Shown piece after piece: positions 1 to 64,000 of a DNA stretch of 64,000 nucleotides. Both the position numbers and the translations under genes were made by a program. This DNA is from Scyliorhinus canicula (Eukaryota): positions 28,107,379 to 28,171,378 of the forward strand of contig NC_052160.1 in the NCBI RefSeq assembly GCF_902713615.1, in the 5' to 3' direction. The notes beneath the pieces are model-generated. The model did no database searches and was not told the origin of the DNA. It saw nothing but the letters and a program-made list of their open reading frames with translations. Numbering within the stretch: the stretch's first letter is position 1; every line of letters begins with the position of its first letter.

Positions 1-34
<34 letters not shown>

Positions 35-35
35 A

Positions 36-663
36 GCCCTGGCAGAAGCTCCCCGGCCAGCGGCACAATGGCTAGCACACTATGGGCATGTTGGACATCT
101 TCCGCATGCCCTCTCTCTCCCTCAGCAGTCGTCACACCGGTTTCACGATTTAAAAAAAAATAAATTTAGATTACCCAATTATTTTTTCCAATTAAGGGGC
201 AATTTAGCGTGGCCAATCCATCTACTCTGTACATTTTTGGGTTGTGGGGGCGAAACCCACGCAGACACAGGGAGAACGTGCAAACTCCACACGGACAGTG
301 ACCCAGAGCCAGGATCGAACCTGGGACCTCAGCGCCGTGAGGCGGTTGTGCTAACCACTAGGCCACCGTGCTGCCCTTGGTTTCACGATTTTTAAAAGCA
401 CAAGTGAACCGGGTCGTCGGGAACTCGGCCCATCAGAGGCGGAGAATCGCGGAGGTCTTGGAGAGTCTGGATCGGGCCCACTAATGATATGTAAACAGTG
501 CCTACTGTATGTGCAGAGTAAAACGCATTGACGCCATTTTCCAGGTGATGGGGAATCATGATCTGTTGGCAAATTGGTGCTTGCCGCAATTCTGGCGGTG
601 GAAGCAATTCTCTGCCAAATCACATTTCCTGATTTCGCCGTCAGCTAACGGAGAATCCTGCCC
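36..663. mobile_element. Right part of a GC-rich TIR element (end ggagaatcctgccc) with a SINE insertion (152-377)
   Basis: Terminal motif at 650-663; SINE TSD ggtttcacgattt at 139 and 379. The left end is outside the window. Confidence 0.5.
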
Positions 664-664
664 A

Positions 665-1575
665 AGGGATGCTTTTCTTTATTGGGTTGGCACTGAATAC
701 AAAAGCAGGGATATAATGCCGAAACTGTATAAAACGCTGGTTAGAGTTTTGTGTGCATTTCTGGTCAACACATTCCAGGAAGAACATAATTTCTCTGGAG
801 AGAGTGCAGAGGAGATTTACAAGAATGTGGCCAGGGCTTGAAAATTGCAGCTATGAGGAGATTGGATAGGCTCGGGTTGTTTTCTTTAGAACAAAGGAGG
901 CTAAGGGGTGACCTAATTGAGGTGTACAAAATTATGAGGAACCTAGACAGGGTAGACAGGGGACAAAAGAGAAAATGCTGGAAAATCTCAGCAGGTCTGG
1001 CAGCATCTGTAGGGAGAGATGCTTTTTCGTTTCAGATTCCAGCATCCGCAGTAATTTGCTTTTATCCAGGGTAGACTTGTTTCCCCAACTGAGGGATCAA
1101 TTACCAGGGGCACAGATTTAAGCTGATTGGTAGAAGGATTAGAGGAGACATGAGGAAACATTTTTCACCCAGACGGCGGTGGGCGTCTGGAATTCAAGGC
1201 CTAAGTTGATGGTTGATGCCGAAACACTCAACTCATTTTAAAAAGATATCTGGATCTGCATCTGAAGTGTTGTAAATACAAGGCTATGGACCAGGTGGCT
1301 GGTTTAGCACAGTGGGCAAAAACAGCTGGTTTATAATGCAGAACAAGACTAGCAGCGTGGGTTCAATTCCCGTACCAGCCTCCCCGAACAGGTGCCGGAA
1401 TGTGGCGACTAGGGGCTTTTCACAGTAACTTAATTGAAGCCTACTTGTGACAATAAGCGATTATTATTTATTATTAGGTGCTGAAAATGGGATTAAAATG
1501 AGCGGCGGATGGCTGACACACACATGATGGGCTGAATGGCCTTTTTCTCCACTGTAACCTTTTATGGTTCTCTAT
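665..1575 (+). mobile_element. Decayed CR1 3' fragment containing a Penelope-derived insert (about 960-1066) and a tRNA-SINE (about 1297-1476)
   Basis: LGLFSLEQRRLRGDLIEVYKIM; cagggtagac is duplicated around the Penelope-like insert. Confidence 0.8.
1297..1476 (+). mobile_element. tRNA-derived SINE with (ATT)n tail (representative)
   Basis: B box gggttcaattccc; tail gcctacttgtgacaataagcgattattatt. Related copies near 2128, 9925, 38190, 45518 and 49597. Confidence 0.8.
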
Positions 1576-2680
1576 GGGAAAGAACATCTTTAAGTGAGAG
1601 AAGTCCAGATTTCCATTAGTGTGTGTGTAAAAATAACCTTACTGATTTCACTCTTCAGCAGCCTGCACTAATTTTAAGATTATGCCTCCCTATTCTGGAC
1701 TCAGGCACCAGAGTTTCTCTCCATCTGCCCCACTAAATCCCTTTGTCATTTTATAGAACTCAATAAGATCACCCTCTACATCTCCTACTCCAGGGTCTAA
1801 TTATCACCTAACGTCAACCTACGTTCTGTCCTTTGCTAACTGATCTCCCAGCCCCCAGCCCTCTCGAACCTCACTAACTCAAACAACCACCTGAATCTAA
1901 TTCTTTCATTATTTTTAAATACATCAATCAAATCTTCTCAAAGCAGACTCTTTCCAAGAGACAATGGCCAAACTGTCTTAAACCATTGTGATACCCGAGA
2001 GAGCTTCTATATCAGCTGCTATTTAAAGCTCCCACCCAAACTGTGTGCTGAGAATACTGACAGATGCAACTATCCGAGTTGGTTTGCATTATCCCCTCCA
2101 GTCTCTGCTACTCTCTCAAACGCTTTTCATAATAATCTTTTTATTATCACAAGTAGGCTTACATTAACATTGCAAAGAAGTTACTGTGAAAAGCTCCTAG
2201 TCGCCACATTCCAGTGCCTGTTCGGGTACACGGAGGGAGAATTCAGAATTTCCAGCTGGTATGGGAATTGAACCGGCACTGCTGGCCTTGTTCTGCATCA
2301 CAAACAGCTGTCTAGCCCACTGAGCTAAACCAGCCCGAAAGCTGTGACTCCTTTCTGGGCTACAGTGGCACGGGCAGACTTTAACCTTCTAGCACCAAGC
2401 CCTTTTATAAATAGCATTATTTGACTGTGAAAGGCATCACAGCTAGGAGCAATTCTATTTTCGCCGGGTAATGATACAGTTTTCACCCGGACTCAGATTT
2501 TCAGCAGGAGTCAGAAGCAACCAGTCACAAGCAAGCAGGAACACAACAGCAGGAGTAGGTTATTCAGCACCTTGAGCCTGCTCCGCCATGTGAACGATGG
2601 CTAACTTAGGGGGTATATTTCAAGAGGTCATGCTACGAGGTCGCGTCCTGTCCCACAACTGGTGTGACACTGAGACTTAC

Positions 2681-2749
2681 CAGTGTGCCCCTGTATGCAG
2701 ACCTTCCCCAAAAGCTGAGACACAAAGGAGAGGGAACAGTCCATCCCAC
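2681..2749 (-). CDS. TELO2: TELO2 third coding exon (69 nt), GGMDCSLSFVSQLLGKVCIQGHT
   Basis: Not in the ORF track; translated by hand. Acceptor ttccttacag and donor gtaagt on the minus strand, phase 1/1. Matches recalled human [23 protein letters not shown]. Confidence 0.93.
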
Positions 2750-3009
2750 CTGTAAGGAAATGCAGGAAAATCAGGGTACAGCACTCAATTACTTAGCCTC
2801 TCACTACGCAAAACAGACTAAAGCCAACGTGCTTTGAAATTGCAGCAAATTCTTTTCACTCCCAATGCCCTCAGTACACCCCCTCTAACCTCAAAGCATT
2901 CACTCTGAGCACACTTGGGAAGGTTTGGAGGGCATAATTTACTACTACACGCTGAATACAAGTGGAGGCAATCTGAAACCCTCTCCTAGCTGGTATGCTT
3001 TAAGAAGCT

Positions 3010-3330
3010 CAGGAGTGGCTCGGTGGCCAGCACTCTCACCCGAGTCAAAAGGTTGTGAGTTCAAGTCCCATTCTAGCAACTTGAGCATAGAATGCAGACC
3101 AACATTCCAGTAGTGCTGGGCAGGCACTGCACTGTTAGAGAGGCCGCCTTTTGGATGAGTCATTAAATGGAGACCTCATAGTATCATTACAAAGCAGGAC
3201 CCTCTGAAAGAGCACTTTACCCATCTACCATCTCAAGTAAATCAGACGATCCCACATTACTATTCAGAGAAGTGCAGGGGAGCTTCCATCTGCACCCTGG
3301 GCCAATATTCCTTGCTCAGTCACTCACCAG
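3010..3330 (+). mobile_element. Ancient SINE remnant (DeuSINE/SacSINE-like)
   Basis: aaggttgtgagttcaagtcccattc head and gcactgcactgtt core; similar decayed pieces at about 14380-14520 and 22140-22320. Confidence 0.5.
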
Positions 3331-3456
3331 AGTGGTTTGTAGGATTAAAAAAGAATCAGTAACAGTGTCAGTATTATCAAGTCAGGACGGTTTGTGACTG
3401 GGAGGGAAGATTCCAGGTGGTGGTGTTCCATTACATCAGAGCTTGGCTATTCTCAC

Positions 3457-3734
3457 CTTTCAGTCGTTCACAGGTTCTCTCCAACACAGAGAGCATCTCC
3501 TGTCCCAACAGTGGATAGTAATCCTCAGGGTAGAACATCACCCGGTTGTTCTTCTCCAGTTTGTTTGCCATGTGATCTGGCAGTGCAGAGATTTTGTTCA
3601 GCAATGTCTCTCGCAGACTGGCCATGTGCGGTGAGGTGTGTTCAAGGCAAACCTCCCAGATCAGCTGAGCCATCCGGCCCTCCCGCAGGAACTGCTCCAG
3701 AATCTGCACACATCGCTCCTGTCGTAAGCTTGGG
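3457..3734 (-). CDS. TELO2: TELO2 second coding exon (278 nt), SPSLRQERC...RETLLNKISALPDHMANKL...CERLK
   Basis: Inside ORF 3431..3853. Acceptor gtcacag, donor gtgaga. Similar to recalled human [20 protein letters not shown]. Phase fits both neighbouring exons. Confidence 0.95.
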
Positions 3735-4209
3735 CTGTGACACAAGACCACATTGAGGTAGAAGCAAAACGTAGATCTGATCCCAGTCCCCAACCTATAC
3801 TGAACAGACCACCCAATAAAGGGCAACTGGCAGAATTTTCCGAGTGCACCCACGTTGGCAGATGGCTCCTCGGCGCATGTAAATATTTAGAGGGGTTCCA
3901 TCAATATGTTGCTATAATGTACGTGTTTAGGAATAAGGGCAGCACGGGTGGTACAGTGGTTAGCATATCTGCTTCATGGCACCGAGGACCCGGGTCCGAT
4001 CCTGGCTCTGGGTCACTGTCCGTGTGGAGTTTGCACATTCTCCCCGTGTCTGCTTGGGTCTCGCCCCACAACCCAAAAAGATGTGCAGAGTAGGTGGATT
4101 GGTCACACTAAATTGCCCCTTAATTGGGAAAAAAAGACTTGGGTACTCTAAATTTATAAAACAAAAAAAAGTAATATATGTGTTCAAGAAGTCCCTGAGA
4201 GTGTAACAA

Positions 4210-5682
4210 TATTTAGTCCCGGACGATTGGAAGATCGCTGTTGTAACCCCCTTGTTCAAGAAAGGATCAAGACAAAAGATGGAAAATTATAGGCCAATTA
4301 GCCTAACCTCGGTTGTTGGTAAAATTCTAGAATCGATCGTTAAGGATGAGATTTCTAATTTCTTGGAAGAGCAGGGTCGGATTAGAACAAGTCAACATGG
4401 ATTTAGTAAGGGGAGGTCGTGCCTGACGAACCTGTTAGAATTCTTTGAGGAGGTGACAAGTAGGTTAGACCAGGGAAACCCAGTGGATGTGGTCTATCTG
4501 GATTTCCAAAAGGCCTTTGATAAGGTGCCACACAGGAGGCTGCTGAGTAAGGTGAGGGCCCATGGTGTTCGAGGTGAGCTACTGGCATGGGTTGAGGATT
4601 GGCTGTCTGACAGAAGGCAGAGAGTTGGGATAAAAGGTTCTTTTTCGGAATGGCAGCCGGTGACCAGCGGTGTCCCACAGGGTTCAGTGTTGGGGCCGCA
4701 GCTGTTCACCATATATATTAATGATCTGGATGAAGGGACTGGGGGCATTCTAGCGAAGTTTGCTGATGATACGAAGTTAGGTGGTCAGGCAGGTAGTGCT
4801 GAGGAAGTGGGGAGGCTGCAGAAGGATCTAGACAGTTTGGGAGAGTGGTGCAGGAAATGGCTGATGCATTTCAACGTGAGAAAATGTGAGGTCTTGCACT
4901 TTGGAAAAAAGAATCCAAGCATAGACTACTTTCTAAACGGTGAGAAAATTCATAATGCCAAAGTACAAAGGGATCTGGGAGTGCTAGTCGAGGATTCCCT
5001 AAAGGTAAACATGCAGGTTGAATCCGTGATTAAGAAAGCGAATGCTATGTTGTCATTTATCTCAAGAGGGTTGGAATATAAAAGCAGCGATGTGCTACTG
5101 AGCCTTTATAAGGCTCTGGTTAGGCCCCATTTGGAGTACTGTGTCCAGTTTTGGGCCCCACATCTCAGGAAGGACATACTGGCACTGGAGCGTGTCCAGC
5201 GGAGATTCACACGGATGATCCCTGGAATGGCGGGTCTAGCATATGAGGAACGGCTGGCGTTCCTGGGATTGTATTCATTGGAGTTCAGAAGGTTAAGGGG
5301 AGATCTAATAGAAACTTACAAGATAATACATGGCTTAGAAAGGATGGACGCAAAGAAACTGTTTCTGTTAGGCGAGGAGTCGAGGACCCGTGGGCACAGC
5401 CTTAGAATTAGAGGGGGTAAATTCAAAACAGAAATGCGGAGACATTTCTTCAGCCAGAGAGTGGTGGGCCTGTGGAATTCATTGCCGCAGAGTGCAGTGG
5501 AGGCCGGGACGCTAAATGGCTTCAAGGCAGAGATAGATAAATTCTTGATGTCGCGAGGAATTAAGGGCTATGGGGAGAATGCTGGGAGGTGGAGTTGAAA
5601 TGCCCATCAGCCATGATTGAATGGCGGAGTGGACTCGATGGGCCGAATGGCCTTACTTCCACTCCTATGTCTTATGGTCTTA
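4210..5682 (+). mobile_element. CR1 LINE, 5'-truncated, with an uninterrupted RT ORF (4252-5598)
   Basis: NYRPISLTS, GVPQGSVLGP, KFADDTKL, LVRPHLEYCVQFW; 3' tail cctatgtcttatggtctta. Confidence 0.95.
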
Positions 5683-5810
5683 TTAACTCTTCCTAATAAT
5701 GCTGTGCAGACATTGCCCACATTCAGGGAGACTGAATCTTTAAGTGCTTTTATGCTTTTTTCGCAATTAGAGAATTCACTACAGGGTACCCACTATGTTG
5801 GTTAAGTTAC

Positions 5811-6142
5811 CTGGCAGCAATGATAGTGTCCAGCAGCACCAGGTATGCTTGATGGGGTGGACCATTCAGAAAGAAGTAATCCAATAATTCTTTTTCCTGG
5901 TCAGCAGGCAGCAACATCAGCCAATCTACACTGAGATTACTGGTCAGGACCTGCAGGAAGTGGAAGTAGTGTGTGTTCACAAATTCGTTGTTCTTTGGCA
6001 AGTGTTCAGCAGAGTTTGGTCCCCCCAGGTACTGTTTCATAGTCTGTAAGCTGCGTGTGATTTCTGCACTGTCCCGGGAGGAAGACAGGGTACCGATTGC
6101 TTGTTTGACGAGGCATCGGACTTCAAGAATTTCAGGCTCCAT
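5811..6142 (-). CDS. TELO2: TELO2 first coding exon, MEPEILEVRCLVKQAI...YLVLLDTIIAA
   Basis: ATG at 6142 in context gccATGg; acceptor atcccag just upstream (exon starts 6153); donor gtaact at 5810. Similar to the recalled human N-terminus MEPAPSEVRLAVREAI...FFLEGPADQAFLVL. Confidence 0.95.
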
Positions 6143-7052
6143 GGCTGAGGATCCTGGGATAAGCAGATAGACACACAGAAAAATAGTTACAAAATTAGAT
6201 GAAATATTCACATATCACCGCCAATTCCCTGAACTCTGCAGTTTCTATTTAGTAAACAACAAATTTTAAAGCCACCAAAAATAGATAGCTCTCTAAAAAT
6301 AGGAGTGAAGGCAGAACAATTCTTTTCACTGTACCTCGGTACACGTGACAATAAATCTAAATAACCCATTAGATACTTTGATGAAGAGACATCCAGACTT
6401 GATACGCTAGCTCTGTACTCTCTCCACAAATGCTGTCAGACCGGTTGAGGTTTTCTAGCATTTTCTGTTTTTGTTTCAGATTCCAGCATCCGCAGTAATT
6501 TGGTTTCATCAAGTTCTCTAATGTCTCGGAGGAATGGAAATATTTTAACCCAGTTTGGAGCACATGACTCTTAACTGCCTCGGAAATGGCCCAGCAAGTA
6601 ACTCCAAATATATATCCAAGAAGACGGCTCACTGTCTTCTGAAGAGCAATTTGAGATGGGCAATAAATCCTGCCCTTGCCAGCCACACTCACATCTCATG
6701 AATGAAAAAACAAGCCTGGCATTTGACTCCCAGTTCGTGCTCGGTTTGCCAATGATAGTCAGTGTAGATTTAACTGACAGAGGGTGGGGATAATGCCAAG
6801 TCTCTCTATCTCCTGTTTGGTTGAATGCCTGCAGACACAGGGTAAGGGTCACACCAGGTTCTCCAGACTGTCAGACAATCTGTGACTCTCACAGTCTCAT
6901 TGTCCTGGATCACAAAGTCCAGTGAAATATCACAGGTGAGTGTGCAGCAAATTGCTGAATAACCCACATCAAAAACATGAGGCAGAGAAATACCTCAACA
7001 CCTGCCAACTACCCCAGGCCTGTCAACCCTCCTGCTGTTGAAATACATTTAC

Positions 7053-7350
7053 CTAAATCCGCCCATAGATTCACGTCGCCCGTTCTCGGTACATGCGAGC
7101 AGTAAGTTTGCCCAGAGCCACCGCTCTGGGTCTCGAACCCACATCTGAAGCTGGAACTGAAGTCGTTTTGTCTATTCAATTTATTGATGGACAAGCGGCC
7201 CGATTTGTACCGAATCTGCCGACTAAAATCGCCTTACCCATTTCACGGTTGACATCCGGGAACGTGCGGATCCAGCGCCATCCTGGTATAGGCAGCACAA
7301 GCGCCTTCTTCCGATTAAGCACCTTCTTCCGACTAAGGGGTTTGACACCA
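7053..7350 (-). other. TELO2: Probable non-coding first exon and CpG-rich 5' region of TELO2
   Basis: CpG-rich block ending in a candidate donor ttag|gtaaat at 7052, about 0.9 kb upstream of the ATG exon. The TSS cannot be fixed from sequence. Confidence 0.55.
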
Positions 7351-7740
7351 GCGGCCATCTTCGTATAGGACACGGGAAGGACAGGACCAGCGTCATCATA
7401 GTACAGGAGGCCAGGATGTGACACAACTGCGCCGGCTTGGGACAGGATGCCGGAAGTGCAACTGCTGCGCCATCTTCGTATAGGACACGGGAAGGACAGG
7501 ACCAGCGCCATCATAGTACAGGAGGCCAGGATGTGACACAACTGCGCCGGCTTGGGACAGGATGCCGGACGTGCAACTGCTGCGCCATCTTCGTATAGGA
7601 AACGGGAAGGACAGGACCAGCGCCATCATGGTATGGGAGGCCAGGAAGTGACACTACGACGCCGGCGGGGTGCCGGAAATGTGCCATCTTCGTAAAGGAA
7701 ACCGGAAGCACAGAACATCTTTGTATAGGAGATAGGAAGT
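7351..7740. promoter_or_regulatory. TELO2 promoter region: 115-bp tandem repeat with YY1-type and ETS-type motifs
   Basis: gccatcttcgta starts at 7354, 7469, 7584 and 7683. Motifs: AAGATGGC(G/C) on the minus strand and CCGGAAGT/CCGGAAAT/CCGGAAGC. Confidence 0.7.
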
Positions 7741-8766
7741 AGAGGACATAAGCAAATTAGGGTGGATGCAGAAATCTGTAAAAAGATCTAATGGCATCTG
7801 TGGAGAGAGAAACAGAGTTAACGTTTCTTGTCGAATGTGACTGTTTATTGGACTCTAAACGTTAACTGCTGTCAGACCTGCTCAGTATATCCAAACTTTT
7901 CTGTTTTGTGCCATATTTTGAACCTTTGTACGAATCCAGTTTTAACGTCACGGTATCTGTGTTAGCAGAGTTTTATAAATTGAGGATCACTGCTGCGTGT
8001 GGCGGTCAGCGGTGTTGCCTATACAATGCCCAAGTAGTCAGCATCTGGGCCTATTGAAGGTTGGAGTAACTGAGCCTGTTAATGTGGGAGAACTAGCTCA
8101 AATTGGTCTTACATGCCAACTTAAAAAACAAAACACATTTAATTTGTTATGTTTCCTTTCTTTCTCTGATTGGGATTTATTAGTTGCGCTAAACAGGGGC
8201 CCTTTGTTATATTCTTTGGTTGATAGCACTGGGGCAAATCAGTGTCTCCTTATGTTATACTTAAAAGAGTGTAAAAGTAGTCACCAGCTGTATCAGCCCT
8301 ACAACCTAGTCTCCCAATCCAAACCCCATGGTCTTTTGTGTATTCTCTCTTCGATTTGGCAATCATTGGTGACCATGCTTTGAATTGTATAGCCCCACAC
8401 TCTGAATTTGCTTCTGTAAACCTCTCCACCTCCCTCTCCTTCAAAGCTCACCATTTCGTAAAGCTTTTGCTCGGCTCCTAAATCTTTTTTTTGCCTCAAT
8501 ATCCTTTTATCCTTATGCTTCTGTCCTCTCTTTAAGACATTTTTCTACTTCGATTGTGCAACATAAATGTAAGGTAGCAAATTTAGAATCATGTAACACC
8601 TCCCAAATTCTGTCTTAGTCAATTGCATTAGTCGAATGCACTTAAATTAAAATTATGGATAATCTTTCACAAATAATAGATTTTTAATTTGAAAAATAGT
8701 GACAGGCTTTTCAAGTGTAACCAGACCATAACTCTTCCAAAATCTTTCTCAACAGTTATCGCTCTC

Positions 8767-8995
8767 AGGGCAGCACGGTGGCCTAGTGGTTAGCACAGCT
8801 GCCTCACGGCGCTGAGGTCCCAGGTTCGATCCCGGCCCCGGGGTCACTGTCCGTGTGGAGTTTGCACATTCTCCCCGTGTCTGCGTGGGTTTCGCCCCCA
8901 CAACCCAAAAATGTGCAGAGTAGGTGGATTGGCCACACTAAATTACCCCTTAATTGGAAAAAATAATTGGGTAATCTAAATTTATAAAAAAAAAC
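8767..8995 (+). mobile_element. tRNA-derived V-SINE with poly(A) tail (representative of about 20 copies)
   Basis: A box tggcctagtgg, B box ggttcgatccc, tail aattgggtaatctaaattta(A)n, 15-bp TSD aacagttatcgctct. Other copies start near 152, 3937, 10240, 10645, 11950, 12585, 15900, 16603, 17615, 19005, 19930, 20290, 24414, 24666, 29617, 38455, 43445, 44228, 50722 and 58652. Confidence 0.9.
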
Positions 8996-10859
8996 AGTTA
9001 TCGCTCTGCTTCTGTAACCAACCTCTATGGTATTCATAGAATTTACAGTGCAGAAGGAGGCCATTCAGCCCATCAAGTCTGCACTGGCTCTTGGAAAGAG
9101 CACTCTACCAAAGCCCACACCTCCACCCTATCCCCATAACCCAACCCAACGCTAAGGGTAATTTTGGACATTAAGAGCAATTTAGCATGGCCAATTCGCC
9201 TAACCTGCACATCTATGGACTGAGGGAGGAAACCGGAGCACCCGGAGGAAATCCACGTACACTCTGGGAGAACATGCAGACTCCGCACAGACAGTGACCC
9301 AAGCCGGGAATCGAACCTTGGACCCTGGAGCTGTGAAGCAATTGTGCCAAGCATTATGCTACTGTGCTGCCTTCTTAACCCTTAATGCCAACACCACTCT
9401 CAACTCTAATTTCCAAGTTTTAGTGCTGATGACATAAAGGACAGTGGTATAGTAAATAGCGTAAATGAGAGTAAAGAAGGCAGCTCGTCACCATTTTCTC
9501 AAGGGCAATTAGAGATAGGCAATAAATGCTGACCAAGCCAGAGAAGCTTGAATTAATAAAAAAAATTACAAAGATATTGATAGATAAAGTGAGTAGGAAA
9601 AACCATGGAAGATAGATTTCAACACAGCTAAGTCGGAGGTCACTCATTTTCCAAGTATTTTTTAAATGGTTAAAAGCTAGGAGATTTGAGATTTAGGAAT
9701 TTATGTACACATAACTAAACGGTACAACAAAAGGTCAAATAAGCTGATGGAATGTTAATTAGCCATTATAGCTGGAGGATAAGAATTACATTATGAAGGG
9801 GAGGACGTGCTGTTACAGCTAAACAAAGGCATGGTTAGACCACATCTAAAGTACTTCATACAGTTCTCTTGCAATGTAACTGAGGATATATTGACCTTGC
9901 AAGAAGTACATCACAGATTATAATGATAATCTTTATTGTCACAAGTAGCCTTACATTAACACTGCAATTAAATTACTGTGAAAAGTCCCCAGTTGCCACA
10001 TTCCAGCACCTGTTCGGGTACACAGAGGGAGAATTCAGAATGTCCAAATTACCTAACAACGCGTCTTTCGGGACTTGTGGGAAGACACCAGAGCACCCGG
10101 AGGAAGCCCACACAGACACAGGGAGAACGTGCAGACTCCGCACAGACAGTGACACAAGCTGGGACTTTAAAGACAATTTGATTTTCTTTTTAGAAATTTG
10201 AAAGGCATTGATAGGGTAAATAGAGAGAAACATTTTCTTTTTTTTAATATAAATTTAGAGTATCCAATTTTTTGTTTCCAATTAAGGGGCAATTTTGTGT
10301 GGCCAAGCCACCTCGCCTGCACATCTTTGGATTGTGGGGGTGAAACCCATGCAAACACAAGGAGAATGAGCAAACTCCACACGGATAGTGATCCAGGGCC
10401 AGGATTTGAACCCAGGTCCTCAGAGCCGTAGGCAGTGTGCTAACCACTGTGCCACGTGCCACCATCTCCAGCAATCATAACAAAGTTCCATTAGGCATCT
10501 CTTTGTAATGGTTAAAATGAATGATTATCTAACGTTTATGACATCTTAATTGCATTTTTTGCAGACACACTGCCTGCCTGTGTGTTAAGTCAGAAGTTAA
10601 AAAAAATATTACCGCAATGGATATATATTCACCGTAACCCAGGGTTTTAATTTTTAAACAAATTCTAATTAAGGCGCAATTTGGCGGGGCCAATCCACTG
10701 ACCCTGCATATCTTTGGGTTGTGGGGGTGAGACCCTCGCAGACACGGGGAGAATGTGCAAACTCCACACAGACAGTGACCCAGAGTCAGGATCAAACCCA
10801 GGTCCTTGGCGCTGTGAGGCAGTAATACTAATCACTGCGTCACCGTGCTGCCTACCCAG

Positions 10860-11690
10860 GGGGCATGGAGCTGTGGGGCTGGTTAGGGGGCCAGCGATAG
10901 ATGGAAATGAACAAAGATGTCGTGGACAGAAAGACAAAAGGAACATAAATGGAGATGATTAAGGCTAAGAAGGGTGCGGATAGTGGCATATAAAGAGATT
11001 AGAATGTGTGAATGGCAGAATAAAGGTGAGCAGTGTGTCAAAGGGCAACTTGGAACAGATGGCCCAAGTGAAGTGGGGGGGAGAGGGGAAACAATGGTGA
11101 GGGAAAAACAGATCAATGGAAGAAATTAAAATAAATTGATAGAAATAGAAATGGGGTGAAAGTGGAGGAGAAAGTTCACAGTCTCAATGTTAAGGCCGGA
11201 AGGCTGTAACATGCCTAATCAGAAGGTGATGCTGTTCCTCCAGTTTGTGCTGGGTTTCAATGAAACATTGCAGCAGGCTAAGGACAGGCATGTGGACGTG
11301 AAAGCAGGATGGTGAGTTGAAACGGCAAGCGATAGGAAGGCCTGGTCCTGCTTGTGGCCGGACCAAAGGTGTTCAGCAAATCAGCACCCAGTCTGCATTT
11401 AGTCTCTTCAGCGTAGAGTAGACCGCATTGGGAGCAGCAAAAGCAATAGACCAGATGCACATGGAGAGCTGCCTAACTTGAAAAGATTGTTTATTTCCAG
11501 TGTTGGGAAACGGGGAGGAGGTAAAGGGACAGGTGTGGCACCTTCTGCAATTTGCATGGGAAGTTGCGTGGGAAGAGGGCGAGATAGTGGGGGTGTTGGA
11601 GGAGTGGCATCATGGAGGGAACGGTCCCAGTGAAATGCTGACGGGGGAGTGAGGGAAAGATGTGTATGGTGCTGGCATCATATAGATTTG
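10860..11690 (-). mobile_element. Penelope-like element remnant with GIY-YIG endonuclease
   Basis: LVYCFCCSQCGLLYAEETKCRLG (11278-11460). Confidence 0.8.
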
Positions 11691-12920
11691 TAATGTAAAT
11701 CATGCAAATAAATTTGCCATGTTATTTCGTTTTATTAAACTAAGTTCACTTTGTCTATTCATACTTTGATTTTCTACATATGTTGTTAAGACTTTCTTAA
11801 TAGTAGATTCCAGCATTTTCCGAGCAACTAATATCAGGCTAACTGGTCTGTCGTTCCCTACTCTCCCTTTTCAATAGCAGTGTTGTATGGCTAATTTCCA
11901 ATCTGCTGGGCCTGTTCTAGGATCTAGGGGATTTTTGAAAATCTTCTTTCTTTTAAATTTAGATTACCCAATTATTTTTTCCAATTAAAGGGCAATTTAG
12001 CATGGCCAATCCACCTACTGTGCACATTTTTGGGTTGTGGGGGCGAAACCCACGCAGACACGGGGAGAATGTGCAAACTTCACACGGACAGTGACCCAGA
12101 GCCGGGATCGAACCTGGGACCTCAGCGCCGTGAGGCGGTTATGCTAACCACTAGGCCACCGTGCTGCCCTGTGATGGTTTTCTAAATGTTTTCTAATCCT
12201 CATGTTATATTTTACAACAATATACAAGTTTCTTCTTTTACTGTAACACATTATTCACAGAATCACAGAATAAGTTTGTGCAGAAGAGGCCCTTTAGCCC
12301 ATCGGGTCTGCACCGATGCATGAAAAACACCTGACCTGCCTACCTAACCCCATTTGCCAGCATTTGGCCCATAGTCTTGAATGTTATGATGTGCCAAGTA
12401 CTCATCCAGGTACTTTTTAAAGGATGTGAAGCAACGGGCCTCGACCACCTTCCCAGGAAGTGCATTCCAGATGGTCACCACCCTCTGGGTAAAAGCGTTT
12501 GTCCTCAAATACCCCCAAACCTCCTGCCCGTCACCTTGAACTTGTGTCCCCTCGCAACTGACCCATCTAATAAGGGGAACAGCAGGGAGCACGGTGGCGC
12601 AGTGGTTAGCACTGGGACTACGGCGCTGAGGACTTAGGTTCGAATCCCGGCCCTGCGTCACTGTCTGTGTAGAGTTTGCATATTTGCCCCGTGTCTGTGT
12701 GGGTTTCACCCCCACAAACCAAAGATGTGCAGATTAGGTGGATTGGCCACGCTAAATTGCCCCTTAATTGGAAAAAATAATTGGGTACTCTAAATTTAAA
12801 ATTAAAAAACACTCAGGGGAACAGCGGCTCCCTATCCACCCTGCCCATGCATCTCTTAATCTTGTATACCATTAATCTCATAATTTATCCCTGTACCATG
12901 CCCATCATAATCCTGTACAC

Positions 12921-13690
12921 CAGGCATTTTCAAAGTCGGGGGCGCAACCCACGGGTGGGTCGGGAACGGATGTCGGAGGGTGGCGGAGGCGTCCGTCCCG
13001 GCGTTCCCGATTGAGCAAATCTGCGCGCAACAGCCGGCTTTTAACAATGCGACCAGACAAAAAAAATGCAGCGGCACTGCGCATGGGTGCCCCCTCATCG
13101 GTGTTCTGCGCAGTGAGCGGACACGCATGTGCCGTGCGGCTGCATTTGAAAAAATATGGCCCCAGCCTTTCTGAAGGCCACTCGCAGCCGGCATTGTTAA
13201 AAGCCGTCTGCAAAAAGTTCAGGGAGTGATGTGATTGGTTGCTTTCTGAACTTTGATGTTGTTGAAGTGGAAGTCTCTTTACTCCAAGAATAGTCAGGAT
13301 CTGGGTGTCGCATTTAAGATTGGGAAAGACAATCTCGCTGACAGAGCTTTATTTCCGCATGTTCTGTGCCACAATTGTGCTGTGGAGCTTAACTTTGGAC
13401 AGATGGAGACTCCATACTTTCCAACACCGGAAGGCTTCACCTTCATCCAACAGGTTCCATTAGAGGAGCGTGTACGAGGGCCAAAGGGACACAAAACCAT
13501 TTCCTCCATTTTGTCAGCAGCAAACAAGGTAAGAGAAAATGGTGGGCCACGAAGGTCAGCTGGTGTGGGCTGCGAATGTCGGCCGGCGTGGGTCGCAAAG
13601 GTCAGCCAGCGTGGGCCGCGAAAGTCGGCCGGGTTGGGTCCCGAAGGTTGGTAAAAATGGGTCCCCGGAAAAAAAGTTTGAAAAACACTG
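12921..13690. mobile_element. Non-autonomous hAT (Charlie-like) element carrying gene cargo
   Basis: Left end caggcattttcaaagt versus reverse-complemented right end cagtgtttttcaaact. 8-bp TSD ctgtacac (12913-12920) / ctggacac (13691-13698). Confidence 0.88.
13213..13490 (+). pseudogene. HNRNPU: HNRNPU (SAF-A) SPRY-domain fragment, intronless and frameshifted, inside the hAT element
   Basis: Reads [100 protein letters not shown] and RVRGPKG match recalled HNRNPU better than HNRNPUL1 or HNRNPUL2. Confidence 0.9.
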
Positions 13691-13789
13691 CTGGACACCA
13701 TTATTGTGGCAGTCAATACTGCAACTAATAAAGTACCGTGTCCTTAACTCCCCCTACTAAGGCTATGGCTTTTAAGCTGCATTCCAGTA

Positions 13790-14385
13790 AGAAAGAGAAA
13801 ATGCTGGAAAACCTCAGCAGGTCTGGCAGCATCTGTAGGGAGAGAAAAGAGCTAACGTTTCAAGTCCGATGACTCTGTGTCAAAGCTAACAGACAGAGAA
13901 AGTGGGAAACATTTATACTGTGGAGTGGGAATGAAAGATGAATCATAGCCACAGAAACCCAGAGAAACCGGGTGCTAATGGCCACAGAAACCTAGGGGAA
14001 CGAGTGTTAATGGCAGTCCCCAGAGAGAACAAAAGATGTGAAAGGTCAAACAACAGGGAAACTAACATCAGAGGATGAACTGTGGGTGTGGGGGGAGGGG
14101 AAGACGGAAGCAAAGAGTAGAAAGGTGCCGGAAAGGTGGATAAGATGGGGGGGGGGGAAATAAAATGTATATTAAGAAAGAAATGGTAAAAGACAGTTAA
14201 AATGAAATGAAAACAAATGGGTCGAGGTGGGGCTGATCATCTGAAGTTGTTGAATTCGATGTTCAGGCCGGAAGGCTGTAGCGTGGCTAACCGGAAGATG
14301 GGATTTGGTTCCTCCAGTTTGCGTTGCGCTTCACTGGAACATTGCAGCAGGCCAAGAACAGACATGTGGGTATGGGAGCAACCGC
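13790..14385 (-). mobile_element. Penelope-like element 3' end and pseudo-LTR
   Basis: RKLEEPNPIFRLATLQPSGLNIEFNNFR*; pLTR-like ctcagcaggtctggcagcatctg also found at about 970, 6400, 7760, 23430, 29330 and 49320. Confidence 0.82.
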
Positions 14386-14569
14386 ACAGTGCATTCCAGT
14401 ATCTGGACTGTGCAGTACTGAAGGAGTGTTGCAATATTGGAGGTGTCGTTTCCAGATCAGAGATTATGATGTGACTTCTCAGGTGGATGGAAAAGATTCC
14501 ATAGTATTACTGGAACAAGTCCCTCCCCCCACAAACTGTGTCCTGTTCCCTTTTGGCCCAATGTCTCGT

Positions 14570-14950
14570 TATACCCTGCGCTGCGCCCGCCTGCAAAGCG
14601 GACGGCGCTCCCGCTCCCTCTGCTGCTCGCCGGCGGTATAGCAGGCGTCGTGCGTCAGGACGCTGCGCGCGTGCGCGCGATGGGTGACGCGGAGTGAGCG
14701 GGACGGTTTGCGGGGTCCCTCTGCTGCTCGCCGGCGGTATAGCAGGCGTCGTGCGTCAGGACGCAGCGCGCGATGGGTGACGCGGAGTGAGCGGGACGGT
14801 TTGCGGGCCCGAGCAGCGCAGAGTGCGAACGGAGAGAGCGGAATGTGAGTGGATGGGGGAATCCGTGTCCATCGGGGCCGGGGGCCGCCCGTCTGCAGCG
14901 GGGGTCGTCTCGCCACGCTTGGGGTGGCTCGCGGTCGCTGCACTGTGACG
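14570..14950 (+). promoter_or_regulatory. RNPS1: RNPS1 CpG island and first exon with a 101-bp tandem duplication
   Basis: Very CpG-rich; duplicated units start at 14615 and 14716. Contains CRE-like TGCGTCA/TGACGC and NRF1-like GCGCGTGCGC. Donor gtgagt at 14845. Confidence 0.8.
14843..14844 (+). CDS. RNPS1: RNPS1 exon 1 coding part: AT of the split start codon
   Basis: gagcggaAT|gtgagt joined to |GGCTCCT at 21692 gives ATG GCT CCT (MAPSPTKRK), the recalled short-isoform N-terminus. Confidence 0.8.
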
Positions 14951-16539
14951 CCTGTAGACGGATGAATGCTCCTTTGTACAGGAATAGAATCTCGGTGTAG
15001 AACGGAGCCTGAGGCCTAGCGAATGAATCCTATTGACTTGTTTGGATGGGGGAGGGGAAACCGGGACTGCTGAGTGGCCCATTTGCCGGGCTTGAGCCAT
15101 TCCCCCCCAACCCCATTGACTGGTCGTGGGGGTTGTTTCCACCCACCTTAACTGACTACCCCTCCCCCCAAATATCCACCCTCCACCTGTACCCTTAATA
15201 GTGAGTGGGCTTGGTTCTGGGCCATGAGATTGGTCGTGTCAGGACGAATGAATATAGTATAGCCTTTAGATTAACTATGGAAAAGGGCAAAGACTAATCA
15301 AAAATTTAAAAAAAGACTAAATAGGAATGGTTAACTTCAATGAAATGCGAATGGCAAATGAGCCTGGGCAAATTGCAATCCAAGATTGCCAACCAATACT
15401 GTAATTATATAGGAGATGATTCGGGTGTAGTTAAGGTACATTCCCATGAGGTGGGGTGGTTCGTTGGGTGGGGGGCAGTTCAGTAGGGCAGACAGCAGAG
15501 TACCCTGGATGACTAACGCTAATGACGTAAGAGGAATGATGACCTGTATCTGTATAACACCTTTAAGATAATGAAACATCTCGAGACACTTCACAGGAGT
15601 ATGCTAAATCAAAATATAACAGTACGACTTTGTGAGTTAAGACACAGGGAGCATAGGTTAGTGAGGGTACACGGCGAGACCAACCAGTACTGTGATGGAA
15701 TAGTCAAATCTGGAGCTAACAAGGGCACGAGAAGGAAGCAGAAAAATTGGGTAAATGGCAAATATCAGGTTGATAATACAAATGAGAATCAGACTAACAA
15801 AGTTCAATGAGGAAATGAAAAAGGAATTAAGCAAATCGAAGGTATGAGAAGTGACTGGCAGCTATCAGAAATGGAATGCAAAGGGTGGCATTCAATTAAG
15901 GGGCAGTAGTTAGCACTGCTGCTCAGGGCGCCGATGACCCAGGTTTGATTCCGGCCCCGGGTCACTGCGGAGTTTGCACATTCTCCCTTTGCCTCCATGG
16001 GTCTCACCCCACACAACCCAAAGATGTGCAGGTTGGGTGGATTGGTCATGCTAAATTGCCCCTTAATTGGGGAAAAAATGGGTATGCTAAATTTAAAAAG
16101 AAAGAAATGAAATGCAAAAATTTTCTATGGGCATTAAATATTGAAAGGATAGTTAACAAAGGAATTTGGCCACTGGGACCAAAAATGAGACATTTAGGAG
16201 GCAGGGTATAGCTGAGATACTAAATAAGTACTTTGCATCAGTCTTTACTAAAGAAGAGCTATTGGAGTCATAATGAAAGGAAGGCAATTGAAACATTGGA
16301 TGGGCTAAATATTGGCACGAGGTGGTAATGCAGGAAAGTTTGAAGTGATACATTTTGGTAAGAATGAAGAGAGGCAGTATAAACCATAGCGTACAATTTA
16401 TGGAGTTCAAGAACAGACATGTGGATGTAGTCATTTAAAATAAATTGTATACCCAATTATTATTTAAGTTTTATTGGCACAGGTTATATGAAAAATGTTT
16501 TTAGATGGTTGATTTTTATATGTGGGATGCGGATGCTGT

Positions 16540-18230
16540 TGGCTGCATTAACATTTATTTCTTATTCCTAATTGCCTTTGAGAAGGTGATGAGCTGCTGA
16601 TGTTTTTAAAAATAAATTTTGAGTACCCAATTCATTCTTTCCAATTAAGGGGCAATTTAGTGTGGCCAATCCACCTACCCTGCACATCTTTGGGTTGTGG
16701 GGGCGAAACCCACATAAACATGGGAGAATGTGCAAACTCCACACGGACAGTGACCCAGAGCTGGGATTGAAGCTGGGGCCTCGGTGCTGTGAGGCCACAG
16801 TGCTAACCACTGGGCCACTGTTTTGCCCTGTGAGCTGCTGACCTGAACTACTGCAGTCCATGTGTTTTGGGAACATCCACAGCGCTGTTAGGAAAGAAAG
16901 TTTCAGGATTTTGACCCAGTGATAGTGAAGGAATGACATTATACTTCCAAGTCAGGGTGGTGTGTGGTTTGGAGGGGGGCTTGAAGTTGCCGTGTTCCCC
17001 TGCATCTATTGCCCTTATCCTTCTAGGTGGCAGAGGTCATGGGTTTGGAAGGTGCTTTTGAAGGCGCCTTGGTGAGTTGCTGTCGTGCATCCTATAGGTG
17101 CTGCTGACATTGTGTGTTGGTTGTAAAGGAATGGTGTTGAAGGTGATGAATGGGATGCCAATCAAGTGGGCCACTTTTCCCAGCGTGATATCCAGCTTCT
17201 TGTGTTTTTGGAGCTGCACTCATCTAAGAAAGTGGAGACTGTTCTATCATACTCCTGATTTCTGCCTTGTAGATGGTGGTCAGGCTTTGAGGAGTCAGGA
17301 AATGAGTATTTGCAGAATTCCCAGTCTCTTATCTGCTCTTGTAACCATGGTATTTATATGGCTGATTCAGTTCAGTTTCTAGTCATTGATAACCCCAGGA
17401 TGCTGACATGGGGATTCAGCAATGGCAATGCCATTGAATGGCAAGGCATTGGTTAGATTTTTTTCTTGTTGGTGCTGGTGATTGTCTGGCACTTGTGTGG
17501 TGTGAATGTTACTCGCCACTTATCAGTCCAAGTCTGGATATTGTCCAGGTCTTGCTGCGTATAGGCATGGCCTGCTTCAGTGTCTTGAGGGGTCACAAAT
17601 GGTGCTGAAGCTTATTTTTAAAACAATTTAGAGTACCCAATTTTTTTTTCAATTGAGGGCCAAATTAGTGTGGCCAATCCACCTAACCTGCACATATTTG
17701 GGTTGTGGGGGCAAAACCCATGCAAACACGGGCAGTGACCCAGAGCCAGGATTGAACCTGGGACCTCAGTGCCGTGAGGCAGCAGTGCTACCCACTGCGC
17801 CACATTGCTGCCCCTGCTTATTTTTTTAGATAAAGAAATTATTTTATTAAGGCATTTATAATTTTAACACTTTCAAATGGAAAAATCCAACAAAGACAAA
17901 AAACTCACCATTTCTGAGCTAATGATGGAGGGAAGGTCATTGAAGCAGCTGAAGATGGTTGGGCCTAGGACACTACCCTGAGGAGCTCCTGCAGTGATGT
18001 CCTGGGACTGAGATGATTGACCTCCAATAGCCACAGCCACCTTCCTTTGTGCTAGGTATGACTCCAGTGAGTGGAGAGTTTCACCCCTGATTCTCATTGA
18101 CTCCAGTTTTGCTCGGTATCCTTGCCATACTTGGTCAAATGCTGCTTTGATGTTAAGGATGGACGCTCACCTCTCCCCTTGAGCTTGCTACTTTGTCTAT
18201 ATGCCAATCAAGACTGTAATGAGATCAGGG
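16540..18230 (-). mobile_element. Old CR1-clade LINE of a different family, interrupted by SINEs; related pieces at about 28910-29250, 53320-54045 and 57750-58100
   Basis: SYLAQRKVAVAIGGQSSQSQDITAGAPQGSVLGPTIFSCF; shared end motif cctaattgcccttgagaaggtg. Confidence 0.75.
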
Positions 18231-21200
18231 GCTAAATGCCCGAGAGGGTGATGGGGGAAGATTCAATTGTGACTTTAAAAAGGGAATTGGATACTTATCT
18301 GACGGGAAAACCATGCAAAGCTGTGGGGGTGGGGGTGGGGTGGGGCGGGGGGGGGGGGCAGGTGAGGTCTTCCAGCAGTGAGCCAGCATGGACACACAAA
18401 ACTGAATGGCCTCAAGTATTCTAACCGTTCTAGAATTCAATGATTAGCACTGGGTGATTTGAGCACCTAAGCATGCTCTGGGCTGGTGTCCACGCATATT
18501 CACTCCTCGGCAGGAGTTATTGACAGTGATAAGTTATTGGTGTTGAAATTAGCTTTTATAAGCACCTTCCATGATCTTAGGATGTCCCAAATACAGCCAA
18601 TAAAGTACTTTTTGAAGTGTTGCCACTGCTATAATGTAGGAAACTCGGTAGTCAGTTTGCACTCAGCAAGCTCCCACAAGCAGCAACATGGGCAGCATGA
18701 CGTCACAGAGGTTAGTACTGCTGCCTCACAGCGCCAGGGTCCCAGGTTCGATTCTGACCATGGGTGACTGAATGGAGTTTGCTCGTGCTCCATGTGCCTG
18801 CATGGGCTTTCTCTTGGTGCTCTGGTTTCCTCCCACAGTCCAAAGATGTGCAGGTTAGGTGGATTGGCCATGCTAAATTGCCCTTTTGTATCCAAAGGTG
18901 GGGTGGGGAGTGGGCCTGGGTAGGTTGCTCTTTCGGAGGGTCGGTGCAGACTCAATGAGCCAAATGGCCTCCTGCACTGTAGGGATTCTATGGTGATGAA
19001 TTTTTAAAAATAAATTTAGAGTGCCCAATTCTTTTTTTTTCCAATTAAGTGGTAATTTAGCATGGCCAATTCACCTACCCTGCACATTTTTGGGTTGTGG
19101 GGGTGAGACCCATGCAGACATGGGGAAAATGTGCAAGCTCCACAGGGACAGTGATCTCGGGCCCAGTGCTAACCACCGCACCATGTGCCGCATGAGAGAA
19201 ACATAGTTAACGATTCGATTCGGTATCGCTCTTTAGAGCACCAGGGAGAACTCCCTGCTCTTCTTGCTTGGAAATGTTTATGTCCACCAGTGATCAGAAA
19301 TGGGGACACTTGGTGTCTTTCCTTCACTCTCCCAACTCTGCCACAAAGGTCAATAGAAGCACCTATTTCATTTTTGATTTGTTTAGTATTCTGGCTGAAC
19401 TGATGCTGAATCCAGGCCTTCCTTGCTATGTAACATCAACCCTGATGCTGGGACATGTGATAAAGCTGAGCCCTTTCTGACTTGTGATTGCCCTTGAGAA
19501 GGATAGAAAGACTTGTGTTTATATCAACCCTATCTAATCTTTTGAAGCAAATCACCAAGTCATAGAAATGATATTATGTGGTGGCCATTTTGTGCAGGCT
19601 TTCATCACCTTGTCCTTGCTGAACTACATTGACTCGAGTTTATTGTTATTTCAAATTTAAAGTTCTCATCCATGCATTCAAATCCCTTACTATCTCTGCA
19701 ATCTCCTTCAGCCCCGTGTTTCTCCGGGTCTGGCCGCTTGCAAATCCCCCAATTCCTGAAAATGTGGGATCTTCACTTGGAATGATAGTTCCTTAACATC
19801 TTATTGTTTCTGTCTGAGATGATCTGCTCATGTCAAACTGCATTTACTGTTGCTACTGCCACTGTGGTAATTTGCTGGTGATCTTCATTCTCATCAGTCA
19901 CAGCGTGCAGTGTAACAACTCACCAAGTCAGGGCGGCATTGTGGTTCAGTGGTTAGCACTGCTGTCTTATGTCACCGAGGGCCCGGGTTCCATCCTGGCC
20001 CTGGATCACTGACTGTGTGGAGTTTGCACATTCTCCCCATACCTGTGTGGATCGCAACCCCACAACCCAAAAAGATCTGCCCCTTAATTGGGAAAAATAA
20101 AGAATTGGGCACTCTAAATTTATTTTTAAAAATTCACCAAGACTTGGTGACCGCACATTTCAAGCTGATAACTACCACCTAAAAGGACAAAGACAGCAGA
20201 TTCACAGGAACACCACCACCTTGAAGTTCCTCTTCAAGTCGCACACCATTCTGACTGTTGCTGGCTCAAACTCCTGGCACTCCCTCCCTTTCTTAATTTT
20301 TCCAATTAAGGGGCAATTTAGCGTGGCCAATTCACCTACCCTGCACACCTTAGTTGTGGGTGAGACCCATGCAGACATAGGGAAAATGTGCAGACTCCAC
20401 ATTGACAGTGACCTGGGGTCGGGACCGAACCCGGGTCCTCGGTGCTGTGAGGCTGGAACTCCCTCCCTAACGTCTCTGTGAATGTACCTACAGTACATGG
20501 ACTACAGTGGTCCTAGAAGATAGTTCATCACCACCATCCTCTAGAGCAATTAGGGATGGGCAATAAAAACAGGCTTAGCCAGTGATGCCCACAATCCCAG
20601 AATGAACAATTTAAAAAAAAAAAATTGTTGGAGGGACAATGCAGCTGTGCTGCTAACTAGAAGCTAAGGCCAAAGTTAAATTGAACTCGGAAGGAAATTT
20701 GTTCTGTTACCAGGCATTACACTGATTGTGAGGGGAGCGCGTGTAAACTCTGATTGGAGCCTCTATCTGTGCTGTCAAGCCTTTGCACGCTCTCATTGTC
20801 AGAATACATAGTGGAAGGAGAATGTTGATTATCAGTTGGGTGGATCTGCAGTAAAGGATCGTGTTGATGGTGACAAGATTTGATGGCTTGTAACCTATGA
20901 CTTATGGAACAGAGCACATGTGGACATTGCATGGCAGAGCTTCAGTGAATGATCAGTCAGATAACTACAGAAACTGGCAGTGTGGTGGAGAATTATTGTT
21001 GTCTGTGACCAGCTGGTTTTGCCTTTTTAAAAATAAATTTAGAGTGCACGGCCAATCCACCTACCCTGGACTTTCTATGACTTGGTGAATTGCTTCAAAG
21101 GATTTGCACTGGTAGTATTGAGCATCAGCATAAAAATCTAATTTAATCTGGTACCAATCTGTATGATTAAAAGAAAAGTAAACCACGGTGAGCGCATCAC

Positions 21201-21691
21201 AGTATACTGGAGAGTTACTGGGGTGGAAAGGATATAACCAGAGTAGGATTTTCAAGAAAGTGGGCAAGTGTTGAGTGTTAGGGTTCATGAGCCATTGTTA
21301 CTTCTATATCCACTGTTCAGTCAAACTTCTTGGATGTGGAGACCAGCCACAACCTAATTGAATTGCAGAACGGGAATGAGGGTCTGAATGGCCTCTTGTT
21401 CCTTTGTGCTGCAAAAATAGGAAATGCTAGAAATACATAAGTCAGTCAGTGCCTGAAAGACAAGAGACTTGTCTGCACTGTTATTTTCTCTTTGATTCTG
21501 AAGGAGCTGTTTCTATGTTGTTAGCCTGATCTAATTTCAGGTCTGAATAAGGTGCTTTTCTCCATCTTGTGCAGAGTTATGGGTTGTTCTTTCACACACA
21601 CCCCATTTGCTTGGGGCCGTAATTGTTGACAGCTCCTTGTTCTCTTATACTCAGTAATTCCTGAAATTCTCTCTTTTTTTTCTCTGAACAG

Positions 21692-21847
21692 GGCTCCTTC
21701 ACCAACCAAGCGTAAAGAACACACACAAGAGAAATCCAAAGACAGGAACAAAGAGAAATCCAGCATTAAGGAGTCAAGTGAGAAAGAACGAGGTCGTGAT
21801 AAGACGCGCAAGAGGAGGAGTGCCTCAACTGGAAGCAGCAGCACTAG
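21692..21847 (+). CDS. RNPS1: RNPS1 exon 2 (156 nt), APSPTKRKEHTQEKSKDR...RKRRSASTGSSST
   Basis: Long polypyrimidine tract ending in acag; donor gtacag; recognisable RNPS1 N-terminus. Confidence 0.95.
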
Positions 21848-22964
21848 GTACAGGGGGAGTGGATGGGCTGGGGACCAAATACAATCATGTAGGCCACTGC
21901 TACATAGAGCTGGGGCCTATATGAGATTTTAATTTTTTTTCCCTTGGGCAGGAAGGGCTCAAGTGTGGGATATAGCTTGCATGGAGCAGCAGTGTGTATG
22001 TGCACCAATATGCTAACCTAAATTCTTTGTAAAAAATCCATCGGTGGTTCAATGGTTTCTTGCAGTATGAGCATGATATTTTTTAAATGCCGTTCATACT
22101 TACTGACATTATAGCGGGCCGGGCTGCAATTCCAGCCCAGGATCGGCGACTTGAGCGCATATCTAAGCAGATGCTCCAGTCCTGTAACAATTGAATGTTG
22201 CATTGTTGGAGGTGTTGTCCTTTGGATTAAAGGTAAAACAAGTCACTTCTAGCGGCCTATTGCGCTGTCAAAAAGCTGGGAGTTCTCCTGAGTCCTAGGC
22301 AGCTTTTCTCTCTCAATGACAACAGCAGGTGCACTACTCTTTTATTTTGTTGTATGTGGCTCTTCATGCTGTAGAATTACATTTACCTGCCAAACAATAA
22401 TGACCGTCTTTCAGTGGTCAATTCATTGTATGCAAAGAGCTTGGATATTAAGGAGATGCGATTTATTGTGAGCCACAGCTCAGAGAGCCTTTGGGGCATT
22501 ACTATAATGTCAGGGGCAAAATGAGCCAGAGTTTTCACTCCAGCCGCTGTTTATTATCACAGGCTAAGATCAGGTAACTTGGAACATTGTGTGATAAACC
22601 ACAAAACTGCTGGTCTCTGTGGCTTCATCTGCATGGTACATCTATCCAGAAAGGTTCTGGCAGCAAAACCAGGTTCAGTTTACTTTAGTGACATACTTTG
22701 CCATCTAGTATGCAGCAGACTGATGTCAGCCAGAGAGTCTTGCTTTTACGCTGTATGCTTGGAGCATTGAATAGAGAGCAGTGCACATGACTGAGATCGG
22801 AAAGTCAAGTGTGTATCTACGAAAGTTGGACGTGACTAAATAAAATGTGATTCTGCTCTTGTGTTGAGATGTGAAGGGCATTGATCAGCCTGGATCCTGG
22901 GCTTATCTGCTGTTTGCATTGATGCTTCCCTCTCTTTTGGTAATTGTCTCTGTCATATCTTTAG

Positions 22965-23144
22965 TTCTAGCTCCAGTTCGGGATCCAGTTCCACCTCTGC
23001 CTCCAGCAGTGGATCGAGCTCATCCTCTGCCTCCAGTCGCTCTGGAAGTTCCAGCAGCTCCCGTAGCTCCAGTTCCAGCACTTCCTCCGGATCTCCAAGC
23101 CCATCCCGGCGCAGACACACTAACAGGAGGCGCACTCGTTCAAA
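22965..23144 (+). CDS. RNPS1: RNPS1 exon 3 (180 nt), serine-rich domain ending SGSPSPSRRRHTNRRRTRS
   Basis: Acceptor ctttag, donor gtgagt, in frame with neighbours. A second in-frame AG lies 6 nt downstream. Confidence 0.92.
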
Positions 23145-47114: not shown

Positions 47115-49320
47115 CTGGTAGACTTCCTCTGACGGCATGTAGGAGCAGGTCGGACATTGGATGGTTCCTGCTCAAGACGTTATTTTTTAGAATTTAATGC
47201 CTGGTACCTGGGGCAATTTTTGGTTAAATAAGTGCAGGAAGACATAAGGAAGAAAGATGTCCAAAGCCCAAAGGAAAGCCGCTGTGAAGAAGGGGGCGGG
47301 TGAAGGTTCACTGTCGAGTGGAAGGGTCGGCTCAGCAACTGGAAGGATGGCGGAGGCTGGGTATAGAACATAGAATTTACAGTGCAGAAGGAGGCCATTC
47401 GGCCCATCGAGCCTGCACCAGCCCTTGGAAAGAGCACCCCTCTTAAGCCCACAACTCCATCCCATACCCGTAACCCAGTTGGAGGTGATGAGGAAGGAGA
47501 TGATGGCAGCATTGAAGGTTCTGGTGGAGGAGGCGATTGCCCGGTGAAGGCATTGGTCGAGGTGCAGGAGCAGGGTGAGAATCTGAAGGGAGTGAAAGAG
47601 ACCTTGTCGCAACACAGTGATCAACTCACCTCGATGGGTGAGGAGCTGCAGAGGGTGGTGGAGCCAAAGTGGAGAACCTAGAAAACAGAGCTAGGCAGCA
47701 AAAGCTGAGGATCGTGGGCCTACCCGAAAGGGTGGAGGGCCCGAGGCCAACAGAGTATTTTGTCAAGATGGTGGAGGAAGGGGAAGATCCTCCTCGGAAT
47801 GAACTGGATCGGGCTCATACGGTGTGGAGGCCTAAACCAAAGGCGAATGAGCCACCAAGAGCAGTGACTATTTGTTTCCACAGGTACCGCGTGAAGGGGA
47901 AGGTCCTGTATTGGGCAAAGCAGAAGCAGGAGGTGCAGTGGGCTGGAGCTGGTGTACGTATATACCAGGACTTTACTGTGGAGTTGGCGAGTAAGCGGGC
48001 AGCCTTCGGCCGAGTGGCAGCCTTCGGCCGAGTGGCAGCCTTCGGCCGAGTGAAGACGGCACTGTATAAAAGCAAGGTGCAGTTCGGCTAGGTTGAGGGT
48101 GACCTATAACTCCAAAGACCTTTATTTTGAGATGGTGGAAGCAGCGGAGGTGTTTGTGAAGGCAGAAGGACTGGGGCAGAAGTGAGAAATGTGACTGAGG
48201 ATTGGTCTTGGACTGAGGGTGGGTGGAGGAGTGTATGTAGCTCTATTTTTCACTACATGTTATATGTGCTAAATGAGTTGACGTTGTCTATTTGGACAAG
48301 GTAAAAGTTGGGATTTTCTTTTGCAATGATGGTTCTTTGAGGTATGTGTGTTTACACTGGGTTGTGTGTTGAAAGGGATTTCTTTGTTTTCCTGGGACCG
48401 GGCAGCGGGGAGGGGACTGTGGGGGAGTGAGGCCTGGACAGGGGTCTCCATACTGGCTAGCTCACGTTGGCTAGTGATTGGGTGTGGTGGGGGGAGGGGC
48501 TGTGATGATTGGAGACTGGTAGAACAGGTTTCGATGGGCCTAGGAAGTGTGAAAAGTTGGGGGAGAGGACCGATACTGGGTGAGGTGTTTGAGAGGAAGG
48601 ATTTTTGGGAGGGGGGAGGAGCTTGATGGTAGGAATGGGATGGTGGGCCATGCCCAGTGGGCAGGGCCTGGAGTTATGAGGGGGGTGGATAGGAGGAGGG
48701 GGAGGGGGAGGGGGGGCGAGAGACCTCTGGTTAGGATAGTTACATGGATTGTGAGGGGTTTGTTGGAGGGAGATTGTTCAGGGTCATCTCGGGAGTAGTG
48801 CTCGTGGACTTGGAACTAGGGCCCCCTAGAAGCCTTGTCCAGCTCGGGTGGCAGGGGGCTGATGTTGTTAGCCTTTGCCTTGCTGATTGCCCGGAGGCAG
48901 GTGATGTTGGGGTGGAGGTCAGCTTCTCCATCCTGTGACACGGCTTGGCGGGGGGGACCTACTTGAATTTTGTTGACTCTCGGGAAGATGAAGTCTCAGC
49001 TGAAGGGGGATGAAGGAAGGATTTCATAATTCATGGGGGCTGTTTATTATGCACTTCCGAGAATTATTTGCCATTGAACATTGGGGAGGGGTAAGAGGGG
49101 TAGGCTGTATTGCTGTTTTTGGTAACACTTTACGGATTGTTAATTTGTGGGTTTTTTTTAAAACCTGGAATGTATGGGTGGATGTTTTGGTCTGTATATT
49201 GAGTGGGGGGCGGTTTGTGTGTGGGGGATCGTTACTGTATTTGTTTTTGTTTCTTTTTCGTTGGTTGTTTAATTGATGAAAATGTAGAAAATGAGGAGCA
49301 TAAAAAGATTTTTAAAAACC
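47115..49320 (+). mobile_element. L1/Tx1-clade element: ORF1 remnant, internally deleted ORF2, and 3' end
   Basis: LENRARQQKLRIVGLPE...ELDRAH...PPRAV...RIYQDF resembles L1 ORF1p. VRIVTWIVRGL (ORF2 start) is fused directly to ORF2 C-terminal sequence. Confidence 0.85.
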
Positions 49321-51049
49321 ACTGGAAATGTTTAGCAAATCTAGCAGCATCAGGAGTGGGAGAAACAAGATTTCATGTTTCAGGTCAGTGATCTTTCGTC
49401 AGAACACCCATCATCCGTTCTGTTGAAAGGTCACAGACCTGAAGCATTAACTGTTCTCTCTCCTTGATATTGTCGGACCTGCTGAGTATTTCAAGCATCT
49501 GCAGTATTTTGCTTTTGTATCAGTGTTGTGGCTGTACTGGACCACTTGGCTAGAGATGCAGCTAAATGTAGAGCACGTCTTCACTGCTCTAATCCATGGG
49601 CAGCACGGTAGCACAGTGGGTAGCACTGTTGCTTCAGAGCTCCAGCTTGGGCCACTGTCTGTATAGAGTCCGCACGTTCTCCCTGTGTCTGTGTGGGTTT
49701 CCTCCGGGTGCTCAGGTTTCCTCCCACAAGATGTGCTGTCAGGTGAATTGAACATTCTGAATTCTCCCTCTGAACAGGTGCTGGAGTGTGGCAACTAAGG
49801 GCTTTTCACAGTAACCATTGCAGTGTTAATGTAAGCCTGCTTGTGACAAAGATTAATATTATTAATTAGGACATAATCAGGGCCCATATTTTCTGCTGTG
49901 TCCAATGCGCTCAGCTATTTCTTGATATCATGCGGAATGAATAGAATTGGTTGAAGACTGATGCTAGGGACCCTCAGGAGGCTAAGCTGGGTCATCCACT
50001 TGGCATTTCAACCTCATCTTTTGCAATGATGTGCTGGAATTTTGCCATCATTGAGGATGGAGATGTTCATAGGGCTTCCTCCTCCATCACCAGTCATGAC
50101 TGTAATGTACTACAGTATTACTAAGACACAGTGGTGATGACTGCCTGTGTGGAGTTTGTACCTTCTCCCAGTGTCTGCATGGGTTTCCTCTGGTTTTCTC
50201 CCACAGTCCAAAGATATGAAGCTTAAGTGGATTGGCATTGCTAGCTGTCTCTTTGTGTCCAGCGATGTGCAGGTCAGGTGGGGTTACGAGGATAGGGAGT
50301 GGGCTAGGTAGGGTGCTCTTGCAGAGGGATGGTGCGGACTCAATGGACCAAATGGCCTCCTTCTGTAGGGACTCTGGCAGGACTGCAGCACTTTGAAATG
50401 ATCTGTTGGCAATAAGATTGCTTAGCTGTGTATAACAAGCTGTTTTTTTTCTGTTCATACATGTAGGTCTGTGTTTTGTAGCTTTATCAGGTTGGCACCT
50501 TATTTTTTAGTTATGCCTGGTGTTGCAGTTGGCATTCTTTTCTACACTGGAGTGAGGGATAGGAGGTGAATGTGGTAGAATATAGTTTCCCCTTGCTGGA
50601 CAGTCTAGTTCTGGGGATCATCACGACTGAGATGAGGAGAGATATCTTTAGAAGGTTGTGAATCTTCACATTCTTCAACCACAGATCCGTGGATGGACAA
50701 TCTGTTAAGTATATTCAATACGGGGCAGCATGGTGGCTCAGTGGGTTAGCCCTGTAGCCTCACGGCGCCGAGGTCCCAGGTTCGATCCCGGCTCTGGGTC
50801 ACTGTCCGTGTGGAGTTTGCACATTCTACCCGTGTTTGCGTGGGTATCGCCCCCACAACCCAAGGATGTGCAGGGTAGGTGGATTGGCCACGCTAAATTG
50901 CCCCTTAAATGGAAAAAATGAATTGGGTACTCTAAATTTATTTAAAAAAAAAAGTATATTCAATACATTGTTTTGCAGGATAGAGTAGGAAATATGCTGG
51001 ATAATCAACTATGGTCATATTGAATGGTGGAGCTGGCTCCAATGGCCAC

Positions 51050-51870
51050 AGAACATAGAACAGTACAGCATCGAACAGGCCCTTCGGTGCCGAGCCTTGT
51101 CTGAAACCAAGATCAAGCTATCCCACTCCCTGTCATTCTGCAGTGCTCCATGTGCCTATCCAATAACTGCTTGAAAGTTCCTAAAGTGTCCGACTCCACT
51201 ATCACAGCAGGCAGTCCATTCCACACCCTAACCACTCTCTGAGTAAAGAACCTACCTCGGACATCCCTCCTATATCTCCCAACCCGAACCTTATAGTTAT
51301 GCCCCCTTGTAACAGCTACATCCACCTGAGGAAATAGTCTCTGAACGTCCACTCTATCTACCCCCTCATCATCTTATAAACCTCTATTAGGTCACTTCTC
51401 ATCCTCCTCCACTACAAAGAAAAAAGCCCTAGCTCCCTCAACCATAAGACCTATCCTGCAAACTAGGCAGCATCCTGGTAAATCTCCTTTGCACCCTTTC
51501 CAATGCTTCCACATCCTTCCTATAGTGAGGTGACCAGAACTGCACACAATACTCCAAATGTGGTCTCACCAGGGTCATGTACAGTTGCAGCATAACCCTA
51601 GGGCTCTTGAACTCAAGCCCCCTGTTAATAAAAGCTGACACAATATAGGCTTTCTTCACGACTCTATCCACTTGAGTGGCAACCTTCAGAGATCTGTGGA
51701 CATGAACCCCATGATCTCCCTCTGTTCCTCCGCATTCCTCAGAACCTTGCCGTTGACCCTGTAATCCGCATTCAAATTTTTCCGACCAAAATGAATCACC
51801 TTGCACTTATCAAAGTTAAACTCCATCTGCCATTTTTCGGCCCAGCTCTGCATCCTATCAATGTCTCTTT
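51050..51870 (-). mobile_element. CR1 LINE 3' fragment
   Basis: [32 protein letters not shown]; tail ctgtactgttctatgttct. Confidence 0.92.
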
Positions 51871-52247
51871 GGCCATCACCTACTACTTCTTATGTTCCTA
51901 ATCTCAGGGACAATGGCCAGCGAGAGGGAAGGGGCGAAAGAGATTGAACAGTGGGGAATAAAAATGTGTCTGCTCGTGGTCTGTCATTTCTACCAAAACT
52001 GTTTTAAACAAACATTTGACTTTTTTATGAATTCCAGAAACAGAATCTTCAATACCAATGAGATGAATACTGAAACGTTGTCCTTGCTGCACTTTCCTGG
52101 CAGGAGATGCCCGGTGGGTGGGACCTGCTGATTTTGACCCTACTGAAGTTCCAGCCGATATCAAACCCCTTCCTCTTGTCTCTGGTACAAGTGATTCTGA
52201 GAGGGTTTCCAGGGTTGAAGGTTCACTTTCTCCCTATCCCACCCTAC

Positions 52248-52360
52248 CTGCTTATGTGAACACACAAGTCTCCTCTCACGGTTCCTGGGCGAGCCGCTGC
52301 AGGATTGGTATCACCCACCATCGTGCGGGACACACTCACTACATCACAACCTTGCCAAAC
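52248..52360 (-). CDS. NME4: NME4 exon 4 (113 nt), VWQGCDVVSVSRTMVGDTNPAAARPGTVRGDLCVHISR
   Basis: Acceptor tttacag, donor gtaggg. Contains the Kpn loop; VHISR as in human NME4. Confidence 0.95.
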
Positions 52361-52747
52361 CTGTAAAACAAGAGACTTAAGGAGATGGCCGAGCAGGCAA
52401 GCAGATGAAAATAAAGCTTTAAAATCAGCCACGCAAACAAATGGTGAAAGAAGTTTCAACTCTGAAGAACAGACAAATAAATGCAAGAATAACTTTGCCA
52501 CTTTCACCACGCTGTTGCAACAAATAAAAGTGAATCCTGCGATATCCAATCAACAGGAGGCACTCTTTATGGTGGCCCCACCCTCACATCTTTGCTGCCA
52601 AAGTTGGCAGCCATTGAATTATCTTCAGGGTAAATGCTGACAGCTCAAAAAGAGCTTCCGTGACAAAGATTTTAACTCCCTTTAATCATTTGTTTTTTTT
52701 TTCCCACCTTTAATCATTTGAACCAATGCTTCATTGCCGTTTCTTAC

Positions 52748-52849
52748 CATAACAACGATGGGTCCCGAGCTCATGTACTGAATCAGTGCAGAATAGAAAG
52801 GTTTCTCCTGCAGATCGTGATAATGCTCCGAAAGAACATCTCGAGAGGG
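52748..52849 (-). CDS. NME4: NME4 exon 3 (102 nt), [34 protein letters not shown]
   Basis: Not in the ORF track. Acceptor tttcag, donor gtaaga, phase 0/0. Confidence 0.95.
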
Positions 52850-54049
52850 CTGAAACACAATATCCGGGTGGGTTAGTAAAGCTCACTATCAGCCGACCTC
52901 ACACACCCTTTTTTTAAAAACTGGTCAGATTTTATAAGTGAACTACTCCAGCTGCTTAGCCTCTTTCCCTCTCTTGAACACGCACACACATTGGAAAGTG
53001 CAGCACTGCCAGCGATGTGCGAGGTGCACAAAACCGGAGAGAGTTTGCTTGCACTGCCAGAGTGAGGCAGGCTGCACTGGGAGGGTGAGGCATGGCCAGG
53101 AGGGGGCTGAGCACCTGGGAGGGCAAGGTGCAGACAGGAGGATCCGAGGAGCACTGGGAAGGCGAGGCACAGTCATCTTTGGTTCAGATATTCAAACAAG
53201 GCCCCCATTTGCTCTGAAGATGTAAAATATCCCGCAGCACTAAAGGGGTTCTTCCAACCTCCTGGTCAATATTCCTCCCTCAACCAACAGTTTGAGACTT
53301 CAATTTTTGTTCTTATTCTCTCACAGGATGTGTGTGGCAATGGCTAGGCCGGCATTTCTTGCATATCCCTAATTGCCCTTGAGAAGGTGGTGGCGAGCTG
53401 ACTTTTGAAATGCTACAGCTCATGTGGTGCAGATCTGTCCTCCTGCACTCGGCCAGCTCAGTCAGTAGTCATGCTACAAGCAAGTCTTGGTGATGGACGT
53501 TGAAGTCCCCCACCCAGAATGCACACTGTGCCCTTGCCTTCTTCAACATGGAGTACCACCAATTCATCAGCTGAGTGGAGGGTGGTAATCAGAAGAGATT
53601 TCCATGCCCATGTTTGACCTGATGCCAGAGAACTTCATGGCACCCAGAATCAATGTTGAGGATTCCTGGGACAACTCCCTCTTTACTGTATACCACTGTG
53701 CCCCCAACTCTGCTGGGTCTGTCCTGCCAGTGAGACAGGACATACCTTATTGCCAATGTCCCAGACACCATCATCCTTGGGTATGATTCAGGTTGTTGCT
53801 TGGCTAATCAGGAGACAGATCTCCCAATTTCAGTACAACCCCCCCCCACCCCAAATATTGGCAAGGAGGACTTTGCAGGGTTGACCGGGATGAGTGTGGT
53901 AAATTTTGATGCCCAAGTTGATGCTGGGTGGTCTGTCCACATTTATTTTCTTTTGATTTTTCTGCAGCAGTTTGGTACAACTGAGTGGTTTGCTAAGCCA
54001 TTTCAGAGAGCAGTTAAAAGCCAACCACATGGCTGTGGGTCTGGACTCG

Positions 54050-55960
54050 GATATACAAGTATTTTTCTTCAGTATTTACAAACGAGAGGGGCCATATTGT
54101 TGGAGAGGACAGTGTGAAACAGACTGATAAGCTCGAGGAGATACTTGTTCGGAAGGAAGATGTGTTGGGCGTTTTGAAAAACTTGAGGATAGACAAGTCC
54201 CCCGGGCCTGACGGGATATATCCAAGGATTCTATGGGAAGCAAGAAATGAAATTGCAGAGCCGTTGGCAATGATCTTTTCGCCCTCGCTGTCAACAGGGG
54301 TGGTACCAGAGGATTGGAGTGGCGAATGTCGTGCCCCTGTTCAAAAAAGGGAATAGGGATAACCCTGGGAATTACAGGCCAGTTAGTCTTACTTCGGTGG
54401 TAGACAAAGTAATGGAAAGGGTACTGAGGGATAGGATTTCTGAGCATCTGGAAAGACATTGCTTGATTAGGGATAGTCAGCACGGATTTGTGAGGGGTAG
54501 GTCTTGCCTTACAAGTCTTATTGACTTCTTTGAGGAGGTGACCAAGCATGTGGATGAAGGTAAAGCAGTGGATGTAGTGTACATGGATTTTAGTAAGGCA
54601 TTTGATAAGGTTCCCCATTGTAGGCTTGTGCAGAAAGTAAGGAGGCATGGGACAGTGGGAAATTTGGCCAGTTGGATAACAAACTGGCTAACCGATAGAA
54701 GACAGAGAGTGGTGGTGGATGGCAAATATTCAGCCTGGAGCCCAGTTACCAGTGGCGTACCGCAGGGATCAGTTCTAGGTCCTCTGCTGTTTGTGATTTT
54801 CATTAACGACTTGGATGAGGGAGTTGAAGGGTGGGTCAGTAAATTTGCAGATGATACGAAGATTGGTGGAGTTGTGGATAGTGAGGAGGGCTGTTGTCTG
54901 CTTCAAAGAGACATAGATAGGATGCAGAGCTGGGCTGAGAAGTGGCAGATGGAGTTTAACCCTGACAAGTGTGAGGTTGTCCATTTTGAAAGGACAAATA
55001 TGAATGCGGAATACAGGGTTAACGGTAGGGTTCTTGGCAATGTGGAGGAGCAGAGAGATCTTGGGGTCTATGTTCACAGATCTTTGAAAGTTGCCACTCA
55101 AGTGGATAGAGCTGTGAAGAAGGCCTATGGTGTGCTAGCGTTCATTAGCAGAGGGATTGAATTTAAGAGCCGTGAGGTGATGATGCAGCTGTACAAAACC
55201 TTGGTCAGGCCACATTTGGAGTACTGTGTGCAGTTCTGGTCGCCTCATTTTAGGAAGGATGTGGAAGCTTTGGAAAAGGTGCAAAGGAGATTTACCAGGA
55301 TGTTGCCTGGAATGGAGAGTAGGTCTTACGAGGAAAGGTTGAGGGTACTAGGCCTTTTCTCATTAGAACGGAGAAGGATGAGGGGCGACTTGATAGAGGT
55401 TTATAAGATGATCAGGGGAATAGATAGAGTAGACAGTCAGAGACTATTTCCCCGGGTGGAACAAACCATTACAAGGTGACATAAATTTAAGGTGAATGGT
55501 GGTGGATGATATAGGGGGGATGTCAGAGGTAGGTTCTTTACCCAGAGAGTAGTGGGGGCATGGAATGCACTGCCTGTGGAAGTAGTTGAGTCGGAAACAT
55601 TAGGTACCTTCAAGCGGCTATTGGATAGGTACATGGATTAGAGTAGAATAATGGAGTGTAGATTAATTTCTTCTTAAGGGCAGCACGGTAGCATTGTGGT
55701 TAGCACAATTGCTTCACAGCTCCAGGGTCCCAGGTTCGATTTCGACTTGGGTCACTGTCTGTGTAGAGTCTGCACATCCTCCCAGTGTGCGCGTGGGTTT
55801 CCTCCGGGTACTCGTTTCCTCCCACAGTCCAAAGATGTGCAGGTTGGGTGGATTGGCCATGATAAATTGCCCTTAGTGTCCAAAATTCTATGATTAACCT
55901 AGGACAAAGGTTCGGCACAACATCGTTGGCCGAAGGGCCTGTTCTGTGCTGTATTTCTCT
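54050..55960 (+). mobile_element. Young CR1 LINE (RT ORF 54319-55479) with a SINE head embedded in its 3' UTR (55678-55880)
   Basis: Full set of RT motifs; one frameshift near 54318 and one premature stop at 55477; CR1 tail at about 55910-55960. Confidence 0.93.
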
Positions 55961-56602
55961 AAAATACACCAGACCAGACCAGGCGATCCAATTGTGGCTT
56001 TCAAAAAAGAAATCGATAATCTGAGGAGGAAATATGTGCAAGGCTATGGAAAAAGGTTTTGGAGTGGCACTGGCTGAATTGCTCAGAGTACTGACACAGA
56101 TTTCCTTCCTGAAAAGGCATTAAATTAACCAGGTGGGCTTTATCTGCAATTGACAATGCCATCATTAATAGGACACTATCAATTCCAGCTTTTTATTAAT
56201 TCAATTTAAATTCCACCAGTTGCTGTAGCGGGATCCCAGGGAATTAGCCTAGGGCCATTGGGTTACTAGTTCAGGGTATTGCCACTACACTGCGGCCTCC
56301 CCATAATGCGTGGCTTTCCTCCGGGTGCTCCAGTTTCCTCCCACGGTCCAAAGATGTGCAGGTTCGGTGGATTGGCCATGATAAATTGCCCTTATTGTTC
56401 AAAAAGGTAGGGTGGGGTTACTGGGAAGGTGGGGCTTAGGTAGGGTGCTCTTTCCAAGGGCCGGTGCAGACTCGATGGGCCAATGGCCTCCTTCTGCATT
56501 GTAAATTCTATGAAAAAAGCCTTTCACGGGAACAGGAGATAGAACTTTTGCAAAAGCAAGATTCCTAGGAATGGGGGGGGGGGGGACGGGACCTTGCTGT
56601 AC

Positions 56603-56733
56603 CTGCACAAGTTTCAGCCCAACAAGCTGGAATCCCCTCTTCTCAAAGCGTTGGATGATTTCTCCCACAAGCTGCCTCTGGACTCCATCTGGTTTCACAG
56701 CCACCAGCGTTTGCTGACGAATCCCAGCAATCC
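56603..56733 (-). CDS. NME4: NME4 exon 2 (131 nt), [43 protein letters not shown]
   Basis: Acceptor atcccag, donor gtacag; [12 protein letters not shown] as in NME4. Confidence 0.95.
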
Positions 56734-59679
56734 CTGGGATTGGAAAAGGTTATAAGTTTACACTTTAAATAGTTTTCCGAGTGGCCTTCTTGGGAGGGAA
56801 TTCTTAGCTATATAACTATAAAGAACATACAATCACAACAAGAAGTTTGTTAGGAGAGAATTTGAGATGTTTTATTCCATTATATTATTTTGTTACAGTT
56901 GCTATGTAAATATTTGTTGTTGTGGAGTGTTGAAGGTCATGGATCCAAAGCAGCCTTGACCCAACAGAATGGGAGAACATGTTCATGGGTGCTGAATAGC
57001 CTCCTGCTGCGTTACTCAATGGCAGTGCATAATCTTCTTTAACAATGGTTCAAACACTGAACTCAATGAGCAAACAAGGTAAGTAAAGACACCATAGTCT
57101 CAGATGACCATAGGCTGCTTTCCCCTTTGAGGGAGAGAGCTTTGAGGGCCAGGCCTTCATGAATAACCTCAGCCGGTACGGGAATTGAACCCGCGCTGTT
57201 GGCCTTGCTCTGCATCACAAACCAGCTGTCCAGCCAACTGAGCTAAACCAGCCCCTCTGGCATGATGCCCCTGTCAACAGCACCATGCATGGACAGGTCC
57301 CCAAAGAAACACTATTGTGAGACTGATCAGCTCAATCACTTTCTAACTTGAAATCCCAGGTACAAGGCTATCCTGGAAGGAGAAGGGTCTGTTAGCTGAA
57401 TGTCACAACGCTTTGGGATGCAGAGGCCCATCAGAACCCATCTGTCCTCTTACTCCAAAACTTGTCCAATAGAAATTATTGACTAACACAGGTGTTGCTA
57501 AGCACTGGTTTCGCACACAACTAAATCTATAATTGTCTATTTATAAATCTGTCACAAGCCAGTAAGCTAGATTAAGTGCTGCGCAAACAGTGCAATCAAT
57601 TCATGTCAAGCCACAGCAGTAAATGCGACCTCAATGTGAATTGCTCGTGCTGAAGGGCAGTTGGTGTTGTTTATTTAACTGATCAGATGGTTTGGATGCA
57701 GAGCAAGCTCTGATTTTAGGTTGCCAACTACAGCATTTAAAATAAAAATTGTCAGAATGTGAGCATCACTAGCCTGACCAACTTTTATTGACCATCCCTA
57801 GATATCCTTGAAAAGGTGGCACCTTTCTTCGAGAACCACTGCAGTCCATATGTTGAAGGTGCTCCAACAGTGCTATTTGGGAGGCAGTACTTGCATTTTG
57901 ACCCGGCAACCATAAAGAAACGGTGGTATAGTTCCAAGTCGGGACGGTGTGCGACTTGGAGGCAGTGCTGTTGCCATATACCCAGTTGTACCTGGCTGTA
58001 GATGGTGCAGGTCACAGGTTTGCAAGCTGCTACAAATCGCAATGGTATCTTTTGAAAGAGTGTTCTTGATGTATGTAGCTGAAAAGGTTTGCCTGCAAGC
58101 TGAGATGTGGGAGCTGCAGATAGAAATGTATCTGTGTGAACTTGATGGAGTTGGAACATTCATTGATCCGCCAGTGTTTGTTACATTGAAACATTGGCTG
58201 CAAACTTGAAACAAAAGGTAAGAGGCAAGGTAAAGAACCCCACGATCTTAGTTTTATGTTTGTTGCATCACATCAATTGTGAGGTTGGAGTAAAGCCAAT
58301 AAAAAAATAAACCATTGCAATATCCAACAGATTCACTGACCAAATGAAGTAGTGATGCAACAGTTCTGGGTTGACATTCGCCACAATATTCAGATAATAT
58401 AACAGTTACAGTAACTGTCACAGTAACTTATCAATACACCAGGTTAATTAACCAAAAGTGATATGATACCATAGTGGCTATGTTACTAAATTAGCAACTA
58501 GACACCAGGATGATTATTAACCTGGAGATCGGAGTTCGAATAGCAGCTGGGAAATGTAAAATTCAATTATATAAATCTAGAATAAAGCAATAGTATCAGT
58601 AATGGTGATCATTAAACTACCATTTTGTAAACACCCATATGATTGAATAGGAGGGCGGCACTGTGGTTAGCACTGCTGCCTCACGGCGCCGAGGCCCCAG
58701 GTTCGATCCCGGCCCACTGTCCATGTGGAGTGTGCACCTTCTCTCCATGTCTGCGTGAGTCTCACCCCTCACAACCGAAAGGTGTGCAGGGTAGATGAAT
58801 TGGCCACGCTAAAATTGCCCATTAAAAAACAATGGTTGACTAGTGTTTTTTAGGGAAGGAAATCTGCTGCTGTTTCATGTTATGGCCCATATGCGAGTCC
58901 AGACCCACAGAAATCCACTTCGCACTTAACCACTCTGAAATTACGTAGCAAGCCACTTAGTTGTATTCGAGACGATAGATCGTGATCACCTGTCAGATGA
59001 CTAGGGTAGGCATCCAATGAATGAAAAAAGGAACAAAATTAGGGCTGAAGATGAAGGCGTTGTGCCAATTCAATGGTTTAGATCCTATCTTAGGGTCAAC
59101 TGTGCACTGCTTGTATTAACTTGATGCAGTCGCAAAGGTTGAACAGATGTTGCAAACTTACTGGTTACTGTCTGCCAGTCTTGCAACTCTCATAGGCCCT
59201 GCCGCTCACTAACCTTCCCCTTGCATGGCCAGGTTCCTAAAATATTTAACTCGTATACCACTTTCCTCAGAGGGTGACCAAATATTCAACCTGAAAAATA
59301 AAGCGCACTCTAGGTGGGAATGTGTGATGTGCGAAACATGCAAAGCAGCTACAAGAGGATTTGGAAAGACCAGTGAGTGGAAAAGACTGGAATAGTGGGA
59401 GGTTTCCACTTTGGCAGGAGGACCAGACGCTCAAAAGTATTTCTTAAATGGAAAGAAATTAGAAAATGTAGATGTACAAAAGGGCCTTGGTGTCCTCATC
59501 AATAAGTCACTGAAGGCTAGCATGCAGGTGAAACAGGCAATTAGGAAGGGTAATGGCCTTTATGAGAAGAGGATTTGAGTGCAGGAGCAGTGAAGTTTTG
59601 CTTCAATTGTATGAAACCTGGAGTAGTGTGTGCGGTTTTGGTCCTTTACCGTAGGACGGTTAATATTGCCAGGGAATGC

Positions 59680-61005
59680 AGTGAAAGTTAACTACCGACC
59701 GGTGGCCCTGACATCTATTATTATGAAGCGCTTTGAGAGGTTGGTCATGAGACACATCAACTCCAACCTTCCAGATTGTCTTGGTCCACAGCAATTTGCC
59801 GCAACCGGTCCACAGCAGATGCTCTCCTTGGCCCTACACTCACCCCTGGAGCATTTTGACAACAAGGTCACCTACGTCAGACTCCTGTTCATGACTACAG
59901 CTCCACCGTCAACACCATAATCCCAGCCAAGCTCAACTCCAAAACCTAGGACTCGGTTCCTCACTCTGCAACTAGATCCATGGCTTCCTAACCCACAGAC
60001 TGCAATGTACAAGGATAAACAACGACACCTCCTCCATGACAGTCCTCAATACCAGGGCCCCACTAGGGGCTGTGTACTTCGCCCCTTACTGTCCTCCCTA
60101 TGCACACATGACTGTGCGGTAAAATTCGGCTCCAACACCATCTACACGTTTGCTGATAACACAACCCTAGTGGGGCGGATCTCAAACAATGACAACTAAG
60201 AGTACAGGAGGGAGATAGAGAACTTAGTGGCATGGTGCAATGACAACAAGCTCTCTCAATGTCAGCAAAACTAAAGCGCTGGTCATCGACTTCAGGAAAC
60301 AAAGTGTCATACATGCCCCTGTTTATATCAATGGTGCCGAGGTGGAGATGGTTGACAGCTTCAAATTCCTAGGTGCAAACATCACCAACAATCTGTCCTG
60401 GTCCACATACATCAACGCTATGACCAAGAAAGCACAACAGCACCTAGATTTCCTCGGGAAATTAAGGAAATTTGGCATGTCCACATTGATTTGTACCAAT
60501 TTCTATAGATGTACCATAGAAAGCATCCTATTGGCTGCATCACAGCTTGGTGCGGCAACTGCTCGGCCCAAGACCGTAATAAACTACAGAGTCGTGAACC
60601 CACCTCCCCTCCATGGACTCTGTCTACACCCCCTGCTGCCTTGGGAATGCTGACAGCATAGTTAAAGACCCATCCCACAAGGTTATTCTCTCTTCCATTG
60701 GGCAGAAGATAGACAAACATTTGAGAACACGCATCAGTAGATTCAAAAACAGCTTCTTCCCCGCTGTTACCAGACTCCTGAATGACGCTCTTAGGGTCTG
60801 AACAGATCTCTCTACGCATTTTCTCTACAGTTGTTGCACTTTATACTATATACATCACCCGCTGTCTGTTTTTATGTATTTGCATTATGTGTCCACATGT
60901 ATTTATCATATATTCTATGTTTTCATGTGTTGAGCGATCTACCTGGACTGTACGCAGAACAATACTTTCATTGTACCTTGGTACACATGATAATAAATCT
61001 AAATC
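59680..61005 (+). mobile_element. Rex1/Babar-type LINE inserted in a CR1 remnant (59320-59680 and 61006-61445)
   Basis: NYRPVALTSIIMKRFERLV, FADNTTLVGRISNND, LNVSKTKALVIDFRK, FKNSFFP; tail aataaatctaaatcta. Confidence 0.85.
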
Positions 61006-62283
61006 TAACCAGACTTGTTGCCAGGATGGCAGGATTGTCCTCTGATGAGAGAATAAGGAAATTGGGCCTGTATTCTTGAGAATTTTGAAGAATGAGTTGT
61101 GATCTCATTGAAACCTACAAAATGCTTAAAAGCGACAGACAGATTAAGATGTTTCTCCAGGTTGGAGAGTCTTGAACCAGGTACACAACTGCAAAATAAA
61201 GGGGAAGCCACTTAGGACTGAGATGAGGAGAAATCTTTTTGTGACTCTTTGGAATTCTCTACCGCGGAATGCTGTGAAAGAATTTGAGTATGTTTAAAGC
61301 AGAGACAGACAGATTTCTAAATACCAATGGCAAAAAGGGATATGGGGATAGTGTGGGAGAAGACGACATTGAAGTGGAGGATCAGCTCATGATTGAATGG
61401 CGGAGCAGGTTTGACGGGCTGAATGGCCTACTCCTGCTCCTATGTAGCCACAAGTTTTTGAAGTGTTGTCAAATGAATAGCGAGAGAGTGGCAGACTAAG
61501 CTATCTGAAGCATCTGATGCTGTGTCTCTATAAATATCCAGAAAGCATTTGTTTCAAAGGGGGGGGGGGGGGTCATAACAATGGAAACAGTTGTGTAACT
61601 GAAATCAATTTAATTGGATTAGTGTTAATGGATACAAATCTCAATGAAATGAAGACTGTTTTACACAAGGACTTAATGACAATTCTCAGCATTCACGAGT
61701 TTGTTAGGACTCGTGAGCTTTGGTCTGTCCTCGCTTCAATGATTCTTTAGAGAAACAATTTGCTCAAAACGACTCACCCACAGCAGTCGAAGTCTTTTCA
61801 ACAACCGGGCGGGGTCACCTTCCAACTCCAATCAAAACACTAAAAAAAATGTATTTTGAGCATATTATACAGTCACCAACGTGGTTTAGGTTCCTGACCA
61901 ACTAACTTCAATCGCTCAACGGGAGGGCCTCATGGAAACTTTATTCAGGTTTAATAAACTCGGATCAGCCTCTGGGCATCAAAGGGCAATAATTTATCCC
62001 TCAAGGCTGCCGACGGGGGGGGGGGGGGGGGGGGGTCAGAAAAAAAATAGCCCCCCCCTCAAACTGACAGAAAGCGCTGACTGACTGACAGAACCATCTG
62101 TACAAAAGATTCAAATCTCACACCCTAACTTTCCTATTCCCGCTCAGCAAGTTTACCAACTAACCAGCAACTATTTAGCATCTTCAACTTTGCAATAACG
62201 CACTGTGGCGGCACCGTAAGTTTCTTTGTTTCCGAATTCCCAGCGGAAAGTTTGGCGCAACTCCCAGAGTTCAGGTAACTCAC

Positions 62284-62401
62284 CCGCCGACTGCAATCGG
62301 AACCCAGAAGCGGCCCAGGCCGGCCTGGGAGTCCCTGGAGGCGGGGTGAAGCCGCGAACGATGCTGAGCTTCAGCCACCTACTCAGTCCCCGCAGTAACA
62401 T
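62284..62401 (-). CDS. NME4: NME4 exon 1 (118 nt coding), mitochondrial-presequence-like MLLRGLSRWLKLSIVRGF...FRLQSA
   Basis: CpG-rich; Arg/Leu/Ser-rich peptide with no acidic residues; donor gtgagt at 62283; phase 1 matches exon 2. Total CDS 585 nt = 194 aa plus stop. Confidence 0.88.
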
Positions 62402-62503
62402 TACTCCTGGAGCCGAAAGCTGAAGCCTCTCTCTCTGCCTCCCTCTCAACCCCGCGGTCCCGGCCCGGGGCCCGGAACCCGCGCTCCATCTGGACCACTC
62501 ATA

Positions 62504-63454
62504 CCTCCACCAATCACAAACCAGGACCATCCCCCTCCACCAATCACAAGCCAATACCATCCCCCTCCACCAATCACAAGCCAATACCATCCCCCTCCAC
62601 CAATCACAAAACAATACCATCCCCTCCACCAATCACAAAACAATACCATCCCCCTCCACCAATCACAAACCAATACCATCTCCCTCCACCAATCACAAAC
62701 CAATACCATCTCCCTCCACCAATCACAAACCAATACCATCCTCTCCACCAATCACAAATCAATACCTACCCCATTTCACCAATCACAAACCAGCACCAAC
62801 CCCTCTCCACCAATCACAAACCAGCACCAATCCCTCTCCACCAATCACAAACCAGCACTAACCCCTCTCCACCAATCACAAACCAGCACCAACCCCGCTC
62901 CACCAATCACAATCCAATACCATCCACCTCCACCAATCACAAACCAATGGCAACCCCTCTCCACCAATCACAATCCAGCACCAACCCCTCTCCACGAATC
63001 ACAAACCAGCATCAACCCCCTCCACCAATCACAAACCAGCATCAACCGCCTCCACCAATCACAAACCAATACCAACCTCTCTCCACCAATCACAAACCAG
63101 CACCAACCCCTCTCCACCACTCACAAACCAACACTAACTCGTCTCCAATCACAAACCAGCACCAACCCCTCGCCACCAATCACAATCCAATACCACCACC
63201 TCCACAATCACAAACCAATACCATCCCCTTCCACCAATCACAAACCAATACCAACACTCTCCACCAATCACAAACCAATACAATCCCTCTCCACCAATCA
63301 CAAAGCAAAACCATCCTCCTCCACCAATCACAAACCAACCAATACCATCCCCCTCCACCAATAACAAACCAGTCACAAGGCCCTCCACCAATCATTAACC
63401 AATAACTATTCCTGCAAACAGAAACCAGTATCAACCCCTCTACCAATCACAAAC
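62504..63454. repeat. About 30-bp minisatellite (ccctccaccaatcacaaaccaataccat), roughly 30 units, directly upstream of NME4
   Basis: Visible periodicity of about 29-31 bp; almost every unit contains CCAATCA. Confidence 0.95.
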
Positions 63455-63457
63455 TTT

Positions 63458-64000
63458 TGATGATACGAAGATTGGTGGAGTTGTGGATAGTAAGGAGGGC
63501 TGTTGTTGGCTGCAAAGAGACATAGATAGGATCAGAGCTGGGCTGAGAAGTGGCAGATGGAGTTTAACCCTGACAAGTGAGAGGTTGTCCATTTTGGAAG
63601 GACAAATATTAATGCGGAATACAGGGTTAACGGTAGGGTTCTTGGCAATGTAGAGGAGCAGAGAGATCTTGGGGTCTATGTTCATAGATCTTTGAAAGTT
63701 GCCATCAAGTGGATAGAGCTGTGAAGAAGGCCTATGGTGTGCTAGCGTTCATTAACAGAGGGATTGAGTTGAAGAGCCGTGAGGTGATGACGCAACTGTA
63801 CAAAACCTTGGTAAGGCCACATTTGGAGTACTGTGTGCAGTTCTGGTTGCCTCATTTTAGGAAGGATGTGGAAGCTTTGGAAAATGTGCAAAGATTTACC
63901 AGGATGTTGCCTGGAATGGAGAGTAGGTCTTACGAGGAAAGGTTGAGGGTGCTAGGCCTTTTCTCATTAGAACGGAGAAGGATGAGGGGCGACTTGATAG
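63458..64000 (+). mobile_element. CR1 fragment nearly identical to about 54850-55397, running off the window
   Basis: Direct sequence similarity from gatgatacgaagattggtggagttgtggatag to gggcgacttgatag. Confidence 0.93.

What the first reader, a model, noticed from the sequence alone, without database searches (positions are those of the whole stretch)
12921..13690. Pack-hAT transposon carrying an apparently spliced (mRNA-derived) HNRNPU SPRY fragment
Seen: a 770-bp element with imperfect hAT TIRs and an 8-bp TSD (7/8 match) contains about 280 nt translating to the C-terminal part of the hnRNP U SPRY domain. Recalled knowledge: human HNRNPU has a phase-0 intron between DVITCFA and NFESDE. Here the equivalent junction (tgctttctg|aactttgat, 13248/13249) is continuous. 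Inference: the cargo came from cDNA rather than genomic DNA, so a DNA transposon picked up a retrocopy piece and may have amplified it as a family. Gene-carrying TIR elements are well known in plants (Pack-MULEs) and less commonly described in vertebrates.
Basis: partly seen in the sequence, partly recalled or inferred. Interest (0 to 1): 0.88.

Follow-up and report, generated by a model that had tools for sequence, protein, structure and literature searches.

The report
Shark transposon family carrying spliced HNRNPU piece
A 770-bp cut-and-paste (hAT-like) transposon relic in a catshark genome carries about 280 bases copied from the spliced messenger RNA of the host gene HNRNPU, and elements carrying pieces of this cargo have multiplied to hundreds or thousands of copies in at least two shark species.

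Summary
Window 12921-13690 has CAG-type ends (12/17 inverted match), a 7/8 direct 8-bp duplication that fits the hAT target pattern, shared subterminal motifs, and a sharp 3' repeat boundary.

Inside, 13215-13495 is colinear with HNRNPU coding sequence across an exon-exon junction at 13248/13249. Canonical GT..AG introns sit at exactly that phase-0 site in rodent, bowfin and teleost-like HNRNPU and in a shark's paralogue, HNRNPUL2. RNA reads of the same species run across the junction. They leave the element about 13227, continuing into genuine upstream HNRNPU coding sequence.

The cargo therefore came from spliced RNA. It is an internal fragment without a poly(A) tail, so it is not an ordinary retrocopy. 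The intron in this shark's own HNRNPU gene could not be inspected; it is inferred.

The cargo was amplified. The backbone-cargo junction is about 10^2-fold over-represented and the middle of the cargo about 12-30-fold. The 3' part (about 13360/13391-13690) is about 10^3-10^4-fold over-represented, in two species. Two NCBI shark gene models exonise family copies.

The element is a composite: one arm of a palindromic MITE, the cargo, and a different tail. This is a new variant of animal Pack-TIR elements, and of moderate interest. The scan noted a similar element elsewhere in this genome (unchecked).

The parts
12913..12920 (.). Left copy of the 8-bp target-site duplication, CTGTACAC
   Evidence: It is 7/8 identical to 13691-13698 and fits nTnnnnAn. 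The restored target ATAATCC-TGTACA-CCATTAT is itself a 16/20 palindrome, which explains why inverted repeat I2 runs into the flanks.
12921..12937 (+). 5' terminal inverted repeat, CAGGCATTTTCAAAGTC
   Evidence: I2. It matches the reverse complement of 13674-13690 at 12/17.
12921..13050 (+). Left arm of a palindromic MITE backbone, with the subterminal motif GTGGGYYG at 12945-12952 (-) and 12955-12962 (+)
   Evidence: In some searches, many DNA contigs that match 13172-13211 continue as the reverse complement of 13001-13036. Most relatives therefore have a mirror-image right arm.
13051..13190 (+). Central part of the backbone, with an internal hairpin (13064-13097 / 13114-13147)
   Evidence: I1, 82% complementary. 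This is the part of the element with the lowest depth.
13191..13211 (+). 21-nt stub of the backbone's right arm, an inverted repeat of 13031-13050
   Evidence: I3, 95%. The rest of the arm is replaced by the cargo.
13215..13248 (+). Cargo part 1: the last ~36 nt of the upstream HNRNPU exon (..KFGENDVIGCFL); this copy lacks 'AA' after 13226
   Evidence: In one search the RNA loose end before 13227 reads TGAAGATTACAGTGAGAAGTTCGGAGAGAA, and family contigs carry the AA. One search aligns the family loose end to 13199-13226. One search gives the DVIGCF(I/A)|NF consensus.
13249..13495 (+). Cargo part 2: the first ~246 nt of the next HNRNPU exon (NFD..RVRGPKG(P/H)KT), with an extra T in the run 13278-13280 that breaks the frame
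   Evidence: Searches show it colinear with spliced bowfin and rodent CDS over 13224-13490, at 72-74% nucleotide identity. Searches show the indel. One search gives the SPRY C-terminal match.
13496..13541 (+). Spacer of unknown origin with a donor-like site, AAG|GTAAGA, at 13528/13529
   Evidence: In one search the S. torazame gene model P0060 ends its family-derived exon exactly at the position equivalent to 13528.
13542..13656 (+). Four to five 23-bp subterminal direct repeats carrying the GTGGGYYG motif
   Evidence: D1, D2; 4 matches against 0.14 expected. The joints show the repeat number varies between copies.
13674..13690 (-). 3' terminal inverted repeat (reverse complement CAGTGTTTTTCAAACTT)
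   Evidence: In one search the depth falls from about 38,000 (13640-13696) to 2.8 (13697-13753), which puts the family's 3' boundary here.
13691..13698 (.). Right copy of the target-site duplication, CTGGACAC

Best explanation
Window 12921-13690 is a decayed, non-autonomous cut-and-paste element of hAT type (8-bp target duplication, CAG ends, shared subterminal motif). It is a composite of three parts:
- the left arm and 21 nt of the right arm of a palindromic MITE;
- a ~282-nt internal piece of spliced HNRNPU mRNA (36 nt of one exon joined to 246 nt of the next);
- a different 3' tail with 23-bp repeats.

Inferred mechanism. A double-strand break or an interrupted gap repair in the MITE's right arm was sealed with reverse-transcribed HNRNPU sequence. 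The template was either free cDNA/RNA or a genomic retrocopy, reached by template switching. The chimera kept two ends that the transposase could use, and it was mobilised as one unit.

The long form is the logical ancestor of derivatives that keep only the 5' or only the 3' part of the cargo. The derivative with the 3' part became a very abundant repeat in catsharks.

Shown: the anatomy, the RNA origin of the cargo (given the conserved intron), and the amplification in two species. Inferred: the repair mechanism, mobilisation by a hAT transposase, and the order long form then short forms. The cargo is a broken fragment and encodes no protein.
For: Ends, TSD and motifs.

Sharp 3' boundary: depth 37,926 falls to 2.78.

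Cargo is HNRNPU-type.

Intron at the exact junction, with gtaag..ag ends, in rodent HNRNPU (L004), bowfin HNRNPU (L005), teleost-like HNRNPU contigs (L001-L003) and shark HNRNPUL2 (L007). It therefore predates the U/UL2 split.

Same-species RNA reads (X22):
- They cover 13227-13395 only and cross 13248/13249 at depth 11.
- They carry parent-specific letters (13263 G in 11/11 reads, 13354 C in 23/23) that no DNA family contig has.
- They lack the extra T.
- They run on upstream into EDYSEKFGEN.

No poly(A) tract and no 3' UTR; both ends of the fragment are truncated. Ono et al. 2015 (PMC4516963) documented such fragments of spliced mRNA captured at breaks.

Amplification:
- 16-21 distinct DNA contigs per run cross both the backbone-cargo joint and the exon junction, at about 250-270 times single-copy depth in X3 and X10.
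- The middle of the cargo is at about 12-30 times.
- 13391-13690 is at about 10^4 times, with 50-85 distinct contigs.

Family copies occur in S. canicula and S. torazame gene models (P0125, P0060).
Against: - This shark's own HNRNPU gene structure was not seen.
- The two halves of the element differ 20-100-fold in abundance, and the right end is not the mirror of the left arm. The 770-bp unit could therefore be a mosaic rather than one mobile unit.
- The 5' flank 12842-12920 is itself repetitive, so there is no depth drop at 12921.
- An X3 contig (12811-12958, 96% identical) crosses the 5' end.
- The TIR match is only 12/17, and the 5' end reads CAGGC rather than the canonical YARNG.
- No second full copy with its own TSD, no empty site and no autonomous partner were available.
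- The depths are summed k-mer depths of Logan contigs, not true copy numbers.
Confidence: 0.72

Rival explanations
1. The capture was from DNA, not from free cDNA. A processed HNRNPU pseudogene already lay in the genome, and a piece of it was copied into the transposon by the usual Pack-type template switching during gap repair. It shares the RNA origin of the sequence with the best explanation and differs only in the immediate template.
For: Pack-TIR formation by template switching on genomic DNA is the documented route in animals (PMC8277862). That paper also notes a retrogene (ARF6) lying inside a MER20 element. The cargo has no intron.
Against: No HNRNPU retrocopy was found or could be searched for. 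The family consensus is about 98% identical to the live mRNA over 13227-13395, so a retrocopy donor would have to have been young.
Confidence: 0.3
2. The 770-bp stretch is a mosaic and not a mobile unit. It would be a truncated palindromic MITE lying next to a cargo-bearing element of another family, and the 7/8 'TSD' and the weak TIR match would be chance.
For: The left part is at about 10^2 times single-copy depth and the right part at about 10^4 times. The right arm of the backbone is missing, and the tail is unrelated to the left arm apart from its tip and one motif. There is no depth step at 12921.
Against: The backbone-stub-to-cargo joint is itself multi-copy, with many distinct contigs in two species. 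The chance of a 7/8 TSD is about 4e-4, and both 8-mers fit nTnnnnAn around a palindromic target. GTGGGYYG clusters at both ends, with 5 of the window's 11 matches falling in 1.2% of its length.
Confidence: 0.15
3. Ordinary LINE-mediated retroposition put an HNRNPU retrocopy into a pre-existing MITE, and later deletions trimmed it.
For: The cargo lacks the intron. LINE and SINE activity is massive in this genome: the SINE at 12594-12800 reaches depths of 10^5-10^6.
Against: The cargo has no poly(A), no 3' end of the mRNA and no duplication flanking it. It is a 282-nt piece from the middle of the coding region. Two independent deletions would be needed to remove more than 2 kb.
Confidence: 0.07
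4. The capture was genomic because this shark's HNRNPU gene has lost that intron.
For: This species' HNRNPU locus could not be read.
Against: The intron is present in every HNRNPU gene examined and in a shark's HNRNPUL2, so its absence would need a lineage-specific loss.
Confidence: 0.04

Closest known systems
Animal Pack-TIR elements (Tan et al. 2021, Nat Commun, PMC8277862), e.g. Pack-hAT-N8_XT of Xenopus tropicalis and the Ssk-FB4 family of Drosophila
   Same: A host gene fragment lies between the ends of a non-autonomous TIR transposon with a target-site duplication. The chimera can be re-mobilised and become multi-copy.
   Different: That survey discarded intronless captures of multi-exon genes by design. 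Most of its cases are single-copy, and the multi-copy ones have a few copies. Here the cargo crosses an exon-exon junction, and parts of it reach about 10^2 to 10^4 copies.
Plant Pack-MULEs and other Pack-TYPE transposons
   Same: TIR elements that pick up and amplify gene fragments, which are often non-coding and sometimes transcribed.
   Different: They belong to a different superfamily (Mutator, 9-11-bp TSD) and, from my own knowledge, are typically captured at DNA level with introns retained. Here the element is hAT-like and the cargo is spliced.
RT-product-mediated double-strand-break repair (Ono et al. 2015, Sci Rep, PMC4516963)
   Same: Internal pieces a few hundred nt long, truncated at both ends, of spliced mRNA (Pcnt, Inadl) are inserted at breaks without poly(A), often with microhomology. 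This is the same anatomy as the cargo here.
   Different: That was an experimental CRISPR break in mouse zygotes. Here the recipient is a transposon, which then multiplied the insert. Microhomology here is only suggestive (A-run at 13211-13216).
Processed pseudogene (LINE-mediated retrocopy)
   Same: The sequence is derived from spliced mRNA.
   Different: There is no poly(A), no 3' end of the mRNA and no flanking duplication of the cargo, and it lies inside TIRs.

Membership tests
hAT superfamily, non-autonomous element | 8-bp target-site duplication | tested here: met
   CTGTACAC and CTGGACAC are 7/8 identical and directly abut the ends.
hAT superfamily, non-autonomous element | Target consensus nTnnnnAn (from my own knowledge of the family) | tested here: met
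   Both 8-mers have T at position 2 and A at position 7. The restored target is palindromic.
hAT superfamily, non-autonomous element | Short TIRs beginning YARNG | tested here: inconclusive
   The 3' end reads CAGTG, which fits. The 5' end reads CAGGC, which fits at 4 of 5. The TIRs match at 12/17.
hAT superfamily, non-autonomous element | An autonomous relative with a hAT transposase and the same termini and subterminal motifs | not testable with these tools
   No search of this genome is offered, and no related copy lies in the window.
hAT superfamily, non-autonomous element | Several copies with the same ends and different 8-bp duplications | not testable with these tools
   Only depth and contig counts are available. 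They show multi-copy junctions but not TSDs.
Pack-TIR (as defined by Tan et al. 2021) | Non-TE host sequence between the TIRs of a DNA transposon, with a TSD | tested here: met
   HNRNPU sequence lies at 13215-13495, between the ends at 12921 and 13690.
Pack-TIR (as defined by Tan et al. 2021) | A parental copy exists elsewhere and is not itself TE-flanked | tested here: inconclusive
   The parent mRNA was seen in RNA reads, with its own upstream exon. The parental locus itself was not inspected.
Pack-TIR (as defined by Tan et al. 2021) | The captured sequence is not an intronless copy of a multi-exon gene (the pipeline's filter against retroduplicates) | tested here: not met
   The cargo crosses an exon junction without the intron. 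That pipeline would have discarded it.
Processed pseudogene / LINE-mediated retrocopy | Poly(A) tail, the 3' end of the mRNA, and a flanking duplication of the insert | tested here: not met
   There is no A-tract after 13495. The fragment is mid-CDS. No direct repeat flanks the cargo.
cDNA capture at a double-strand break (RMDR, Ono et al. 2015) | An internal spliced-mRNA fragment truncated at both ends, without poly(A) | tested here: met
   criteria as.
cDNA capture at a double-strand break (RMDR, Ono et al. 2015) | Microhomology at the junctions | tested here: inconclusive
   At the 5' joint, 1-3 A's may be shared between backbone and mRNA. The pre-capture sequence at the 3' joint is unknown.

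The most novel reading that the evidence does not exclude
Capture of cDNA into TIR transposons is a recurrent process in catshark genomes rather than a one-off. The scan's unchecked notes list other spliced or retrocopy cargos in hAT and Harbinger elements of this genome. On this reading, it hands RNA-derived gene pieces to a cut-and-paste amplifier. The resulting 10^3-10^4 dispersed HNRNPU-derived segments, about 98% like the mRNA in the family's long form, would then act on the host. They could be a source of antisense, si- or piRNAs against HNRNPU, or ready-made exon and donor modules, as in the two gene models that already splice them.
Probability: 0.15. Interest if true: 0.8.

Novelty: new variant of a known kind. 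Interest (0 to 1): 0.55.

Why it matters
Gene-fragment capture by TIR transposons is well studied in plants and has only recently been surveyed in animals. The main animal screen removed intronless captures on purpose, so RNA-derived cargos are a blind spot.

This case links two processes usually treated apart: reverse transcription of a host mRNA, and cut-and-paste amplification. It also shows that such a chimera can reach very high copy number in a vertebrate.

There are practical consequences. Thousands of HNRNPU-like segments can mislead gene annotation: one shark model made from a family copy is named 'HNRNPUL1 isoform X2'. They can also mislead RNA-seq mapping, and they supply splice donors to host genes.

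Tried and rejected
- Other copies in the window: none.
- Family copies through protein searches: the third homologous-protein search returned only P0060 and ordinary HNRNPU exon ORFs. Shark Logan contigs seem not to be in that protein set.
- P0158 (12 repeated matches) looked like a string of family copies but is a bacterial surface protein; discarded.
- Shark HNRNPU protein: the full-length search listed only the best 120 of 394 hits, all tetrapods and ray-finned fishes.
- Direct view of the intron in shark DNA contigs: no contig with the parent-specific letters was laid.
- An apparent GT donor in organism B contigs after 13291 (..AAGAATGGTGAGTGAGCC): I considered an extra shark intron and rejected it. 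That exon is uninterrupted in every gene examined, including shark HNRNPUL2, and RNA reads run through the site. I read it as a rearranged subfamily. Its continuation matches nothing in the window.
- Rfam, tRNA and bacterial promoter scans of the region: nothing relevant.
- The search of earlier findings by sequence: blank.

Full report
**Observation**

The sequence at 12921-13690 begins CAGGCATTTTCAAAGTC and ends, read as the reverse complement, CAGTGTTTTTCAAACTT. That is 12 of 17 positions alike. It is flanked directly by CTGTACAC (12913-12920) and CTGGACAC (13691-13698), a 7/8 match. The chance of 7/8 or better at fixed positions is 25/65536 by my arithmetic.

Both octamers fit the hAT target pattern nTnnnnAn (family knowledge from memory). 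With the element removed, the target reads ATAATCC-TGTACA-CCATTAT, a 16/20 palindrome. This explains why the longest terminal inverted repeat found by the tool (I2) runs about 19 nt into both flanks.

Four to five 23-bp direct repeats fill 13542-13656 (4 matches against 0.14 expected). Their core, GTGGGYYG, also occurs twice, in both orientations, 25-40 nt from the 5' end. Five of the window's 11 matches to this 8-mer lie in the element, which is 1.2% of the window. So both ends carry the same subterminal motif.

**The cargo**

The translations read ..GSDVIGCFL|[10 protein letters not shown] and, after a 1-nt frameshift, [70 protein letters not shown]...

- HMMER against 1.8 billion representatives and the word-indexed search both give HNRNPU family proteins.
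- Identity is 78-80% to HNRNPU of sturgeon, gar, bowfin and mammals. It is lower to the HNRNPUL1/UL2 representatives (60-65%).
- At nucleotide level the window aligns colinearly with the spliced CDS of bowfin and rodent HNRNPU over 13224-13490 (72-74%) and less well with shark HNRNPUL2 (66%).
- The stretch covers the last third of the SPRY profile and the linker behind it.

**The intron test**

I could not obtain this species' HNRNPU locus. NCBI shark loci came back without DNA.

I therefore mapped exons in every locus I could fetch. A canonical gtaag..(c/t)ag intron lies exactly between the codon for the last residue of ..DV(I/V)(G/T)CF(A/I) and the codon for N of NF(E/D):

| Locus | Gene | Intron length |
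|---|---|---|
| L004 | rodent HNRNPU | 494 nt |
| L005 | bowfin HNRNPU | 287 nt |
| L002, L003 | teleost-like genomic contigs | 77 nt |
| L001 | teleost-like genomic contig | 117 nt |
| L007 | sevengill shark (Heptranchias perlo) HNRNPUL2 | 1429 nt |

The intron is shared by HNRNPU of bony vertebrates and by a shark's paralogue. It therefore predates the U/UL2 duplication and the shark/bony-fish split. A catshark HNRNPU without it would need a private loss.

In all these genes the following exon runs uninterrupted from NF.. to ..KKDCE. In the window..GGTTGCTTTCTG|AACTTTGAT.. is continuous.

**RNA of the same species**

Raw oligo-dT RNA reads of organism A (X22) were laid on 13170-13395.

- 38 reads aligned, all in one orientation, covering only 13227-13395. 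They cross 13248/13249 at depth 11.
- At 13227 nine reads leave the window with the consensus TGAAGATTACAGTGAGAAGTTCGGAGAGAA (agreement 0.99). Read in frame with the following TGATGTGATTGG, this encodes EDYSEKFGEN-DVIG, the genuine upstream part of the HNRNPU exon (compare EDYGEKFDENDVIGCF).
- The reads are therefore the parent mRNA, not the element.
- They differ from the window copy at 13259, 13262, 13263, 13292, 13332, 13348 and 13354, and they lack one T of the run 13278-13280.
- DNA contigs of the family share all of these parent letters except 13263 and 13354, and most keep the extra T. So the family's founder was about 98% like the mRNA, and this copy has drifted a further 3% or so.
- Family contigs and the mRNA both have GAGAATGATG where the window has GAG--TGATG. 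With that 2-nt gap, homology to the mRNA runs back to about 13215 (AAGTTC).
- About 36 nt (12 codons) of the upstream exon are therefore present, which makes the junction call robust.
- Homology ends about 13495, about 15 nt before the end of that exon. No A-tract follows.

**The carrier is a composite**

In DNA runs of organisms A and B, many contigs that match 13172-13211 continue not into the cargo but into TTGCGCGCAAATTTGCGCAATCGGGAGCGC and its variants. These align to the reverse complement of 13001-13036.

So the commoner relative is a palindromic MITE whose right arm mirrors the left arm 12921-13050. Here only 21 nt of that right arm remain (13191-13211, 95% complementary to 13031-13050). 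The cargo follows, and then a tail (13496-13690) that resembles the left arm only in its last 17 nt and in the GTGGGYYG motif.

**Amplification**

Summed contig depths relative to the unique flank 13697-13753 (2.8, 5.9 and 12.5 in X1, X3 and X10) give rough multiplicities:

| Segment | Multiplicity |
|---|---|
| Left arm | about 10^2 |
| Backbone-stub-to-cargo joint and exon junction (13226-13273) | about 250-270-fold in X3 and X10, in 16-21 distinct contigs per run |
| Middle of the cargo (13282-13390) | about 12-fold in A, 13-32-fold in B |
| About 13360/13391-13690 | about 10^4-fold, in 50-85 distinct contigs |

The depth falls to single copy right after 13696, which fixes the 3' boundary.

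These are k-mer depths of Logan contigs, not copy counts. The orders of magnitude and the contig counts are still clear, and they hold in two species labels. Two further labels hold a little of the sequence.

The 5' and 3' cargo pieces are adjacent parts of one mRNA segment. The long form seen here is therefore the logical ancestor of the subfamilies that keep only one piece. This ordering is an inference.

Independent sightings:
- NCBI gene model P0125 lies in assembly GCA_902713615.2. The same accession root is given for Scyliorhinus canicula sScyCan1.1 in PMC11979771. The model translates through a family copy right to the 3' TIR.
- P0060 of S. torazame, named 'HNRNPUL1 isoform X2', consists in part of a family copy. 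It ends that exon at the AAG|GTAAGA site equivalent to 13528/13529.
- The scan's notes list a similar hAT element with a spliced hnRNP U fragment on another piece of this genome (s1-219842). I could not check it.

**Mechanism**

An internal 282-nt fragment, truncated at both ends, of a spliced mRNA, without poly(A) or a flanking duplication, is not what target-primed retroposition leaves. It is what Ono et al. (PMC4516963) observed when breaks in mouse zygotes were sealed with reverse-transcribed Pcnt and Inadl fragments of about 300-800 nt, often with microhomology.

My best reading is that a break or an aborted gap repair in the hairpin-prone right arm of the MITE was filled with HNRNPU cDNA. 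The template could equally have been a young genomic retrocopy reached by template switching; the data cannot separate the two. The chimera then acquired or retained a tail with a compatible end, and it was mobilised by a hAT-type transposase. These steps are inferred.

The cargo carries a family-wide frameshift and in-frame stops, so no protein function is proposed. All RNA reads over 13227-13395 in X22 carry parent letters, so this run gives no evidence that the long form is transcribed.

**Weak points**

- The 5' flank 12842-12920 is itself a roughly 10^2-10^3-copy repeat, a degenerate 24-27-nt tandem motif (D3/D4). This motif resumes for a few bases after the insertion. As a result there is no depth step at 12921.
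- One X3 contig (12811-12958, 96% identical) crosses the 5' end. It may be the same locus in another individual or a paralogous copy.
- No second complete copy, empty site or autonomous partner could be examined.

I therefore give 0.72 to the whole explanation, about 0.9 to the RNA origin of the cargo, and about 0.9 to its amplification.

**Comparison and novelty**

Animal Pack-TIRs are known: 370 in 100 genomes, including Pack-hAT cases, mostly single-copy (PMC8277862). That screen deliberately removed intronless captures, and its multi-copy families have a handful of members. A hAT-like chimera whose cargo crosses an exon junction, and whose derivatives reach thousands of copies in sharks, is therefore a new variant of a known kind. 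Literature searches found no description of it.

Noticed in passing
window 12594-12800: A SINE lies just upstream of the element, followed by an A-rich tail. Its depth is extreme (10^5 to over 10^7 summed k-mer depth in every DNA and RNA run). ARAGORN finds no intact tRNA fold in it.
   Followed up: partly
window 13754-14095: Another high-copy repeat starts 60 nt downstream of the element (summed depth 10^4-10^6 in all runs). It is separated from the element by a truly single-copy stretch, 13697-13753.
   Followed up: no
window 12842-12920 and 13699-13712: The insertion site lies in a degenerate 24-27-nt tandem motif (..taccat..ataatc(c/t)tgta..) that is itself moderately repetitive. The immediate target is a 16/20 palindrome centred on the duplicated octamer.
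   Followed up: partly
window 13172-13211 (loose ends in runs X3, X10): Most relatives of the element's left part are palindromic (foldback-like) MITEs with arms of at least ~130 nt. The window copy keeps only 21 nt of the second arm.
   Followed up: partly
window ~13279-13292 (run X10, organism B): Six contigs share the cargo up to ..ACTCCAAGAATGGT and then continue GAGTGAGCCAAAGAAC. The depth profile shows a subfamily 20-30 times more abundant than the long form that ends here. Its continuation could not be placed.
   Followed up: partly
proteins P0060 (S. torazame) and P0125 (assembly GCA_902713615.2): These are NCBI gene models built partly from copies of this repeat. P0060 is named an HNRNPUL1 isoform although only about 37 residues derive from HNRNPU sequence. 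It is likely a misannotation caused by the family.
   Followed up: partly
window 35673-37271: A G-rich minisatellite: about 45 copies of a 28-nt unit (GGGGGGGGCGGGTGTTGGGGGGGGAGA) followed by 24- and 29-nt variants. GC is 0.66 and GC skew +0.56. It is a candidate G-quadruplex array.
   Followed up: partly
RNA run X22 at window 13269 and 13337: The parent HNRNPU mRNA reads split at two sites (G>A in 5/9 and 15/23 reads). This suggests two alleles or two expressed HNRNPU copies in this species.
   Followed up: no
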